Shown: positions 1-64,000 of the stretch, piece after piece
How the letters are laid out: the number at the start of each line of letters is the position of its first letter
Numbering within the stretch: position 1 is the first letter of the stretch
Origin: Patescibacteria group bacterium
Lineage (GTDB): Bacteria; Patescibacteriota; Minisyncoccia; Phycocordibacterales; UBA9973
DNA: 64,000 bases
Assembly: GCA_038063535.1 (NCBI GenBank)
Contig: JBBTUV010000002.1
Location: 4,723 to 68,722, forward strand
Direction of reading: 5' to 3'
Program-made: the position numbers and the translations under genes
The notes under the pieces: generated by a model
What the model was told of the DNA's origin: nothing
Seen by the model: the letters and a program-made list of their open reading frames with translations, nothing else
Databases searched by the model: none

Positions 1-1101
1 CGCAAAAATCGCTACCGCGGCCGCGACCAGGCGAGTACTTTCCCAAGAAAAAGTTTTGGAGCCAAGGATGACACGCACTACTTGGGCACGCAGCACAATG
101 AAAAGAAAAGTAGCCGGCAAGGACCAGAAAACTATTGAGCGGGCGGCCCCTCGGAGATGTCCTTTGAATTCCGCCAATTTGCCGGCAGTTACGGATCTTA
201 CCAGAGTCGGAAACGCCGCCACGGCGTAAGAGATGCCGATGATATTAAGCGGCACGGATTGAAGATTGTAAGAAAAGTTGAAGATCGAGATCGAGCCGAC
301 CGTAAGGAGCGAGGCCAGGGCAGTAATGAAGATGAGCGACATGCTGTTCGCCGCAAGTCCGAGCGTGCGAGGCACCGAAATGAGTGCCGCGTGCTTCATC
401 TCGGAAAAATTGATGGAGAGGGAAAACTTCGGTCGAAAACCGGCCTGGCTCGATGCGAGCGCCTGCACGCCGAAATGAAGCAGTGCCCCGAGCGCCACTC
501 CTGCCCCGAGGCCATAAATCCCAAGATGAGGATAAAAAACGATGATGCCGATGATAATGCCGAGATTATAAAGAACTGGTGACAGAGAGTAGATAAAAAA
601 CTTCCTGAAAAGCTGCGTGACCGTCCCGAAGAGGCTCGAAAGGCCCATCAAAATCGGCGAAAGGAGCATGATGCGGGAAAGCGCGGTGACTTCCGCCTGC
701 ATTGCCGGCGAAAAACCCGGAGCGATCAGCTGTGAAAGATCAGGCATCAGGAAAAAAGCGACCAGGGACACCAATACGATGAGAAAAAAGAAGGCCGTAA
801 AAACGTCGCTTAAGAACTTGCGTGCTTCATCTGTCACTTGGCCATCGGCCATCTTGGCGGAAAGATATGGGATCAATACGGTGATCGAAGCCAGCGAAGC
901 GATGGAGATGAAAATGAAATCCGGCACCCGAAAAGCCGCGTAGTAGGCATCGAGCGTGGGCGACGGACCGATAAAGTGAGCGAAGGAGCGGTCGCGCAGT
1001 AGCCCGAGGACTTGCGAAACGAGTGCAAAAGAGCCGAGAAGGAGCGCTGCTTGGTTTATATTGCCGTATTCCTTCCCGAAGAACCTAAAGAGCTTTTCCA
1101 T
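1..1101 (-). CDS. murJ: Lipid II flippase MurJ, N-terminal portion (C-terminus lies beyond the window start)
   Basis: Manual reverse-complement translation from the ATG at 1101 gives MEKLFRFFGKEYGNINQAALLLGSFALVSQVLGLLRDRSFAHFIGPSPTLDAYYAAF..., matching the MurJ N-terminal signature (SRVLGFARD / DAFFVAF region). The frame stays open to position 1. It is absent from the supplied ORF track because it runs off the window edge. The + strand ORFs 157..582 and 617..943 are its antisense. Confidence 0.75.
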   Translation of the reverse strand, partial: MEKLFRFFGKEYGNINQAALLLGSFALVSQVLGLLRDRSFAHFIGPSPTLDAYYAAFRVPDFIFISIASLASITVLIPYLSAKMADGQVTDEARKFLSDVFTAFFFLIVLVSLVAFFLMPDLSQLIAPGFSPAMQAEVTALSRIMLLSPILMGLSSLFGTVTQLFRKFFIYSLSPVLYNLGIIIGIIVFYPHLGIYGLGAGVALGALLHFGVQALASSQAGFRPKFSLSINFSEMKHAALISVPRTLGLAANSMSLIFITALASLLTVGSISIFNFSYNLQSVPLNIIGISYAVAAFPTLVRSVTAGKLAEFKGHLRGAARSIVFWSLPATFLFIVLRAQVVRVILGSKTFSWESTRLVAAAVAIFA

Positions 1102-3004
1102 CCCTAAGGGTATCGAGGTAATCTTTAATTTCTTTGTTGTCGGGCAAGAGGGCCAGGGCCGCCTCGGCATAGCCGACCGCGGCGGCGGCGTCGCCGAGAG
1201 CTTGATAATCGCGCGAGAGCGCGAGCTTGATGGCTGGATTCAGCGGATTGAGTTTCTCCGCGCTAGCATAAGCCTCAACCGCTTTGCTGAAGGCGCTGGG
1301 AACCCCTAAAGAGCCCAAGGTGTCGTAAACCGCGCCGAGCGTTTGGAAATTGACGTAATTATCTTTGTTGAACTCGGTCGCAGCCGTAGCCCCATTGATC
1401 GCTTCCTTGAGAACATTTTGAAGTTCCGCCTGCTCCTCAGTTGTGAGAGTAGTTTTCTCGGCCAGAGAATTGAGCTTGAGAAGATACACCTGTGAATAAG
1501 TGCGGAGGTAAAGATCGTTCGAGTAAAGTGAGACCGTTTTGGTAACGGCTGTTTCCGCCGAGGGAACAGTCGTTGCGGAAAGAGTTCTCGTAAAAAATGT
1601 CGCCGCCGCGAACCTTTCGAGATATTTGAAACCGAAAACAACCGAGGCTCCGAGGATTATAACCAGAAGTGAAATAGCAAAAAAACTTTTTCTCGGATCG
1701 ACGAAAAAGGAAATCTCGATCTTTCGCCCCGCGGAAAGCGCGAGAAATACCCCAGAGAGCACCACCGCCAGGATAAATAGCGCCGACCCGAGCGGGTAGA
1801 AAAAAGAAGCGGTAAAAAGGAAGAAGGAAGCGGTAAAGAAAAAAGTCCCTTCGGTACTAAAACTCTCCTTTAAGCCGGCAAGTAGTGAGCGCGCCCCGGC
1901 ATAAAGGAAAAAAGCGAAAAAGGAAAGCCAGGCCAAGATGCCCAGGGCTCCGACAGTCGAAAATATGGTCGGGATGGTTCCGACCCCGGAATCAAAAGTG
2001 GCATTCCAATAACTGGATGAGTTAATCTGTGCCGGCTTGTACATCGCCCAGGCATCGGCAAACCGATTCGGCCCCGCACCGAGCAGCGGGTCTTTAAGAA
2101 GTGCCGACTTCCCTACCGCAAAAGTGGAAGAGAACGTCGGGCGGACTTCTGGGCTTTGAACCCTCAACCTCTCCGGCAATACGCCGAAAATAAACTTTCC
2201 CGAAGTCAAAAAAAGGAGCGAGCAAAGGACAACGATAAAAGTCGCGAGCGGAAAGAAGTTCTTTCTCTCAACGCCGCCTTTTAAAAGAGAAAGTTTGTAG
2301 ATCAACACCAGAAGCGCAAAAACACCGACAAGCCCCCAAACCAGGGGCAAATTTACCAAAAAAACGAAGATAATGGAGAGAAGCGCCAGACCAGACACGA
2401 GGATTTTGTAAACTCTCTTAAGATCGAAAAATTCCAGAAGGAGCAGCGAGAGTATCGTTGTAAACCCCGCAAAAATGCCGAGGTTGTACCAAGAACCGAT
2501 GAGATTTCCGCTCTTGTCCCCCAAAATCCCGAAAGAAAGAATGGCAGGAATAAAAAATCGGAGGGCCTGGAAAACGAGCACCAAGGCAGAGGCGACGAGC
2601 AGGCCAAAAATTAGCTTTCGGGCCCAGATTTGCGACTGAAAAGATAGCGAGGCTAAAAGAAATGCCACAAATCCAGCGAGGATGAACCAGAAGCTCCCGA
2701 GATCGAAGATCGTACCGAAAAAAGACATACCGCGCGAGCTTGAAAAGAGAGCGGAAAGAAGCGTCACTAAAACCACGCCGAGCCCCGCCAGGAGAAGCGG
2801 CGAGCGCGGAGCGGACATTTTTCCGTCCGAAAATCGCGCCGCCAAGTAAAAAACCAGGGAAATGACAAGGCCCACAACAAAGAGGAGGCCCTTTGAAACC
2901 TCGACGGGCATTCTCGAGTAAGGGAGAAAAAAAATCGGAAGCAAGGAGAGAGTCAAAAGGAGGGACCAGCGGGAGATCTTATCGAGCGTCTGTGACCACA
3001 TCAT
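1085..3004 (-). CDS. O-antigen ligase-like (Wzy_C-type) polytopic membrane protein with a C-terminal TPR-like helical repeat region
   Basis: 639-aa ORF with more than 10 predicted TM helices, then a soluble C-terminus containing TPR-like repeats (AEKLNPLNPAIKLALSRDYQALGDAAAAVGYAEAALALLPDNKEIKDYL). It overlaps the murJ start by 17 nt, which suggests an operon. Family assignment is from domain architecture only. Confidence 0.45.
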   Translation of the reverse strand: MMWSQTLDKISRWSLLLTLSLLPIFFLPYSRMPVEVSKGLLFVVGLVISLVFYLAARFSDGKMSAPRSPLLLAGLGVVLVTLLSALFSSSRGMSFFGTIFDLGSFWFILAGFVAFLLASLSFQSQIWARKLIFGLLVASALVLVFQALRFFIPAILSFGILGDKSGNLIGSWYNLGIFAGFTTILSLLLLEFFDLKRVYKILVSGLALLSIIFVFLVNLPLVWGLVGVFALLVLIYKLSLLKGGVERKNFFPLATFIVVLCSLLFLTSGKFIFGVLPERLRVQSPEVRPTFSSTFAVGKSALLKDPLLGAGPNRFADAWAMYKPAQINSSSYWNATFDSGVGTIPTIFSTVGALGILAWLSFFAFFLYAGARSLLAGLKESFSTEGTFFFTASFFLFTASFFYPLGSALFILAVVLSGVFLALSAGRKIEISFFVDPRKSFFAISLLVIILGASVVFGFKYLERFAAATFFTRTLSATTVPSAETAVTKTVSLYSNDLYLRTYSQVYLLKLNSLAEKTTLTTEEQAELQNVLKEAINGATAATEFNKDNYVNFQTLGAVYDTLGSLGVPSAFSKAVEAYASAEKLNPLNPAIKLALSRDYQALGDAAAAVGYAEAALALLPDNKEIKDYLDTLRDGKAL

Positions 3005-3025
3005 TATATTATATAAGCAGTCGGG

Positions 3026-6000
3026 CTAAACTACAATGTTGATAAGTTTGCCGGGCACGAAAAACCTCTTTTTTATTTCTTTACCCTTGAGCCACTTTTC
3101 CATCTCCTGCAATCTTGTTGCAATATAAAAAGCGTCTTCCTCAGTTATGTTTCTTAGAGCCCTGAATTGAGACCGGACTTTGCCGTTTATCTGCACCACA
3201 TAAATTACCTCCCCAATGTCAACTTTGGAAATATCATATAGAGGCCAAGACTCCAGTTGAATGGACTTTTTGTTGCCTAAACTCTGCCAGAGTTCTTCCG
3301 TGATATACGGAGCAAAAGGTGAAAGTAATTTCAGGAAAACTTCAAATTCGTTTTTTGATATAGATTTGGCATCATTGATAAAAATCATGAGCGCAGAAAT
3401 TGCGGTATTAAATTTCATCACCTCAATATCCTCAGAGACCTTTTTGATCGTTTTGTGGAGCAGAGACACTGAAGAATTCGCAGCGGTGTAGGACCCACCG
3501 CGTACTCGCGGAAGGGTTAAGCCGGAAGAATTTTTTAGTGTCTCTGCAATCTTCCAAACTTTTTCGAGAAATCTCCGCGGGCCGATGATCGCCTCTTCGC
3601 TCCAGGGAATCGCCTGGTCGAAGGGCCCCATGAACATCTCATATAGACGCAAGGTGTCCGCGCCGTAGCGCTTTACAATATCGTCGGGGTTAATGGTATT
3701 CCCCTTTGATTTCGACATTTTCTCCCCTCCTTCGGCCAAAATAAGCCCGTGAGAGGTTCTTTTTTGATAAGGCTCGCTGGTGGGCACCAGGCCGAGGTCG
3801 TAGAGAAATTTGTGCCAGAAACGCGAATACAAGAGGTGGAGAGTGGTATGCTCCATGCCGCCGTTGTACCAGTTTACCGGCGTCCAGTACTTAAGTTTCC
3901 TGGGGTCGGCGAATTTTTTAAAATTTTTCGGATCAACATAACGAAGGTAATACCAGGAACTCCCGGCCCAGTTGGGCATGGTGTCGGTTTCCCGCTTCGC
4001 AGGACCTTTGCAGTCAGGACACTTCGTATTTACCCACTTTGAAATATTCGCGAGCGGCGATTCGCCGCTGTCCGTCGGCTGGTAATTTTTTACTTTCGGG
4101 AGCTCAACCGGCAAATCTTTCTCCGGCACGGGCACGTAGCCACACTTCGGGCAATGCACAATTGGTATCGGCTCACCCCAGTATCGCTGCCGCGAAAACA
4201 CCCAGTCCCGCAACTTGAAAGTGGTCTTTTCCTTTCCACCGACAAACCTCACGATTTCCTTTTTTGCCTCTTCTGAATCCATGCCGTCGAATTGCCCTGA
4301 ATTTGCCATAACCCCTTCGCCAGTATAAATATTTTCGGAATTATTTAATGGCTTCCAGGTGAATAATCTCCAGATGTGCGAGGTGGATTCGTCATAAACA
4401 AACTTTTCAACTTCCTTGCGATTTACCCAGTGTACCTCGTGTTTTTCTTTTTCTTCCTCTACAACTTCTTCTCGTTTATCACTTTGCAATTCAAAATAAA
4501 GCCCGTGAAAATGTGCGAAACGATTTACTTGTTTAGGATTGTGATAAAATTTGCTGTGATATTTTCCTAATTCCTTAATAAATTTTAGATCTGTGTACCC
4601 TGTCTCTTCTCGAACTTCCATTCGAGCAGCTTGTTCGGGGGTCTGGCCTTCTTCAATCCCACCGGTAACAAAAGTTCGCCAATCAACTTTTTTCCATTGC
4701 AAGCAGAGATATTTATCTTCCTGCCAATGTTTTACAATTACATCCACTGCGTTGCGTTCTACAAATGGTAACCCTTCACGGGGCTTAGATTGTTCAGTTT
4801 TATCCACCAGAACTTGCTCAATTACTTCACTATTTGGCAAACTGTATTTCTTCGCAAATTCATAGTCGCGCTCGTCGTGCGCCGGTACCGCCATAATCGC
4901 TCCGGTACCGTAATGCGGAAGCACATAGTCGGCGATCCAAACCGGAATTTCTTCTTTGTTTGCGGGGTTTATTGCCCTTACGCCTTTTAATTCCACCCCT
5001 GTTTTTGCTTTATTTTCCGCCGTTCTTTCAATTTCTGTTTTCCTCTTCGCTACTACAGTATACTGTAGTGCCTCCTCTCGGTTTGAAGTTTTTTCTAAAA
5101 GATTTTTAACAAGCGGATGCTCGGGTGCCAGCACTAAATAGGTTGCGCCGAATATGGTGTCGGGGCGGGTAGTGAAGACCTTAATAGAATCAACCCCTCC
5201 CAAACCCTCCCCGAAGGAGAGGGCCTTGGCGACAGCGCTTGAAACTTCATTCTTCTTTTGAAACACCTCATCATTTGTAAAACGAAGGATCCTGTAGCCC
5301 AGCTGATCTAATATCTTGGTCCTTTCCTCGTCCTCATTTTCTTGGTAATCATGGATGTCGCCATCGATTTCAATGACAAGCTTCTTCTCAAGACATACAA
5401 AATCAGCTATAAAGCGATCAATGATATGTTGTCTTCTGAAGTGGTATTGAATTGCGTTCCGGCGCAATAAATCCCAAACTGTTTTTTCTCCCTCGGTTGG
5501 ATTTTTCCTCATTTCTAAGGCTCGGGCTTGCAGGGTTCGCCATAATTCGGGACGAGTAGTAAAAAATCTAGGCATTTCCCCCTCTCCTTCGGGGAGGGCT
5601 GGGGAGGGGTTTTTAATTTCAAATTCAATCTCCGCGCCCTCGCTCTTCCCTATCCAATTACGTTGCGCGAGTTTTATCTGCGGCAGGTAATCGACGGTGT
5701 CTAGGTCTTTGTCGAGCCGCTCGGCGTACTTGGTAATCGCGAGCATCCATTGTTCTTTTTCGCGCTTCTCGACTAGGGCACCACAACGTTCGCAGCAGCC
5801 GTTTACAACTTCTTCGTTGGCAAGTCCTATTTTATCCTTTGGGCACCAATTGATGACTGCTTTTGCTTTATACGCCAGTCCTTTTTTCAAAAACTGCAAA
5901 AATATCCACTGCGTCCATTTGTAATATTTGGGATCAGTTGTGTTCACCTCGTGAGACCAGTCAAAAGACATACCGAGCGATTTGAATTGCTTGCGAAAAT

Positions 6001-6322
6001 TATCGGTATTCTTTTTAGTAATGAGCGCCGGTTGTTTGCCGGTTTTGATGGCGAAGTTTTCAGTCGGAAGTCCAAAAGCATCCCAGCCGATCGGGTAAAG
6101 CACGTTGTAGCCCTCCATGCGGCGCTTGCGCGAGATTATATCCATCGCCGTGTAGCCCCGCACATGGCCAGTGTGCAGGCCATCGGCGGAAGGATACGGA
6201 AACTCCATCAGGGAGTAGTATTTTTTCTTTTTGTCAAAATCCCGAGCGGCAGAGAGTTTTTTATTTTTCTCCCAGTATGCCTGCCATTTCTTTTCTATTT
6301 TCTTATGGTCATAACTCCCCAT
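3026..6322 (-). CDS. leuS: Leucyl-tRNA synthetase carrying two in-frame domain insertions (DUF559 endonuclease-fold and NUDIX)
   Basis: HTGHVRGYTAMDIISR (HIGH motif), KMSKSKGN, TTRPDT and GTGAIMAVPAHDERDYEFAKKY editing-domain motifs, and LRDWVFSRQRYWGEPIPIV. The likely start is the M of MGSYDHKKIEKKWQAYWEKNK at 6322, because the ORF-track start at 6418 would overlap the upstream gene's stop. Total 1130/1098 aa versus about 800-900 for a typical LeuRS. Confidence 0.9.
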   Translation of the reverse strand: MGSYDHKKIEKKWQAYWEKNKKLSAARDFDKKKKYYSLMEFPYPSADGLHTGHVRGYTAMDIISRKRRMEGYNVLYPIGWDAFGLPTENFAIKTGKQPALITKKNTDNFRKQFKSLGMSFDWSHEVNTTDPKYYKWTQWIFLQFLKKGLAYKAKAVINWCPKDKIGLANEEVVNGCCERCGALVEKREKEQWMLAITKYAERLDKDLDTVDYLPQIKLAQRNWIGKSEGAEIEFEIKNPSPALPEGEGEMPRFFTTRPELWRTLQARALEMRKNPTEGEKTVWDLLRRNAIQYHFRRQHIIDRFIADFVCLEKKLVIEIDGDIHDYQENEDEERTKILDQLGYRILRFTNDEVFQKKNEVSSAVAKALSFGEGLGGVDSIKVFTTRPDTIFGATYLVLAPEHPLVKNLLEKTSNREEALQYTVVAKRKTEIERTAENKAKTGVELKGVRAINPANKEEIPVWIADYVLPHYGTGAIMAVPAHDERDYEFAKKYSLPNSEVIEQVLVDKTEQSKPREGLPFVERNAVDVIVKHWQEDKYLCLQWKKVDWRTFVTGGIEEGQTPEQAARMEVREETGYTDLKFIKELGKYHSKFYHNPKQVNRFAHFHGLYFELQSDKREEVVEEEKEKHEVHWVNRKEVEKFVYDESTSHIWRLFTWKPLNNSENIYTGEGVMANSGQFDGMDSEEAKKEIVRFVGGKEKTTFKLRDWVFSRQRYWGEPIPIVHCPKCGYVPVPEKDLPVELPKVKNYQPTDSGESPLANISKWVNTKCPDCKGPAKRETDTMPNWAGSSWYYLRYVDPKNFKKFADPRKLKYWTPVNWYNGGMEHTTLHLLYSRFWHKFLYDLGLVPTSEPYQKRTSHGLILAEGGEKMSKSKGNTINPDDIVKRYGADTLRLYEMFMGPFDQAIPWSEEAIIGPRRFLEKVWKIAETLKNSSGLTLPRVRGGSYTAANSSVSLLHKTIKKVSEDIEVMKFNTAISALMIFINDAKSISKNEFEVFLKLLSPFAPYITEELWQSLGNKKSIQLESWPLYDISKVDIGEVIYVVQINGKVRSQFRALRNITEEDAFYIATRLQEMEKWLKGKEIKKRFFVPGKLINIVV
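4349..4801 (-). other. In-frame NUDIX hydrolase domain inserted into the leuS editing (CP1) region
   Basis: Nudix box GGIEEGQTPEQAARMEVREETGY (G-x5-E-x7-REVxEETG) inside leuS, between AKKYSLPNSEVIEQVL and GVMANSGQFDGM. That position is a loop of the editing domain in canonical LeuRS. The encoding DNA is conspicuously AT/poly-purine rich relative to the rest of leuS. Confidence 0.6.
5180..5605 (-). mobile_element. In-frame DUF559 (Vsr / very-short-patch-repair endonuclease-like fold) module inside leuS, bounded by ~32-bp GC-rich terminal inverted repeats
   Basis: Protein segment LWRTLQARALEMRKNPTEGEKTVWDLLRRNAIQYHFRRQHIIDRFIADFVCLEKKLVIEIDGDIHDYQENEDEERTKILDQLGYRILRFTNDEV has the DUF559 hallmarks (FRRQ, DF.C, IE.DG..H, R-D..L...G...LRF.N). 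It is inserted exactly between the catalytic core (..IEFEIKN) and the TTRPDT start of CP1. The nucleotide flanks aacccctcccaaaccctccccgaaggagaggg (5192..5223) and ccccctctccttcggggagggctggggagggg (5577..5609) are near-perfect inverted copies. The interior is visibly more AT-rich than the flanking leuS sequence. The FTTRP peptide occurs on both sides (RFFTTRPEL and KVFTTRPDT). Confidence 0.6.
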
Positions 6323-6329
6323 TTGCAGT

Positions 6330-7367
6330 TTAAAGAGGCTTCGGGTACGGCGGATAGAGATCTTTATCGATCGTGCGTTCGAAGCATGTGCGGCCGGCCT
6401 GGTGGTCCCAGGATTCATTCATGCCTCCCCCGGGGCTGGGATACGGATATGAGACCGCCATATCCCTGCCCTCCATCATCGGCATGGGGTAAATTGGTCC
6501 GCCGGAATATTCACGCCAGCCTTTCGGTATCGGAAGTGCGAAAGTCGCACAGAGCTCAAAGGTAAGCGGGCTCTTCACGGCATATTCATATTTCTCCCCT
6601 TTCTCGAATTCCGGTGGAACAGGCAAGGACCAGCCCGAGAGCGGGTTCGCAAGCTCGGATACATCCTTCGGCAGCTTTTGTTTCAGCTGCCAGTAATTGA
6701 CTACCTGATATTGAATATTTTGTAGATCCCCCACTCGCCTGTCGTCAAGGCGAAGCTGTCTTTGTTGCCAGGGGCTCCCCATCACAATAAAACTCAAGAC
6801 GATCGCAAGAAGCACGATGAGAGAAGATTTTATGGCACCCCAAAGTCCTACTGAGAAGCCCCAGATCTTCTTCATACCCCGAAGTTCGAAAATAAAATTA
6901 AATCCGACAAACGCAGCAGTGAGGAGCGCAATGGCAACTTTCAGGATGAAACGGGTGGTTATCTCCCCGGCGATGAAGTAACGCACAAGGGTGACAAGAT
7001 CGATGACTATGACGAGCGCGGAGAGAAATAAAATTATGTAGATGACCCACTTGCGGATAGTTTCATCAAGCCGGCCGACGCCGCGCGCGTAAAGTTTCTT
7101 CCAGAAATACGCGAGAAGAAGAAAAACCGGGAAGAAGATTATGAGCGTCGAGAGCGCCCCGCGAATCCCTTCGTAATCATAAGAGTTAAAGCCGTACTGG
7201 TAAGTAGCGTTCAAGACATCCGGGAAACGCTTGTTCAGGGTTTCGAAAACGAGATTCAGGAACGAAACGACGGTAGTAACGAGTGTAATTAGCACCCCGA
7301 GCGACAAAAAGAAAAAACCGATATTAAACCTGGGCGTATTACCGCCTAAATTTTCTTGTGTTTCCAT
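6330..7367 (-). CDS. Polytopic membrane protein with a C-terminal Pro/Tyr-rich soluble tail (DUF5671-like architecture), hypothetical
   Basis: 345-aa ORF with about 6 hydrophobic helices in the N-terminal 200 aa and a soluble tail with PYPSPGGG and YPPYPKPL. Its stop at 6330 lies just upstream of the preferred leuS start. Confidence 0.4.
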   Translation of the reverse strand: METQENLGGNTPRFNIGFFFLSLGVLITLVTTVVSFLNLVFETLNKRFPDVLNATYQYGFNSYDYEGIRGALSTLIIFFPVFLLLAYFWKKLYARGVGRLDETIRKWVIYIILFLSALVIVIDLVTLVRYFIAGEITTRFILKVAIALLTAAFVGFNFIFELRGMKKIWGFSVGLWGAIKSSLIVLLAIVLSFIVMGSPWQQRQLRLDDRRVGDLQNIQYQVVNYWQLKQKLPKDVSELANPLSGWSLPVPPEFEKGEKYEYAVKSPLTFELCATFALPIPKGWREYSGGPIYPMPMMEGRDMAVSYPYPSPGGGMNESWDHQAGRTCFERTIDKDLYPPYPKPL

Positions 7368-7404
7368 GCTTACATTATACCAAATCTTTGAATAATATTA
7401 TATA

Positions 7405-7788
7405 ATGAGAGGAGTGAATAAAAAATTCGAGGATTATTCGCGGAGGATTACCCGCTGGATTGGATCTCCGCAATCCATCATCATCCATACGATTTTCTTC
7501 ATCGGGATTTTCTTCTTGCGGCTTTGGGGATACTCTGGCACCGATGTACTTCTTTTCCTAACCACCCTAGTCTCGCTTGAGGCTATTTATCTTTCAATAT
7601 TCATCCAAATGACCGTGAACCGGCACGCTGAGGAGCTTGAGGAAGTCTCGGAAGATATCGAAGAAATACAGGAAAACGTGGGCGAAATACAAGAAAACGT
7701 GGGCGAAATACAAGAAAACGTCGAAGAAATACAGGAGGACGTCGAGGAAATACAAGAAGATGAGGAAGAAAATGCTGTGTCAAATTAA
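7405..7788 (+). CDS. DUF1003-like small membrane protein with a C-terminal acidic heptad-repeat tail
   Basis: RITRWIGSPQSIIIHTIFFIGIFFLRLWGY...LTTLVSLEAIYLSIFIQMTVNRH resembles the DUF1003 core. The C-terminus is EEIQENVGEIQENVGEIQENVEEIQEDVEEIQEDEEE. Confidence 0.45.
   Translation: MRGVNKKFEDYSRRITRWIGSPQSIIIHTIFFIGIFFLRLWGYSGTDVLLFLTTLVSLEAIYLSIFIQMTVNRHAEELEEVSEDIEEIQENVGEIQENVGEIQENVEEIQEDVEEIQEDEEENAVSN
7660..7770 (+). repeat. Tandem 21-nt repeat, 5 units (gaaatacaagaaaacgtgggc and variants), encoding EIQENVG heptads
   Basis: Directly visible in the sequence: gaagaaatacaggaaaacgtgggc gaaatacaagaaaacgtgggc gaaatacaagaaaacgtcgaa gaaatacaggaggacgtcgag gaaatacaagaagatgag. Confidence 0.85.
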
Positions 7789-8595
7789 AAACTCGATGAC
7801 ATCTCCATTTTGGACGATATATTCCTTGCCTTCGGTGCGCAGCCAGCCGTGCTCGCGCGCTTTCGCATAGGAACCGGCCTCGAGGAGTTTATCCCAACGG
7901 ATGACTTCCGCGCGGATAAATTTGTCGTGAAAGTCGCTATGTATGGAGCGTCCGGCAACCGGCGCGGTCGAGTCCCGCTTACAAGTCCAAGCGCGGCTCT
8001 CCTTTTCCCCCGTGGTGAAAAAAGTAATCAGGTTAAGTAAATCGTACCCCGCCTGTATGAGCTTGTCCAAGCCTTTCCCGAAGATCGGGTCTACTTCTAT
8101 ATACGGACCGGGAAGTTTCCCGACAATGTCTGTGCGGTTTTCCGCCGCCTCGGAAGTATTCAAGACATAAAGGATAGGTTTTTCAATTCCGGCCTGTTTC
8201 AACTCGAAATTGATCACCTCGATGTCGAATAGCGGGTCGAGCTTCTCGTGCACATGGGTGATGCTCTTGTCTTCGAAAATCCGCACCACCTCGATGATCG
8301 CATCGACTTCCCGGATATGAGAGAGAAATTTATTCCCGAGCCCCGCGCCCTCGCTCGCTCCTTTTACGAGGCCTGCAATATCCACGAACTCGACCACCGC
8401 CGGTATGGTTTTCTTTGACTTCGACATCGCGGAGAGTTTCTCGAGCCTCTCGTCCGGCACGGGTACGATCCCAACCGACGGATCGATGGTGCAGAAGGGG
8501 TAATTTTCCGCCGGCACTGAGAGCTTGGTGAGCGCGTTAAAAAGCGTACTCTTCCCAACATTCGGCAACCCGACAATTCCCACTTTTAGCGACAT
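7780..8595 (-). CDS. ychF: Ribosome-binding ATPase YchF/OLA1, short form lacking the central helical insertion
   Basis: MSLKVGIVGLPNVGKSTLFNALTK...FCTIDP...EFVDIAGLVKGASEGAGLGNKFLSHIREVDAI is near-identical to the E. coli YchF G-domain. The C-terminal TGS domain ends ...GKEYIVQNGDVIEFLI. 271 aa versus about 363 in E. coli. Confidence 0.8.
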   Translation of the reverse strand: MSLKVGIVGLPNVGKSTLFNALTKLSVPAENYPFCTIDPSVGIVPVPDERLEKLSAMSKSKKTIPAVVEFVDIAGLVKGASEGAGLGNKFLSHIREVDAIIEVVRIFEDKSITHVHEKLDPLFDIEVINFELKQAGIEKPILYVLNTSEAAENRTDIVGKLPGPYIEVDPIFGKGLDKLIQAGYDLLNLITFFTTGEKESRAWTCKRDSTAPVAGRSIHSDFHDKFIRAEVIRWDKLLEAGSYAKAREHGWLRTEGKEYIVQNGDVIEFLI

Positions 8596-9656
8596 TATTT
8601 GTATTCTTCGAGCTTCTCTTTAAGCTTGCCTTCTTCCTGCCTTATGTCGCTAAGCTCCTGCGCAAGGGTCTCACTGGCGCCCTCGAGCTCGCTTATTTCT
8701 TTTTTTATTTTCTCCATATTTTGAACTCTATGAAAATGCGGCATAGGGAAATGCTGCCGGCGCAGGAGTAATATCATTATAGAGATAAAACCAATGCCGA
8801 AGAGAATATATATAGAGAGCAGTCCGAAGCTGGACTCTAGCGAGAAGAACCATGAATTGCTTGTCTTTGTCTCCCCGGGGAGAAATATCCACTTATCTGT
8901 GAGTGTCTGTCTGTCCGTCGCGCTTATTTGGGACAATCCCTTCTCAAGTATCGACTGAAGCGTTTCTTTCCCTTTTGCAAGGGAGAAGGCGGGCTTGTAG
9001 TCAAGACCGGTGTTCCCCGCGATCTTCACGCTCGAGAGCACTTGCTTGGATAGATAAAAAGATAGAGAGGCTACATCCATCACAGCCGCATCGACTTCTC
9101 CAAGAACCACCTGTTGAAGCCCCACTTCGTTATCCGTCACTCCCTCGCGCACAACCCGCGGATAATTTGTCTGCGTGAAATTTTCAATAGTGGAGCCGGC
9201 AACAAGCGCGACTTTCTTCCCCTGAAAATCATTCAGGGTAAGACCTCCGCCTGCTTTATAATCCTTCCGAACCACTATCACCACCGGCACGGTAATGTAA
9301 GACTCGGTGAAAATGAGATACTTCTCTTTTTCCGGATCTGAGGTAAGAAAGGTCACGTCTCCTTTCCCCGCCTGGAAATCTGAAAGAAGTTGGCTACGGG
9401 AGCGAGGGGTCAGATACTCGATCCTTGCGCCGATTTTCTCCGCTACAAGTTCGATGTAGTCGACCGAAAGGCCCTGCAGATTGCCTGCCGGACTTTGGTA
9501 TGAATAGGGAGGATTATTGGCCTCTGGGTAGAGGACAATAGTGTCGTTCCGGGATGATAGCCAAAGGGTTTCCTCGGGCGTAAAAAGGCCGGACGTTGCC
9601 GAAAAAGCCTGGTTCGCTAAAAGAACGAAAAAGAGTATCGAGACGATTTTCTTCAT
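8595..9656 (-). CDS. Secreted solute-binding-protein family 3-like domain protein, followed by a TM helix and a C-terminal coiled coil
   Basis: Signal peptide MKKIVSILFFVLLANQAFS (probable start at 9656; the ORF-track start at 9773 is an upstream extension). A periplasmic-binding-fold region follows (VALVAGSTIENF..., DAAVMDVASLSFYLSK). Then a hydrophobic helix LLSIYILFGIGFISIMILLL and a charged heptad tail EKIKKEISELEGASETLAQELSDIRQEEGKLKEKLEEYK. Start and stop overlap the neighbours by 1-4 nt. Confidence 0.45.
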   Translation of the reverse strand: MKKIVSILFFVLLANQAFSATSGLFTPEETLWLSSRNDTIVLYPEANNPPYSYQSPAGNLQGLSVDYIELVAEKIGARIEYLTPRSRSQLLSDFQAGKGDVTFLTSDPEKEKYLIFTESYITVPVVIVVRKDYKAGGGLTLNDFQGKKVALVAGSTIENFTQTNYPRVVREGVTDNEVGLQQVVLGEVDAAVMDVASLSFYLSKQVLSSVKIAGNTGLDYKPAFSLAKGKETLQSILEKGLSQISATDRQTLTDKWIFLPGETKTSNSWFFSLESSFGLLSIYILFGIGFISIMILLLRRQHFPMPHFHRVQNMEKIKKEISELEGASETLAQELSDIRQEEGKLKEKLEEYK

Positions 9657-10702
9657 ATGCCTGCCGCTCGCGTCTTGTCTTCCCGCTCGATATCGTGGCC
9701 GACAAGGGCAAGTTTTTCCTCTTCGAGCCCGAGCTTCCTGCCAAGCACCCTCATGCGTTTGAAAGAGTACCAAGGAATGAAGTAAATAAGTACAGCGAGC
9801 CCCACTATCGGGATGAGAAGTCCCAGAACGTTGATAAGAACCACCAGCGCTTTCACTATCTTTGAATCCGAGACGAGAAGCTGCACGCCGAGGCCGGGTT
9901 TTTCGGTGTTGCTCTCCTGCTCGACTAAAAACGGCGTCGTATTGTAAACCCCAGCCACCAGACCAGAGCCGGACTCGTATTGAAATTCGCCGGCCGGTGT
10001 GTTTTTGACCAGCACCTCATCGAGATTTTTCTTTTTCGATTGGAGAAGCGCGATGAATTTCTCGCCGATCGACTTCTCTGATATGTCCTTAAAGATTATT
10101 TTTGTGAGAGCATCCGGCTCGCCTCTTCCCTTGACATATACCGAGGTTTTCGAATCTACAAGCGGAGAATACTCGGTGATAACCGGCAGAGCTGCCAGCC
10201 TCGAGGAGGGTTGCGCTCCGGGGAGAAGGGCAAGCGAGCCTTCTCCGATATTGATCCCGTTTTGGCCAAGGCTTGCGAGAATGTTGGTGCCCTTGCCGTC
10301 GTTCGCTAGTATTGCCCCATTTGCGAAACTGAAACTGGCTCTCCCCGTTTTTTTTGCAAGATACGTTACTTGGAAAATTTTCCCGGAACTTCCCAGAAAG
10401 CCGGGGTTCAATATCACGCCTTCGAAAATTACTCCGTTTCGCCCGACGGTCGGTTCCTGTGTCCAGAGATCGATGATGCTCCCCTCCTTGGAAACGGAAA
10501 CAACTTGGAGCGTGCCTTCCGGGAATGAGAGAGTGCCGGAAACCGCATTGATCGAGTCGGTCGGCGAGCTGACTCGCACCTCAACCGTAAACTTTTCTCC
10601 GACGACGACAGCTTTCTCTGAAACACTCTGAAAAAGGCTCTGGGCCAAGGCAAGATTCGTTCCTAACAGAAAAACAACGAAGAGGCCTATGAGGCGCTTC
10701 AT
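9653..10702 (-). CDS. Secreted cohesin-like domain protein with a C-terminal TM anchor
   Basis: Signal peptide MKRLIGLFVVFLLGTNLALA. The beta-rich N-domain carries FTVEVRVSSPTDSINAVSGTLSFPEGTLQVVSVSKEGSIIDLWTQEP ... ILANDGKGTNIL. A paralog of the next gene shares the NDGKGT and SIN.VS motifs. C-terminal TM LVVLINVLGLLIPIVGLAVLIYFIPW then a basic tail. The cohesin assignment is from recollection of CPR cohesin-like proteins and is not computed. Confidence 0.45.
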   Translation of the reverse strand: MKRLIGLFVVFLLGTNLALAQSLFQSVSEKAVVVGEKFTVEVRVSSPTDSINAVSGTLSFPEGTLQVVSVSKEGSIIDLWTQEPTVGRNGVIFEGVILNPGFLGSSGKIFQVTYLAKKTGRASFSFANGAILANDGKGTNILASLGQNGINIGEGSLALLPGAQPSSRLAALPVITEYSPLVDSKTSVYVKGRGEPDALTKIIFKDISEKSIGEKFIALLQSKKKNLDEVLVKNTPAGEFQYESGSGLVAGVYNTTPFLVEQESNTEKPGLGVQLLVSDSKIVKALVVLINVLGLLIPIVGLAVLIYFIPWYSFKRMRVLGRKLGLEEEKLALVGHDIEREDKTRAAGI

Positions 10703-11550
10703 GCTTTAGATTTTAACACTTTCCAGAGAATAATTCCAGATAAGGCGAGAAGAATCAGGGCCAGCCATTTAAGGGGAAGAATTCCGGGCACCAGGATATT
10801 CGCTTCCTGGAAATTTCCGGCAAAATCATAGGCTCGCACCGTTACTTTCCGTGGGAAAAATCCGGGAGAGAGCGGCTCCGGGCTGTACGCTTCGCGGAAG
10901 CCTGATGCTCCAACTTTCATCTCATACGATTTTATCCCAGAATCAACGTCCTCCGCATGAAAAACAATGAGCGAGGGGGTACGGGAAAATATCGAAGAAG
11001 GTATGAAGGCGATTTCGACTCCCTCGGGAGGAATTTTGTCGGAGTGCACTCCGCCTCCGCCAGCCCCACTACCCCCAATCAAGACTTCTGCTTCTCCGCG
11101 AGTATGAGGGAGCGGGGTGCCTTTCCCATCGTTTTTGAGGAGAGTACTCTCCGAAACGCCGAAATACGCTTCACCGGGCCTCTCTGCGGTAAATTTGAGC
11201 TCGATAAGCGGAAGTGGCGCAAGGCCGGAAACCTCCGGATCGTAAACACCCGAGACTCCTCCGGGAATGATCCCAGAAAAACTGATTTTCCCGCTCTCCT
11301 CCTTCGGAGATTCTATCCAGACACTGAGAAGTCCGCCCGACTCGTCATAGCCCGAAAACGACACCAAGTCTTCGGGGTAGGAAACGGCGACGCTTACCGA
11401 ATTTATTGAAATTCCGTCAGGATCCGCATAGATCGTGGCCGAGAATTCTGCCCCCGTCTCCGCGCTCTTTGGTGCTGATACATACACTTCCGCTGCCTGT
11501 GCCCTTAAAGCAAAGAATAATATTGCAATAATGAAGAAAAATTTTTTCAT
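10699..11550 (-). CDS. Secreted cohesin-like domain protein (paralog) with a Gly-rich linker and C-terminal TM anchor
   Basis: Signal peptide MKKFFFIIAILFFALRAQA. FSATIYADPDGISINSVSVAVSYPEDLVSFSGYDESGGLLSVWIESP ... LLKNDGKGTPLP is paralogous to 9653..10702. GGSGAGGGGV linker. C-terminal TM LKWLALILLALSGIILWKVLKSKA. 4-nt start/stop overlap with the neighbours. Confidence 0.45.
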   Translation of the reverse strand: MKKFFFIIAILFFALRAQAAEVYVSAPKSAETGAEFSATIYADPDGISINSVSVAVSYPEDLVSFSGYDESGGLLSVWIESPKEESGKISFSGIIPGGVSGVYDPEVSGLAPLPLIELKFTAERPGEAYFGVSESTLLKNDGKGTPLPHTRGEAEVLIGGSGAGGGGVHSDKIPPEGVEIAFIPSSIFSRTPSLIVFHAEDVDSGIKSYEMKVGASGFREAYSPEPLSPGFFPRKVTVRAYDFAGNFQEANILVPGILPLKWLALILLALSGIILWKVLKSKA

Positions 11551-11816
11551 GTTATTTTCTTTTCGTAAAAATACTCCTTTAACATACGTTTTAACAGACG
11601 ACTGCCTTGGCTTGTTTTAAGATATTTTTCCCTTCTCTTTGCGTCACGTTCATTGCGGTACGCTTCGTAATGTATCAGAACCCAGGGCCTGTGTGATTTA
11701 GTAGATAAGTTAAAACCGCCATTGTGCCGCTTGAGACGCTCTTTTATGTCATCAGTATAACCGACGTATAGGTCTCCATATTTCATGCTTTGTAATATAT
11801 ATACGTAATGGAACAT
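11547..11816 (-). CDS. GIY-YIG nuclease family protein (UPF0213-like, 89 aa)
   Basis: YVYILQSMKYGDLYVGYTDDIKERLKRHN is the canonical GIY-(x10)-YIG motif plus a conserved Arg. It is a small stand-alone protein embedded in the surface-protein operon. Confidence 0.75.
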   Translation of the reverse strand: MFHYVYILQSMKYGDLYVGYTDDIKERLKRHNGGFNLSTKSHRPWVLIHYEAYRNERDAKRREKYLKTSQGSRLLKRMLKEYFYEKKIT

Positions 11817-11825
11817 GTTTTTCTC

Positions 11826-11916
11826 TTAAGACCCTGTCCACAGGGTAGTAGATTTTGGCGAAGCCCTTCAGGGCGCGCTCCGCGCATCGCCAAAATTCAC
11901 TACCCTGTCCACCAAA
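11826..11916. repeat. Compound intergenic palindromic element between the dockerin gene stop and the GIY-YIG start
   Basis: accctgtccacagggt is a perfect palindrome. tagtagattttggcga and tcgccaaaattcacta form a 16/18 inverted repeat around a loop containing gcgcgctccgcgc. The direct repeat ccctgtccac occurs at both ends. All read directly from the sequence. Confidence 0.7.
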
Positions 11917-12796
11917 ATGCCAAGATTGAAAAGTCGACCAGATTGATAATGCCATCCGAATTGGTATCCACGCATTTCGGGGGATTATTTTTCCCATACA
12001 AGAAGGCGAGGATAGAAAAATCAACCAAGTTGATTTTCTGATCCGCGTTGCAGTCCCCTGGGATGTTCTTGGTTAGCTCCGCGGAAGGGATGTTCACATC
12101 CCCGACCGTGAATTTCACCACCTTGCTTATTCGAGGATCATTTTCGTATTTAATGTAAAAGGTGTAATCCCCCTTCGCAAAGTCTCTGGTCGGAACGACT
12201 ATTTTATAGCGGCCGCCTGCGTTCGAAACTAAGCTGAAACTTCGCTCGGCTCCAGTGAGGCTGATCTGCGGAGAAACGAGCAGGAGGAGATTCCGCGCAG
12301 GCAGGCTCGAGCCGTAGATCGTAAGAAAGTCTCCGGCTTTTACCTGCGCGCGATCGGCAAGGACAGTCGGGGCAAAACGGATGCCGGAGAGGTGCGTGAG
12401 GTAACCGCTCCTGACAACCAGGGGGTAGTTGATAAGGAGCGAGCGTTCGCCGGAAGTATCCCGCGCAAAGAGAGTGTACAAGATGGTGCTGTCATAGCTC
12501 TCTTCTAGTGTGGCAGAGAATTTGCCTTGGCCGTCTGCCAAAACATCTCCGGCCGCCGCACCCTCTTTTAAAATACTCACCGTGGCAAAGGGGTACGCCT
12601 CGCCGGTGAAACGAACGGCAATATTGGGGAGTGTTCCGCCCCCGCCCCCGCCTGCTGGAGGGGGCGGGGGCGTTGTCCCTGAAACCGTGGCGCTCACTGT
12701 AACAGTCTCTGTTACTTGCGCGAGAGCCACACTGCCCTCAACAAAAAGGAGGAGGGCCAAGAGAAGAAAGAAAATTTTAGAGCGGTTAGGATCCAT
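11900..12796 (-). CDS. Secreted dockerin-domain protein with a poly-Pro/poly-Gly linker
   Basis: C-terminal tandem type-I dockerin-like repeats DCNADQKINLVDFSILAFLYG and DTNSDGIINLVDFSILAFWW (D-x-N-x-D-x-x-I-N-x-x-D...L Ca-binding pattern). Linker TTPPPPPAGGGGGGT. Signal peptide from MDPNRSKIFFLLLALLLFVEG (start at 12796; the ORF-track start at 12883 would overlap the upstream gene). Confidence 0.6.
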   Translation of the reverse strand: MDPNRSKIFFLLLALLLFVEGSVALAQVTETVTVSATVSGTTPPPPPAGGGGGGTLPNIAVRFTGEAYPFATVSILKEGAAAGDVLADGQGKFSATLEESYDSTILYTLFARDTSGERSLLINYPLVVRSGYLTHLSGIRFAPTVLADRAQVKAGDFLTIYGSSLPARNLLLLVSPQISLTGAERSFSLVSNAGGRYKIVVPTRDFAKGDYTFYIKYENDPRISKVVKFTVGDVNIPSAELTKNIPGDCNADQKINLVDFSILAFLYGKNNPPKCVDTNSDGIINLVDFSILAFWWTG

Positions 12797-13898
12797 GAGA
12801 AGGTGCAGAAGCTCTCGCCTTCTCGATGATGTATCTATTGTATCGCTCGATGAGCCACCTGCCGCCGAAGAAGAGAATCGCAAGTACGATTATCATGACA
12901 ATCACAAGCTGCCAGGGAAAGACAAAGAAAAGAACGGTATCCCCGGCCGATTCGCCGGCCGAGCCGTAAACCAAACGCAGATTCGCGACGTATAGCCCGA
13001 CGGCGAAATTTCGCCATTGGTAGCCTGCGGCGCTCCAGAATTTGCCCCAGGCCCCGGCAGGAGCGACGTAGCTCTCCGGGCGCTCGTATTTCACCCAGTC
13101 AACGCTAAATTTCCGGGTGCTATTGGGAAGCACGTTCCCTACGCTCGCGTTCGCATCGAGCTTCTCGGTTGGCCAGTAAACGCTGTTGTGGATAACGATC
13201 TTTCCTTCCGGCTTCACCCGGTCGCCTCCGCCGTTTCGGAAGCGGTATTCAAAAGCGATCGGCAAGGTATTGTAAAAAAAATTTTTGTCTTTGGTCGCGA
13301 ATCCGACCAGCCCCGCGTCTTCCCGCACTTCCCCGGGAACCGAAAGAAGCACCAAGACCCCCGTCTTTGCCCCAACTGAAACTCCGGGCCCGCTCGGAGG
13401 CGAAGTTCCCCAAAAAATTACCGCGAAGTATCCGCCTGGCTCGGCATCTTTTGGGATCTCGATGGTGAAGGGGACTGTTTTCTGTTGCCTGGCCCCTAGA
13501 GTTATAGAAGCTGATTCTGCGTGTATCCATGTACCGAGGCCGTCTTTCGGCTCGACGAACGAAGGACTTCCGGTTTCGCCTTGGGCTTCGAAATTTGCAA
13601 AGGAAGAGTAGTAAATTTCGGTGGTCTCAGTTTCGTTGATGAGGAGTATCTCTCCCGCTAGAGTGTCTCCAGGGTTTCCGGAAATTTCAAAGCGGACGGG
13701 AGTAAGAGTGAGAGCGAATGTAGTGAGAGGAAAAAGATACACCCCAAACGCAATTACCGCAAACAGCGCCAATAGTACTCTGTATTTTAAATAATTCTTC
13801 ACTATGGAGATAATACAACTAGAACGTTCCGGTTGCAATAAAGGTAAGGGTATCAGTGTAGTCAGAGTGAGCTTGAGTAGTCCCAGCCACTGCACCAT
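12786..13898 (-). CDS. Beta-rich cell-surface protein with a C-terminal TM anchor (DUF916-like architecture, tentative)
   Basis: N-terminal hydrophobic segment VLLALFAVIAFGVYLFPLTTFALTL, a long beta-rich ectodomain, then a C-terminal TM LVIVMIIVLAILFFGG and a basic tail RWLIERYNRYIIEK. The start is uncertain: ATG at 13898 overlaps the upstream gene by 80 nt, and a GTG at 13802 is an alternative. Confidence 0.35.
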   Translation of the reverse strand: MVQWLGLLKLTLTTLIPLPLLQPERSSCIISIVKNYLKYRVLLALFAVIAFGVYLFPLTTFALTLTPVRFEISGNPGDTLAGEILLINETETTEIYYSSFANFEAQGETGSPSFVEPKDGLGTWIHAESASITLGARQQKTVPFTIEIPKDAEPGGYFAVIFWGTSPPSGPGVSVGAKTGVLVLLSVPGEVREDAGLVGFATKDKNFFYNTLPIAFEYRFRNGGGDRVKPEGKIVIHNSVYWPTEKLDANASVGNVLPNSTRKFSVDWVKYERPESYVAPAGAWGKFWSAAGYQWRNFAVGLYVANLRLVYGSAGESAGDTVLFFVFPWQLVIVMIIVLAILFFGGRWLIERYNRYIIEKARASAPSHGS

Positions 13899-14919
13899 TG
13901 ACAGCTATTTCAGCATGTCCCGCGCTAACCGGAGCTCCACCGGAATTTAAAATATTTTCACCGGCTGTTGTCAATGCGTCTATAACATTTGTGTTTGAGT
14001 TAGTGGCGCATGTATTGCCTGAATATGGCGCGGCTATAGTAAAGCCAACCAAGCCAACTGTGATTACGCATAATCCATAATTTTCAGTCCCAGCTGCCAT
14101 TGTTCCAGTTGTGCTGACAATATTGTCTGCCGGAACCGAGGTAGAAACCATTCCATTTGCGCCGTTGGTGTCACTCACTGTTACCACCATACCACCAGAT
14201 GCATTTGTATCACCCTCTGCTATTATCATATTTACAGAATCCGTTGTACCTGATACTTCTACATCGCCTGTGCCTATAGTACCCAAAGCAACGGAATAAG
14301 GAGTCGTTGTTTCGCCATCAGCTACGCCTGTATCTAGGTCAAAAGTAATACTCTGGCTTACTGTTGCAGTAATAGAAACGCGGTCATCATCATTTATAGA
14401 CATTGCGGCTGTACCCGTATCTCCGAATGTTCCGGAAAGAACTAACGTCGTCGTTCCCGCAGTACCATTAGTAATCTGACGAACTCCGGTAGATTGACTT
14501 GTAGCGTTAGTACCGATTTCAATAGTTACCACACTGGTTGCTGCAACCGCCGCGCTTCCGTTGGTGAATGTAATCACTGTAGCAGAAGTCCTTACGACTC
14601 CCCAGGTTGTGCCAGATGGAGCGGCAGCCAGAGTAACATCTACCCCGTCATCCGCAAGGTCAATATCAGTAAAATCTAAAGCGGCGGCAATGCTAGTACT
14701 ATTATCAAACGTAAGTATAAGAGTAGCAGACGCTGCAATTCCTGTAGGAGTAGTAAATGTTATTGTATGGTTAGCAAGGGTAGATGCTTTTTCCCTACTT
14801 AGTGTGTCTTTAAAAGCTGTTACCGAAGCTGCCATAGCGGCCTGTGGGGCGACAAGAATTAATAGCGATAAAATTGTAATTCCGCTAACAAATCGAAAAA
14901 GTTGCTTTTTGCTTTTCAT
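13819..14919 (-). CDS. Secreted Thr/Gly/Ser-rich beta protein, paralog A, ending in the conserved motif DYTDTLTFIATGTF
   Basis: Signal peptide MKSKKQLFRFVSGITILSLLILVAPQAAMA. About 40% T/G/S/A composition. An internal segment YGLCVITVG...NTCATNS is shared with paralog B (YGLCIVSTS...DTCAANS). The C-terminal 11 residues are nearly identical to paralog B. Confidence 0.5.
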   Translation of the reverse strand: MKSKKQLFRFVSGITILSLLILVAPQAAMAASVTAFKDTLSREKASTLANHTITFTTPTGIAASATLILTFDNSTSIAAALDFTDIDLADDGVDVTLAAAPSGTTWGVVRTSATVITFTNGSAAVAATSVVTIEIGTNATSQSTGVRQITNGTAGTTTLVLSGTFGDTGTAAMSINDDDRVSITATVSQSITFDLDTGVADGETTTPYSVALGTIGTGDVEVSGTTDSVNMIIAEGDTNASGGMVVTVSDTNGANGMVSTSVPADNIVSTTGTMAAGTENYGLCVITVGLVGFTIAAPYSGNTCATNSNTNVIDALTTAGENILNSGGAPVSAGHAEIAVNGAVAGTTQAHSDYTDTLTFIATGTF

Positions 14920-14976
14920 GCTTAAATTATATCAAATTTGGCCGTTTTAACATAGAAATCGGGCCTGTGGATAACC

Positions 14977-15774
14977 CTAAAACGTCCCGGTCGCGATGAA
15001 AGTAATAGCATCCGCATAGTCATTGTGCGCCGGCGTGGTTGAGGAGATCGAGACATTTACCGATATCTGCCCCCTCCCGCCGATAACCGGAAGGCCGTTA
15101 GTATCAAAAATATTCTCCGGGCTAGTTGAGAGTGATCCGGTGTCATTAGTCTCGGAGTTGGCTGCACAAGTATCGGCGTTGTACTCACCCTCATCGTCGA
15201 GCGTGCCTGTCGTGGCCGAAGTTGAAACGATACAAAGTCCATACATCTCTGTGCCGTCGGCGACTGCGCTGTCGGCACTATCGATATCATCAGCAGGCAC
15301 GGAGGCTGAAGCCAAACCATTTGCGCCGTTTGCGTTCGCAACCGTCACCACCGCCCCGCCGGCGGCGCGGGTCTCAAGGTCGACACAGATATGGTTCACC
15401 GAGTCGGTTGCGCCGGAGACGCGAGTGTCGGTGGTAGTGATGGTGCCGAGAGAGACCGTATAAGGGGCGGCCGATTCGGTCACCCCACAAGTGTCCGCCG
15501 CGGTGGTATCAATGTCAAAAGTAATAAGTGACGCCGATTCTTCCCAATATAAAAATCCGTATCGAATTTGAAAATTGGTGGAGGTGCCGCCGATATCAGA
15601 GAGAGTTGTGTGTCCGGCGGAAATGAGGCCGTAGTTTGTGGAGGTTGACCATTCTTCTCCGAAAGTGCCGATGATCGGATCGCGAACAATAAAACTAGTG
15701 CTCGTCATGTCAAATGCTAGCGTGGAAAAAGCAAAAAGGAGTACGGGAATAAGAAAAGCCAATCTTCGCATCAA
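14977..15774 (-). CDS. Secreted Thr/Gly/Ser-rich beta protein, paralog B, ending in NDYADAITFIATGTF
   Basis: Signal peptide MMRRLAFLIPVLLFAFSTLA. It shares several collinear blocks with 13819..14919, including the identical C-terminal TFIATGTF. Confidence 0.5.
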   Translation of the reverse strand: MMRRLAFLIPVLLFAFSTLAFDMTSTSFIVRDPIIGTFGEEWSTSTNYGLISAGHTTLSDIGGTSTNFQIRYGFLYWEESASLITFDIDTTAADTCGVTESAAPYTVSLGTITTTDTRVSGATDSVNHICVDLETRAAGGAVVTVANANGANGLASASVPADDIDSADSAVADGTEMYGLCIVSTSATTGTLDDEGEYNADTCAANSETNDTGSLSTSPENIFDTNGLPVIGGRGQISVNVSISSTTPAHNDYADAITFIATGTF

Positions 15775-15801
15775 CTATATTTTAGCAAATTTCTAACGGG
15801 A

Positions 15802-16209
15802 TTAGAATTCACCGGGCGGAAGTATGCCTGCCTCACTCGGCGCTAAGGATGATTGGCCGAAATCTCCGAGATTGACCGGCGCGATATTGACGACGAGATT
15901 GAGCGACGGCCGGTAAAGGTAGGCTCGCCGGGCACCCGTATATATGAGAACCTTGTCGCCCCGCTCCGCTTCAGCAAAGAAAGCCTTATTTTTCAAGACT
16001 TCCTCATCGGAAACAGTGGCAATTATCGGCGTTTCCCCGGAGGGGAGAAGAACAAGCTTCCCTACCCGCTCGGTGAGCTCTTGCGCCGCTGCTTTAGCCG
16101 CTTGCTCTGGATCCTCATAGGAGATTTTGCTCTTGTAGAAATAACCGAGAACGATGACCAGTACAACGAGAAAAACTATGATGAAGTATCGGCGGAGAAA
16201 ATTTCTCAT
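15802..16209 (-). CDS. Small N-terminally membrane-anchored protein, hypothetical
   Basis: 135 aa with an N-terminal TM YFIIVFLVVLVIVLGYF. Its start overlaps the stop of the giant gene by 4 nt (ATGA). Confidence 0.4.
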   Translation of the reverse strand: MRNFLRRYFIIVFLVVLVIVLGYFYKSKISYEDPEQAAKAAAQELTERVGKLVLLPSGETPIIATVSDEEVLKNKAFFAEAERGDKVLIYTGARRAYLYRPSLNLVVNIAPVNLGDFGQSSLAPSEAGILPPGEF

Positions 16210-19200
16210 TCACGTTTTCTTCTAATAATCGTCGCCGCTCCGATCACTATACCCAATGTGAGTGTGAACGCCACCGGTATAGTCGCGTCGCTTGCTCCCG
16301 CTCCCGCGAATTGCCGGGAAGCCGGCAGGGCTCCCGAATCGCCTCCCCCTCCGTCGCCTGCTCCACCGCCACCCACTCCTGGGTCTGGAGTTCCCCCACT
16401 TTCGGCGCCTCCAGTTCCCCCATCAGGAGAACCCGCGCCCGCGCCAACTTGGGCATCCGGAGTAGCGGATGCCTCAACTCCGCCACCTCCGCCTCCACGC
16501 GAAACTATATTAGCTGTCCAGCAAGAGCCGTTGTTTCCGAGATTGACTGTGGTGAAAGTAGAATCTACGTTGTTCCCGCCCGAGCAAGCCGAGTCTTTGA
16601 CCGAAATATAGCTGACGGTCGCAGTGGAACTGAAGGTGGTGGTCCATTGACTGCTGGCTGTGTCGGAAGAAACCGCCAGGATGTTTCCACTTTGTCCGGC
16701 GATGTCAAATGTGCCGGCAAAAGTGTAAGTGTTCCCGGCCTTGAATTTCAAGAATTTCCCCGCACCGTTCGCGGCACTGACGGTAAAATTATTGAAAGTA
16801 ATATTGCTGGCGCCCCCTATGGTAGTAATGGTTCCACTAGCCACTTCACTTCCAACGGAATAAAAAGTGGAAGGAGAATTTTGGTTGTTGTATTCCGTGG
16901 TTATCCAGTCAGCGGAGCGAATAACATTTGAGACTCTCGCTTCATCAATTCCACCGTTGAAATAAAAAGTTGACACCCCATTTCCTCCCATACTCAATGT
17001 GAGAGTACTGTCGGCATCAAGAGAACCTGTAGGTGTCGTAACAGTGTTTGGAGAAGCAACTAAATTTCCATTAAGATAAAAGGTTGGTATTGTTAATGAA
17101 CCATTGTGTGTCACCGCGAAATGATACCATTGGCCCGTGGCAACACTTGCAGCACCAGTTCCCCATTGTCCATCAGTTCCACTAAAGCTCCTGAAAAATT
17201 CAAAATTTGTTCGTGTGCTTCTTGCTATTGATAGCCAACCGAGATCTCCTGCGGCGTTTGTTTTTCCCAAGCCGCTTCCGAACGAATTGGTGAAGGCAGT
17301 TACATACAACCATTCTTCTACGGTTATGTTAGTAAGATTATTTATATCGGTTGAAGCATTTGTATTTATAATAGCAGTGGAACCATTGAAATTTGCTCCG
17401 CCATCTATTTTGGCAGAAATTGCAGTTGCGTTAGAAACCGTACCATTAATCATACTCGTGGTTGAATCTAATGCTCCTAAAGTAGTCCCATCCGGCAAAT
17501 GCCAAACCCCTTTGTAATTAGAATCCCAAACATTTGTTTTATCCGATTGGTCAGCGGTTACACTTGAATTTCCGTAAGCCATGTAAATAACAGTGTCGGT
17601 AGCCGTTGCAACTGTCGGAACTTTAACCCAATAAATTACTTCGCCGGTTGTAGCGATATATCTTTCCGTTTCGTGTTTCAATTGAGTTGTTAAAGTTAAA
17701 TCAGAGAAGAAAGCCACGTCATAACCATTCGCATTTTGAACCAATCCGCCATTAGCTACTGTTGCCAGGTATGAATACGTTCCTGAAATTAAGACAGGGA
17801 AATTTGTCTGGTCGGTGTTTGGAACTTTTGTTTTATCAATGGTGATGGTTCTATAATACTGATAAGGAGAACCGGGGGTGAGGGTAACCGTTCCGGAATT
17901 GTGAGTGAATGTTCCGTTGTTAGTTAAATTCCCGCTTAGGTTCAAGCTGGCTGGCGCACTCAATGTACTGCCTGTAGCAATAAGTGTGGTTTTTATATTC
18001 AAAGTTGGATTATAAGTATTGGCATTTGCAGTTAGGGCGTTGGTTCCATCGCCAATTGTCAAAACACCATCAACTGTTATGGTCTGCGAAGTTCCGGTTC
18101 CTAGAGTGTAGGTCACAATACCCGCAGGAATAAGAGAGAGGTTGTAAAAAGTGGTGTTGGCGACGTTAGTAGCAGAGGTGCTGGTGTATTGAAAAGTAGA
18201 CATGCCGGCGGTAAAGGTCCCCGTTGTCACCAACGGTGTTCCGGAGCCGGAGAGAGTCCAAGTTTTGGAGCCAGCGTTTAAAGTTTGATTGAGTGCGATT
18301 GTTAATACTCCTGTAGCGGTAATGCCTCCTGTTCCCGTGGCGGTGCTTGCCGTTGCCCCCGTCCCATCGCCCAAGGTTAGAGATGAGAATGTCCAGGCGG
18401 TAGCTCCACCGAAGTTGCCAGCTCCGTCCAAGAGGAAAGTTCCACCTGTTAGATTGATTGTGCCATCACCCGTAACATCTCCCCCGTTGACAGTAATGCT
18501 ATTCGTTCCGGAAAGAGTTCCTGCGGTCATGGTGATGTCTCCCGCGATGGTATTCGATGCATCCGCGAAAGACCAGCCCCCACCGACACCGTTAAAGGTA
18601 ACATTGTCTAAGTTGCCTGTTCCGTTATCAATGGTGTGGCCTGTGGCTGTGGCGGTAAATGTTGTCACTTGGGGAGAACCAGATTCAGAGAAAGTACCAG
18701 AGTTTACGAAATCGCCACCGACGGAGAGTGCGTTTGTTCCCATAGCAAGTATGGCGGAAGTTTGAATAGTGAGGTCTCCGTCAACAGAAGAAGAGGACGC
18801 AGAGGGGTCTGTGGTAACCGTTCCTCCTGGAGTGTAGGTCTTCCCTGTCCAGATAATTACCTTGGCTCCATCTTCGTAAACAGCATCATTGGTGGTAACT
18901 GTAAACATCATATCGCTGTCGCCTACATTGTCAAATTGGTCTAGATTGGCATTGGTAATAGGTCCCGCGTCTTCATGGCTTACAATCACTCTATTCTGAT
19001 AGAGGTTAAGACCCGAGACATTCCCTCCGCTAGCAGCTCTTGTTATGAGGTTGGCTTGGTTTCCTGCATTGGTGTCCAGAAAGATTGAAACTACTTGTCC
19101 TGCCGAGACGGTAACATTGGGAATTGAGTAGACACCGGAACCGTTGGCGACAGCAGAGTAAGTTCCTCCTCCGTTTACTCGCAGTGCGACTGTCGGACCT

Positions 19201-21254
19201 GTAGTCATAAGGGTGGTGCCTTCATCGGTGTAGACTGTTCCGGAGAAAGTAGCTCCTACCGGCGTCGCCGGACTCCCCGTAGGCACTGTGCCTGCATCGT
19301 AGTTGCCATAGGAATCTTCAGTGAATATTTTGTAGTAGTAAGCTGTGCCATTGGTAAGCCCGGTGTCTTGACAAGTTGTGGCGGGTGGAGAACCAGTCAC
19401 TACACAAGCCACGGTGTTAACTGTGTTGATGATGTTGCCTACCGTGTATGTTGTTCCTTCTACTGGAACATCAGTGACCACTGATGTTTCTCGACGCAGG
19501 ACGACCACTGTTCCGCCTGTGGTGAAAGATGAATCGACTGATGATGGATTAGTCCAAGCTAGGTCAACAATGGTGTTACCCGCGGTGACGGTAGAAGAAG
19601 CAACAGCTCCAGGAGAAGCGTTGTCTACTGTGATGGTGGCAGAATCGGTGTCAGTTCCCGCAGTCGTGTTAGTTGCCGTAATTGCAGTCACTGTTGCTGT
19701 TGTCGCATAACTCGCTCCCGGAACAGCCGGCATGTTGGCGTGAGTCTTGGGAGTAATCTTGACAACATAATCTGTGGGAGTGGTGGTGACATCTATGGCA
19801 CAAGTTGTCAGAGCGACAGCGTTTGCAGATGGGGTGGCGGAACATTTCAGTGCATCGGCTGTGGTGTATACACCGACTGTGGCAATGTTTGTGTAAGCAC
19901 TTGCATCTCCTGCAAGAGTTACTGTCATGCCTGTAACTGTGTCAGTGCCAGAGCTTGTGGCAAGAGAAAATCTATCAATTTCTGTGGCGGAAGCTCCCGG
20001 ACCGATGGTGGAGTTACTGCCGTCGGTGCCGTCACCGAGGGTAGTGGTGGGTGCATATTCCACCAACCCCCAAATGGTTGAAAACCAGTTGTCGGGGTTG
20101 CCGTCAGTTACGTTTACTCCGGCTATCATTGTGTCTAAAAGAGCGGGTGTCCACGCCCCGCCTGCTTGCGGGTCGGTGTAGGAAGTTAGTTGGTAGTTTC
20201 TCTTGAAAGTACTGTCGAAGTTTGTCTGCCAAGTGGTGTCGTTTTGGGAGGTGGAAGTTCCGCTTGTGGTTGTTCCGCTAGACTGCGATTTTATTTGTGG
20301 CGTCCAAGCACCCGCAACCGCTGTTTCCATTGTTTGTCGAGTTCCAACTTGTACTAAAGTAATGCTATCGTTGGACGCTCCTCCGGCGCTCGCCCAAGAT
20401 TCAAAATTGTAGTTTGCCTGTTGACCGCCCGTATTAGTATCCACTTCAATATAATCAGTTACATCATTAGGTGTCACTTCGTCAATCGCCGAAAAAAGTC
20501 CCGCAGTAGCCGCCGCATCTCCCGCAGAATCAGGTTGCATATGTAAAATTCCACCAGCTCCAGGTAATCCATTCTGTACCGAACCAGAATTGCTGTTGGC
20601 AGCGATGTCGTCAAAATACCAAACTCCAGTAGTGTGCGCTTCGGCGCCCCCATTGCCTACAAAATAAAACTGGTCTTGAACTTTGCTTATGTCTCTAGTG
20701 GAAGAGCCGATGTTCAGTGTTCCGTCAAGATACAGATTTACAGTATCAGTTGCTCCAGCCCCAGAAGTATCTATTTCAAGTTCCAACCTGTACCAAGTAT
20801 TTAAAGAAAGAGTAGAACCCGTGCCAATGCTTCCATCTTCATCCACCAAAGACAACTGCCCCGCATTATCTACTTTCACAAAAATCTGCCTAGTGGCATC
20901 AGCATTTCCTGTCACCATAAAAGAATTAGCGGCAGTAGGAAAAGTTTCAAAGCGAACATACGCTCGATAAAACTGTACTGTTCCATATTCGTTTGGGATA
21001 ACATAACCGCCCCGCCTTGAAGAACTTCCAGTAAGAGCTATCTTTAAAGAATAGGTGCCAGTTCGGACAGTGGTGGTATCAATCGCCCCAGGAGCAATCC
21101 ATTCGTTGTATTCAACATCGTTTGTTGTTGTTCCTAATTCAAATCCTGATGACCAAAGACGCGCAGCAAAAGTTTGCGAAGGAGAAATTAGCAAGGTAAA
21201 AAATACAATCGTTAAGAAGTGAACGAGAGCTATTTTTTTAATTCGAGAAATCAT
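16206..21254 (-). CDS. Giant (about 1680 aa) Thr/Gly/Asn-rich surface protein with an FN3-like segment, Gly-rich stalk and C-terminal TM anchor with RRKRE tail
   Basis: Continuous ORF. The likely start is MISRIKKIALVHFLTIVFFTLLISPSQTFA (signal peptide) at 21254; the ORF-track start at 21356 is an upstream extension. An FN3-like signature LTNGTAYYYKIFTEDSYGNYD is present. The C-terminus is GGGGGGVEAS...GGGGAGDGGGGDSG followed by TM FTLTLGIVIGAATII and RRKRE. No LPXTG or PEP motif was seen. Confidence 0.7.
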   Translation of the reverse strand: MISRIKKIALVHFLTIVFFTLLISPSQTFAARLWSSGFELGTTTNDVEYNEWIAPGAIDTTTVRTGTYSLKIALTGSSSRRGGYVIPNEYGTVQFYRAYVRFETFPTAANSFMVTGNADATRQIFVKVDNAGQLSLVDEDGSIGTGSTLSLNTWYRLELEIDTSGAGATDTVNLYLDGTLNIGSSTRDISKVQDQFYFVGNGGAEAHTTGVWYFDDIAANSNSGSVQNGLPGAGGILHMQPDSAGDAAATAGLFSAIDEVTPNDVTDYIEVDTNTGGQQANYNFESWASAGGASNDSITLVQVGTRQTMETAVAGAWTPQIKSQSSGTTTSGTSTSQNDTTWQTNFDSTFKRNYQLTSYTDPQAGGAWTPALLDTMIAGVNVTDGNPDNWFSTIWGLVEYAPTTTLGDGTDGSNSTIGPGASATEIDRFSLATSSGTDTVTGMTVTLAGDASAYTNIATVGVYTTADALKCSATPSANAVALTTCAIDVTTTPTDYVVKITPKTHANMPAVPGASYATTATVTAITATNTTAGTDTDSATITVDNASPGAVASSTVTAGNTIVDLAWTNPSSVDSSFTTGGTVVVLRRETSVVTDVPVEGTTYTVGNIINTVNTVACVVTGSPPATTCQDTGLTNGTAYYYKIFTEDSYGNYDAGTVPTGSPATPVGATFSGTVYTDEGTTLMTTGPTVALRVNGGGTYSAVANGSGVYSIPNVTVSAGQVVSIFLDTNAGNQANLITRAASGGNVSGLNLYQNRVIVSHEDAGPITNANLDQFDNVGDSDMMFTVTTNDAVYEDGAKVIIWTGKTYTPGGTVTTDPSASSSSVDGDLTIQTSAILAMGTNALSVGGDFVNSGTFSESGSPQVTTFTATATGHTIDNGTGNLDNVTFNGVGGGWSFADASNTIAGDITMTAGTLSGTNSITVNGGDVTGDGTINLTGGTFLLDGAGNFGGATAWTFSSLTLGDGTGATASTATGTGGITATGVLTIALNQTLNAGSKTWTLSGSGTPLVTTGTFTAGMSTFQYTSTSATNVANTTFYNLSLIPAGIVTYTLGTGTSQTITVDGVLTIGDGTNALTANANTYNPTLNIKTTLIATGSTLSAPASLNLSGNLTNNGTFTHNSGTVTLTPGSPYQYYRTITIDKTKVPNTDQTNFPVLISGTYSYLATVANGGLVQNANGYDVAFFSDLTLTTQLKHETERYIATTGEVIYWVKVPTVATATDTVIYMAYGNSSVTADQSDKTNVWDSNYKGVWHLPDGTTLGALDSTTSMINGTVSNATAISAKIDGGANFNGSTAIINTNASTDINNLTNITVEEWLYVTAFTNSFGSGLGKTNAAGDLGWLSIARSTRTNFEFFRSFSGTDGQWGTGAASVATGQWYHFAVTHNGSLTIPTFYLNGNLVASPNTVTTPTGSLDADSTLTLSMGGNGVSTFYFNGGIDEARVSNVIRSADWITTEYNNQNSPSTFYSVGSEVASGTITTIGGASNITFNNFTVSAANGAGKFLKFKAGNTYTFAGTFDIAGQSGNILAVSSDTASSQWTTTFSSTATVSYISVKDSACSGGNNVDSTFTTVNLGNNGSCWTANIVSRGGGGGGVEASATPDAQVGAGAGSPDGGTGGAESGGTPDPGVGGGGAGDGGGGDSGALPASRQFAGAGASDATIPVAFTLTLGIVIGAATIIRRKRE

Positions 21255-21326
21255 AAAAACACATAAAATTATATCATTTTTCCCTTTCCAATTGAAAAAA
21301 TAATGTGGATAGGTCATAATGAATGG

Positions 21327-22055
21327 ATGACAAACGAGGAGGTTCGAAGATACCAAGACCCTGAAACCGGCAAGCAGTGGTTTTCGATGGTTGACATAAT
21401 TGCTTTAACTACCTCCAGTAAAAATCCGCAGAATTACTGGAAAGTTCTAAAAAGTCGTTTAAAGAAAAGCGCTCCCGAGTTGGTTACAAAGTGTAACCAA
21501 CTTAAAATGAAAGCAAAAGATGGGAAATATTACCTCACCGACGCCGCCGATGTGGAAACCCTGACCGAGATCATCAAACTGATTCCGGGGGCAAATGTGC
21601 ATAGCCTCGAGGAATGCGTAGCACCGTTTGTAACAACCCCTCCAACCCCCACCCCCTCTTCTGTTTCCCCCAAAGGGGGAGAAGAATTACCCTCTCCTTC
21701 GGAGAGGGTTAGGGAGAGGTCAGAAGTCCCGACGTCCGAAGGAGTCGGGACCCCGACCGAAAGCGTCGGGGCTGAACTCCTCCTCGACGCTTACGAATCC
21801 GGAAATTATATTTTCATCGAAGCCTTCATCGCCGGCGTTTCATTGGAAGATTTGAACATAGACGTTGAGCCGAGAAAAATAATCATCGAGGGAAAAAGAA
21901 CGAGATCGGGAGACGATTATTTCACACAAGAATTACAATGGCTTTCCTTCTCCCGCACACTCGATCTCCCCGCTCCCGTTGACACGGAGAGAGCGGAAGC
22001 AACTGAAAGGGACGGGCATCTTACGATCCGTCTTCCGAAGGTGATTGTTCAGTAG
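21327..22055 (+). CDS. Hsp20/alpha-crystallin domain protein with an N-terminal Bro-N-like domain and a linker encoded by GC-rich palindromic elements
   Basis: C-terminal NYIFIEAFIAGVSLEDLNIDVEPRKIIIEGKRT...FSRTLDLPAPVDTERAEATERDGHLTIRLPK is a clear alpha-crystallin domain. The N-terminal GKQWFSMVDIIALTTSSKNPQNYWKVLKSRL...DGKYYLTDAADVETLTEIIKLIP loosely resembles Bro-N (.PWFVAKDVA..LG..NP....). The linker TTPPTPTPSSVSPKGGEELPSPSERVRERSEVPTSEGVGTPTESVG is encoded by the palindromic element at 21636..21771. Start taken as the M at 21327; the ORF-track start is 21303. Confidence 0.55.
   Translation: MTNEEVRRYQDPETGKQWFSMVDIIALTTSSKNPQNYWKVLKSRLKKSAPELVTKCNQLKMKAKDGKYYLTDAADVETLTEIIKLIPGANVHSLEECVAPFVTTPPTPTPSSVSPKGGEELPSPSERVRERSEVPTSEGVGTPTESVGAELLLDAYESGNYIFIEAFIAGVSLEDLNIDVEPRKIIIEGKRTRSGDDYFTQELQWLSFSRTLDLPAPVDTERAEATERDGHLTIRLPKVIVQ
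21636..21771. repeat. Cluster of GC-rich palindromic units inserted in-frame: a core-less derivative of the leuS DUF559-element TIRs plus two cccgac-N7-gtcggg hairpins
   Basis: aacccctccaacccccacccc (like the leuS left TIR start), tttcccccaaaggggga hairpin, ccctctccttcggagaggg (like the leuS right TIR), then gtcccgacgtccgaaggagtcgggac and cccgaccgaaagcgtcgggg hairpins. All visible directly. Confidence 0.7.
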
Positions 22056-25000
22056 AAGTTTCCTCCCCGCCCTGCCCGTCCTCTGGCGTGGCTTCTGAAG
22101 GAGGGGCAGGGGTAGTTGTTTCTTCTGGCAGAGGTTCCGAAATTACTTCCGGTTCGGGAGGAGTTTCCGCCGGAGGCGGATCAGCCTCGGGCTGAGGTTC
22201 AGGTGCTGGCTCGGGAGGAGTTTCCTCTTCCGGCATCGGTTCCGGGCTCGGCGGTGGCGGTAGCGGAGCGCTTTGATAAATTATCGTTGGCGGTGGAGAT
22301 GGCGCAGCCGCAGGCTCACTCCAATCGAGCACCAACCCGTCACCCAAGCTCTCTGCGGTCCTCGCGTCTTTCACGCCAAGCGCTATCCAGGAGAAGCGAA
22401 TATTGTGCGGAGCTTTTTTGCTGAGTAGTATTGTGAATCCGGTCTCATCTTTGTCGAGGATGACCGATGAGATCTTCGCCGAGAAAATATCCGAGAGCGC
22501 GACGTCGTCGATATTATCCGTCGCTTCAAACGTGATCGAGGCGGTTACCGCCGGCGTCGCTGCATAGGCCTCGGTGAAATCCACCCGCACTCTCTGGTCC
22601 CCTTCTTTTACGATGGCAAATCCTGCAGTGTCTTCATTGAAAGTAGGCGGCATCGTAAATTCCACCGGCCCGCCGAAAGTGACCCCGTTCTCGAGGCCCT
22701 CGGTGTTGCCGAAGAAAGTAAGCCCGGCGAACTTCGCGTCTTTTGCATTTAAAGTATCAGTGTCGATCGCGTTTGCGGTAAGACTAGGTGTGACTATCGA
22801 GATAGCCGCTGCTAGTTTATCAGTGAGGAGTTCGGAGAAATCAAGCTCTTCGTTCACACCTCCCCCATTATCACTCATGAATTTGGCTAGGATCGCTTTT
22901 GCCATATTTGAAGTCGTACCATTCTCCTCACCTGGAAGCGTGAGGCCGGCGAGCTTGTTGAGCCGCTCTCCGTTCCAATACCCCTGCTCGACGTAGACCA
23001 TGACTGTGCCGGCGTCACCGACCCAAGGCTCGAGTGCCTTCCCGATGACCGTGCCTGCTTTAGTCGCCTTTGTTGCCTTGCCCTGCTCGCTCGAGGTCGT
23101 CAGATAATCACCCGCGGCGATCTCCGGAGAATCGGCAGAGATCTTCACCGGCACGCGCCCGGAGAGCGCGACCGGCATCGGGTTGTCCTCTTCCCTAATG
23201 TTGTAACCGGTCGAAGAGAAATCGCCGGTGTTGTCTGAGATTATGCCGATAACATTCGTTTGATAAGCTTTGTTTGATTTTATTAACTTAGTTATTCGGC
23301 CTTTTACTTTCTCCCAGTCGATATTGCCATCGGTCATGTCATAGGTATTGACCAGCTCACTACCAGTCACTACTATATCTCCAACTTCCATTCCCGTCGC
23401 TACCGGATACATTTCGGCATAGTCAGCAGCCGGAGCTGCGTTGCAGTCGCGGATTTCATAAGCGGTTCCCGCGGTCGGGGCGGTCGCATTTGCCAAAGAT
23501 GAACATACGGCGGTGGTGCTTGCGGTTGCGGAAAGTCCCATACTCGTTATCCCGGCATTTGTGACTTTAAATTTGGAAACACTATTATTTTGCAAATCAA
23601 TAAAGTTACCGGAAAATGTCCCACTTCCGGTCGCAAAGCTCATGAGGAGCCCGGTACCGGTGAAAGTCGAGGTGTTATGATAGAATTGCGCCATCTGCGC
23701 GGCGGAGGTCATGGTCGTGCTATAGAGGCGAAGAATGTCTCCCTGAGTGGTCCCGGTGGACTCGCCGTAAATAGCAGCTGGTAATGCTACTCCACCGGCA
23801 AGACCATTGGTAAAGGCTTGAAGACCGAAAGTCGCCCCGGTTGTGCGGATACCTGTATTGGTGCCAGCCGTATTGGAGCCAGCATTGGAAACGACTTCCA
23901 GACCGCGCACGAGATTAGCAAGAGTTGTATTGTCAATGCTTCGGACAATTTGGTTGATAGCGGTATTGGCGGTAGTGGTGGGAGCATTGTTGACGACAAA
24001 ACGGTTTCCGACCTGTGTTCCGCCGGCGGAAGGATTGAAGGTATAATTTCCAAATACACCCGCAATAGAAGTGGTGGCGCTGTTGGCAGAAATTGTGTTC
24101 TCGAGATTTACCCGAGCCGATGTCTCGGAAGATGCTTCTCCGACTGAAAGATTTCCTAAATCATTTATTACCAGACCGATGGCATTGGAGCTCAACCTGG
24201 CTGTATGTAACGCATACAAAACATCCGGAGTAGTATCGTTGGCGTTATCGGAAAACGCGACATCAACGGTTAGAGAAGTGGTGCTAGCGATGGCGGTGAC
24301 AGTTCTAGTTTCTCCTGTGACAGTAATTCTGTCGCCGACGACAAGTTCAGTGGTAAAAAGAGTACTTACTCCCGTGACGGTAGTGGAAGCCGCTGGGTCA
24401 ATAGTACCAGTAAGAACTGCAGTAGCTTTTCCTGTGGTGCGGACATTGCCCGCGACGTCCAGGCGGGTGAGAGGAGAAGTTTGGTTGATGCCTACGTTGC
24501 CGCCAAAGTAATTGGTGCCAGTCGTCGAGTAGAGCGCAAAATTGTTGGTACCGCCTATAGGAGCGCTGTCTATGTAAACGCTCGCCATGTTGGTAAAGCT
24601 CCCCGCTCCTCCTTCCGATGGCCCCCCGACCCGCAATCCCGCGCCCCAAGTACTGGCACCCGTCGGGTTGAGACTCGTCCCGCTAGAGATATTCACCATA
24701 CTTATGTCGCCGGTCCCTGATGTGTTGGCGATAGAAGATGGGCGGACAATAACCGCCGCGGTATCATTTGCGGCGGTCGCCGCAGAGGTGTATGCGAGGT
24801 CTCCTGCTCCACCGACAGCCAAAAGATATCGGAGGTTCGTCGCGCCTATTCCTACCGCGCTATTAGCAGGATCGGCGACGAATAAATTGGCATTTGCGCC
24901 TGCAATACCCGCTCGGATGACACCGTTCACGTCAAGGAGCTGCGCCGGGGCCGCCGTCCCTATCCCGACGTTGCCTAAATCATTAATGGCAAGAGCTATT

Positions 25001-26664
25001 GCTCCGGAGCTAAGTTTAGCTGTATGTAACGCATACAAAACATCCGGAGTAGTATCGTTGAGAGTATCGGTAAAAGCTGTATCTACGGTAAGAGAAGTGT
25101 TGGTTGCGATAGCCGTGACAGTTCTAGTTTCTCCTGTGACAGTAATTCTGTCGCCGATGACTAATTCGGTAGTAAACAAAGTCCCGACGCCTGTGACAGT
25201 GGTTGATGCTATAGCATCAATGCTACCCGTCAATACTGCTGTGGCTTTGCCGGTAGTACGGACATTGCCGGCAACGTCGAGAAAAGTGAGAGGGGCGGTT
25301 TGATTGATACCAACGTTGCCTGTACTTGTAATTCTTAATCGTTCGATGAGAGATGAGGTTGCTTGGGTAGCAAGAGCTAGGTACCCTGCACCATTTCCTG
25401 AAGTACCATTTTCTTTTCGTCCAGCTATGGCTGCAAACGTACTAATGACACTTGTGCCAGTCGAATTACCGCCAAGTGAAACTTGTCCACCAAGGTTTAT
25501 ACCCTGGGAGTTTGTTGTTCTTACAAAAACGTTCCCATAAGAGTCAGTAACTCCATTTGCGCTAAGAACATCTAGAGCCGTAAAAGGCGAACTTGTTCCA
25601 ATCCCGACGCTGCCTGATCCAAAAATAGCTGCGTAGTTATTTGTTCCGCCGGTTGCAGTGGCATAAAGACCGACGTTGGTTGATGTTCCAGTATGAGTAT
25701 TCGAAAAATATCCACCGTAAGTTGTTTGTGCTCCCGTTGCATTCGCGCCAGAAAGAGAAACATTAATTCCTTTTTGACCTGTTAAACCGGCGGTACCTGT
25801 TATCGCAAGGTCAATGAGTGCTCCGGAAGAAAGAGAAGAAGAAGCGGCATATATACCTGTACCCGTAGTAAGAGAGTTGCCGGCCACGCTAAGTGCGCTC
25901 GCGGTGGTCACCTGAGTGGTATTGGCTGAAGTAAGAGTCGCGCCGGTCCCTGTGAATCCTGCGGCGCAGGCGAAGGCGCCGGTAGAGTTGGTGAGCGTGC
26001 AGCCGGTTGAACCGGAGCCCCCGCCGAGCAAAATATCTCCGGTTGAAGTGTTGTTCAAATTCAAAGCTCCGGAAGCGCCGCCATCAACCGCAAGCGGTGC
26101 GGTGCCGACCGATGCGAGCCGGGCGGTTGTCGCGTGGCCTAAAAGAATTCCACCGGTAGTAAGAACCGGGATCTGGCTGTCGGTCGCCGATTGCGCCGGG
26201 GTAAATCCGCCGACGGTTTTCGAGTTGATGGCGTAGCCGGAGGAAACTACCCGCGGCCGCGGATCGAGAGTCTCGTATGACTCACCTGTACCCCCCACAT
26301 CACACGTTCCAGATTTTGCAGAGACCTGTACGTCCACATACACCGTATCTGTCGTTTGAAAATTAAAATCGAGCGTATCGACATTGCCGATGTATGCATC
26401 GAAGACGCCGTTTCTTACGACGAGAGTGTCCGGGTTCGGCGCGCCCGTAGGCCAGACTTTCGAGCCGGCTGTGGCGGCATCGTAAAGCGCAAACTTGAAA
26501 CAATAATCTGTGCCCGAGCCGCCGAGCAAACTTTCACTGGAGTTGTAGAGCCGGCCTTGGAAGTTTATGATAAGCGGGACGCCCGCCGCGGAGCGCGCAA
26601 AAAGAGGAACAAGAAAAACTGCTATGATGAGAACTGAAAAAAAAGAGACGAGTCGGTTTCTCAC
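22021..26664 (-). CDS. Giant 1547-aa secreted Thr/Gly/Ala/Ser-rich protein with large internal repeats and a Pro-rich C-terminal tail
   Basis: Signal peptide MRNRLVSFFSVLIIAVFLVPLFARSAAG. Two copies of a segment of about 110 aa (GNVRTTGKATAVLTGSIDAIASTTVTGVGTLFTTELVIGDRITVTGETRTVTAIATNTSLTVD... and its near-identical copy). The C-terminus is PSPPPTIIYQSAPLPPPPSPEPMPEEETPPEPAPEPQPEADPPPAETPPEPE. No C-terminal TM. Confidence 0.7.
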   Translation of the reverse strand: MRNRLVSFFSVLIIAVFLVPLFARSAAGVPLIINFQGRLYNSSESLLGGSGTDYCFKFALYDAATAGSKVWPTGAPNPDTLVVRNGVFDAYIGNVDTLDFNFQTTDTVYVDVQVSAKSGTCDVGGTGESYETLDPRPRVVSSGYAINSKTVGGFTPAQSATDSQIPVLTTGGILLGHATTARLASVGTAPLAVDGGASGALNLNNTSTGDILLGGGSGSTGCTLTNSTGAFACAAGFTGTGATLTSANTTQVTTASALSVAGNSLTTGTGIYAASSSLSSGALIDLAITGTAGLTGQKGINVSLSGANATGAQTTYGGYFSNTHTGTSTNVGLYATATGGTNNYAAIFGSGSVGIGTSSPFTALDVLSANGVTDSYGNVFVRTTNSQGINLGGQVSLGGNSTGTSVISTFAAIAGRKENGTSGNGAGYLALATQATSSLIERLRITSTGNVGINQTAPLTFLDVAGNVRTTGKATAVLTGSIDAIASTTVTGVGTLFTTELVIGDRITVTGETRTVTAIATNTSLTVDTAFTDTLNDTTPDVLYALHTAKLSSGAIALAINDLGNVGIGTAAPAQLLDVNGVIRAGIAGANANLFVADPANSAVGIGATNLRYLLAVGGAGDLAYTSAATAANDTAAVIVRPSSIANTSGTGDISMVNISSGTSLNPTGASTWGAGLRVGGPSEGGAGSFTNMASVYIDSAPIGGTNNFALYSTTGTNYFGGNVGINQTSPLTRLDVAGNVRTTGKATAVLTGTIDPAASTTVTGVSTLFTTELVVGDRITVTGETRTVTAIASTTSLTVDVAFSDNANDTTPDVLYALHTARLSSNAIGLVINDLGNLSVGEASSETSARVNLENTISANSATTSIAGVFGNYTFNPSAGGTQVGNRFVVNNAPTTTANTAINQIVRSIDNTTLANLVRGLEVVSNAGSNTAGTNTGIRTTGATFGLQAFTNGLAGGVALPAAIYGESTGTTQGDILRLYSTTMTSAAQMAQFYHNTSTFTGTGLLMSFATGSGTFSGNFIDLQNNSVSKFKVTNAGITSMGLSATASTTAVCSSLANATAPTAGTAYEIRDCNAAPAADYAEMYPVATGMEVGDIVVTGSELVNTYDMTDGNIDWEKVKGRITKLIKSNKAYQTNVIGIISDNTGDFSSTGYNIREEDNPMPVALSGRVPVKISADSPEIAAGDYLTTSSEQGKATKATKAGTVIGKALEPWVGDAGTVMVYVEQGYWNGERLNKLAGLTLPGEENGTTSNMAKAILAKFMSDNGGGVNEELDFSELLTDKLAAAISIVTPSLTANAIDTDTLNAKDAKFAGLTFFGNTEGLENGVTFGGPVEFTMPPTFNEDTAGFAIVKEGDQRVRVDFTEAYAATPAVTASITFEATDNIDDVALSDIFSAKISSVILDKDETGFTILLSKKAPHNIRFSWIALGVKDARTAESLGDGLVLDWSEPAAAPSPPPTIIYQSAPLPPPPSPEPMPEEETPPEPAPEPQPEADPPPAETPPEPEVISEPLPEETTTPAPPSEATPEDGQGGEETSTEQSPSEDGS
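24151..24500. repeat. Copy 1 of an approximately 350-bp near-identical direct repeat inside the giant gene
   Basis: atttcctaaatcatttattaccag...gctgtatgtaacgcatacaaaacatccggagtagtatcgttg...gtgacagttctagtttctcctgtgacagtaattctgtcgccga... recurs at 24971..25320 with roughly 85-90% identity by eye. Confidence 0.7.
24971..25320. repeat. Copy 2 of the approximately 350-bp direct repeat (period about 820 bp)
   Basis: See copy 1; ttgcctaaatcattaatggcaag...gctgtatgtaacgcatacaaaacatccggagtagtatcgttg...gtgacagttctagtttctcctgtgacagtaattctgtcgccga... Confidence 0.7.
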
Positions 26665-26706
26665 ATCGAAATTATATCATTATTTTATTTGATTTTTCCC
26701 TGTGGA

Positions 26707-27447
26707 TTACTCTAAAATTTCAAATTCATCACTCACAATTGAAATTTTTTTTCTCCTGCGAACAAAGTAAATTGCCAAGCTCCCTCCTGTAATCAAAATC
26801 AAGGTGGTTACATAGAGTAACCAACTGAAATCGTCTTGTTTAAAGGGCTCGGAGGAAATTGATGCAGGTATCTCATTTTGTAGAAGAATTTCGGGTTCCG
26901 GCTGAATTTTAGTTGAGCTCTCCTTGACAAAGAGGGGGGGCGAGGGTGAAGTAATCTTATTCTCGCCGCCGGGCGTCGGCGCATTAGCTCGCCAAGCACC
27001 TGATATTTTCCCTATTGTATTTCCATCCCCTGCGCCGCCCAGGCTCGACGAGTAGGAAACTTGATCAAGTATCTCGTCTTCATTTTTTAGCGCAAGGGTC
27101 TCCCCGGAATTGTTGAGCGAATAACTCGAATCGAAAAGGTTGCCCGCGAACGCCGGCCAGTCGGATTTGAACTTGGCGGCATCTGCGGCAATAACGGCAT
27201 AACCACCTGGAGGAACGCTCTCAAGACCTGCGACGAATACTAGCTTATGGTTCGTATCCGCTTCGAAAAATTTAAGCTCGGAGAGACCGATCGGCCCAGA
27301 GGAATCATTGAAAATCTCCACCCATTCCCTGCTCTCATCGGCACCGGATAGATCGTACATTATCTCCGAAAACTCCAGCCCGGCAAAAACGCGATATGCA
27401 GAGAAAAAGAGAATCCCCACCAAAATTAAAACAGGACATTTTGCCAT
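26707..27447 (-). CDS. Lamin-tail-domain (LTD) protein with an N-terminal signal/anchor and C-terminal TM helix
   Basis: FSEIMYDLSGADESREWVEIFNDSSGPIGLSELKF matches the LTD signature (EI..N..G.D...EWIEL.N). C-terminal TM WLLYVTTLILITGGSLAIYFV then RRRKK. Start taken at MAKCPVLILVGILFF. Confidence 0.55.
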   Translation of the reverse strand: MAKCPVLILVGILFFSAYRVFAGLEFSEIMYDLSGADESREWVEIFNDSSGPIGLSELKFFEADTNHKLVFVAGLESVPPGGYAVIAADAAKFKSDWPAFAGNLFDSSYSLNNSGETLALKNEDEILDQVSYSSSLGGAGDGNTIGKISGAWRANAPTPGGENKITSPSPPLFVKESSTKIQPEPEILLQNEIPASISSEPFKQDDFSWLLYVTTLILITGGSLAIYFVRRRKKISIVSDEFEILE

Positions 27448-27461
27448 GTTATGATAATAGC

Positions 27462-28451
27462 ATGACAAAGGTAGAATTCCTGGCGGTTGGAGATATAGTG
27501 ATAGACGCTTTTATCCGATTACGTGACGCGCATGTGCACTGCCGGATAGACACCGATTCCTGCGAACTCTGTCTTCGCTTCGGCGATAAAGTTCCCTATG
27601 AATCGGTGACCGTCGTCCCCGCTGTTGGGAACGCACCGAACGCCGCGGTCTCTGCCGCGCGTCTGGGGCTTTCCTCAGCGCTAGTTTCTAACTTAGGTGA
27701 CGATAAAGAGGGACGAGATTGCCTTGCGTCGCTAAAACGTGATAATGTGTTTACTGATTTTGTAAAGACCCATAAAGGGATAAGGACCAACTATCATTAC
27801 GTGCTCTGGTACGATATAGACCGCACCATACTCATCAAGCATGAAAAATATCCCTACGAACTAGGCGAGGTCGGCGAGCCGGGATGGGTGTACTTCAGCT
27901 CGGTGAGCGAAAGCGCCTTCCCTTTCCACAACTCTGTGGCGGATTACTTGGAAAAACACCCAGATATCAAGCTTGCATTCCAACCCGGAAAGAACGAGAT
28001 CAAATTGGGTAAGGAAAAGCTGTCACGCCTCTACGCACGCGCCGAAATATTCTTCTGTAACGTCGAGGAAGCGGAAGTGATCTTGGGTATGGAGACGAAA
28101 GACGTCCTTGCGCTTTCGCGGGGCATCAAAGAGCTGGGGCCAAAGATGGTCTCGATCTCGGACGGCCCGAACGGCGCTTACCTTTACGAAAATAACAATC
28201 TCTGGCACTTACCTATTTACCCGGACATTGCTCCGCCCTTGGACCGCACCGGCGCCGGAGACGCTTTTTCTTCCACATTCACGGCAGCTCTTGCTTTGGG
28301 TAAATCCCCTCTCGAAGCCTTCGCCTGGGGACCGATAAATTCGATGTCGGTCGTGCAAGATATCGGCGCACAGCGCGGACTCCTCTCGCGAGAGAAACTC
28401 GAGGAATATCTTGCCAAAGCCCCTCTGGAGTATAAGGCGAAGAGAATCTAA
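27462..28451 (+). CDS. PfkB-family carbohydrate kinase (ribokinase-like)
   Basis: N-terminal GDIVID and C-terminal DRTGAGDAF motifs typical of the ribokinase/PfkB family. Start taken at MTKVEFLAVGDIV. Confidence 0.7.
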   Translation: MTKVEFLAVGDIVIDAFIRLRDAHVHCRIDTDSCELCLRFGDKVPYESVTVVPAVGNAPNAAVSAARLGLSSALVSNLGDDKEGRDCLASLKRDNVFTDFVKTHKGIRTNYHYVLWYDIDRTILIKHEKYPYELGEVGEPGWVYFSSVSESAFPFHNSVADYLEKHPDIKLAFQPGKNEIKLGKEKLSRLYARAEIFFCNVEEAEVILGMETKDVLALSRGIKELGPKMVSISDGPNGAYLYENNNLWHLPIYPDIAPPLDRTGAGDAFSSTFTAALALGKSPLEAFAWGPINSMSVVQDIGAQRGLLSREKLEEYLAKAPLEYKAKRI

Positions 28452-29449
28452 GGGATTCTACGTTTCAAAACTTTTTTCACCGCTTCTTTGATGGAATTTT
28501 TTCCCATCTCGTATTCCTCGATAAGTTCCTCCGGCGTACCTGATTGGCCAAATCTATCCTTAACTCCTATAAATTCAATGGGTACAGGAAAATTCTCGGC
28601 GAGAACTTCCGCCACCGCCGAACCGGCCCCGCCCATCGTCTGATGCTCTTCCACCGTCACGATCGCCTTGCACTCTTTGGCAAGGGTGACCACGCTCCCT
28701 GCGTCCAGGGGCTTAATCGTCGCGAGGTTCATCACTTTTGTTTTTATTCCCTCCGCCTCGAGCTCGCGCGCGGCCAGAAGCGCCCGGTAGAGAAGTCCGC
28801 CGGTCGCGATGATGCCTACATCCGCGACGCCTATTTCCGGCATCCAGAAAATTTCTTCCCGGCCGAGTGCAAACGGGGTTTCCTCGGTGGTCATAACAGG
28901 AGTTTTTTCACGCAAAAGTCGCAGGTACGCGGGCTTTCCCGTTTTTGCTATCGCAAGCGTCGCCTTTTTCGCCTCGAGCGCATCGCAGGGCGAGATCACG
29001 TCCATATTTGGAAGCGCGCGCATGAGCGTGAGGTCTTCGAGCGCCTGATGAGTGCCGCCATCGGCGCCGACGGAGATCCCCCCGTGCGAGCCCACGATCT
29101 TCACCGGCACGTCGTTGTAAGCGATCGTAGTCCTGATCTGCTCCCAATTCCTCCCCGGGGAAAACATCGCATAGCTCGAGACAAAAGGAATTTTTCCCAT
29201 CGCCGCCATCCCGCTTGCTACCGTAACCAGATTCTGCTCCGCCACCCCGACTTGCACGAACCGCTCGGGAAATTTTTCGGCGAAGAGGTGCATCTGGGTT
29301 GACTCAGTGAGGTCGGCGCAAAGCCCAACAACATTCTTGTCGGCCTCCCCGGCCGCGAGTAATCCCTGTCCGAAACCTTTGCGGATCGGCACTTGCTCGA
29401 CATCGGCGCTGAAAATTTTAGGGTTTAATTTTAATTTCGGGTTAAGCAT
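28448..29449 (-). CDS. Transketolase, C-terminal (pyrimidine-binding) subunit of a split enzyme
   Basis: GFGQGLLAAGEADKNVVGLCADLTESTQM...VGVAEQNLVTVASGMAAMGKIPFVSSYAMF...GSHGGISVGADGGTHQALEDL. TAATG overlap with the N-terminal subunit gene. Confidence 0.85.
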   Translation of the reverse strand: MLNPKLKLNPKIFSADVEQVPIRKGFGQGLLAAGEADKNVVGLCADLTESTQMHLFAEKFPERFVQVGVAEQNLVTVASGMAAMGKIPFVSSYAMFSPGRNWEQIRTTIAYNDVPVKIVGSHGGISVGADGGTHQALEDLTLMRALPNMDVISPCDALEAKKATLAIAKTGKPAYLRLLREKTPVMTTEETPFALGREEIFWMPEIGVADVGIIATGGLLYRALLAARELEAEGIKTKVMNLATIKPLDAGSVVTLAKECKAIVTVEEHQTMGGAGSAVAEVLAENFPVPIEFIGVKDRFGQSGTPEELIEEYEMGKNSIKEAVKKVLKRRIP

Positions 29450-30306
29450 TATTCTTTTCTTATTTTTCCTCCGAGGGTACGCAGCTCATCGAGCGCTCGC
29501 ATGCCTTCCTCCTTATTCGGCGGTTTGCCGTGCCACCTATAATCCCTCTCGAATTCTTTTACACCCTTTCCCGGAATCGTGTGTGCGAGGATCATCGTCG
29601 GTTTTTCATATATCGCCTGCGCTTCCTCTACCGCCTCATTGAACGCACGGAAATCGTGACCGGAAACTTCGATTACGTGCCAGTTGAATGCGCGGTATTT
29701 GTCGGCAAGTGGTTCAAGCGGCATGATGTTTTCGGTAAAGCCGTCAATTTGGATGTTGTTGCGATCCATCACCGCGATCAAGTTTCGGAGCTTGTTTTTA
29801 CCCGCGAGCATTGCCGCTTCCCAGGTGTTGCCTTCATCGTGCTCGCCGTCGCTGGTGAAGCAATAAATGAACCGATCGCGGTCTTTGCCGTCCATCCGGT
29901 CCGCAAGCGCCATCCCGACCGCTTGCGAGAGCCCCGCGCCCAAGGGACCGGAAGAAGTCTCAAGCCAGGGCATATATTCGCGGTGCGGATGCCCCTGCAG
30001 GCGTGTGCCGAACTTGCGAAGGGTCATAAGCTCCGCCACGGGGAAGTATCCCGCGTGCGCCATCGTCGAGTAGTAGACCGGGCAGATGTGACCGTTCGAG
30101 AGCACGAACCTATCGCGCTCTTCCCACAATGGGTTCTTGGGGTCGTGTTTGAGAACGTGGAAAAAGAAAAGAGTGAAAATGTCCGCCATGCCGAGCGGTC
30201 CCGCCGTGTGGCCGGAACCGGCCTCCACCAGCATCTCGATGACGCTCTTCCTGATCTCATTTGCTTTCTTTTCCAGCTCTAGAATTTTTTTATCACTTAA
30301 CTGCAT
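29449..30306 (-). CDS. Transketolase, N-terminal (TPP-binding) subunit of a split enzyme
   Basis: GSGHTAGPLGMADIFTLFF...SNGHICPVYYSTMA...GPLGAGLSQAVGMALA...SDGEHDEGNTWEAAM are TPP-binding motifs. Confidence 0.85.
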   Translation of the reverse strand: MQLSDKKILELEKKANEIRKSVIEMLVEAGSGHTAGPLGMADIFTLFFFHVLKHDPKNPLWEERDRFVLSNGHICPVYYSTMAHAGYFPVAELMTLRKFGTRLQGHPHREYMPWLETSSGPLGAGLSQAVGMALADRMDGKDRDRFIYCFTSDGEHDEGNTWEAAMLAGKNKLRNLIAVMDRNNIQIDGFTENIMPLEPLADKYRAFNWHVIEVSGHDFRAFNEAVEEAQAIYEKPTMILAHTIPGKGVKEFERDYRWHGKPPNKEEGMRALDELRTLGGKIRKE

Positions 30307-30998
30307 CAGAGTTCTTGGAATCCTCTTATTGTCCCAATTATATCAGAAGAATTGAAGAGCGCCGAGCCGGCGACGAGTTTGGTCGCTCCGGCGGCGACAA
30401 GCCGCGGCGCTGTCACGGCGTTCACGCCGATATCGACAGCAATCGGAAGCTCAGGAAATTGTTTTCTTAAAGTTTCTACCCGACCGTAAACTCTCTCATC
30501 CAGCTCGACTCCCCCAAAACTTACCTTATCGTTCCCCATGCACTGCACGAAATCGATTTGCTCTCGGAGTGGAAAAATTTGCTCAAGCGCGGTCGAGGGT
30601 TTGAATGCGACTCCGATATCGATCGTATCACGCACGTATCTGTCCATGCCCTCGAGAAACTCGAGAAAGCCTTGCGCGTCACCGACAGACTCAAGGTGAA
30701 AGATAAGCCTTCGTGCGCCAAGTTTCGCGTAAATGTCAAAATTTTGAATCGCATCACTTACCATTAAGTCTAACTCGAAATCTATATCCTCCCAGAACGG
30801 CAAACCCTCTTCTTCGTTCTCTATTCTTTTGAAATGAATATCCATGCCATCGAGAGTAAAAGGCCAGGTAAGATTTTTGGCGAAGATCCCATCGCAGATG
30901 TCTATCTGCGCTATCGGCACAATTCCCCGCACCAGGGAAATTTTATTCTTGAGCTCGTCGTAAGTTTTTGTGATTATCGCCGGAATGACTTCGGTCAT
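30306..30998 (-). CDS. rpe: Ribulose-phosphate 3-epimerase-like TIM-barrel protein
   Basis: QIDICDGIFAKNLTWP ... FHLE ... VDIGVNAVTAPRLVAAGATKLVAGSALF pattern of the Rpe family. It sits in the tkt/rpiB context. The sequence is divergent, so assignment is moderate. Confidence 0.55.
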   Translation of the reverse strand: MTEVIPAIITKTYDELKNKISLVRGIVPIAQIDICDGIFAKNLTWPFTLDGMDIHFKRIENEEEGLPFWEDIDFELDLMVSDAIQNFDIYAKLGARRLIFHLESVGDAQGFLEFLEGMDRYVRDTIDIGVAFKPSTALEQIFPLREQIDFVQCMGNDKVSFGGVELDERVYGRVETLRKQFPELPIAVDIGVNAVTAPRLVAAGATKLVAGSALFNSSDIIGTIRGFQEL

Positions 30999-31795
30999 AT
31001 GCCCAGTTTCTTTTTTTGTTTTTGTACTTCCTCGACCAAAAGATCATGAAAAACACCGTTCGAGGCGATAAACTCATTATCTGGAAATTTCCACGAACTA
31101 CCATCAAGCTTGGTTATCTTTCCCCCAGCCTCTTGTACAAGTAAAACACCGGCGGCAAAGTCATAGCCATCTAAACCGAGTTCGATTCCCACTTCGACTC
31201 CGCCTTGCGCCAAAAGAGCCAAATCAAGCGCACAACATCCGAAGTCCCTGACTGTAAGCCCCGCAAAGCGTTCAGGTAAATAATGCATGAGTGCCCGCGC
31301 AAACTTTCGGTCTTCCGCGCTTTTACCTTTTCCGCTCACCAGGATGGCATGTGAAGAATTATCCTTCGACACATTAATTTTTTTGTCATTCAGATATGCT
31401 CCCTTGCCGGTTTCAGCATAAAAAAGACTTCGGGTTATGGGATTGTACACCACTCCCACAATAATTTTATTTTTATGCTCGAGAGCAATCGACAGGGCAA
31501 AAAATGGCAAGCAATTGGAAAAATTCCGTGTCCCATCTATCGGATCAATATGCCAAGTGTAATCGCCCTTATTGTTGGTGTAGCCGGTCTCTTCGCCTAA
31601 AATACAGTAACCAGGGTAAGTTTCACAGATTACTTTTTTTATTACTTCTTCGGATTCCCTATCGGCAACAGTAGTAATACTTTTATCCTCCTTAAATTCC
31701 TTCAATATCTCCGTCTCATAATACTTCTCGAGAATCTTGCCGGCTGCGAGTGCCGCTTGGATCGCCACTTCTAGTTCTCGAGATTTGCTTTGCAT
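30995..31795 (-). CDS. Inositol monophosphatase family protein (SuhB / FBPase-IMPase-like)
   Basis: ILGEETG ... WHIDPIDGTRNF ... motif set of the IMPase superfamily. Confidence 0.75.
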   Translation of the reverse strand: MQSKSRELEVAIQAALAAGKILEKYYETEILKEFKEDKSITTVADRESEEVIKKVICETYPGYCILGEETGYTNNKGDYTWHIDPIDGTRNFSNCLPFFALSIALEHKNKIIVGVVYNPITRSLFYAETGKGAYLNDKKINVSKDNSSHAILVSGKGKSAEDRKFARALMHYLPERFAGLTVRDFGCCALDLALLAQGGVEVGIELGLDGYDFAAGVLLVQEAGGKITKLDGSSWKFPDNEFIASNGVFHDLLVEEVQKQKKKLGI

Positions 31796-32269
31796 CTATG
31801 GCTTAATCGCGTCTATTTTTCCGAGCCTGCGCACGTGGCGTTCATCGCCCGAGTACGGCGTGGCGAGCCAGCGTCTCGACGCTTCGAGTACATCATCCTC
31901 GGTTAGGTATCTCGCGGCAAAGGAGAGGACGTTCGAGTCATTGTGCTCTCGTGAGCGGACGATAATATCCGCCTCGTCGTCTACAACGCAATCCGCGCGC
32001 CCGTAATAGACGACCGCGCGGACATGGGGAAATTTGTTAGCGGCCATAGCCTCACCTTGCCCGGTCGCGCCGAAAATGATACCGCGCACCGTGTCTGGGT
32101 TCTTTGACACTTCCCGGGCTACCGGAATGACAAAGTCCGGATAATCATCATGCTCGTCGTACTCATGCGCGCCCATGTCCACCACCTCGTGCCCTTGGCC
32201 AGCTAGGTACGGAACAAGCTTCTCCTTAAGCCCGAAACCCGCATGGTCGGTGCCGACGTAGATCTTCAT
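31796..32269 (-). CDS. rpiB: Ribose-5-phosphate isomerase B
   Basis: MKIYVGTDHAGFGLKEKLVPYLAGQGHEVVDMG ... GIIFGATGQGEAMAANKFPHVRAVV is the RpiB/LacAB fold signature. Confidence 0.85.
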   Translation of the reverse strand: MKIYVGTDHAGFGLKEKLVPYLAGQGHEVVDMGAHEYDEHDDYPDFVIPVAREVSKNPDTVRGIIFGATGQGEAMAANKFPHVRAVVYYGRADCVVDDEADIIVRSREHNDSNVLSFAARYLTEDDVLEASRRWLATPYSGDERHVRRLGKIDAIKP

Positions 32270-32283
32270 GCTACTATTATACT
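32270..32283. promoter_or_regulatory. 14-nt divergent intergenic region carrying a TATAAT (minus strand, 6 nt from the rpiB ATG) and a TATTAT/TATACT (plus strand, immediately upstream of the dapF ATG); apparent leaderless bidirectional promoter
   Basis: Sequence gctactattatact between the rpiB start (cat at 32267..32269) and the dapF ATG at 32284. Its reverse complement reads agTATAATagtagc-ATG. Confidence 0.4.
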
Positions 32284-33069
32284 ATGGAGTTTTATAAATA
32301 TCACGGCACCGGCAATGATTTTATTGTTGTGGATAACAGAAGCGGGAAATTTGACTCGCAGGATATAGAAAAAATCAAGATGCTCTGCCACCGGCGATTC
32401 GGAATCGGGGCGGACGGGATTCTGCTTCTTGAGGAGAGTAATACAGTCGATTTTAAGATGATCTATATTAATTCCGACGGCTCAAGAGGTTCGATGTGCG
32501 GAAACGGCGGCAGATGCATTGTGCACTTTGCCAACACGCTTGGTTTGGTGAAGGATCCAAGAAAAGTGAAATTCGAAGCGGTGGACGGTATCCACGAAGC
32601 GGAAATTCTCGACTATGATTCTTCTTTAGGCCTGATTAAACTCAAGATGCAGGATGTCGATGACATTAGCGAAAGAAATGGTCTGCCGTTTATTTGCCAA
32701 GGCACAACTCCGCACAATATTAAGTATGTGGAAAATTTAAAAGATTTCCCCGTGTTCGTCGAAGGGAAAAAGATAGCCGATTCCGATCCCGACAGAATGA
32801 ACACGAACTTCGTGGAAATAAAAAATGGGGTGTTGCACGTCCGCACCTACGAGCGGGGTGTAGAAGATGAAACTTGGGCCTGCGGCACGGGAGCGACATC
32901 GGTCGCGATCGCTTCGCACCATCTCGGGAAATTAAGGGAGAACGTCGCTCATATCAGTATGCCCGGGGGCGAGCTCACCGTAAAATTCGAGCCGCAACCA
33001 GACGGCACTTACCAAAACATCTATCTCACCGGCCCGGCCGTTTGCGTATTCAAAGGCGAGATTAAATAG
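32284..33069 (+). CDS. dapF: Diaminopimelate epimerase
   Basis: MEFYKYHGTGNDFIVVDN, catalytic Cys motifs SMCGNGGRC and ETWACGTGATS. Confidence 0.85.
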   Translation: MEFYKYHGTGNDFIVVDNRSGKFDSQDIEKIKMLCHRRFGIGADGILLLEESNTVDFKMIYINSDGSRGSMCGNGGRCIVHFANTLGLVKDPRKVKFEAVDGIHEAEILDYDSSLGLIKLKMQDVDDISERNGLPFICQGTTPHNIKYVENLKDFPVFVEGKKIADSDPDRMNTNFVEIKNGVLHVRTYERGVEDETWACGTGATSVAIASHHLGKLRENVAHISMPGGELTVKFEPQPDGTYQNIYLTGPAVCVFKGEIK

Positions 33070-34075
33070 TCTTGGCAGTTTTCAAGACGTGGTCGACGAG
33101 GGTGTAGGTGTAACCCATTTCGTTGTCGTACCAGCCCATGACCTTGACGAGGTTGCCGTCGATCACGCGAGTCAGTGCCAAGTCTGCGATCGAGCCGTAA
33201 GGCGAGCCGAGAATATCAGTCGAGACCAGCGGTTCTTCAGTGGTCGTAAAAATTCCCTCCCATCTTTTTTCTTTGGCAGCTTTTTTAAGAATTTCATTTA
33301 CTTCTTCGGCAGTCGTATTTTTCTTCGAGACGAAAGTAATGTCAACGATTGAACCCGCCACCACCGGCACCCTTATCGAAATGCCGTCGAATTTGTTCTC
33401 AAGCTTGGTGAAAGCTTTAGTCACCGCGATCGCCGCTCCGGTCGAAGAAGGCACGATGTTCTGCGCCGCCGCTCTCCCCTCCCGGAAGTCCTTCTTACTC
33501 GGTCCGTCAACGAGGGCCTGCGAAGCAGTGTACCCATGCACAGTATTAAGGATCGCCTTCTCTATCCCTAGCGCTTCGTCTAGTATCGCGATCAAGGGCG
33601 AAGCGGCGTTCGTGGTGCACGAGGCGTTCGAAGTCACGTCGCAGGTGCCGAACTTGTCTTCGTTCACCCCCATCAAAATCGTCTCTCCAGTTCCATCACC
33701 CTTCGCTGGCGCAGTTATCACAACTTTTTTGGCACCGGCTTTAAGATGCACGCTCGCCGCATCAAAAGAAGTAAAAAGGCCAGTAGCCTCCACCACTATC
33801 TCCACGCCCAAATCTTTCCAAGGCAGTTTGCTCGGGTCCTTTTCCGCCAAAACTTTCACTTTTTTCCCGTCAATTTCCAAATCTGCGCCGGCAACTTTTA
33901 TCTCATGAGGCCACTTGCCGTAGACCGTATCGTACTTAAGTAAGTAGGCCATCATTTTCACGTCGCCCAAGTCGTTGAAAGCCACAACTTCGATCTCCGG
34001 TTTCTCCCAAGCAACTTTCAAAAACGCCCTGCCGATCCTGCCGAAACCATTGATGCCAACTTTTATTCTTTTCAT
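33062..34075 (-). CDS. gap: Glyceraldehyde-3-phosphate dehydrogenase
   Basis: MKRIKVGINGFGRIGRAFLK ... SNASCTTNAASPL ... WYDNEMGY. Confidence 0.9.
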   Translation of the reverse strand: MKRIKVGINGFGRIGRAFLKVAWEKPEIEVVAFNDLGDVKMMAYLLKYDTVYGKWPHEIKVAGADLEIDGKKVKVLAEKDPSKLPWKDLGVEIVVEATGLFTSFDAASVHLKAGAKKVVITAPAKGDGTGETILMGVNEDKFGTCDVTSNASCTTNAASPLIAILDEALGIEKAILNTVHGYTASQALVDGPSKKDFREGRAAAQNIVPSSTGAAIAVTKAFTKLENKFDGISIRVPVVAGSIVDITFVSKKNTTAEEVNEILKKAAKEKRWEGIFTTTEEPLVSTDILGSPYGSIADLALTRVIDGNLVKVMGWYDNEMGYTYTLVDHVLKTAKTI

Positions 34076-35082
34076 TTGAGATGTTTTATTTTGGAAAAAT
34101 TCTTCGAGGGAAGCACTTTGAAATAATCATCGATATATGGAAACATTGTATCACAGGCCACAAAGCATGCCAACACTTCCCCTCTATGATTACGTAAACT
34201 TTTCAAGCTTTTTTTTCTTTTGTATTCCGCAAGCTTTTTTAGGAGCCCCCGATACTGCATGCCGGTCGAGGGCCCGACGAAAAGTCCCGAGCGGATAAGC
34301 TCAAGGCTGCCTCCGTATGCTTCCCGCCCATTTATTGCAACGACTTCATCCGTAGCTTTTCTCCACGGAAGTCCGAGTCTGTCTATCATCCCTTCTCCCC
34401 TAGGCCCCGGAATAGACGAGCCCTCTTTAATAGCGACCCCGACCACTTTGATTTTTTTATTTCTATCCTTCAAGTACGAACCTGCGCCCAATATTGTGCC
34501 TCCGGTACCGATAGAGGAAACGAGCAGCGAGAGGTCTCTCCCGAGTTGACTCCAGAGTTCTTTCCCGAGGTAATCTCGCCCTGCGCCCGGGTTCGCGGGA
34601 TTAATATATTGATTGAAATTGTGCCAGCCACTCTTCCGTCCGAGTTTTTTAGCATCAGCAATTCCGCCGACGGGAGAGAAAACATCAGGGGAAGGTGGCC
34701 CGTGGGAAACAAGGATGTTCGCGCCGACCAAACGTAAGAGTCTCTTTTTGTGCTCCGGCACGTCCGGGGTGATGATTGCGTGCAAATTCGGAATGCCGAA
34801 ATGCTTTGACAGCACAGAGAGAGAAAGCACGGTGTTTCCTGAAGAATACTCTACAAGATTCTTCACGCCCTTTGCTTGCATACGTTTGAGCATGAGATAC
34901 GAAGGGAGCGATTTGATGTTCGCAAGTGGGACGAACTGCATGAGTTTAATGAATATCTTCACTTTCTCGCGAGAGAAGGGATTCAAGGAAACGGGCAGCT
35001 CGACGAGCGGCGCAGGCCCGAGCGAGCCGGGTGAGAGATAATCCAGGATAGCGTCTGGCCCCTCAAAAACTCGCTCTTTCAT
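34072..35082 (-). CDS. PLP-dependent fold-type II enzyme (cysteine synthase / CBS-like family)
   Basis: SSGNTVLSLS and GTGGTILGAGSYLK glycine-rich PLP-phosphate loops. Specific function is not resolvable by eye. Confidence 0.5.
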   Translation of the reverse strand: MKERVFEGPDAILDYLSPGSLGPAPLVELPVSLNPFSREKVKIFIKLMQFVPLANIKSLPSYLMLKRMQAKGVKNLVEYSSGNTVLSLSVLSKHFGIPNLHAIITPDVPEHKKRLLRLVGANILVSHGPPSPDVFSPVGGIADAKKLGRKSGWHNFNQYINPANPGAGRDYLGKELWSQLGRDLSLLVSSIGTGGTILGAGSYLKDRNKKIKVVGVAIKEGSSIPGPRGEGMIDRLGLPWRKATDEVVAINGREAYGGSLELIRSGLFVGPSTGMQYRGLLKKLAEYKRKKSLKSLRNHRGEVLACFVACDTMFPYIDDYFKVLPSKNFSKIKHLK

Positions 35083-35085
35083 GGG

Positions 35086-35099
35086 TATAGTATACTATA
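35086..35099. promoter_or_regulatory. Perfect 14-bp palindrome TATAGTATACTATA filling a 24-nt divergent intergenic region (cysK-like gene / dnaE); symmetric -10-like boxes for both leaderless genes
   Basis: gggTATAGTATACTATAaagtgctATG. The minus-strand gene start (cat) lies at 35080..35082 and the dnaE ATG at 35107. Confidence 0.5.
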
Positions 35100-35106
35100 A
35101 AGTGCT

Positions 35107-38100
35107 ATGCCGGGCTTCACTCATCTTCATACCCATAGCCATTATTCCCTGCTCGACGGCCTCTCCAAGGTCGAGGCGCTGCTGGACCTTGCCCAGAAAT
35201 TCGAAATGAAGGCGCTAGCGCTGACCGACCATGGCAATCTCTATGGCGCGATCGAATTTTACAAACTCGCGAAAGCGCGCGGCATCAAGCCTATCATTGG
35301 CGTGGAAGCTTACATCGCCGAGCGCGGGTTAGCCGACAAGGAACCCGGCATCGACAACCGCCGCTATCACTTAACTCTGCTTGCCAAAAACCTCGAGGGC
35401 TACCGGAACTTGATCAAGCTAGTCACTATCTCGCACCTCGAAGGTTATTACTACAAACCGCGGATGGACAAGGAAGTCCTGCGCAAATATGCCGCGGGGA
35501 TTATCGCGCTTTCCGGGTGTCTGGCCGGCGAGCTCTCAAGGGCGCTCAGCTCAAGCGATGAGGAAAAGGCCCGAGCCATCATCCGCGAGCACCAGGAAAT
35601 TTTTGGAAAGGATAATTATTTTCTCGAGATTCAAAAAAATTCGAAGACCTTCGACAATGAAAAAGTCCGCGAGGGGATCAAAAAACTCGCCAAGGAGTTC
35701 GGGGTCCCGATCGTCGGCACGATCGATTCACATTATCCTTGCGAAGATGATCACAGGGCGCACGAGACCTTGCTTGCTATCCAGACTAGTTCCGACATAA
35801 AAGACGAAAACAAATTCACCTTCGGTGAAGATGATTATTCTTTCGTAGATTCCGAAAAAGCCGCAGAGCTTTTCCGCGACGTTCCCGGCGCGGTTGAGAA
35901 CACTCTTCGGGTCGCAGAGATGTGCAACCTAGAGCTCGAGCTCGGGAAATGGGTTTTTCCAGATTTTAAAATCGCTGGAGGCAAGACCCCCAATGAGCGA
36001 CTCGAGGAACTTGCGCGGGGAGGATATGAGCGGCTTGGAATAAAAGAGACGCCCGTCCTTAAAGAGCGTTTGGAACATGAGCTAAAAGTAATATTCGATA
36101 AAGGCTATTCGCCATATTTTTTGGTTGTCGCCGACCTCATGTACTACGCGAGACAGCACGGGATTCTCACCACCATCCGCGGCTCGGTGGCAGGATCGCT
36201 CGTGACTTACCTTCTCGGCATTACCAACATCGACCCGATCGAGTACAAACTTCCTTTCGAAAGGTTTTTGAACCCGTTTCGTCCCTCCGCGCCGGATATC
36301 GACATGGATTTTGCCGACAACCGCCGGGATGAGATGATCGAGTACACGAAGAAAAAGTACGGCGAGGATAAGGTCGCGCAGATCGGGACTTTCGGAACAA
36401 TGATGGCCCGCGGCGCGGTACGCGACGTGGCGAGGGCTCTGGGCTACCCCTATTCAGTCGGGGACCGGATCTCGCGGATGGTCCCCTTCGGAAGCCAAGG
36501 AATGCCGATGACGATAGATCACGCGATGGAGATCGTGGCGGAACTGAAGGAAGCATACGAGCGCGAACAAGATACGCGGGAGATCGTCGACCTTGCCAAG
36601 AAACTCGAGGGTTGCGTCCGGCATATCAGCGTACACGCTGCTGGGGTAGTGATCGCGCCGGGGCCCTTGACCGAATACGTCCCGCTTCAATACGATCCGA
36701 AGGGCGAAGCGATCATCACCCAGTACGATATGTACTCGATCGAAGACGCCGGGCTCCTCAAGTTCGATTTTCTCGGGATCAGGAATCTTGCGATCCTCGC
36801 CGATGCAATACGTCTGGTAAAAAAATTCTATAACGTCGATATCGATATCGAGCGGATTCCACTTGACGACAAGAAAACATTTTCGCTTCTGGCGCGCGGG
36901 CAAACCGAAGGGCTTTTTCAGCTTAACGGCGCGGGTATGACCCGCTATTTGAAAGAACTCCGGCCGACCACCATTCACGACATCAATGCCATGATCGCGC
37001 TTTTCCGCCCGGGGCCGATGGAAATAATTCCAGAATACATCAAGCGCAAGCACGACCCGAAGCGGGTAAAATATCTCGACCCGCGAATGAAAAAATTTCT
37101 GGGCGATTCTTACGGGCTCATCGTCTATCAGGACGATCTTCTATTCTCGGCGATCGAACTTGCCGGTTATAACTGGGAGGAAGCAGATAAGTTCAGGAAG
37201 GCAGTTGGTAAGAAGATCCCCGCGGAAATGGCCGCTCAATACGAGAAGTTCACCAAGGGCATAGTCGCGGGCGGCCAGACGCAGGAATTTGCCGAGAAGC
37301 TCTGGAAACTTTTTGAACCGTTCCAGGCGTACGGCTTCAACAAGGCTCATGCTGCAAGCTACGGCAAAGTTGCTTACCAGACCGCCTACATGAAAGCGCA
37401 TTACCCGGTCGAATACATGACCGCGATCCTTACCGCCGAGTCCGGCGACATCGAGAAGATCGCGACCATCATCGAGGAGTGCAAGAACATGAAAATTCCG
37501 GTGCTGCCGCCGGACCTGGGCGAAAGCTACGGCGGCTTCACCGTCATTCGCGAAGAAGATGTTTCCAGGAAAATTCGCTTCGGGCTTTACACGATTAAAA
37601 ATCTGGGCACGGATATCGCTGATGCGGTGATCGAGGAGCGAAAGACCAGCGGTAAATACAAATCCATCACTGATTTCCTGGACCGCATCAAACACAAAAA
37701 TCTGAACAAGAAATCAATGGAGGCTCTTATCAAATCGGGGGCGATGGATGCTCTCGGGGAGCGCGGGAGCCTGCTTGCAAATCTCGAGGAGATGCTTGAG
37801 TACAACCGCGAAGCACAGAACCAGAATCAAAATCAGACTTCCCTTTTCGGAGGGATCGCGGCGCCAGCACCGGCATTCCGCTTGCGTGAATCGTCACCGG
37901 CAACACAGGCGGAGAAACTCCTCTGGGAAAAGGAGCTCCTGGGACTTTACATTTCCGGCCATCCGCTCGATCGTATCCGCGACAAGCTCGAAAAGAGAGA
38001 TATCAACATTAAAAAAATAAAAGAAGAAGTGAAGGGGAATGTGCCGGTCACGATCGCTGGGATTATAGAGGTTTCGCGGCAAGTTATCACCAAGAACAAC

Positions 38101-38283
38101 GAGCGGATGGCGTTCCTGCGGATTGCCGACTTTACGAGCTCGATCGAAGCGGTCGCCTTCCCTTCTATTTTCAAAGCCAGTATCGATGTCCTGGTGCCAG
38201 AGAAATGCATTGCTATCTCCGGCAAAGTCTCCCTCCGAAACGGCGAAAAATCCATCATCATCGAAGCGGTGAAAGAAGTCTAG
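35107..38283 (+). CDS. dnaE: DNA polymerase III alpha subunit (short, 1058 aa)
   Basis: N-terminal PHP domain FTHLHTHSHYSLLDGLSKV...LALTDHGNLYGAIEFY, palm GVHAAGVVI, and fingers motifs. Confidence 0.9.
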   Translation: MPGFTHLHTHSHYSLLDGLSKVEALLDLAQKFEMKALALTDHGNLYGAIEFYKLAKARGIKPIIGVEAYIAERGLADKEPGIDNRRYHLTLLAKNLEGYRNLIKLVTISHLEGYYYKPRMDKEVLRKYAAGIIALSGCLAGELSRALSSSDEEKARAIIREHQEIFGKDNYFLEIQKNSKTFDNEKVREGIKKLAKEFGVPIVGTIDSHYPCEDDHRAHETLLAIQTSSDIKDENKFTFGEDDYSFVDSEKAAELFRDVPGAVENTLRVAEMCNLELELGKWVFPDFKIAGGKTPNERLEELARGGYERLGIKETPVLKERLEHELKVIFDKGYSPYFLVVADLMYYARQHGILTTIRGSVAGSLVTYLLGITNIDPIEYKLPFERFLNPFRPSAPDIDMDFADNRRDEMIEYTKKKYGEDKVAQIGTFGTMMARGAVRDVARALGYPYSVGDRISRMVPFGSQGMPMTIDHAMEIVAELKEAYEREQDTREIVDLAKKLEGCVRHISVHAAGVVIAPGPLTEYVPLQYDPKGEAIITQYDMYSIEDAGLLKFDFLGIRNLAILADAIRLVKKFYNVDIDIERIPLDDKKTFSLLARGQTEGLFQLNGAGMTRYLKELRPTTIHDINAMIALFRPGPMEIIPEYIKRKHDPKRVKYLDPRMKKFLGDSYGLIVYQDDLLFSAIELAGYNWEEADKFRKAVGKKIPAEMAAQYEKFTKGIVAGGQTQEFAEKLWKLFEPFQAYGFNKAHAASYGKVAYQTAYMKAHYPVEYMTAILTAESGDIEKIATIIEECKNMKIPVLPPDLGESYGGFTVIREEDVSRKIRFGLYTIKNLGTDIADAVIEERKTSGKYKSITDFLDRIKHKNLNKKSMEALIKSGAMDALGERGSLLANLEEMLEYNREAQNQNQNQTSLFGGIAAPAPAFRLRESSPATQAEKLLWEKELLGLYISGHPLDRIRDKLEKRDINIKKIKEEVKGNVPVTIAGIIEVSRQVITKNNERMAFLRIADFTSSIEAVAFPSIFKASIDVLVPEKCIAISGKVSLRNGEKSIIIEAVKEV

Positions 38284-38807
38284 TTGTACAGGCTCATCGC
38301 TTTTTCTTTAGATTCGGAGAAAATTACTTCGATCGCCTCGGCGATTTTTTTAGAAAGTTTTTTGAGAGTCTCAAGTTCGGCAGGCTTGAATTTGTCTAGA
38401 ATAAATTTGATAACTTCTTTCTCGCCGCGGGGCTTTTTTAATTTGCCCGAAGGAGTCGAGGGGGTTATGCCAACACGGATTCGCAAAAATTCTTCGCTCT
38501 TGAGAGCACGAATTATCGAGGCTAGGCCTCTGTGCCCCCCGGCTGAGCGGTTGAAGGAAATCTTGAATTTTCCCAAGGGCAAATCAAGGTCGTCGTAGAT
38601 GACTATCAAGCCTTTCCGATCCTTTTTTGATTTCAGAAGGGGCGCGATTGCGCGACCGGAATTATTCATGAAATTATCCGGGTAGAGAAATTTGATTTTT
38701 TTGTCATCTAATTTCTTCTCTACAAGCGCACCGACAGTTCTCCCGGTGTTGTGCCGAGTATTTTCGTATTCTTCGCCCGGGTTGCCGAGTCCCACGACCA
38801 GTTTCAT
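38280..38807 (-). CDS. pth: Peptidyl-tRNA hydrolase
   Basis: MKLVVGLGNPGEEYENTRHNTG...AGGHRGLASI. Confidence 0.85.
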   Translation of the reverse strand: MKLVVGLGNPGEEYENTRHNTGRTVGALVEKKLDDKKIKFLYPDNFMNNSGRAIAPLLKSKKDRKGLIVIYDDLDLPLGKFKISFNRSAGGHRGLASIIRALKSEEFLRIRVGITPSTPSGKLKKPRGEKEVIKFILDKFKPAELETLKKLSKKIAEAIEVIFSESKEKAMSLYN

Positions 38808-38868
38808 TTATTTAGTATCCCATGCGGTCGGCGATTGTGTCAACAGAATTTTATGCTATATTATCAGG

Positions 38869-39432
38869 ATGGATTCGAATCTAAAGACCGGCAAGCAGTC
38901 TTTCTGGGAGACTTTGCGCTTTATCGTCCTTGCTCTTGCTATCGTTATCCCAATCCGCGTCTTCGTTGCCCAGCCTTTTATTGTTTCCGGCTCCTCGATG
39001 CACCCGACGTTTGAGAACGGCGAGTATCTCATCATTGACGAGATTTCTTACCGGCTGGGAGAACCCGAGCGTGACGACGCGGTAATTTTCCGATATCCGA
39101 AGGACCCGAGCAAATTTTTCATTAAAAGGATCATCGGGCTTCCGAATGAAACTGTTGAAATAAAAACGGGCGTGGTAATGATATACAACGAAGGAAACCC
39201 TGAGGGCTTCACTCTGCTCGAGCCATACGTAAAAAACACCTCTCCTGGCGACACTCGCATCAAACTCAGGAGCGATGAATATTTCATGATGGGCGACAAC
39301 CGCAACGCCAGCTCCGATTCTCGCTATTGGGGACCGGTGAAAAGAGATCTTCTGGTCGGAAGAGCGCTCCTCCGGCTCTGGCCTTTCGGGCGCTTGAGCA
39401 TTTTCCCTGGTGCTTACAATGAAGAAAGCTAA
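38869..39432 (+). CDS. lepB: Signal peptidase I
   Basis: GSSMHPTFENGEYLII (catalytic Ser box) ... RIIGLPNETVEI ... MMGDNRNASSDSRYWGPV (box E). The ORF-track N-terminal extension (38692) is antisense to pth. The start at MDSNLK is preceded by TATATT 6 nt upstream. Confidence 0.8.
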   Translation: MDSNLKTGKQSFWETLRFIVLALAIVIPIRVFVAQPFIVSGSSMHPTFENGEYLIIDEISYRLGEPERDDAVIFRYPKDPSKFFIKRIIGLPNETVEIKTGVVMIYNEGNPEGFTLLEPYVKNTSPGDTRIKLRSDEYFMMGDNRNASSDSRYWGPVKRDLLVGRALLRLWPFGRLSIFPGAYNEES

Positions 39433-40726
39433 AACAAAAAACGCAAGCCCGGAAGTCTTCACCGCTCCTCGCGGAATGCGGGACATCATCGGCGATGATT
39501 ACTACAATTTCCAGGGATTTTTCGAAAAAGCGCAAGAGATTGGGGTCTACTACGGATTCCGTCCGATCGAGACCCCGATTCTCGAGCATGAAGAAGTACT
39601 GACCTCCTCGATCGGTGAAGGCACGGACATTGTGGATAAGGAAATGTACACGCTCCGGACAAAAGGCGGTGACCGGCTGGCTCTCCGGCCAGAGCATACT
39701 GCGCCCTTGATGCGTGCCTACCTCGAACACGGCATGCACACCTTCCCCCAGCCCGTGCTTTTCTATCAGTACGGACCGATCTTCAGACACGATAAGCCGC
39801 AGCGAGGGCGCTACAGGCAATTTTGGCAGTTCGACCTCGACTCGCTCGGCTCGGAAAAAAGCATCATGGATGCGCTGGTGATAAAAGCGGGGATGAGCAT
39901 CCTTGAAGATGCCGGAGCGCAAAACCTGCAGGTTGAGATAAATTCGATCGGAGACAAAGAGTGCCGCGGAGCGTACTTGCGAGAGCTCACCGCTTATTAC
40001 CGAAAGCACATCTCCGGGCTTGCGACAGCGGACCGCGAACGCTTGAAGACCAACCCCCTTCGTATCCTCGATTCGAAAGAAGAAAAGACTCTCGAGGTGA
40101 ACGAGGGGGCGCCCGACGCGGTCAGTTTTCTCTGCGCTTCCTGCAAAAAACACTTCAAGGAGGTGCTCGAATACCTCGAGGAGATGAACGTTTCCTTCAA
40201 CCTTAATAAAAACCTGGTGCGCGGACTTTCTTACTACACCCGGAGCGTTTTCGAAATTTACGTGGAGGACGAAGTCGACGGAGCGCCGGTGCAAGTGCAG
40301 GTAGCTTCCGGCGGCCGCTATGACTACCTGGCCCGGGGTATCGGCGGGAAACGCGACGTGCCGGCGGTTGGGATATCAATGGGAGTGGACAGGATAGTCG
40401 AATCGAAATGGTACAAGAAGCTTTCACCGCGCATTATCAAAAAGCCCAAGATCTATTTCATCCAGCTTGGAACCGAGGCGAAACTGAAGAGCTTGAACAT
40501 CATCGAGACGCTGCGCAAGGCCCACATCCCTATCGCTCAAACGATCTCTAAAGACAGCCTCTCGGCCCAGCTTGCCACCGCAGAGAAAATGTCCATTCCG
40601 TATGCCATCATTTTCGGAGTGAAGGAAGCGCTGGAAAATTCGGTGATCGTGCGCCACATGGGAAACCGTTCGCAGGAAACGGTGAAACTCGCCAAACTTG
40701 TCGACTATTTGAAAGACCTTAAGTAA
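39410..40726 (+). CDS. hisS: Histidyl-tRNA synthetase
   Basis: Class II motifs: RGMRDIIGDDY, FRPIETPILE, YGPIFRHDKPQRGRYRQFWQFDLD, GGRYDYL. Confidence 0.85.
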   Translation: MLTMKKAKTKNASPEVFTAPRGMRDIIGDDYYNFQGFFEKAQEIGVYYGFRPIETPILEHEEVLTSSIGEGTDIVDKEMYTLRTKGGDRLALRPEHTAPLMRAYLEHGMHTFPQPVLFYQYGPIFRHDKPQRGRYRQFWQFDLDSLGSEKSIMDALVIKAGMSILEDAGAQNLQVEINSIGDKECRGAYLRELTAYYRKHISGLATADRERLKTNPLRILDSKEEKTLEVNEGAPDAVSFLCASCKKHFKEVLEYLEEMNVSFNLNKNLVRGLSYYTRSVFEIYVEDEVDGAPVQVQVASGGRYDYLARGIGGKRDVPAVGISMGVDRIVESKWYKKLSPRIIKKPKIYFIQLGTEAKLKSLNIIETLRKAHIPIAQTISKDSLSAQLATAEKMSIPYAIIFGVKEALENSVIVRHMGNRSQETVKLAKLVDYLKDLK

Positions 40727-40732
40727 GCTGTC

Positions 40733-41278
40733 TTGCCTAAAAAAATTCTACAAAAGGAAAATAAGATTTTGCGCGAGGTTGCCAAAGAAGTACCTCTGGT
40801 CGAGATCGGTAAACCAAAAACTAAAAAAATTCTGAAAGAAATGTCCCAGGCGCTCGCGAGGGAGTCCGACGGCGTCGCGCTCGCCGCACCGCAGATCGGA
40901 TATCCGCTTCGGATTTTCTTGGTAACGGGGAAAATTTTTATGAAAGCCCCGACGCCCAAAGGGGTCGGGGTCCCGACCGCAAGCGTCGGGAAAAAACCCA
41001 AAGATCTTGTATTCATAAATCCGAAAATCACGAAGCTCTCACGCGAAAAAGCCTGGTTGCCGGAAGGCTGCCTCTCCGTCCGGCCATTCTACGGCAAAAC
41101 CCATCGCTCGAAGAAGGCAACGATAGCGGCCTATGATGAGAGGGGTAAAAAAATCACCAGAGGCGCCTCGGGCCTATTGGCGCAGATCTTCCAGCATGAG
41201 ACGGACCACCTTGAGGGAATTCTTTTTATCGATCATGCGAAGGACATATATGAAGAGAAACCCGAAATCAAAACTTAG
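40733..41278 (+). CDS. def: Peptide deformylase with an element-encoded insertion loop
   Basis: GVALAAPQIG (motif 1), EGCLSV (motif 2), QHETDHLEGILF (motif 3). There are 25 residues (KIFMKAPTPKGVGVPTASVGKKPKD) between motif 1 and LVFINP where canonical Def has about 7. Confidence 0.85.
   Translation: MPKKILQKENKILREVAKEVPLVEIGKPKTKKILKEMSQALARESDGVALAAPQIGYPLRIFLVTGKIFMKAPTPKGVGVPTASVGKKPKDLVFINPKITKLSREKAWLPEGCLSVRPFYGKTHRSKKATIAAYDERGKKITRGASGLLAQIFQHETDHLEGILFIDHAKDIYEEKPEIKT
40947..40990. repeat. Two tandem GC-rich hairpins (ccccgac-gcccaaagg-ggtcgggg; tcccgac-cgcaagc-gtcggga) inserted in-frame in def
   Basis: Visible directly. Same unit type as 21722..21771. Confidence 0.75.
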
Positions 41279-42068
41279 CTTCGCTTTTTGGGGAACTCCG
41301 GAGATTGCGAAGGAAACGCTTGAGATATTGAAACAATCCGGATTTTTGCCTTCGCTCATCGTCACATCTGCCGACAAGCCAAAAGGTCGGAAATTGGAGA
41401 TCACTCCCCCGCCGGTGAAAGTTTGGGCGATCGAGAACAAGATTCCTTGCATCCAGCCTGAAAAACTAGAGTCTGACATGCTAGTGCCTAGTGATTTATC
41501 CATAGTGGTCGCATACGGAAAAATAATCCCGGAAGAAATCCTGAACGCTCCCAAGCTCGGCTCGATCAATGTTCACTATTCGCTTCTTCCGAAATATCGC
41601 GGAGCCTCACCGGTCGAAAGTGCAATACTTGCTGGCGAGACAGAAACCGGCGTGACTATCCAGAAAATGGTTTACAAATTAGATTCTGGACCTATCTTGG
41701 CGCAGGAGAAAGTAAAAATAGGCCCGGATGAAACGGCCCCGGCGCTCAAAAAAAGACTTACCGGGCTTGGAGCGGAAATGCTGGTGGAATTGTTAAAAGA
41801 TATGAATAGGAAAGAAACTTCGCAGGAAGAATCGAAGGCAACGTATTGCAAAAAAATTACAAAAGCAGACGGGGAAATAGATTTAAACAATGATCCGCTA
41901 AAAAACTACAACAAATTCCGCGCCTATAACATTTGGCCGCGAACTTATTTTATGAAAAACGGAAAGAGAGTCATCATAACCAGCGCCGCACTTAAAGACG
42001 GGAAATTTTTGATAAAAAAGGTTATCCCCGAGGGAGGAAAGGAAACAGATTTTAGTACTTTCCGGTAA
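41250..42068 (+). CDS. fmt: Methionyl-tRNA formyltransferase
   Basis: FWGTPEIA..., INVHYSLLPKYRGASPVESAILAGETETGVTIQKM. Start taken at MKRNPKSK, which overlaps the def 3' end by 29 nt. Confidence 0.8.
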   Translation: MKRNPKSKLSFAFWGTPEIAKETLEILKQSGFLPSLIVTSADKPKGRKLEITPPPVKVWAIENKIPCIQPEKLESDMLVPSDLSIVVAYGKIIPEEILNAPKLGSINVHYSLLPKYRGASPVESAILAGETETGVTIQKMVYKLDSGPILAQEKVKIGPDETAPALKKRLTGLGAEMLVELLKDMNRKETSQEESKATYCKKITKADGEIDLNNDPLKNYNKFRAYNIWPRTYFMKNGKRVIITSAALKDGKFLIKKVIPEGGKETDFSTFR

Positions 42069-42450
42069 AGGGGTTGCGGCGAGATAAGCCCTTCAGCATT
42101 TTTTTGATACTGCGGGCGCCGCGAACGATGAGCGTCTGCCTTCGGTCTTTATCTTTAGAGATCTCACGGAAGAGGTTCTCTTTCACCGCATCGATCGCCG
42201 CGTAAAGGTCTTCTTCGTCCGCCTCGCCGTAATATTCTTTCCCCTCAAGCTCGATCAGGCAATCGGCGTGAAAAACTTCCCCCTTATTATGATGCCGAGT
42301 GGCCTTGGAGACTTCGAATTTCACTTTCACGTCCGCACCCTTTTCCTCCATTTTGAGAAGTAGTCTGCTTAAGTCCGTGACTTTCTTTGAGACATAATCT
42401 CCTATGGCGGCGGTAAGTTCAATGTTCTTCCCAAATAAATTTATCTGCAT
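42052..42450 (-). CDS. hpf: Ribosome hibernation promoting factor / RaiA (short form)
   Basis: MQINLFGKNIELTAAIGDYVSKKV...VKVKFEVSK...HHNKGEVFHADCLIELEG. Start taken at M50 of the listed ORF, giving a non-overlapping arrangement with glgP. Confidence 0.75.
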   Translation of the reverse strand: MQINLFGKNIELTAAIGDYVSKKVTDLSRLLLKMEEKGADVKVKFEVSKATRHHNKGEVFHADCLIELEGKEYYGEADEEDLYAAIDAVKENLFREISKDKDRRQTLIVRGARSIKKMLKGLSRRNPFTGKY

Positions 42451-42467
42451 CTCTCCATTATAACACG

Positions 42468-44090
42468 CTAGGCGAGGTGCGAGTGTTTCTCCCGCAGAGT
42501 CGGGATATAGAGTTTCTCGATATACTCCCGGAGCACACGGGCGGTGGAGAAATTCTTCAGTATCGTCTCCCGAGCGCTCTCCATTTTTTTTCTCCACTCT
42601 GCTTTATCTCGGTAAGCGGGCACGATTTCTCTTTCGAGGGTCAAAAGTAGCGCGGCGGCACTGCGCGGATCGTCCACCACCCAACCGATGTCGGCCGGTT
42701 CTACCTCGGCCACCCAGCCGTCGCGGGTAGTGAGTGCAAGCACGCCGTTCAATGCCGCCTTCATTCCACTCGTCCCGCAGGCTTCATACCCAGGAACGGG
42801 AGTGTTCAGCCAGATGTCTGAACCGGCGACGAGCATCTCCGCAAGATCGGTGCTCCAGTTCGGAAGAAAAACGGCCGTGCCACGGAGCTTACCCTCGATT
42901 ATCTTTTTTATTTTCGCGACATAGGGGTTGCCATTCTCGTCTTCGCTAGTGGGACCAGAGAAGATGAGACGGATGGGCACGGAGGAGCTCTTCGCTATCC
43001 GCAAAATCTCATCGGCATGGTCGAGAAGAAGCGTAGGTTGTTTGTATTCCACGAATCTCCTGGCCCAAGAAAGAACAAGGTCTCCTTCTTCCCATGCTTC
43101 GCCGGTTTTTTCTTTTACGAAGGCGAGAAGTTTCTTTTTGTTTTCTTTATGCGCCAAGTCGATCTCCCTCTCGCCTGTTTTGTCCCATCTCGGCAGATAA
43201 ATGCCGTTAGTGATAGATTCGAGTTTCTCTTCCGGCCAGAGAACTTTCGCTTTTTCCGCGTGTAGGCGGCTCACGGCGTTGGCACGGCTTGAGAGGCGCA
43301 GCGCAAGCGCGGTCATCGAAAGAAGGCTCGGCATGTCCGGCCGCCATCCAAGGAGCGAAATATCTTTGCCCGCAAGCCCCATCTCTTCCGCGTACTGCTC
43401 GAGGAACAGGCCTACTTTATCTTCGGCAAAAAGCTCGAGCCCTTCCGGGAGGAGCGTGTGATTCGTAAATACGATGTGCTTGTTCGCATAGCCGAGCGCA
43501 AGCGCAAAATCAGCGAGCTGATGCTCCATCTCGTGCCGCACAAGCTCAAGCGCGATGAGGGCGCTGTGGCTTTCGTTCAAGTGATATACCCCGGGGTGAA
43601 AGCCGAGAGCCTTCAACATACGGAATCCGCCGAGCCCAAGAATTATCTCTTGCTTCAAGCGCAGATCGCGGTTCATGTCATAGAGTTTTTTTGTTATATC
43701 GCGGTCGATCGGGTCGTTCGCCGGGAGATCGGTGTCGAGCAGATACACCCTTGCATCTCCTTCCTGCCACTCCCATGCTCCGATCGTAACCATCCGCTCT
43801 TCTATCACAAGCTCCGCCTGCGCGGAAACTTTTTTCAGATTTCCAATAGGCGCTTTTCCGGCAAGAATACTTTGGCCTTCTTTGTAGTAAAGACCGACGG
43901 CCAAGAGTGGAAATCCTTGCCGTGCGGCTTCGCGCACGTAGTCGCCCGCAAGCACACCTAAGCCTCCGGCATATGTAGGCAAAGCGCTATCAAGCGCATA
44001 CTCAGCGCAAAAATAGGCGACCGGCTTTTCTTTGAACTCGGTATATACTTTCTCTTTCCTAAATTGCTCGAACCATTTTTCGTTATCCAT
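42468..44090 (-). CDS. glgP: Alpha-glucan (glycogen) phosphorylase, short GT35 type
   Basis: FCAEYALDSALPTYAGGLGVLAGD ... EACGTSGMKAALNGVLALTTRDGW (PLP-Lys region). Confidence 0.8.
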   Translation of the reverse strand: MDNEKWFEQFRKEKVYTEFKEKPVAYFCAEYALDSALPTYAGGLGVLAGDYVREAARQGFPLLAVGLYYKEGQSILAGKAPIGNLKKVSAQAELVIEERMVTIGAWEWQEGDARVYLLDTDLPANDPIDRDITKKLYDMNRDLRLKQEIILGLGGFRMLKALGFHPGVYHLNESHSALIALELVRHEMEHQLADFALALGYANKHIVFTNHTLLPEGLELFAEDKVGLFLEQYAEEMGLAGKDISLLGWRPDMPSLLSMTALALRLSSRANAVSRLHAEKAKVLWPEEKLESITNGIYLPRWDKTGEREIDLAHKENKKKLLAFVKEKTGEAWEEGDLVLSWARRFVEYKQPTLLLDHADEILRIAKSSSVPIRLIFSGPTSEDENGNPYVAKIKKIIEGKLRGTAVFLPNWSTDLAEMLVAGSDIWLNTPVPGYEACGTSGMKAALNGVLALTTRDGWVAEVEPADIGWVVDDPRSAAALLLTLEREIVPAYRDKAEWRKKMESARETILKNFSTARVLREYIEKLYIPTLREKHSHLA

Positions 44091-44105
44091 TTCTCTCTGA
44101 TTTTT

Positions 44106-45596
44106 CTAGGACCCTCTTTGCTCCGGCTGACCGCCGCGGATCTCCCGATACTTGGCTTTATATTTTTCTATCGTCTCTTCCACTTCCTTGTGCGGTATTT
44201 CCACGCGCAGAAGATCGATCGCGTTTATAGTATCGTAAATATCGAGCTTGTTCTCGAGCTTGTACCTCGCGTCGCGCCAGAGGATCGCTTTTTCGTACTC
44301 GCCTCGCTCGGTGGCATCTTTCTCGAGCCTCTTCATCATATCCACGAACGCATGATACACTCCGCGCTCTGCGCCGCCGCGGCCTTCCGTACGATCTCGG
44401 AAAGGTATGCGCAAGATCGTCTTTTGTTCTTCCATCATCATTCTGATTTTGCCAGTCCTCTGCCAGTTAAACGCGGTCGAGATGATCTTTTCATAGAGGC
44501 TCCGCCCCTGCTCGAGGCTATCCTTTGCAATATCCGGAATAAATCGCAAGGTCTCAAGGAGATTGTATGCCCCGTATTCTATCATCTCGAGGCTCCACCA
44601 GGGTTTGGCAGAGGCCCACCAGAAATGGTCCGAGGCAAGAGCGATATCCATCTTCGCCCGCACCTCTGGGTAGCGAGGGTGACCTTTATCCATCCGGTAC
44701 ACTTCCGAAAGCAGAAGTTCGGTGAATTCCCACTGCCATTTGTGGATGATGTTCTCCGGGTCTTTCCAGGAAAGGAATTGTACGCCCCGCTCGATGTCCT
44801 CTTTACTCGAAGCCCAGGTGGCCGAGGCGGGAACTATCTCATTCTTTTCCCTATAATGCTTCGCCAGGTCGCTCACCTTCACAAGTTCAAAATCTTCGGT
44901 CTTGAATATCTCAAAGAGCATCTTCTCCAGTCCCGGACGGTGATGGCCGAATGTTTCCGCATCCATTGCGGTCACCACATAGTTCCCGCCCGCCAGCTCT
45001 TCGCGCATTGCATCTGCCAGGGTCTCGCGCGAGCGTACTACCGCGCTCATGATCAGATTCGAAAGCCGCCTATCGCGAAAGAACACTTTTAACTTTGAAC
45101 CTTCAACGTTGTAGATTTGACTATAGTCCACTTGCCCCACCTCACCGCCGCAGGAAATCTCATCGAGGATCATCCACTTGAAGCCGAGCTTCTCGACGAT
45201 CGGGGCGAGCTTGGGAAAATACGCCATCTCCGGCGGGAAAAATCCTCCCGGCTCCCAACTGCCGAGATAATTTTTCAAAGTTTCGGTATTCAAATTGATC
45301 TGCCGCTCGATCTCTGCCTCTCCCAAATACGGCAGTATGGGGTGATACTTTGCAGAGCCGGTTATTTCTACTCTCCCCTCCGCTACCAAGCCCTTTATCT
45401 CTTCGATCAGATCAGCGTACCCGTATTTGTGTAAGAGATCGAAGAGCGCTCCGTTTATATTGAGCGAGAGACGCACGTGCCTGTTCTTTTTTATCCCCTC
45501 GAGCACCGGCCGGTAGCTCTGCGCAACTATCGTAGCGAGAATATCCGGCTGCTGGTTGACCGGCTGGTAAAAATGAAGAAAGTTGGCCCAGCGCAT
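44106..45596 (-). CDS. Glycoside hydrolase family 57 protein (alpha-amylase / branching-enzyme-like)
   Basis: N-terminal HFYQP motif and overall GH57-like pattern. It sits between glgP and glgA. Confidence 0.55.
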   Translation of the reverse strand: MRWANFLHFYQPVNQQPDILATIVAQSYRPVLEGIKKNRHVRLSLNINGALFDLLHKYGYADLIEEIKGLVAEGRVEITGSAKYHPILPYLGEAEIERQINLNTETLKNYLGSWEPGGFFPPEMAYFPKLAPIVEKLGFKWMILDEISCGGEVGQVDYSQIYNVEGSKLKVFFRDRRLSNLIMSAVVRSRETLADAMREELAGGNYVVTAMDAETFGHHRPGLEKMLFEIFKTEDFELVKVSDLAKHYREKNEIVPASATWASSKEDIERGVQFLSWKDPENIIHKWQWEFTELLLSEVYRMDKGHPRYPEVRAKMDIALASDHFWWASAKPWWSLEMIEYGAYNLLETLRFIPDIAKDSLEQGRSLYEKIISTAFNWQRTGKIRMMMEEQKTILRIPFRDRTEGRGGAERGVYHAFVDMMKRLEKDATERGEYEKAILWRDARYKLENKLDIYDTINAIDLLRVEIPHKEVEETIEKYKAKYREIRGGQPEQRGS

Positions 45597-45598
45597 GG

Positions 45599-47079
45599 CT
45601 ACTGGCTGAATTGATTAAGCGCCCGGTGAAAAAGTTTTTCGTACTCTCGCGCCGATTTTTCCCAGGAGAAATTCACCTCCATCGCCCGCCGCGCTATCCC
45701 CCGCCAGATCTTCGGATATTTGTAAGTTTCATACGCCCTCATAAAAGTTCCCAGAAAAGCGAACTGGTCGAAATTTTCAAAAACGAACCCGGTTCCCGGA
45801 TCCGCCTCTCCGGCATGGTCATGCACGCTGTCAGCGAGACCCCCGATCTTCCGGACTATCGGCACTACCCCGTAGCGCATCGCTTCCATCTGGGTAAGCC
45901 CACAAGGCTCAAAGCGGGACGGGATCAGGATCGCATCGGCTCCGGCATAGATAGTGTGCGGCAGGATATTGTCGAAGGAAAGATGGGTTGCGACGGTCTT
46001 GAATTTTTTGTTGAGCTCATTGAAAAAGGAAATGTACTTGGAGTCTCCGGTCCCGAGCGCAACCAACTGGAAATCGAAATTGAGAAGCAGAGGTTCGAGC
46101 GTATCGAGGAGAAGATCGAGGCCCTTTTGCTCGGACATCCGCGAAACTATCGCCACCACAAACGCATTCTTGCTCTCTGGTAAATTGAACTTCTCTTGGA
46201 GGATCTTTTTATTTCTTATCTTCGCATCGAGCTCATCGGCGTTGTATTTGTACTCGACATATGGATTCTCCTCCGGATCGTAAAGCTCGTAATTGATACC
46301 GTTCAATATTCCGAAAAGTCTGGAGCGCCGCTCGGCGAGGAGATCGCCCAAGCCCTCGCCGTATTCCGGAGTGGTGATCTCCCGCGCGTAAGTGGGCGAA
46401 ACGGTGGAGATAACGTCGGCAAAACGGATACCCCGACGCATGAAATTCGCTTTGAGCATCCGCGGATCGGTGATCGCGGGAATGGCGGACTGGCCGTCAT
46501 CATAATCAAGCTCGGAAACGTGCCGGTGGTCGAAATTGCCCTGGAAAGAAAGATTGTGAATGACGAATACCGAGCCTATTCTCGAAAGCGCAGGGTCCTT
46601 GGCATAATCGGTCTTCAAATAGTTGGGGATGAGTCCCGTTTGCCAGTCGTTCCCGACGATTATGTCCGGCCGCCATTTGGGAGAGTTCCTCAAGAACTCA
46701 AGCGTACCCCTCGAAAGGAGCGCCCAACGAGCCGGATCATCGTCGTAGCCATAGACACTCCCTCTCTTTTCGAAGTATTCCTGGTTTTCAAGAAAATAAT
46801 TTACTGGCCCGGATCCATCCTTGAAGACCTTTACATTGCAAATGAGGTCTTCCCCCTCCCCGTTCGGCACGTGCAGGCCTTCGAGCTCCATCTCCATTGG
46901 GAATTCTTCGGCGCTCACGGCGGCGTATTTGGGTATCATGATCCGCACATCGTGCCCGAGTTCGGAAAGCGCTTGGGGAAGTGCGTAGAGCACCTCGCCG
47001 AGCCCTCCGACTTTGGCAAAAGGCACAGCCTCGGAGCCGACGAAAAGGATTTTCAAATTATGCTTTCTCGATAATAACA
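45599..47079 (-). CDS. glgA: Glycogen synthase (GT5)
   Basis: KILFVGSEAVPFAKVGGLGEVLYALPQALSELGHDVRIMIPKY. Start taken at MLLSRKHNLKILF (ATG at 47079). Confidence 0.85.
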
Positions 47080-47597
47080 TCGGGGTGATTTTTATAATTC
47101 GGATTTTTAATAAATTCCGGTTTCCCTTTTTTCTCAACCACGTAATACGCAAAACCTCTCATCTTCTTTACCGGTTCGTAGTCCGCATGCTTTGGCGCAC
47201 CTGCGTTGTCACCTGTGTAAACTGGAGAATCGTCAATAGTGACAAGCCAAGACGCTCCGGTGTTCACTCCCAGGTGGCCAGCACGTTTCGGAATCTCAAT
47301 CTTATCGCCTTTTTTGACAAAAACTGCTTTCACCCAGAGAACTCCACCATCAGCAATCGGGCTCTGGAGCATTATGATTCCCTCTCCCGCAAGAACTTCG
47401 TAAGTTTCGATAAAATCCGAGACGTGATAGTGCCCGAAGGTTTTGATATATTCGTCGCCGACGAGACCTGCTGCCCAGACGGTGATGTTTTTCTTTTCCG
47501 CACCCCCGCGGATCATGTAGTAATGCACAGCCGGGCCCTTCGCGCCCGGATCTTTGAGCACTTCGCGCATTTCTTCGTGCCGGCGCTCTGCTAGCAT
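47058..47597 (-). CDS. Cupin-type (archaeal-type) glucose-6-phosphate isomerase
   Basis: TFGHYHVSDFIETYEV matches the cPGI signature T.GH.H....E.Y. About 180 aa, single cupin. Confidence 0.65.
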   Translation of the reverse strand: MLAERRHEEMREVLKDPGAKGPAVHYYMIRGGAEKKNITVWAAGLVGDEYIKTFGHYHVSDFIETYEVLAGEGIIMLQSPIADGGVLWVKAVFVKKGDKIEIPKRAGHLGVNTGASWLVTIDDSPVYTGDNAGAPKHADYEPVKKMRGFAYYVVEKKGKPEFIKNPNYKNHPDVIIEKA

Positions 47598-47992
47598 TCT
47601 TTAATTCTAGCACGCAAATTAGTGCTTGAGTAGTTGTGCTCGCGGGAGTTATATATCACTTTTATGTTCGGCAAATTATCGCGTGCGTAATTGGGCTTGT
47701 CCTTCCAATCCGCCCCCATAAAACGCACGTCGGGATTTAATTTCTTGAGAAGTTCGTAAAGGCCCTTCTCTGTATCATAGACTTCTGTCTGGTCTACATA
47801 CTTGCATCCTTCGAGGCGTATCCTCCTTTCTTCAAGTGTCTCTATTGGCTTCTTTTTATCCGGCCTGTCCACTGAAGGATCAATTTGTAGCCCCACGATT
47901 AAATAATCGCACTGCGCTCGACATTCGCGAAGCATAAGCAAATGCCCCGCATGCAGTAAATCAAACGCTCCGCATGTGAATCCTTTAATCAT
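47591..47992 (-). CDS. Cytidylyl/adenylyl-transferase-like protein (TagD / RfaE-domain-II family)
   Basis: GFTCGAFDLLHAGHLLML is the HxGH nucleotidyltransferase motif. Confidence 0.65.
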   Translation of the reverse strand: MIKGFTCGAFDLLHAGHLLMLRECRAQCDYLIVGLQIDPSVDRPDKKKPIETLEERRIRLEGCKYVDQTEVYDTEKGLYELLKKLNPDVRFMGADWKDKPNYARDNLPNIKVIYNSREHNYSSTNLRARIKEC

Positions 47993-48051
47993 TTGTCTTT
48001 ATACTCTAGCAAAATAAAGCTAAAATAACAAGCCCCTTGACACATTGGAGC

Positions 48052-48080
48052 TTGCATTTTGTAGTGAAATATGATATAAT
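48052..48080 (+). promoter_or_regulatory. Sigma-70-like promoter TTGCAT-N17-TATAAT reading into the GC-rich non-coding island
   Basis: cTTGCATtttgtagtgaaatatgaTATAATcat, with an additional TTGACA at 48037..48042. Confidence 0.4.
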
Positions 48081-48087
48081 CATAGTT

Positions 48088-49075
48088 AGTAACAGGAAGT
48101 TCTTCGTAGTTTCACCCTGCATTGCATGGAGGTGGTAAGCCTATGATTCCACGGTGGTTGAAAGCTGGGCGGAGGAAGAGGGTCCGCCGCTTTGGGTCAT
48201 TCAGGGCTCTGCAGAAATCAGAGCATCTGTTCGATTCAGAACGCGGTAGGGCGGACAGGAAGAAGCTGAAGCAGAGAGGGTCACGGCGGTACCACGGTTA
48301 ACCCCTTTCGGAGGTGTGCAATGACGGAAGAAGCTCGTGCATTACCAAGCAGGGAAGCACGGACCATCAGGAGATCCGTACGGCAGCAGTGGAACAGGGA
48401 GGAGTTTCTTCCTCCCCGGGGTTTTATTCACCCCGATCCAAAAAGGCTCCGCCCTCAAATAGAGGCGGCGGAAGGCCTGGAGCCGGATTTCGCCAGGGAG
48501 GTTGAGTTTCGTCTCCTGGCGAAAAGAGTTCTGGGAACCGGCTCGAAAGGTCCTCGGTCCCGAAGGCTGCTGAGAAAGGCAGCCCGAGTTGGTAGGACAT
48601 TGACGCCAGGTGATCCGCGTCGCGAGGATTTCCGAGAACTCGGTAGGTTGTGGATGCAACTCGTGGGGGAACCCCCACCTTGTATCTGCGAGAACGGGAC
48701 CTCCGAAAGTGACCGGACTGTCTCGAACCCCGGATGTGGATTCTGCGGACTCGAGCGGAACCCAGATGATGACGAGCCGATGATGTAGTGTTGATCGTCG
48801 GTGAAGCAAAGACGAGGCTCGGGACAACGAAATGATCGTTCCGAGCCTTTACATTTTTATGGCGATAAATCGCTATTTTTTTATGTATAAAAAAAGAGAA
48901 GCGAAGGCCGAGCTGAATGCTCTCGAACCTCCGCTCGCCTCCTTCTACCCCGATTTTCCGGGGTGCCCGACTGGGTATGTTGTGCCGGTGGGGTCTTGCT
49001 TGCCGCCATCCGTTCCTTAAGCGGCAAGTTGTTGACAGCCAAATATTTTCTCCGCTCATCTGCCAGCCTCCACTC
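48088..49075 (+). ncRNA. Candidate large (about 1 kb) structured non-coding RNA of unknown family
   Basis: A GC-rich block flanked by AT-rich DNA. All ORFs are Arg/Pro-rich, overlap on both strands, and have no recognisable protein features. Dense perfect hairpins are visible: gggagga-gtttct-tcctccc; ggcgga-ggaagaggg-tccgcc; ggctgc-tgagaaag-gcagcc; gtgggg-gaac-ccccac; cttgccgc-N14-gcggcaag followed by a U-containing stretch near 49037..49075. A promoter lies upstream. Strand and ends are tentative. Confidence 0.3.
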
Positions 49076-49136
49076 GCAGAGAATAAGTGACTGCCGTATG
49101 CCTAATCCAAGATTATATTCTTCCAAATTCCCCTCC

Positions 49137-49164
49137 TTGTCAATTCACTCCGACAAGTTATAAT
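49137..49164 (+). promoter_or_regulatory. Promoter TTGTCA-N16-TATAAT with an embedded CTTGTC-N10-GACAAG inverted repeat, 6 nt upstream of the PP2C ATG (leaderless)
   Basis: cTTGTCAattcactccGACAAGtTATAATttccctATG. Confidence 0.45.
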
Positions 49165-49170
49165 TTCCCT

Positions 49171-50070
49171 ATGACATCCCCCGAATTCGGCTTCCCCAAA
49201 CCCGAAGACCAAGCACCTCTCCCTCCCGGCTCGACAATTGAGGAATTAAGATTTCAATGGGCTGCAGACTTAAGGGCTGCAGAACACCATAAAAAAATTG
49301 AAGACGCACTTATTGCCATGGCAGAAAAAATGGCTTTTGCGGTTTTTGACGGCTCGAGCCAACCGCCAGGGGGAGAGATTGCCGCAAATCTTGCAAAAGA
49401 TCACATAGAAAAATCATTAAGGGAACTTCCTAGTGGTTTATCGATGGAAGAAATAATATACAGATTTAGGGAAATGTTTGCGCAAGCGCACAAAACCATT
49501 TTGGAAGCTTCCGCGACAAATAGTGAACTGAGAGGAATAGCAACCACCGCAACCTTGATGCAAGTGATTAGAGCCCCTGGCGGAAAGAAAAGAGTCGTGA
49601 TAGCCAACGCCGGCGACAGCCGGGTATGCATTCTAAGAAAAGGTAAAAGAGTTCTGGAACAAATAACTCGCGACAATACAGTCTACAACGATATGCTGGT
49701 GGCAGGGGGCAAGACAGAAGAACAAATAATTGAGAATCAGGTTCGGATAAGTAATGTAGCTGACGGAACTACCTTGGAAAAAACCGAACAAAGGCTGCTC
49801 CGCGAGTGGGGAGATATGTTAAGTAACGGGCTGGGAGGCAGTAGTATGGCAGATTTCTCCGCCGTACCAGATATTTATACACCTCTCATAGAAGATGGGG
49901 ATATGGTTCTAATTTTTACTGACGGCGTGGGAAAAAAATATACAGACCAAGACATTGCCCAGATTGTTCTGGAGGAGAAAGACCCTGACCGGATAATAAA
50001 ACGCCTCGTGCAAGACCCTCCTTACCCAGACGATGCTGCAGCTGCTGCCTTGAAGCTTCTTGCGGCGTGA
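49171..50070 (+). CDS. PP2C-family Ser/Thr protein phosphatase
   Basis: FAVFDGSS...GG and VVIANAGDSRVCIL motifs of PPM phosphatases. Start taken at MTSPEFGF (ATG at 49171). Confidence 0.75.
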   Translation: MTSPEFGFPKPEDQAPLPPGSTIEELRFQWAADLRAAEHHKKIEDALIAMAEKMAFAVFDGSSQPPGGEIAANLAKDHIEKSLRELPSGLSMEEIIYRFREMFAQAHKTILEASATNSELRGIATTATLMQVIRAPGGKKRVVIANAGDSRVCILRKGKRVLEQITRDNTVYNDMLVAGGKTEEQIIENQVRISNVADGTTLEKTEQRLLREWGDMLSNGLGGSSMADFSAVPDIYTPLIEDGDMVLIFTDGVGKKYTDQDIAQIVLEEKDPDRIIKRLVQDPPYPDDAAAAALKLLAA

Positions 50071-50083
50071 TATAATTTTCGAG

Positions 50084-50725
50084 ATGAGCAGCAAACTAAT
50101 CTATTTCGTACGGCATGGGGAGAGCGAGCTCAATAGGCAAGGTATCCGCCAAGGGCCGGGCGGCGCGCTCTCCGAGCTCGGCCAGGCACAGACAAAGCTT
50201 GCCGCGAAAAAATTCCCGAGAAAAAGAGGACGGCCCGAGATCATCCTCTCCTCCCCTTTTGAGCGTACGCGGGAGACAGCTGGAATTATCGCGGAAGAGC
50301 TCGGCCTGCCGATCGAATTCTCCGAGCTCCTCGTCGAGCGCAGGAATCCAAGCGAGATCGTCGGGCATACCGAAGCAGAGCCCGAAACAAAAAAGATCGT
50401 GGACTTGATCGATAAAAGTTTTCATGACGACAGCTGGCGATACTCCGATGAAGAAAATTTCACCGACTTGAAAGTGCGCGCCCGAAAACTGCTCGAGTAC
50501 ATCCCGAAAAGAAAAGAAAAACGCATCCTCATGGTCACGCATAAAATCTTCTTGAAGATGATCGTGGCCTACATGCTTCACGGCGAGAAGCTCACCGCCT
50601 CGGTCTACAACACGCTTTCCTTCTTTAACCCCATCGATAACGCAGGGCTCACCATCGTGAAATACGAAGCGCATTGGTTCCGTCCGCCGGAGTGGAAAAT
50701 CCTGGTGTGGAATGACGAAGGATAG
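50084..50725 (+). CDS. Histidine phosphatase superfamily (branch 1, SixA/GpmB-like) protein
   Basis: LIYFVRHGESELN (RHG catalytic motif) ... MVTHK. Confidence 0.7.
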   Translation: MSSKLIYFVRHGESELNRQGIRQGPGGALSELGQAQTKLAAKKFPRKRGRPEIILSSPFERTRETAGIIAEELGLPIEFSELLVERRNPSEIVGHTEAEPETKKIVDLIDKSFHDDSWRYSDEENFTDLKVRARKLLEYIPKRKEKRILMVTHKIFLKMIVAYMLHGEKLTASVYNTLSFFNPIDNAGLTIVKYEAHWFRPPEWKILVWNDEG

Positions 50726-50775
50726 CTAAATGTTATTTGCCCTTGACATTTGGGTAGAAGTGCTAAAATCGAGGA

Positions 50776-51495
50776 GTGGCTTACAGAATGGAAGAAGTGG
50801 GTGTGCCGGTAGTTTTCGGAGGGGGAACTCCATCACATTTCTCCTTTATAATCAAAGACTCGGCCGGAAGGCCCATCAAATATTTCGAGCACGAGCGCGG
50901 GAAAAACGCTTATCTTGCGGTAGTTAAAAAAGATCTTTCTTATTTCCGGCATTATCCTTACCAATTCGACAAGAAGCTCGGGAGTTTCACTATCCCGGAC
51001 CTTTATTTCCCTGCAGAAGGCGACTATCGGCTGGTGGCCGATTTTTTTCCGCTCAATATCAAGGAGGAGGAAGTACCGCACGCAAAGGCGTTTTTCAATT
51101 TCTCGATTGGGGGTCCAGTAGGTGCGAAGCCGCTCGGGACACTCGAGCGGGTAAAATTCGAAGAAATCTTCAAGGTGTCGATGTGGAGCCACCCCGAGTC
51201 TCCGACACCGGGCGAAGTAACGCTTGTCTTCGAGGTTAGGATAGACGACCGGCCAGTCACAACCCTCGAGGAATACTTGGGCGGGTTCGGACAGCTCTCG
51301 ATTTTTGAGACTGAGACACTCGAATTTTTCCACGAGGTGTCGCAGAAAAGCCGCAACCCCTCAAGCGAGGCGGTGGCCGGGCAGATAGAATTTAAGGTGA
51401 AATTTCCTGCAAGCGGAATTTACAAGATGTTCCTCGAGTTCAAATTCAAGGAGAATATCACCATCACGCCCTTTTTGATCAAAGTGAAGAGATAA
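50776..51495 (+). CDS. Hypothetical protein
   Basis: 239-aa ORF with no recognised motifs and ordinary composition. Confidence 0.4.
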   Translation: MAYRMEEVGVPVVFGGGTPSHFSFIIKDSAGRPIKYFEHERGKNAYLAVVKKDLSYFRHYPYQFDKKLGSFTIPDLYFPAEGDYRLVADFFPLNIKEEEVPHAKAFFNFSIGGPVGAKPLGTLERVKFEEIFKVSMWSHPESPTPGEVTLVFEVRIDDRPVTTLEEYLGGFGQLSIFETETLEFFHEVSQKSRNPSSEAVAGQIEFKVKFPASGIYKMFLEFKFKENITITPFLIKVKR

Positions 51496-51550
51496 TCAAA
51501 GACCTATGAAAAGGTGATTTTTTTACCGGCAGGCGCTATGATTATCTTGC

Positions 51551-52540
51551 ATGCAAACAAACTCGGATAATTCCTTGGGGTTTCAATCGCTCTCCGGAAT
51601 CCTCATCACCGCCGGATTTCTCCTTGCTATCGCCCTTTATGCTTTTTTCCATTGGCAGGAGACACTCGAGCTCTTCGGCCTACTTCGGAGAGCAGACACC
51701 GGCTGGATGATACTCGCGATCCTTACCCAAATTCCCACTTATATTTTCGCTGGTATTGTCTGGGACCTCTCGGCACGCGCCCTCAACTATAGCCTGACCT
51801 TGAAATCTCTGACCGAGCTTGCGATCGAGCAGCTGGCAGTAGGCCAGATCATTCCTTCCGGAGGCCTGGCAGGAAATATCATCGTCATCCGCGCGATGAA
51901 ACGCTTCGGCCTCCCCACCACTCTGGCGATCGAGATTTTTTTCATCGAGACTCTTTCTTTCTACATTGCTTACGCCCTGGTCGCACTTGTATCGATTCTA
52001 ATCCTCTGGTGGCACAACGATATCACTTCTCTTATTTCAACCCTAGTCTCCATATTCTTTGCGATCCAGGTCACGCTTTCATTCCTCATCTACGCGGCGG
52101 TCAACCACAAAAACTGGCGAGTGCTCTTATGGCTCAAGGAAAAAAAATTCTTGCCGAAATTGTTCGGGGTAATTGAAAATATATCAAAAGACAGGGTATT
52201 CTCCGGGCGTCTCTTATTTGAAACTTCCCTTTTCCGCTTGGGGGTCTTCGCGCTCGATACGCTTACGCTTTTTGCCATATTGCGCGCGATCGGTGCCTCC
52301 GCGAGCCTGACCACCGCTTTCGTGGCCTTGGTGATCGCTTCGATTGCCGGTACTGTGGTGCTTTTGCCGGGAGGAATCGGCGGCTATGAGGCGGCCTCAA
52401 TTCTGATCTTGAACCTCTTCGGAGTTCCGGTCGGCTCCGCCATCGCAGCCACGGCAATACTGCGCGGCCTTACCCTTTGGCTGCCGCTTATCCCGGGGAT
52501 AATCCTCGCCCGGCAGGATCTCGGAATATCAAAAAAATAG
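51551..52540 (+). CDS. Flippase-like polytopic membrane protein (UPF0104 / LPG-synthase-TM family)
   Basis: 8 predicted TM helices with LLPGGIGGYEAASILIL near the C-terminus, the PgGlGv.E family motif. Confidence 0.5.
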   Translation: MQTNSDNSLGFQSLSGILITAGFLLAIALYAFFHWQETLELFGLLRRADTGWMILAILTQIPTYIFAGIVWDLSARALNYSLTLKSLTELAIEQLAVGQIIPSGGLAGNIIVIRAMKRFGLPTTLAIEIFFIETLSFYIAYALVALVSILILWWHNDITSLISTLVSIFFAIQVTLSFLIYAAVNHKNWRVLLWLKEKKFLPKLFGVIENISKDRVFSGRLLFETSLFRLGVFALDTLTLFAILRAIGASASLTTAFVALVIASIAGTVVLLPGGIGGYEAASILILNLFGVPVGSAIAATAILRGLTLWLPLIPGIILARQDLGISKK

Positions 52541-52546
52541 AATCTT

Positions 52547-52984
52547 CTAGATACGATGATTGTGGACTTTTTTCTCCAGGTCGGTGACTTTATGCTCTAG
52601 ATTCACGATTGAGTCGCGAATATCAGAAACGGCGCGGATTTCGGTTTCAACTTCGGTTTCGGTTTTTTCGGTCAAGCGCTTCTCGCCGCGCAGCCCCGAG
52701 AGAATAAGTTCGTTCCCGATGAAGCTCGAAATGAAGGAGCCGGTGAAGTATAAAATGATAACGCCAACTAAAAGCGAAAGCGGGCCGTCCCACCATGGTG
52801 ATATTGTTGCATCAATGGTCGAAGTCCCGAGGTAAGAGTACCAGTCATGTAGCCGATCTGCCGTATGCCACACTCCCCTCCAGAAAAGCACAACCCCTAC
52901 CCCCACCACCATGGCATAGAGCTTCGGCCGATGGCTCAAATAGACCGTCAATTTTTTCTCAAGTGTGTCCGCCCAGGTTTTCAT
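52547..52984 (-). CDS. Small membrane protein with a C-terminal coiled coil, hypothetical
   Basis: Two TM helices (LYAMVVGVGVVLFW, LSLLVGVIILYFTGSFI) and then a charged heptad tail. Confidence 0.4.
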   Translation of the reverse strand: MKTWADTLEKKLTVYLSHRPKLYAMVVGVGVVLFWRGVWHTADRLHDWYSYLGTSTIDATISPWWDGPLSLLVGVIILYFTGSFISSFIGNELILSGLRGEKRLTEKTETEVETEIRAVSDIRDSIVNLEHKVTDLEKKVHNHRI

Positions 52985-53057
52985 AATATTAATTTACCAT
53001 AAAAAAAGTGAGGGCGCACGATTGGTCTTCGTACGCCGCTATCACTGGCTGGGATTT

Positions 53058-53288
53058 TCAGGCATTTTTTCCTTTCCTTTCTATGGCGGCTCTCACCGCA
53101 CGAATGGCGGCCAGCTGTTCCACCTTACTGGCCAGAAAAACCTCCCGGGGGAGCTGAAGCGGAAACCCCGTCTCCGCCTCCCAGTGCTCGGGGTTCTTCC
53201 CGGAGCATAGGTCCTTGACCCTGCGACTGAGAGCCGCGAGGTCGGGATAGTTGCTATAATAAGCAACCAACCGTTCGACGGTACTCAT
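53058..53288 (-). CDS. Small hypothetical protein (76 aa)
   Basis: ORF only. Weak. Confidence 0.25.
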   Translation of the reverse strand: MSTVERLVAYYSNYPDLAALSRRVKDLCSGKNPEHWEAETGFPLQLPREVFLASKVEQLAAIRAVRAAIERKGKNA

Positions 53289-53369
53289 ATTTTTGCGCCT
53301 CCTGGCGCGATTGGGGAAAACGGAACTTCGCCTTCAACTTCAATATAGAAAAAAGAGGCGTTTTGTCAA

Positions 53370-53870
53370 TCAATATTCAATGATGATCGGAAAAGAGATG
53401 GAAGCATCATGCTCCGGCAGGCCGGAGGCGTTATCTTTCTCAAGGACCAGGGTTGCCGGGCCGATGTAGGAAGCGGGCACTGCCAGGTCGCCCTTGAAAG
53501 GCACGAACTCGCTTGTCATCCACTCACCTTGCGCCTCGGCATAGTGTTCAGCCAAAACTTTGCCATCCTTATCCAAAACTTTCAGAGGAAAACTCGCTTC
53601 GAAAAACCAATTCCCCCTCGCCCGGCCAAGAACGGAGAATTCCTTACCCACTACCGCGCCGGGAAAGGGCAGCTCCACTTCTATCAGGTCCGCCGAAGCG
53701 TTCGCGTAAGTCACGACTTCTACCTTGCCTGGCGCTTCGGGAGAAATCGCCGCTGGCACTGGAGGCGGATTGCTACCGCTTGCATCGCGCGAATTTTGCT
53801 TATCGATGTAACGGGTAATGAGAATCGCCGCGATGAAGAAGACGATGATAATTATTATGTTTCTTTTCAC
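53370..53870 (-). CDS. Gmad2 immunoglobulin-like domain protein, membrane-anchored
   Basis: N-terminal TM IIIIIVFFIAAILI. The C-terminal beta domain carries GNWFFEASFPLKVLDKDGKVLAEHYAEAQGEWMTSEFVPF, typical of the Gmad2 (spore-germination Ig-like) family. GTG start preceded by TGcTAAAAT 7 nt upstream. Confidence 0.5.
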   Translation of the reverse strand: MKRNIIIIIVFFIAAILITRYIDKQNSRDASGSNPPPVPAAISPEAPGKVEVVTYANASADLIEVELPFPGAVVGKEFSVLGRARGNWFFEASFPLKVLDKDGKVLAEHYAEAQGEWMTSEFVPFKGDLAVPASYIGPATLVLEKDNASGLPEHDASISFPIIIEY

Positions 53871-53908
53871 GAGTTCTATTTTAGCACATTTCTTGTATAA
53901 TGAAGTGT

Positions 53909-54703
53909 ATGAAGCTCAAGCTTGGGATCATCGCGCTCATCTTTTTAGCAGCGGTTCCGATTTCTATAGTCATATACTATCGCCTTGACCCTGAGCTACT
54001 TGCAAAAATCTCTTTCTACCTCGACCTTGCCAATCCGTCCGTCCGGATAGTAAAGCTCACTGAAGGCCTGCGGAAGGAAGAGGTAGCTGATCTACTTTCC
54101 CAAAAACTCGACTGGAGCGAGGGCGATAAACTCGCCTTTCTTGAGTTCTCCCGTGGAACCAAAAATCCGGAGGGGCAATATTTTCCGAAAACTTATTTAA
54201 TCCACAAGGACGAGGAGCCGGCTAAGGTCGGCGACCTCATGTTCACCGAATACCGGAGGGCGGTGGAGAAGGCAAAGCCGAAGAGCGCCAGCGCCAGCGT
54301 GCTCAACGAGGAGAACGTGCTCAAGATCGCCTCGCTCATCCAGCGCGAAGCGGCCGGTAAGGGCGATATGGCGCTCATCTCCGGAATCCTTTGGAACCGG
54401 GTCTGGAGCGAGATGAAACTGCAGGTGGATGCCACGCTCCAGTACGCGAAGGGCTCTGAAGAAAACGATTGGTGGCCTTCGGTTTCAGGGAAGGACCGGA
54501 AAATAAAATCGCCGTATAACACTTATCTCCACGACGGCCTGCCGCCCACGCCTATCTCAAACCCAGGTACTGCCGCGATCTATGCCGCCTATCACCCGGC
54601 GAAGACCAGTTGCCTCTTTTTCCTGCACGACAAAAACCGGCAGATCCACTGCACGAAAACTTACGAAGAGCATAAGAAAAATATTGAGAGATACTTGAAA
54701 TGA
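53909..54703 (+). CDS. mltG: Endolytic murein transglycosylase MltG (YceG-like)
   Basis: N-terminal TM, EGQYFPKTYLI, and SPYNTYLHDGLPPTPISNPG motifs. Start taken at M4 (53909) because the ORF-track start overlaps a TATAAT box at 53896..53901. Confidence 0.8.
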   Translation: MKLKLGIIALIFLAAVPISIVIYYRLDPELLAKISFYLDLANPSVRIVKLTEGLRKEEVADLLSQKLDWSEGDKLAFLEFSRGTKNPEGQYFPKTYLIHKDEEPAKVGDLMFTEYRRAVEKAKPKSASASVLNEENVLKIASLIQREAAGKGDMALISGILWNRVWSEMKLQVDATLQYAKGSEENDWWPSVSGKDRKIKSPYNTYLHDGLPPTPISNPGTAAIYAAYHPAKTSCLFFLHDKNRQIHCTKTYEEHKKNIERYLK

Positions 54704-54739
54704 GTTATAATATATCTGTTATTAAGTAACCAAAGAAAC

Positions 54740-55219
54740 ATGAAATATTTAATCGGCATTGTTATTTTAGCAATTTTGGGCGTAGGAATTTATTCGACTT
54801 CAAATAAAGAGAACGAGGTGGCCGCACCGGGGCCGGCTCCGGCGGAAGAAATTTCGGAAGAAGAGGAGAGCACACCAACGGAAACTCCGACACAGGGATC
54901 GCCTACTGAGCCGGGGAGCTACGAGCCGTACTCGCCGGAGAAGCTCGCTCGTGCGGAGAGTGGCGATGTGGTACTTTTCTTCCGCGCGTCTTGGTGCCCG
55001 ACATGTCGGGCACTCGACGCGAATATCCGCACGAATTCTGGCAGCATTCCCGGGGCAGTGACAGTTCTTGATGTCGATTACGACAACTCGACCGAGCTCA
55101 AGCAGAAATACGGCGTCACCTACCAGCACACATTGGTGCAAGTGGATGCCTCTGGCAACCTGATCGCAAAGTGGCAGGGCTCCCCCACTCTCTCTGACTT
55201 GGTTTCAAAAATTCGGTAG
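54740..55219 (+). CDS. Membrane-anchored thioredoxin-fold thiol:disulfide oxidoreductase (TlpA/ResA-like)
   Basis: N-terminal TM, Pro/Glu-rich linker, then VVLFFRASWCPTCRALD (WCPTC active site). Confidence 0.7.
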   Translation: MKYLIGIVILAILGVGIYSTSNKENEVAAPGPAPAEEISEEEESTPTETPTQGSPTEPGSYEPYSPEKLARAESGDVVLFFRASWCPTCRALDANIRTNSGSIPGAVTVLDVDYDNSTELKQKYGVTYQHTLVQVDASGNLIAKWQGSPTLSDLVSKIR

Positions 55220-55945
55220 ATGACGTTGCTGGCAATATCTTTCGTTGCCGGAGCGCTCACAGTGCTTGCGCCCTGTATCTTGCCGCTTCTTCCGGTCATT
55301 CTCGGCACTTCCGCAGCCGGGAGGAGTCGCGCCACGCCATACGTAGTGGTCGGGTCGCTCGCGCTCTCTATTATCTTCTTCACCTACCTACTTAAGGCAA
55401 CCACCGCCCTCATCATGGTTCCGCCGGAATTCTGGACATACCTATCCGGCGGAATTTTGTTACTCTTCGGACTTACCCTGCTTTTCCCCGGCCTATGGGA
55501 GAACCTGCCGGGGCTGGCTCGACTGTCATCGGGATCGAACAAGCTTCTGGGTGAAGGTTATCAGAAGAAAACCCTCTGGGGCGACGCGCTGGTCGGCGCC
55601 GCGCTCGGCCCGATTTTCTCAACCTGCTCGCCAACTTACTTCGTCATTTTGGCTTCGGTCCTCCCGGCAAGTTTTTTCCTGGGGAGCGTTTACCTTCTCG
55701 CCTATGTCCTCGGTCTCTCCCTGGTCCTTCTCTTAATCGCGAAGCTCGGCGAGCACTTCGCAGGGAAACTCGCCGACATCTCCAATCCTAGGAGCTCTTT
55801 TAAGCGCGGGCTCGGCATTCTTTTTCTTCTCCTTGGAATTCTTATCGCGACCGGCTACGAGAAGAAGCTGGAGACGAAGATTCTCGATAGTGGCTACTTC
55901 GATATCACAAAAATAGAAAATAAACTGCTTGAAGGTATCAAATAG
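55220..55945 (+). CDS. ccdA: Cytochrome c-type biogenesis / disulfide-bond reductant transporter CcdA (DsbD TM domain)
   Basis: TVLAPCILPLLPVILG and PIFSTCSPTYFVIL, the two conserved Cys-containing TM motifs of CcdA. Start adjacent to the thioredoxin gene stop. Confidence 0.7.
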   Translation: MTLLAISFVAGALTVLAPCILPLLPVILGTSAAGRSRATPYVVVGSLALSIIFFTYLLKATTALIMVPPEFWTYLSGGILLLFGLTLLFPGLWENLPGLARLSSGSNKLLGEGYQKKTLWGDALVGAALGPIFSTCSPTYFVILASVLPASFFLGSVYLLAYVLGLSLVLLLIAKLGEHFAGKLADISNPRSSFKRGLGILFLLLGILIATGYEKKLETKILDSGYFDITKIENKLLEGIK

Positions 55946-56097
55946 GTATTGGGCTCCCAATGCTGGATGCGTTCAGAACCCTAGATTGGACCAACATTAA
56001 GGAAGAACTGCAATTCAGCAATATTCTTGATTGGAAACAACTAGCCCCTAGTTTAGCGTAAAAACTTGATTATGGCTAGGTTGAATCCGAATCGTAA

Positions 56098-56126
56098 TTG
56101 AATAAAAAATAAGATTAAGTTATAAT
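56098..56126 (+). promoter_or_regulatory. Candidate promoter TTGAAT-N17-TATAAT upstream of tRNA-Ile
   Basis: aaTTGAATaaaaaataagattaagtTATAATgcc, about 85 nt upstream of the tRNA. Confidence 0.35.
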
Positions 56127-56210
56127 GCCACTAATGAAAGTCCGAGAATTAAAAGGAATAAAGGGTTTCAATCCCATTATCTAGGGAGTTTTATACTCCC
56201 GCCTTTTTAT

Positions 56211-56283
56211 AGTCGGATAGCTCAGCTAGTAGAGCATTCCCCTGATACGGGAACGGTCGCAGGTGCAAATCCTGCTCCGACTA
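56211..56283 (+). tRNA. tRNA-Ile (anticodon GAU), no encoded CCA
   Basis: Manual cloverleaf: acceptor AGUCGGA/UCCGACU, D-arm GCUC-AGCUAGUA-GAGC, anticodon arm UUCCC-CUGAUAC-GGGAA, variable CGGUC, T-arm GCAGG-UGCAAAU-CCUGC, discriminator A. The T-loop has G at position 55. Confidence 0.75.
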
Positions 56284-56331
56284 CTAATATTCTTTTATAC
56301 TTACCACTCCAATGTTTATTCATACATAAAG

Positions 56332-56403
56332 TGCCCTTGAGAGGAATCGGACCTCTACCTTCTCGTTAGAACCAAGAAATTCTATCCATTAAACTACAAG
56401 GGC
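56332..56403 (-). tRNA. tRNA-Arg (anticodon UCU), no encoded CCA
   Basis: Reverse complement gcccttgtagtttaatggatagaatttcttggttctaacgagaaggtagaggtccgattcctctcaagggca. Perfect 7-bp acceptor stem, D-loop with GG, anticodon arm UCUUG-GUUCUAA-CGAGA, T-arm AGAGG-UCCGAUU-CCUCU. G at position 32 and C at position 55 are non-canonical. Confidence 0.65.
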
Positions 56404-56426
56404 AAAAAGAAAATCAAGAATGGATC

Positions 56427-56717
56427 TTAGTTTGCTCTTCTTCTCGTCATAATTATGGCAATAACTGGATTTGTGATTTTTTTAACTAATGCAATAATTA
56501 AGAAAAGATAGATGGGAATAGTTATTAGTAGATAGGTAAATGCTAAATCAGTTTTATCCTCGAATATTGATTTGATGTTGTATATAATTCCTCCTTCTGG
56601 ATATAGTGGCACTAAAACCAAGACATCAAGCACCCAAAAGGTAATCCAAATACCCGAAAGTATCCAATACCATTGTTTTACCTTCTTTATTATTTGGTCA
56701 TTTATCATATCTCTCAT
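56427..56717 (-). CDS. Small two- to three-TM membrane protein, hypothetical
   Basis: 96 aa: WYWILSGIWITFWVLDVLVLVPLY, LAFTYLLITIPIYLFLIIALV. Confidence 0.35.
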   Translation of the reverse strand: MRDMINDQIIKKVKQWYWILSGIWITFWVLDVLVLVPLYPEGGIIYNIKSIFEDKTDLAFTYLLITIPIYLFLIIALVKKITNPVIAIIMTRRRAN

Positions 56718-56899
56718 CTTACTACACTAGATTAAATAAAGTAAAGAATTGGGGGGGTATAAGGCAAATCCAAAAAATGAATTAGAAATGGTTAGACATT
56801 CCCGCACACACCTTAAAAATAAAGCCGGATTAGAACTAAAAAGGTATTAAATGGTATTGGTAGCTTGTTATGGAAAACATACCATACTATAATTAAGGT

Positions 56900-57370
56900 A
56901 TGAAAAAGAATCTTCAGTTATTGGCTTATCTAGCTAAAGGACATCCTGAAGCCTCTATTACTGTGCTAATTAAACTATGCTACTTAGCTGATTTAATTAG
57001 TCTTAAGAGATTTAAAAAGAAAATCTCAACTTTTGAATATATAAGATATTATTTCGGTCCTTTTGATCCTGAGGTTTACGGTGATTTAGAATCTTTAGTA
57101 AAGGATGGGGTTTTAATTGCAACACCCGAATATACGCAAAAGGGGGCTGAGGCAATTATTTATCATTTCAATGAGACAAAAGACTTGAACATTAAAGATA
57201 TATCAAAAGAGGATAAGGTTATTCTGGACGAGCTTTTAGAATCAGTCCGAGGTTATGGAGCAAAAACTCTTACGGAAATTACATATAATACCAAACCAAT
57301 GAAAGCTCTTGGGGCAACTCTTGGAGGTAATGAAAATCTAGGAAAGGAGCTTAATTTAACTACTGCTTAG
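56900..57370 (+). CDS. Panacea-domain (DUF4065, SocA-like) putative antitoxin
   Basis: LQLLAYLAKGHPEASITVLIKLCYLADLISLKRFKKKISTFEYIRYYFGPFDPEVY follows the DUF4065 pattern (KL.YLAD ... Y....YGPf...vY). Preceded by TATAAT and aagg. Confidence 0.55.
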   Translation: MKKNLQLLAYLAKGHPEASITVLIKLCYLADLISLKRFKKKISTFEYIRYYFGPFDPEVYGDLESLVKDGVLIATPEYTQKGAEAIIYHFNETKDLNIKDISKEDKVILDELLESVRGYGAKTLTEITYNTKPMKALGATLGGNENLGKELNLTTA

Positions 57371-57382
57371 TTGTATGCTGTT

Positions 57383-57898
57383 ATGGAAATGCCAGACGGC
57401 ATATTGTTAAAAAACATAAATTTACGTAATGCTTTTTTAGATAGAAAATCTATAGAAGCAAATACTGGCAAAATTAAAGCTAAATACAAGCTTTTGACAT
57501 TTAAGGATCTTATACTTAGAGATCTTGGGGTTTTTGTTTTTCATATATTGACCACGGGCAAGGACTCATATATAAAAGAAAAAACGATGGATATTTTTCT
57601 TGCGGACTGGGAATATAGGGATGGGACACATTTAAATTCGGAATGTTCTAAGTTATGTAGTCAAAAAGTGGATATTATAAATAAAGAGGTATTACTAGAA
57701 AAAATCCGAGATACAAATAATAGATTTCCGCATACTGGCACACTTAGTCAAATAAAATTTAATGAGATTTTAAAATTCATTAGAGAAGATTTTGAGAAAA
57801 CAGATTTAAAAACGGATTTTGATGTAAAAGAGATTATTAACTCTATGTTTGACAAGAAGCAAGTGGCAAAAAATATTCTTGATAAGTTTGGGCTATAG
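57383..57898 (+). CDS. Uncharacterised 171-aa protein immediately downstream of the Panacea gene; candidate toxin partner (PanT-like)
   Basis: Starts 12 nt after the Panacea gene stop and is co-oriented. No recognisable motif. No TM. Confidence 0.4.
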   Translation: MEMPDGILLKNINLRNAFLDRKSIEANTGKIKAKYKLLTFKDLILRDLGVFVFHILTTGKDSYIKEKTMDIFLADWEYRDGTHLNSECSKLCSQKVDIINKEVLLEKIRDTNNRFPHTGTLSQIKFNEILKFIREDFEKTDLKTDFDVKEIINSMFDKKQVAKNILDKFGL

Positions 57899-58024
57899 TT
57901 CTTTCCAAATTTCAAAGGCTTCGGCTGGATCAAGATCCCATTCTTCAGCAAAAGCTTGAAGCTCCTTTGCTTCTTCAGGGCTTAGGTCGTTGTCTTTTGC
58001 TATCTCAAATGTTTCCTCATCCAT
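57893..58024 (-). CDS. Tiny acidic ORF (43 aa), hypothetical
   Basis: Reverse-complement translation MDEETFEIAKDNDLSPEEAKELQAFAEEWDLDPAEAFEIWKEL. Begins 2 nt after the stop of the 35-aa membrane ORF. Below the ORF-track size cutoff. Weak. Confidence 0.2.
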   Translation of the reverse strand: MDEETFEIAKDNDLSPEEAKELQAFAEEWDLDPAEAFEIWKEL

Positions 58025-58026
58025 AT

Positions 58027-58134
58027 CTAATTACTAAATTTCTCTAATAAAAAAACAATTAAAATAAGAAGTCCGGCTATTAGCCAAAACTTGGGGTCTT
58101 TATAATTCTTTGTGTCAAATCCCTTATATCTCAT
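58027..58134 (-). CDS. Tiny membrane peptide ORF (35 aa), hypothetical
   Basis: Reverse-complement translation MRYKGFDTKNYKDPKFWLIAGLLILIVFLLEKFSN. Lies about 30 nt downstream of res. Weak. Confidence 0.2.
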   Translation of the reverse strand: MRYKGFDTKNYKDPKFWLIAGLLILIVFLLEKFSN

Positions 58135-58164
58135 AACATCTTTTAATGCTTTTTATAATTTTCT

Positions 58165-60474
58165 CTATAAAGATTTCCATTTCCCATTTTCATAATCATA
58201 TTTTTTATCTTGGTTTAATGTCCAAATTCTGTTTTCATTATCTGATTTAGATATACCACCAAATAGTCTGTCTGCCTTATTTTCTTTAATATAGACCTGT
58301 AGTGCCTCAGCTTTCAATTTAGTATCACTGCTTGTAGCTGTTTGCCCTCCCTTAGTATCAAAAATGCCCGTCCTGCCGTCTTTGTAGTGGACAATGAAGT
58401 CTGCGTAGAAAGTGGCAGGTTTTTCCTTTTCGTCATTGTAGGGTATGCCTAGATATATTTCATTTTTAGCATCTCCATTTTTAAACCACCAAGCAATATT
58501 TTTGTTCTTCTCAAGATAGTTTTCAATAAAACCCATTTCAGTTTTCCATTTAGGGGACACATAGGTTGGGACCATTACACACCGCTTATAATTTTTTACA
58601 ACGGTATTTTTAGAGTAGTAATCTTCTTTAGGAACGTTCCATTTAGGTATTTCTTTATATTTCTTTTCTACCTTGCCTCTATATTTTGCGTATTTTTTTA
58701 TAGAATCCTGAATTATACTTTGAGAAAACCCCATATTAGTTAAAATAACTTTCTGAACATAAAGTTTGTCTATACTTTTAATTCCAAGATATTTTTCAAA
58801 AATCTGATATATTGCAACTCGTATTTTATCAAAGGATCTTGCTTGTTGGAACTCACCACAATTCTTCTTGAGAAAAGCAATAAACTTTCGTTCTACTTCT
58901 TCATCATCCATTTTTACTTTGTTTTTTTCTTCTGCCTTTATATTTTGATTTTCTTTATCTATGTCTTTTATAAGACCGTCAACGATCATTTTTTCTTCAA
59001 TTCTTTTAATATCAAGGAGCAGGCTAGTTCCGTCAGCACTCTTAAACTTTTTTAAAAGATTAAGGTTATTTCTTGCTTCTTTTTCATTTAACTTACCGCC
59101 AATTTTGTCTATAAATTCATCAAAGAAGTATTTTCTATAATCAAGCATAAGGTCATTGTATTCACCTCGCATAAGATAGACCGACTTTAGATCAATGTCT
59201 TTGTAGGACTTTATCCTTATTGCTTTTTTAACCTTAAGATATTCTAAGGCATCTTCTTCAATTTTAATTTCTTCAAGATTTGCATAGACATAAGCACGAT
59301 TTAAATCTTCTTCCTTGTAATGTTTAAACTCTGGCATTCTCATAATTCTACCGACTGTCTGTATTTCAAATATCTCACTCTTAGTCTGTCTAAATTTAAC
59401 TAATATGTGGGCTCTAGGACAATCCCAGCCAGTAGCTACAACTTGTTTAAAAATAAGAAAATCAACCCTACTGTTTAGTTTTTTAATATCTTCTAAATTT
59501 TCTTTATCATCACCTGTTAGCCATCGGGCAAGATTTTTATTCTTATAACTAAAACCCCTTTCGTCTAAGAATTTTTCAACCCAATCTCTTTTTTGTTTAT
59601 CTAAGGCACTTAGTTTTTCTCCTTCGTTTGGTAATTGGACAAGGACTAAAGGTCTTATTTTTGAACCCTCTTTTTTGTATAGTTTCTCTAATTCTTCTCG
59701 TTTTTTTAGTGCTTCTTCAAATATAATCTGATCACCACTTTTCTCACTTTTAAGGTCCTTAGACTTAATCTCAGGGTTAATAATAACCTCCTTTTTTATC
59801 ATCTGTGCATCTTTTACGGTCTGTAATTCAACATATTCTCCCTCTCTATCCCCATAAACATAACCACCGCCAATTTTGGGCGTTGCAGTCATATCTATTT
59901 GAAGGGCTGGTTTAATTATTTCCTCTATGATCTGAATCGTATTCGGTGTAATATTTAGATGACTTTCATCTACAATAAGGACAACTTTTCTGCCTTCGTC
60001 TTGAGTATTTTCACAAAACTTTCTAAGGTTTTTATCATACTCATTATCTTTCATAAATTTATTTATTGGATCACCTTTCTTTATGTCTTTGTCAGGATTG
60101 TCCTTTCCAGCCTTTGAAAAAATTTGCTCCCAGTTTATAAAAAGAACTTCATTTTCTTTTATTTCATTATCAAGAATATCCTCCAAAAATGACATCACTA
60201 TACCACCGCCTCCGATATTCTCTTCAAGACTATCTTTGCTTTGCTCTGCTAAAACACCTTTTGAAATCCATACGAAAGATAAATTGGACTCGCTCTCAAG
60301 GGCTAAGCGTTCAATGATACCAGACATCATAACTGTCTTACCCGATCCAGTCGGGGATCTGAAAAGAATCTTTTTAAAATTTACACCATCAAAAGACTTC
60401 AGAAACTTGTCTGCTTGTTCATAAATATTATCTACTGTTTCCTGTTGATATTTTTTAAAAGAAATGTTGTTCAT
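58165..60474 (-). CDS. res: Type III restriction enzyme Res subunit (SF2 helicase-nuclease)
   Basis: Walker A FRSPTGSGKTVMM, motif II VLIVDESH, helicase motif VATGWDCPR. Immediately downstream of, and translationally coupled to, the mod gene. Confidence 0.7.
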   Translation of the reverse strand: MNNISFKKYQQETVDNIYEQADKFLKSFDGVNFKKILFRSPTGSGKTVMMSGIIERLALESESNLSFVWISKGVLAEQSKDSLEENIGGGGIVMSFLEDILDNEIKENEVLFINWEQIFSKAGKDNPDKDIKKGDPINKFMKDNEYDKNLRKFCENTQDEGRKVVLIVDESHLNITPNTIQIIEEIIKPALQIDMTATPKIGGGYVYGDREGEYVELQTVKDAQMIKKEVIINPEIKSKDLKSEKSGDQIIFEEALKKREELEKLYKKEGSKIRPLVLVQLPNEGEKLSALDKQKRDWVEKFLDERGFSYKNKNLARWLTGDDKENLEDIKKLNSRVDFLIFKQVVATGWDCPRAHILVKFRQTKSEIFEIQTVGRIMRMPEFKHYKEEDLNRAYVYANLEEIKIEEDALEYLKVKKAIRIKSYKDIDLKSVYLMRGEYNDLMLDYRKYFFDEFIDKIGGKLNEKEARNNLNLLKKFKSADGTSLLLDIKRIEEKMIVDGLIKDIDKENQNIKAEEKNKVKMDDEEVERKFIAFLKKNCGEFQQARSFDKIRVAIYQIFEKYLGIKSIDKLYVQKVILTNMGFSQSIIQDSIKKYAKYRGKVEKKYKEIPKWNVPKEDYYSKNTVVKNYKRCVMVPTYVSPKWKTEMGFIENYLEKNKNIAWWFKNGDAKNEIYLGIPYNDEKEKPATFYADFIVHYKDGRTGIFDTKGGQTATSSDTKLKAEALQVYIKENKADRLFGGISKSDNENRIWTLNQDKKYDYENGKWKSL

Positions 60475-60476
60475 AT

Positions 60477-62189
60477 TTAAAAATTAAATATTGTTTTGTA
60501 AGTTTCTAATATCTTTTCTGGTATTGCTTCAATGGTAAATTTAATACCCAAATCCCCAAACTCTTCTTTGGAAAAGTCTTTTGCATACGAAAAAACATAA
60601 ACAGATACTGGTTTATCCTTCAATTTCTTTAATTGTTCAATAAAATCTTCAAAATAGAAAAGGTCAAAAAGTATAGCTGTATATCTGTTTTGACTTTGAA
60701 AAACCTTAATCCTGTTTTTCTTATAGCTATCTCCAACTAAATTAAAAGAGCCTTCTTTGAGGCAAAGAATTTCTGTTGATCCATCAACTATCTTATGCTT
60801 CAAATAATCAATAGATTTTTCCAGCTTAACAAAGTCAGTTTTAAGATATTTTAAATTACCCCCCAATCCTTTAATCTTCTTATTTTCTAAGTTTTTATAT
60901 CCCATTGAAACTTTTTTAATTCTCTCATAGGTAATATTTTCACAGAGCTTGTTTTCATTGTTTGTGCAAAGAATAAATTTACGATTGCCATTATCTTCTT
61001 TGTTTAAGCTTAAAACAGATTGACCGGTTGTCCCTGAGCCAGCAAAAAAATCTAAAATCGTTGATTCTGTATTAGTGGCAAGTTGAATAAGTGTCCTTAT
61101 CAAAATTGATGGTTTAGGATTATCAAAAATATCCTCTTCATCATTACCTATATTAAAAATATCTCGTAGTTCCTTTTTTCCTTCTGTGGTTGTTCCTTTG
61201 TTAAGAAAAACAGAATACGGGGTTATATTTCTTTCCTCGTTTATGAATATTTTTATTGACGGAACGGCATCACCCTTTTTGCCCCAATAAATTCTATTAT
61301 CTTTGTCCAATTCTAAAAACTCTTCTTGAGAGACATTAAATTGTCTTTTGAATTTTTTACCTGACGGTGATTTAACTGTATAATAATTTTCGTGATTTAT
61401 ATCTGACGCACCTTCTTTATTTGATATACTACCTGCTTTGTATGGACCTCTTTTATCATTATCAGGATTGCCATATTCATTTTGAAAATTTGGCATTTCC
61501 CTTATTTTATTTAAAACTTGACTCCTTTTAAAAACTACAAGGATATATTCGTGGTCTTTTCTAAAGCTTGTTGTGTTTTTCATTTTCCCATCCCGCCCAT
61601 CACCACTTTTTCTCCAAACAATCACATCCGATTGATTTTGACCAAAGATCTCTTCAATAAGGATTTTCAAACCAGCAAACTCATTGTCGTCTATTGAAAT
61701 AAACATTACTCCGTTTTTTGAAAGAAGGCTTTTCGCCAACTTCAATCTTTTTGACATAAAGGATAACCATTTACTATGTCTATATCTATCTTCTTTATCA
61801 ACATAATGGTCATTGTATGTAAAATCTTTACTACCGGTGTTGTATGGCGGATCAATATAAATAGCATCAACTTTATTTTTATGGGTATATGAAAGCACCG
61901 AAAGAGAATGATAGTTATCCCCCTCAATTAAAATATTAAAATCCTCATTTTTATCGGTAATAATATCAGGATAGTTATTTCCTTTTTCTCGTAAAATCGG
62001 CAAGGCATCTTTACTATCTTTATCAAATTTTTCAATTTTATTCTCCCAAACAAGCCCGTATCTTTTACGGTCTTTTAGTTTTTTTATTTTAAGCTCAAGA
62101 TTTGAAATGCGATCAAGAAGCTCTTTTTCTTTCGTATCAGTTTCCTTTGTCATAGGCACCCCTGAGGTGCCTAAAAACAAAATAGGCAT
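60477..62189 (-). CDS. mod: Type III R-M Mod subunit, N6-adenine DNA methyltransferase (beta class)
   Basis: Motif IV IYIDPPYNTG precedes motif I ILDFFAGSGTTGQS, the beta-class order. N-terminal coiled coil. About 570 aa. Confidence 0.8.
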   Translation of the reverse strand: MPILFLGTSGVPMTKETDTKEKELLDRISNLELKIKKLKDRKRYGLVWENKIEKFDKDSKDALPILREKGNNYPDIITDKNEDFNILIEGDNYHSLSVLSYTHKNKVDAIYIDPPYNTGSKDFTYNDHYVDKEDRYRHSKWLSFMSKRLKLAKSLLSKNGVMFISIDDNEFAGLKILIEEIFGQNQSDVIVWRKSGDGRDGKMKNTTSFRKDHEYILVVFKRSQVLNKIREMPNFQNEYGNPDNDKRGPYKAGSISNKEGASDINHENYYTVKSPSGKKFKRQFNVSQEEFLELDKDNRIYWGKKGDAVPSIKIFINEERNITPYSVFLNKGTTTEGKKELRDIFNIGNDEEDIFDNPKPSILIRTLIQLATNTESTILDFFAGSGTTGQSVLSLNKEDNGNRKFILCTNNENKLCENITYERIKKVSMGYKNLENKKIKGLGGNLKYLKTDFVKLEKSIDYLKHKIVDGSTEILCLKEGSFNLVGDSYKKNRIKVFQSQNRYTAILFDLFYFEDFIEQLKKLKDKPVSVYVFSYAKDFSKEEFGDLGIKFTIEAIPEKILETYKTIFNF

Positions 62190-62194
62190 CTCAA

Positions 62195-62330
62195 CATAAG
62201 ATGCCGACAGAACAACAGCTTACGCCATCAATTCTGCTATCTTAGAGGTTAAGATGCCCATTCTGGGCAGAATTGACGGCAAAAAGCTGATTTTCCTTTT
62301 ATATAAACTATTATCCTGTCGGCAATTCAA
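62195..62330. promoter_or_regulatory. Nested inverted-repeat structure (A-B-B'-A') in the divergent region upstream of mod-res
   Basis: A gatgccgacag (62197) pairs with ctgtcggcaa (about 62316). B gccatcaattctgc pairs with gcagaattgacggc (13/14). Read directly from the sequence. Confidence 0.45.
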
Positions 62331-62379
62331 ATATAACAAATTTTGACAAAGTATGCCAATGTAAAGTAAAGTTAAGTAT

Positions 62380-63180
62380 ATGAGCAAAAAGGCAAAGGAT
62401 GATTTTGGTCCGATTGATCCAAAATTTGACCCTGAAAAATACTATGACGAAAATATTAAGCCTTATATGGAAAGCAAGGGCGTGGCAAAAATGTGGAATT
62501 ACTTTATGGAAATTACAAAGACCGATTATTTCCAAAATTTTATAAAAGAAATTAGAGCGAAATATGGTATACCTGAAAACGGCTTTAAAATGCACGATGA
62601 AAAAATCGGAATTCCGGCTGAAACAATTGTGCTTCCAAGAGAGAAAAATGACGAACTGAGAGAAGAAATAATAGAAAAAATTTGTAAAAAATATCAATTA
62701 CATTACTTTGATTTTTATGATGTTATAGAATTTTATATTTATTATAATATACTAAGACCCCTAAATGATGTCGGAGCGATGGGACTATTCAGGGTTTCAG
62801 ATGTTATAGATGAAAAAGAAGAGCCATTTGGAAAGCTTTTTCAAGATAGTGATGATATGGCATACCCTATTGCCATTCGTATAAGTCCATATGCCAGCCA
62901 AAGAGACCTTATTGATTTTATTGAAAATAAAGTAGTTTGGAAAAACAGTATTAAATTTTTACAGAATAAATACAGGAAAGATAATATAAAGATTGGTAAG
63001 ATAAAAAATAAAAAGCAGTCAGTTCAAGAAAGAAATGATTTTATATGGCAAAACCGGCATTTACCCCGCAAGCAAATAATGAGCTTAATAACTGATAAAT
63101 TCGGCTATGATCGGACTGTAGATTATGGCTATATTGGCAAGATAATTTCACTAGAAAAGAGAAAGAGAAAAGAACTGTAG
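62380..63180 (+). CDS. Hypothetical 266-aa protein in the defence island
   Basis: Clean ORF, Lys/Glu/Asp-rich, no recognised motif. Antisense ORF 62311..62697 rejected. Confidence 0.45.
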   Translation: MSKKAKDDFGPIDPKFDPEKYYDENIKPYMESKGVAKMWNYFMEITKTDYFQNFIKEIRAKYGIPENGFKMHDEKIGIPAETIVLPREKNDELREEIIEKICKKYQLHYFDFYDVIEFYIYYNILRPLNDVGAMGLFRVSDVIDEKEEPFGKLFQDSDDMAYPIAIRISPYASQRDLIDFIENKVVWKNSIKFLQNKYRKDNIKIGKIKNKKQSVQERNDFIWQNRHLPRKQIMSLITDKFGYDRTVDYGYIGKIISLEKRKRKEL

Positions 63181-63406
63181 GGCAGATTTTTTCTGCCCAG
63201 CAGTAAAATCTTATACTTCACTTGGCATAAAGAATATCCTGAAGACATCCTTCGGGATTTTTTATGTCAGAAGAAGCGAAAAAAAACACAAAAGAGCAGG
63301 AAAAATTTGAATCGGGGCAAAATCTGCTCGGCTTGTTTGCCATTCTTTTGGCGGTTGATAAGAGGATCAATCCACAAAATTATGAATTTCTTAACCAGCA
63401 AAAAGA

Positions 63407-64000
63407 AAATGATTGATACTGTCAAAATAAGAATACCGAGAGAAAAAATGAGAACTTTAGCCGGTGATCGCTTCGTAGGATGGGAGCTTGTAGGGCAAGA
63501 TGCCCGTAAATATAAAAGGTTAGCCAAAAACCCAACAGAAAGCCAGAAGAAAGAGGCATACTTCCCAAAACTATGGACCTATGCAAGATGGTTAGATGAA
63601 AAATATCAGTCGGTATATATAATCATTGAATTTTCTGTCCCGAAACTTCTTTTTCAAAATAGCTTGTATGAGGTTATAGAAAATGATTTCCGAGCAGTTA
63701 TTTTAGCTCTTAAAGAAAGATTGCAAGAAATGGGTGAAATTGTGTCTATTGAAACACTTGAAAATGCGGAAGTTATGTCGCTTCACGCCTCAAAAAACAT
63801 TATTTTAAAAGAATACATAGCCATCTCTATATTGAAAGAATTGAGGAAAATAAATATAAGCAAGAAGTTTCATTTAAGCGAGGAGCAGTTCAAAAATGGC
63901 GGACACATTTTGCATATATATACCGATGTTCATTCTATCGCTTTTTATGACAAGCTCTTTGAGCTGGATCAAGGTCCGACTAAGGCATTTGATAAGGACC
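63407..64000 (+). CDS. Hypothetical protein, N-terminal 198 aa (continues past the window end)
   Basis: Manual translation from ATG 63407: MIDTVKIRIPREKMRTLAGDRFVGWELVGQDARKYKRLAKNPTESQKKEAYFPKLWTYARWLDEKYQSVYIIIEFSVPKLLFQNSLYEVIENDF..., open to the end of the window. Absent from the ORF track because it is unterminated. No family recognised. Confidence 0.4.

Follow-up and report, generated by a model that had tools for sequence, protein, structure and literature searches.

A Panacea-domain antitoxin gene paired with a divergent candidate toxin of predicted MazF fold in a patescibacterial low-GC island

The stretch of Patescibacteria DNA analysed here (64,000 nt in full, hereafter the window) falls in GC content from ~51% to ~32% at roughly 56.0-56.5 kb and stays low up to the window end. 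This transition lies beside two tRNA genes, tRNA-Ile and tRNA-Arg (RF00005 scores of 66.5 and 57.3 bits, respectively), which bears out the island setting described in the initial annotation. No att-like repeats of the tRNA ends were found within the window. The island carries a two-gene unit, panA and the candidate panT, together with a type III restriction-modification system. The features of this region are as follows.

56211-56284, plus strand: tRNA-Ile(GAT), found with ARAGORN and Rfam RF00005, at the host/island junction
56331-56403, minus strand: tRNA-Arg(TCT), found with ARAGORN and Rfam RF00005, at the host/island junction
56300..64000, no strand: low-GC island (~30-35%) from the composition profile, running past the window end, in a genome of ~51% GC
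56865..56893, plus strand: putative sigma-70-like promoter (TTGTTA, 17 nt, TATAAT), whose end lies 6 nt upstream of the panA ATG
56900..57370, plus strand: panA, encoding a 156-aa standalone Panacea protein, with its stop codon TAG ending at 57370
57383..57898, plus strand: panT candidate, 171 aa, predicted MazF/PemK fold
57893..58024, minus strand: acidic small ORF of 43 aa, downstream of res
58027..58134, minus strand: small ORF of 35 aa with a hydrophobic core, downstream of res
58165..62189, minus strand: type III restriction-modification system, convergent with panAT
58165..60474, minus strand: res (Pfam ResIII; PADLOC REase_III, 2e-15)
60477..62189, minus strand: mod (Pfam N6_N4_Mtase; PADLOC MTase_III, 7e-85)

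The ORF coordinates, the antitoxin-first order, the 12-nt spacing and the shared strand had all been given correctly in the initial annotation: the TAG of panA is followed by a gap of 12 nt and then by the panT ATG at 57383. In GenBank, the panA product (MEK7569401.1) is labelled 'Panacea domain-containing protein', and the panT product (MEK7569402.1) 'hypothetical protein'. A TTG at 57371 is an alternative panT start that would yield 175 aa; the alignments of the PanT family start at MEMPD, that is, with the ATG form. The two genes share one reading frame (a natural same-frame read-through).

The putative panA promoter matched 10 of 12 positions in a consensus scan, a score that alone is no better than that of shuffled sequence. 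The -35 element TTGTTA, a TAnAAT-like -10 hexamer and the spacing of both from the ATG nevertheless recur in five loci with homologues (L007, L001, L008, L013 and L017), and upstream of the promoter the DNA of these loci no longer aligns. The panAT mRNA is probably leaderless or near-leaderless, with the promoter function read from sequence conservation. An inverted repeat at the -10 element (56878-56902) was also considered and was dropped, as it is not conserved in the homologous loci.

The assignment of PanA to the DUF4065/Panacea domain held up under profile search. PanA matched PF13274 (SocA_Panacea) with an E-value of 5.2e-14 and 53.6 bits (gathering score, 25.7), and the match joins residues 23-132 to profile positions 1-110 of 113; the protein has neither an N-terminal HTH nor any other extra domain. 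The GPx signature of Panacea corresponds to G53-P54-F55, of which G53 and P54 are invariant across the clade alignments, and a 'GPV' signature has been reported to be critical for neutralisation by Panacea (PMC8832971). The AlphaFold2 model of PanA (pLDDT 93.4, pTM 0.89) shows a winged-helix-like core with weak resemblance to PadR/RTP regulators as well as an ordered C-terminal tail (residues 138-156). This tail (GATLGGxExLGxxLDL) was considered as a toxin-specific neutralising element and was rejected, since HTH-Panacea proteins with Gp49-like toxins have it too and since it is predicted to be ordered. Among the PADLOC candidate systems, the PanA match to the PDC-M19A model (30.7 bits) is confined to positions 8-124 out of 294, which leaves it outside PDC-M19.

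The 171-aa partner, which had been described as unrecognisable, is indeed absent from every family library searched: no match was obtained in Pfam, NCBIfam, PADLOC or PHROGs at E<=0.09, and a search of 102 relatives against Pfam gave scattered noise, with no family matched consistently. No match of the partner to a non-toxic family was found. The PanT family comprises at least 137 cluster representatives (clusters at 50% identity, E<=1e-3) and is known from MAGs and metagenomes only, mostly of Patescibacteria. Neither PanT (by tblastn) nor PanA was found in the plasmid or phage collections, and a narrow PanT alignment recovered no relatives from the GTDB genomes; the GTDB genome scan for loci was run with the PanA alignment.

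The two genes form a strictly conserved module whose partners diverge together and which moves from one phylum to another. All 25 distinct loci examined have a member of the PanT family directly downstream of one PanA clade on the same strand, the genes being spaced by -8 to +13 nt, and this adjacency holds even for PanT members that are just 25-30% identical to the window protein. The genome scan placed PanT beside a close full-length PanA in all 17 such loci, and beside a more distant PanA in none of 9. The identities of PanA and PanT co-vary (r 0.83), with PanA being the more conserved partner (mean identity 53% versus 35% for PanT). With 137 PanT cluster representatives, and with the adjacency kept in 25/25 loci, the observation goes far beyond chance. 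These loci span many phyla and unrelated neighbourhoods of a mobile or defence-like character, including Prim-Pol/MerR genes, IS1595/PIN genes and phage-like gene strings. Among the loci examined, PanT was never next to any other antitoxin type, while neighbouring Panacea clades have Gp49/HigB-like or DUF7002 partners. The reading of the locus as a PanA-PanT-type pair is supported by the Panacea match, the gene order, the tight spacing and the island.

Where sequence profiles gave no answer, the AlphaFold2 model of PanT (pLDDT 92.9, pTM 0.89) did. The top 50 Foldseek matches of this model in the PDB are all MazF, PemK, EndoA or MoxT structures (best E 4.5e-4, probability 1.0), with a TM-score of about 0.72 on the target over ~128 columns, and CcdB structures are not among these 50. 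In BFVD, an independent library of viral protein structures, the top 14 matches are PemK-like or MazF proteins, except for three that carry no functional name. The model and MazF have a common order of elements, namely a beta-barrel, a short helix, beta7 and a C-terminal helix; in PanT, the barrel and this helix occupy residues ~16-138, after which come two additional helices (146-156 and 163-168), so that a C-terminal helical extension of ~35-50 residues is added to the MazF-type fold. MazF and CcdB belong to the same superfold. PanT is predicted to adopt an SH3-like barrel fold of the MazF/CcdB type that includes the C-terminal helix.

This similarity is undetectable at the sequence or profile level in the comparisons that were run. 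The PF02452 (PemK_toxin) HMM matched neither PanT nor any of its 102 relatives, although it did match control MazF sequences, and the PF01845 (CcdB) HMM likewise matched a control CcdB sequence but not PanT or its relatives. The PanT family profile retrieved nothing from the PDB sequences at E<=10. An hhalign comparison with a profile of MazF, Kid, ChpBK and MazF-mt3 gave a probability of 1.2%; this profile is small (six sequences), as a search with B. subtilis MazF gave only sequences that are >=93% identical. A relaxed local alignment was colinear, at a non-significant 0.2%, and is a hint at most. The initial view of the partner as a potentially novel toxin thus needs to be narrowed: what is new is the sequence family, and neither the fold, which the model matches to MazF/PemK, nor the type of system.

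The conserved positions of PanT are D20, S23, E25, T28, K32, K34, K36, F53, T57, K107, D110, N113, F115 and K125. Three lysines lie on the predicted strand beta2 (K32 in 81, K34 in all and K36 in 97 of the 102 sequences), T57 (87/102) lies at the end of predicted beta3, beta1 and beta2 are predicted to form a long, tight hairpin, and a 'K-L-G-L' motif stands at the end of the conserved C-terminal helical extension. In MazF, the catalytic Arg opens beta2 and a Thr/Ser closes beta3. K32/K34 may tentatively be mapped to the Arg and T57 to the Thr by the order of secondary-structure elements together with the non-significant relaxed alignment. As a whole, the conserved polar set of PanT (Asp, Ser, Glu, four Lys and Asn) is unlike the Arg/Thr site of MazF.

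Several precedents bear on the function of this pair. Kurata et al. (2022) validated PanA antitoxins with MazF/PemK-fold PanTs from Pseudomonas moraviensis and Bifidobacterium ruminantium (clusters T5 and T6); these two toxins have no CDD match and inhibit translation, and the PanAs tested neutralise without ClpXP or Lon and co-purify with their toxins (PMC8832971). A standalone Panacea domain neutralises its toxin directly (PMC10440598). In the same Kurata set, eight PanTs were non-toxic in E. coli (PMC8832971), and therefore pairing with a PanA is no guarantee of toxicity.

By analogy with these systems and from the structural models, we consider it likely (a probability of roughly 70%) that the locus is an operon for a type II toxin-antitoxin pair, PanA-PanT, with a MazF-like RNase that is neutralised by the binding of PanA. 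Both genes would be transcribed from the conserved promoter abutting the panA start, and because the gap varies among loci between -8 and +13 nt, panT may be translated by coupling. PanT would act as a MazF-like sequence-specific endoribonuclease and thereby arrest translation; its beta1-beta2 hairpin (D20, S23, E25 and K32/K34/K36) would stand in the topological place of the MazF substrate loop and catalytic Arg, and T57 at the end of beta3 in that of the catalytic Thr. Neutralisation would come about by the Panacea domain of PanA itself binding PanT directly, which is how standalone-Panacea antitoxins are reported to work. Within the low-GC island, beside the type III system, the role of the pair is most plausibly stabilisation of the island, phage defence, or both.

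Other activities of PanT were weighed as well. PanT may be a MazF fold with a rebuilt active site, in which the near-invariant Asp/Ser/Glu hairpin, the four Lys and the Asn replace Arg/Thr and serve another target or chemistry, with a dedicated Panacea clade neutralising it, a combination that would be particularly frequent in Patescibacteria, with their reduced genomes; we regard this as unlikely. Such a target might be one particular site in a tRNA or rRNA; alternatively, the activity could be non-nucleolytic. Another, quite unlikely proposal is that PanT is toxic without being an RNase, for instance a CcdB-like gyrase poison on the fold common to MazF and CcdB. This would agree with the lack of a MazF sequence signature, with a conserved residue set that differs from the Arg/Thr pair and with a C-terminal extension of ~35-50 residues that MazF does not have; however, MazF/PemK RNases account for all of the top 50 PDB matches and for the named ones among the BFVD top 14, with CcdB absent from them, both validated MazF-like PanTs inhibit translation (PMC8832971), and the Lys-rich conserved surface of the model would suit RNA binding. 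It is very unlikely that the module is no toxin-antitoxin system at all and that the MazF-fold protein is a non-toxic nucleic-acid-binding or regulatory partner of Panacea. The eight non-toxic PanTs mentioned above and the winged-helix-like, weakly PadR/RTP-like core of PanA are compatible with such a role, but the high-ranking fold matches are all toxins of toxin-antitoxin systems, and the pair, whose genes overlap or abut, recurs as a strict two-gene module across many phyla and unrelated neighbourhoods in mobile or low-GC DNA.

The other alternatives concern PanA and the role of the pair. SocA, the founding Panacea protein, is a ClpXP adaptor (PMC8832971), and PanA could similarly be a proteolytic adaptor handing PanT over to ClpXP in a SocAB-like (type VI) system, which would fit both the gene order and the Panacea domain. 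This appears highly improbable, given that the PanAs of Kurata et al. were independent of ClpXP and Lon and bound their toxins, and that PanT is unrelated to SocB. Phage defence by abortive infection as the principal role, with PanA as a sensor releasing PanT upon infection, is possible but doubtful, and is compatible with the RNase mechanism. The module lies directly beside a type III restriction-modification system in the low-GC island, and a homologue with 70% identity (L007) lies near a second, unrelated type III system (Mod 36% and Res 23% identical); moreover, NetFlax has proposed a sensory role for Panacea (PMC10440598), and PanA partially matches PDC-M19A. On the other hand, a recognised defence system occurs in just two of the neighbourhoods with gene content listed (14 further genome-scan loci lie outside this count), PanT has no PADLOC match, and both proteins are absent from the phage and plasmid collections.

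Taken as a type II PanA-PanT pair, the module can be placed among the known systems. Like the T5/T6 PanATs, it has a standalone ('noNTD') Panacea gene first, a toxin gene within a few nucleotides, no domain-database match for the toxin and a predicted MazF/PemK-type fold, and its toxin would likewise be expected to inhibit translation and to be neutralised through direct binding. By their published description, the T5/T6 toxins reach ~99% in HHpred to EndoA/MazF, whereas the window PanT family shows no profile-level similarity in the comparisons that were run, and it further differs from them in its C-terminal extension and conserved residues. The set of Kurata et al. was drawn from RefSeq genomes, in contrast to the MAG and metagenome origin of the present family. 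MazEF, PemIK and Kis-Kid resemble the module in the predicted toxin fold, the element order and the position of the antitoxin gene; unlike them, it has a Panacea antitoxin in place of MazE/AbrB or RHH, and its toxin lacks a PF02452 match. Compared with MazF itself, PanT has conserved Lys that may take the place of the catalytic Arg, as mapped by element order, a predicted long and tight beta1-beta2 hairpin, and extra C-terminal helices. CcdAB has the superfold in common with the MazF-type PanT but differs in antitoxin class, and PanT has no CcdB HMM match. With the type VI SocAB system of Caulobacter crescentus, only the Panacea/SocA domain of the antitoxin is common to both, and SocA as a ClpXP adaptor stands apart from the direct toxin binding of the other tested PanAs (PMC8832971).

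Because PanA with MazF-fold toxins lacking a domain match has already been validated (PMC8832971), the present family is a new, highly divergent one of a known kind rather than a new fold, and the current picture of how PanATs work is unchanged by it. It nevertheless adds an unnamed candidate toxin family of at least 137 clusters, with a testable function, to the MazF/CcdB superfold, a family that has so far been annotated only as 'hypothetical protein' and that sequence profiles cannot recognise. A single Panacea clade tied one-to-one to a single toxin family is also a clean natural case of Panacea partner swapping. Furthermore, PanAT modules are extended to uncultivated Patescibacteria, Omnitrophota and other lineages, in which toxin-antitoxin biology is largely unexplored.

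The two tiny ORFs pointed out between the pair and res do exist with the reported positions and lengths (43 aa, acidic; 35 aa, with a hydrophobic core). Neither has a homologue in any other PanAT locus; nothing links them to panAT, and they are not part of the pair. A relative of the 35-aa ORF (34 aa, >=90% identity) lies inside an integrase/AntA/MerR/primase element (L043, L044), and a terminator-like hairpin is located at 58088-58072, within the 35-aa ORF.

A Panacea (DUF4065) antitoxin gene followed 12 nt later, in an island, by a 171-aa partner was proposed in the initial annotation to be a PanA-PanT-type pair with a possible new toxin family. An ORF scan and inspection of the raw sequence confirmed both ORFs and their spacing from the panA TAG stop to the panT ATG. 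The pair and its neighbors are as follows.

Features of the panA-panT region (window coordinates)
56211-56284: tRNA-Ile(GAT), at the GC break
56331-56403: tRNA-Arg(TCT), at the GC break
56900..57370, + strand: panA, 156-aa ORF with TAG stop (ORF scan and raw sequence)
57383..57898, + strand: panT candidate, 171-aa ORF (ORF scan and raw sequence)
58165..60474, - strand: Res, type III restriction-modification (Pfam and PADLOC)
60477..62189, - strand: Mod, type III restriction-modification (Pfam and PADLOC)
62380-63180, + strand: 266-aa ORF by the type III mod gene, GenBank hypothetical (MEK7569406.1)

In GenBank, under a Patescibacteria MAG, PanA is a 'Panacea domain-containing protein' (MEK7569401.1) and PanT is 'hypothetical protein AAB500_00710' (MEK7569402.1). 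A TTG at 57371, in frame with panT, would add four residues if used as the start; the 171-aa form was retained because relatives begin at the position that matches the ATG (MEMPD...). The two genes share a reading frame in the window, with a single TAG and four codons between them (…LTTA*LYAVMEMPDG…). Gap and frame differ among other loci, so conservation of a read-through fusion is unlikely. Two copies of a 22-nt direct repeat (77% identical, common TGTTATGGAAA) lie at 56855-56876, 5' of panA, and at 57368-57389, across the panT start; with two copies only, this may be a chance match.

The Panacea assignment held under profile search, since PanA matched PF13274 (SocA_Panacea) over nearly the entire profile with an E-value of 5.2e-14 and 53.6 bits, above the gathering score of 25.7. 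In PanA the Panacea domain stands alone, unaccompanied by an HTH, PAD1 or zinc-binding domain, and the protein retains as G53-P54-F55 the GPx signature reported to be critical for neutralization (Kurata et al. 2022, PMC8832971). Its confident AlphaFold2 model (pLDDT 93.4) has a winged-helix-like core with weak resemblance to PadR/RTP proteins (E>=0.035). The best PDB fold match was 7yk3_B, chain B of the M. tuberculosis DarTG toxin-antitoxin complex (E 0.035, TM 0.54 over 152 columns), with PadR/RTP winged-helix proteins ranking next and all matches weak; the DarTG chain may nevertheless be a structural relative of Panacea from a toxin-antitoxin complex of solved structure. The PanA C-terminal tail (GATLGGxExLGxxLDL) was also considered as a toxin-specific, MazE-tail-like neutralizing peptide, and this idea was rejected because HTH-Panacea proteins paired with putative Gp49-like toxins carry the same tail and because the tail is predicted to be ordered.

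PanT had no match in Pfam, NCBIfam, PADLOC or PHROGs, in agreement with the earlier remark that the partner carries no recognizable motif. A word-indexed search returned seven relatives (62-100% identity), and an exhaustive HMMER search extended the family to 137 cluster representatives at E<=1e-3, 45 of them at E<=1e-10. These proteins are mostly 160-180 aa long, come almost exclusively from metagenome assemblies and bear no informative names. In an alignment of 102 members, K34 is the sole invariant residue, with D20, S23, E25, K36, F53, K107, N113, F115 and K125 near-invariant and T28, K32, T57, W76, S89 and D110 strongly conserved. The 102 sequences had no consistent Pfam match, the family profile found nothing among PDB sequences at E<=10, and tblastn in plasmid and phage collections returned no PanT relative. 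The partner is thus a member of a real, sizeable and unnamed family.

Ten PanT-family members with 25-70% identity to the window PanT were each immediately preceded, in every encoding contig, by a SocA_Panacea gene in the same orientation, including one short contig in which only the last 32 residues of the Panacea gene, with the PanA-clade C-terminal motif, are left. A reciprocal scan of one genome per GTDB species with the PanA-protein alignment gave 26 loci; a PanT-family gene lay immediately downstream of all 17 close, full-length PanAs and of none of the nine more distant ones. With duplicates removed, adjacency was seen in 25/25 distinct loci (gaps of -8 to +13 nt), so that the antitoxin-first order and close spacing expected of a PanA-PanT-type pair are kept throughout. 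In these loci the pairing is obligate, and the PanT family is tied strictly one-to-one to one PanA clade. Identities of the two proteins covary (r 0.83), PanA being the better conserved partner (mean identity 53% versus 35%). Hosts include Paceibacterota, Moraniibacteriota, Doudnabacteria, Parcubacteria, Saccharibacteria and Gracilibacteria as well as Eubacteriales, Ectothiorhodospiraceae, Omnitrophota, Enterousia and other Alphaproteobacteria, Desulfomonilia and 'delta proteobacteria'. Because the flanking genes are unrelated between loci, the pair is a mobile two-gene module.

The AlphaFold2 model of PanT, with the family alignment as input, was confident (pLDDT 92.9, pTM 0.89) and contains the following elements.

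Predicted secondary structure of PanT (residues)
N-terminus: short helix
16-24, 31-42, 50-57, 68-72, 76-79, 88-100: six strands
101-109: helix after the six strands
117-121: further strand
123-138: long helix
146-156 and 163-168: two extra C-terminal helices

The best 50 Foldseek matches of this model in the PDB were all MazF/PemK/EndoA/MoxT endoribonuclease toxins, led by MazF-mt3 (5hkc_A; E 4.5e-4, probability 1.0, target-normalized TM 0.72 over ~128 aligned columns at ~10% identity). In BFVD, an independent viral protein model library, 11 of the best 14 matches were named 'PemK-like', 'PemK/MazF family toxin' or 'endoribonuclease'; the other three had no functional name, and probabilities collapsed beyond these 14. 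The model follows the MazF order of elements and differs from MazF by one additional helix at the N-terminus and two at the C-terminus. In sequence, no relationship is visible: hhalign of the family against a verified six-sequence MazF/Kid/ChpBK/MazF-mt3 profile gave a probability of 1.2%. Because the model is MazF-type and this probability so low, PanT is predicted to adopt a MazF/PemK fold, yet it falls outside PF02452. Overall, the observed gene pair and its reading as PanAT stand, with a sequence-divergent partner; the proposed novel toxin does not, as the model points to a very divergent MazF-fold family and not to a new kind of toxin.

Taken together, the analysis establishes the module structure, the co-divergence, Panacea as the first gene, a predicted MazF-type second gene, and mobile, island and defence-like contexts. 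By analogy with established knowledge, the candidate PanT would be toxic, most likely by blocking translation as a sequence-specific endoribonuclease, and PanA would neutralize it via direct binding. PanT toxicity might instead be CcdB-like or otherwise non-RNase, a reading to be set beside the inhibition of translation by two MazF-like PanTs (PMC8832971), or PanT might be a non-toxic partner, to be set beside its predicted fold and obligate pairing. PanA might also act as a SocAB-like proteolytic adaptor; in published systems PanAs co-purify with their toxins, ClpXP or Lon is not required for neutralization (PMC8832971), and direct neutralization by standalone Panacea has been reported by authors who proposed a sensory role for the domain (PMC10440598). 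Abortive infection as the module's primary role would be compatible with an endoribonuclease neutralized by direct binding.

Systems in which a MazF/PemK-fold toxin lacking domain-database matches follows a standalone PanA have already been published (PanT clusters T5 and T6), and PanAT pairs of Pseudomonas moraviensis and Bifidobacterium ruminantium have been validated experimentally (PMC8832971); the window pair is predicted to be of this same type. What is new is the PanT sequence family, which showed no profile-level link to PemK and may be distinct from T5/T6, together with its predicted extra C-terminal helical region, its conserved residue set rich in Lys, Asp, Ser and Glu, its strict tie to one PanA clade and its distribution centered on uncultivated lineages. 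In the searched portion of Dataset S1 of PMC8832971, Saccharibacteria were the sole candidate phylum encountered, with an HTH-PanA of a different cluster.

The more distant PanAs have other partners. Four Peregrinibacteria/Peribacteria MAG loci (L034, L038, L039 and L040, about 1750-2900) form a separate clade of ~230-aa HTH_3-Panacea fusions, each encoded just after a gene for a 140-145-aa protein (toxin first). The partner in L034 had a weak, sub-threshold Gp49/HigB-like match (E 1.1e-4, 22.7 bits versus a 23.9-bit cut-off), and that in L038 had no Pfam match. These fusions and the window PanA clade have a GA(x)LGGKEGW..L.L C-terminal tail in common. In L039, a SMODS nucleotidyltransferase gene immediately follows the fusion. 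In a Gemmatimonadota MAG (L041, 1675-3052), a DUF7002 protein gene (PF22531, E 1e-68) lies directly upstream of a 208-aa Panacea gene, and its product may be another PanT type. Such varied partners represent the partner swapping described for Panacea.

As for the genomic setting, GC content is ~51% to roughly 56.0 kb, whereas beyond roughly 56.3 kb it is ~30-35% up to the window end. The break (~51% to ~32%) coincides with the tRNA-Ile/tRNA-Arg pair and bears out the proposed island context. In the low-GC segment, a 96-aa membrane-like ORF is followed by the Panacea pair, two small ORFs, a complete type III restriction-modification system and the 266-aa protein, which had no match in Pfam, NCBIfam, PADLOC or PHROGs. 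Neither an integrase nor an att-like repeat was found within the window, past whose end the island extends. The segment looks like a horizontally acquired island with PanAT and a type III system. The two tiny ORFs previously noted between the pair and res are present; they lie on the minus strand, downstream of res. One of them, a 35-aa hydrophobic ORF (58027-58134, - strand), contains a terminator-like hairpin (58088-58072) in the window copy and has a 34-aa relative of at least 90% identity at two other loci (L043, 4685-4789; L044, 1411-1515), in an element with phage integrase, AntA, MerR, HTH_17 and primase; it is probably a genuine small gene carried by mobile elements. A type III system is likewise present ~2 kb from the closest PanAT homologue (L007, 2331-7673; 81% identity for PanA, 70% for PanT). 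Since that system is distant from the window's (Mod 36%, Res 23% identical) and differently arranged, the association with PanAT appears to have arisen independently.

A promoter-like TTGTTA-17 nt-TATAAT ends 6 nt 5' of the panA ATG. Shuffled sequence yields matches to this consensus at least as often; the site carries weight because the -35 TTGTTA, a TAnAAT-like -10 hexamer and the 6-7 nt to the ATG are kept in the window (56865-56902) and in five homologous loci (L001, L007, L008, L013 and L017), where the rest of the upstream DNA cannot be aligned. The homologous loci do not share the inverted repeat that surrounds the -10 element in the window. Conservation of the two hexamers and their distance to the ATG suggests a conserved promoter that yields a leaderless or near-leaderless panA mRNA, and the very short or negative gaps suggest translational coupling of PanA and PanT.
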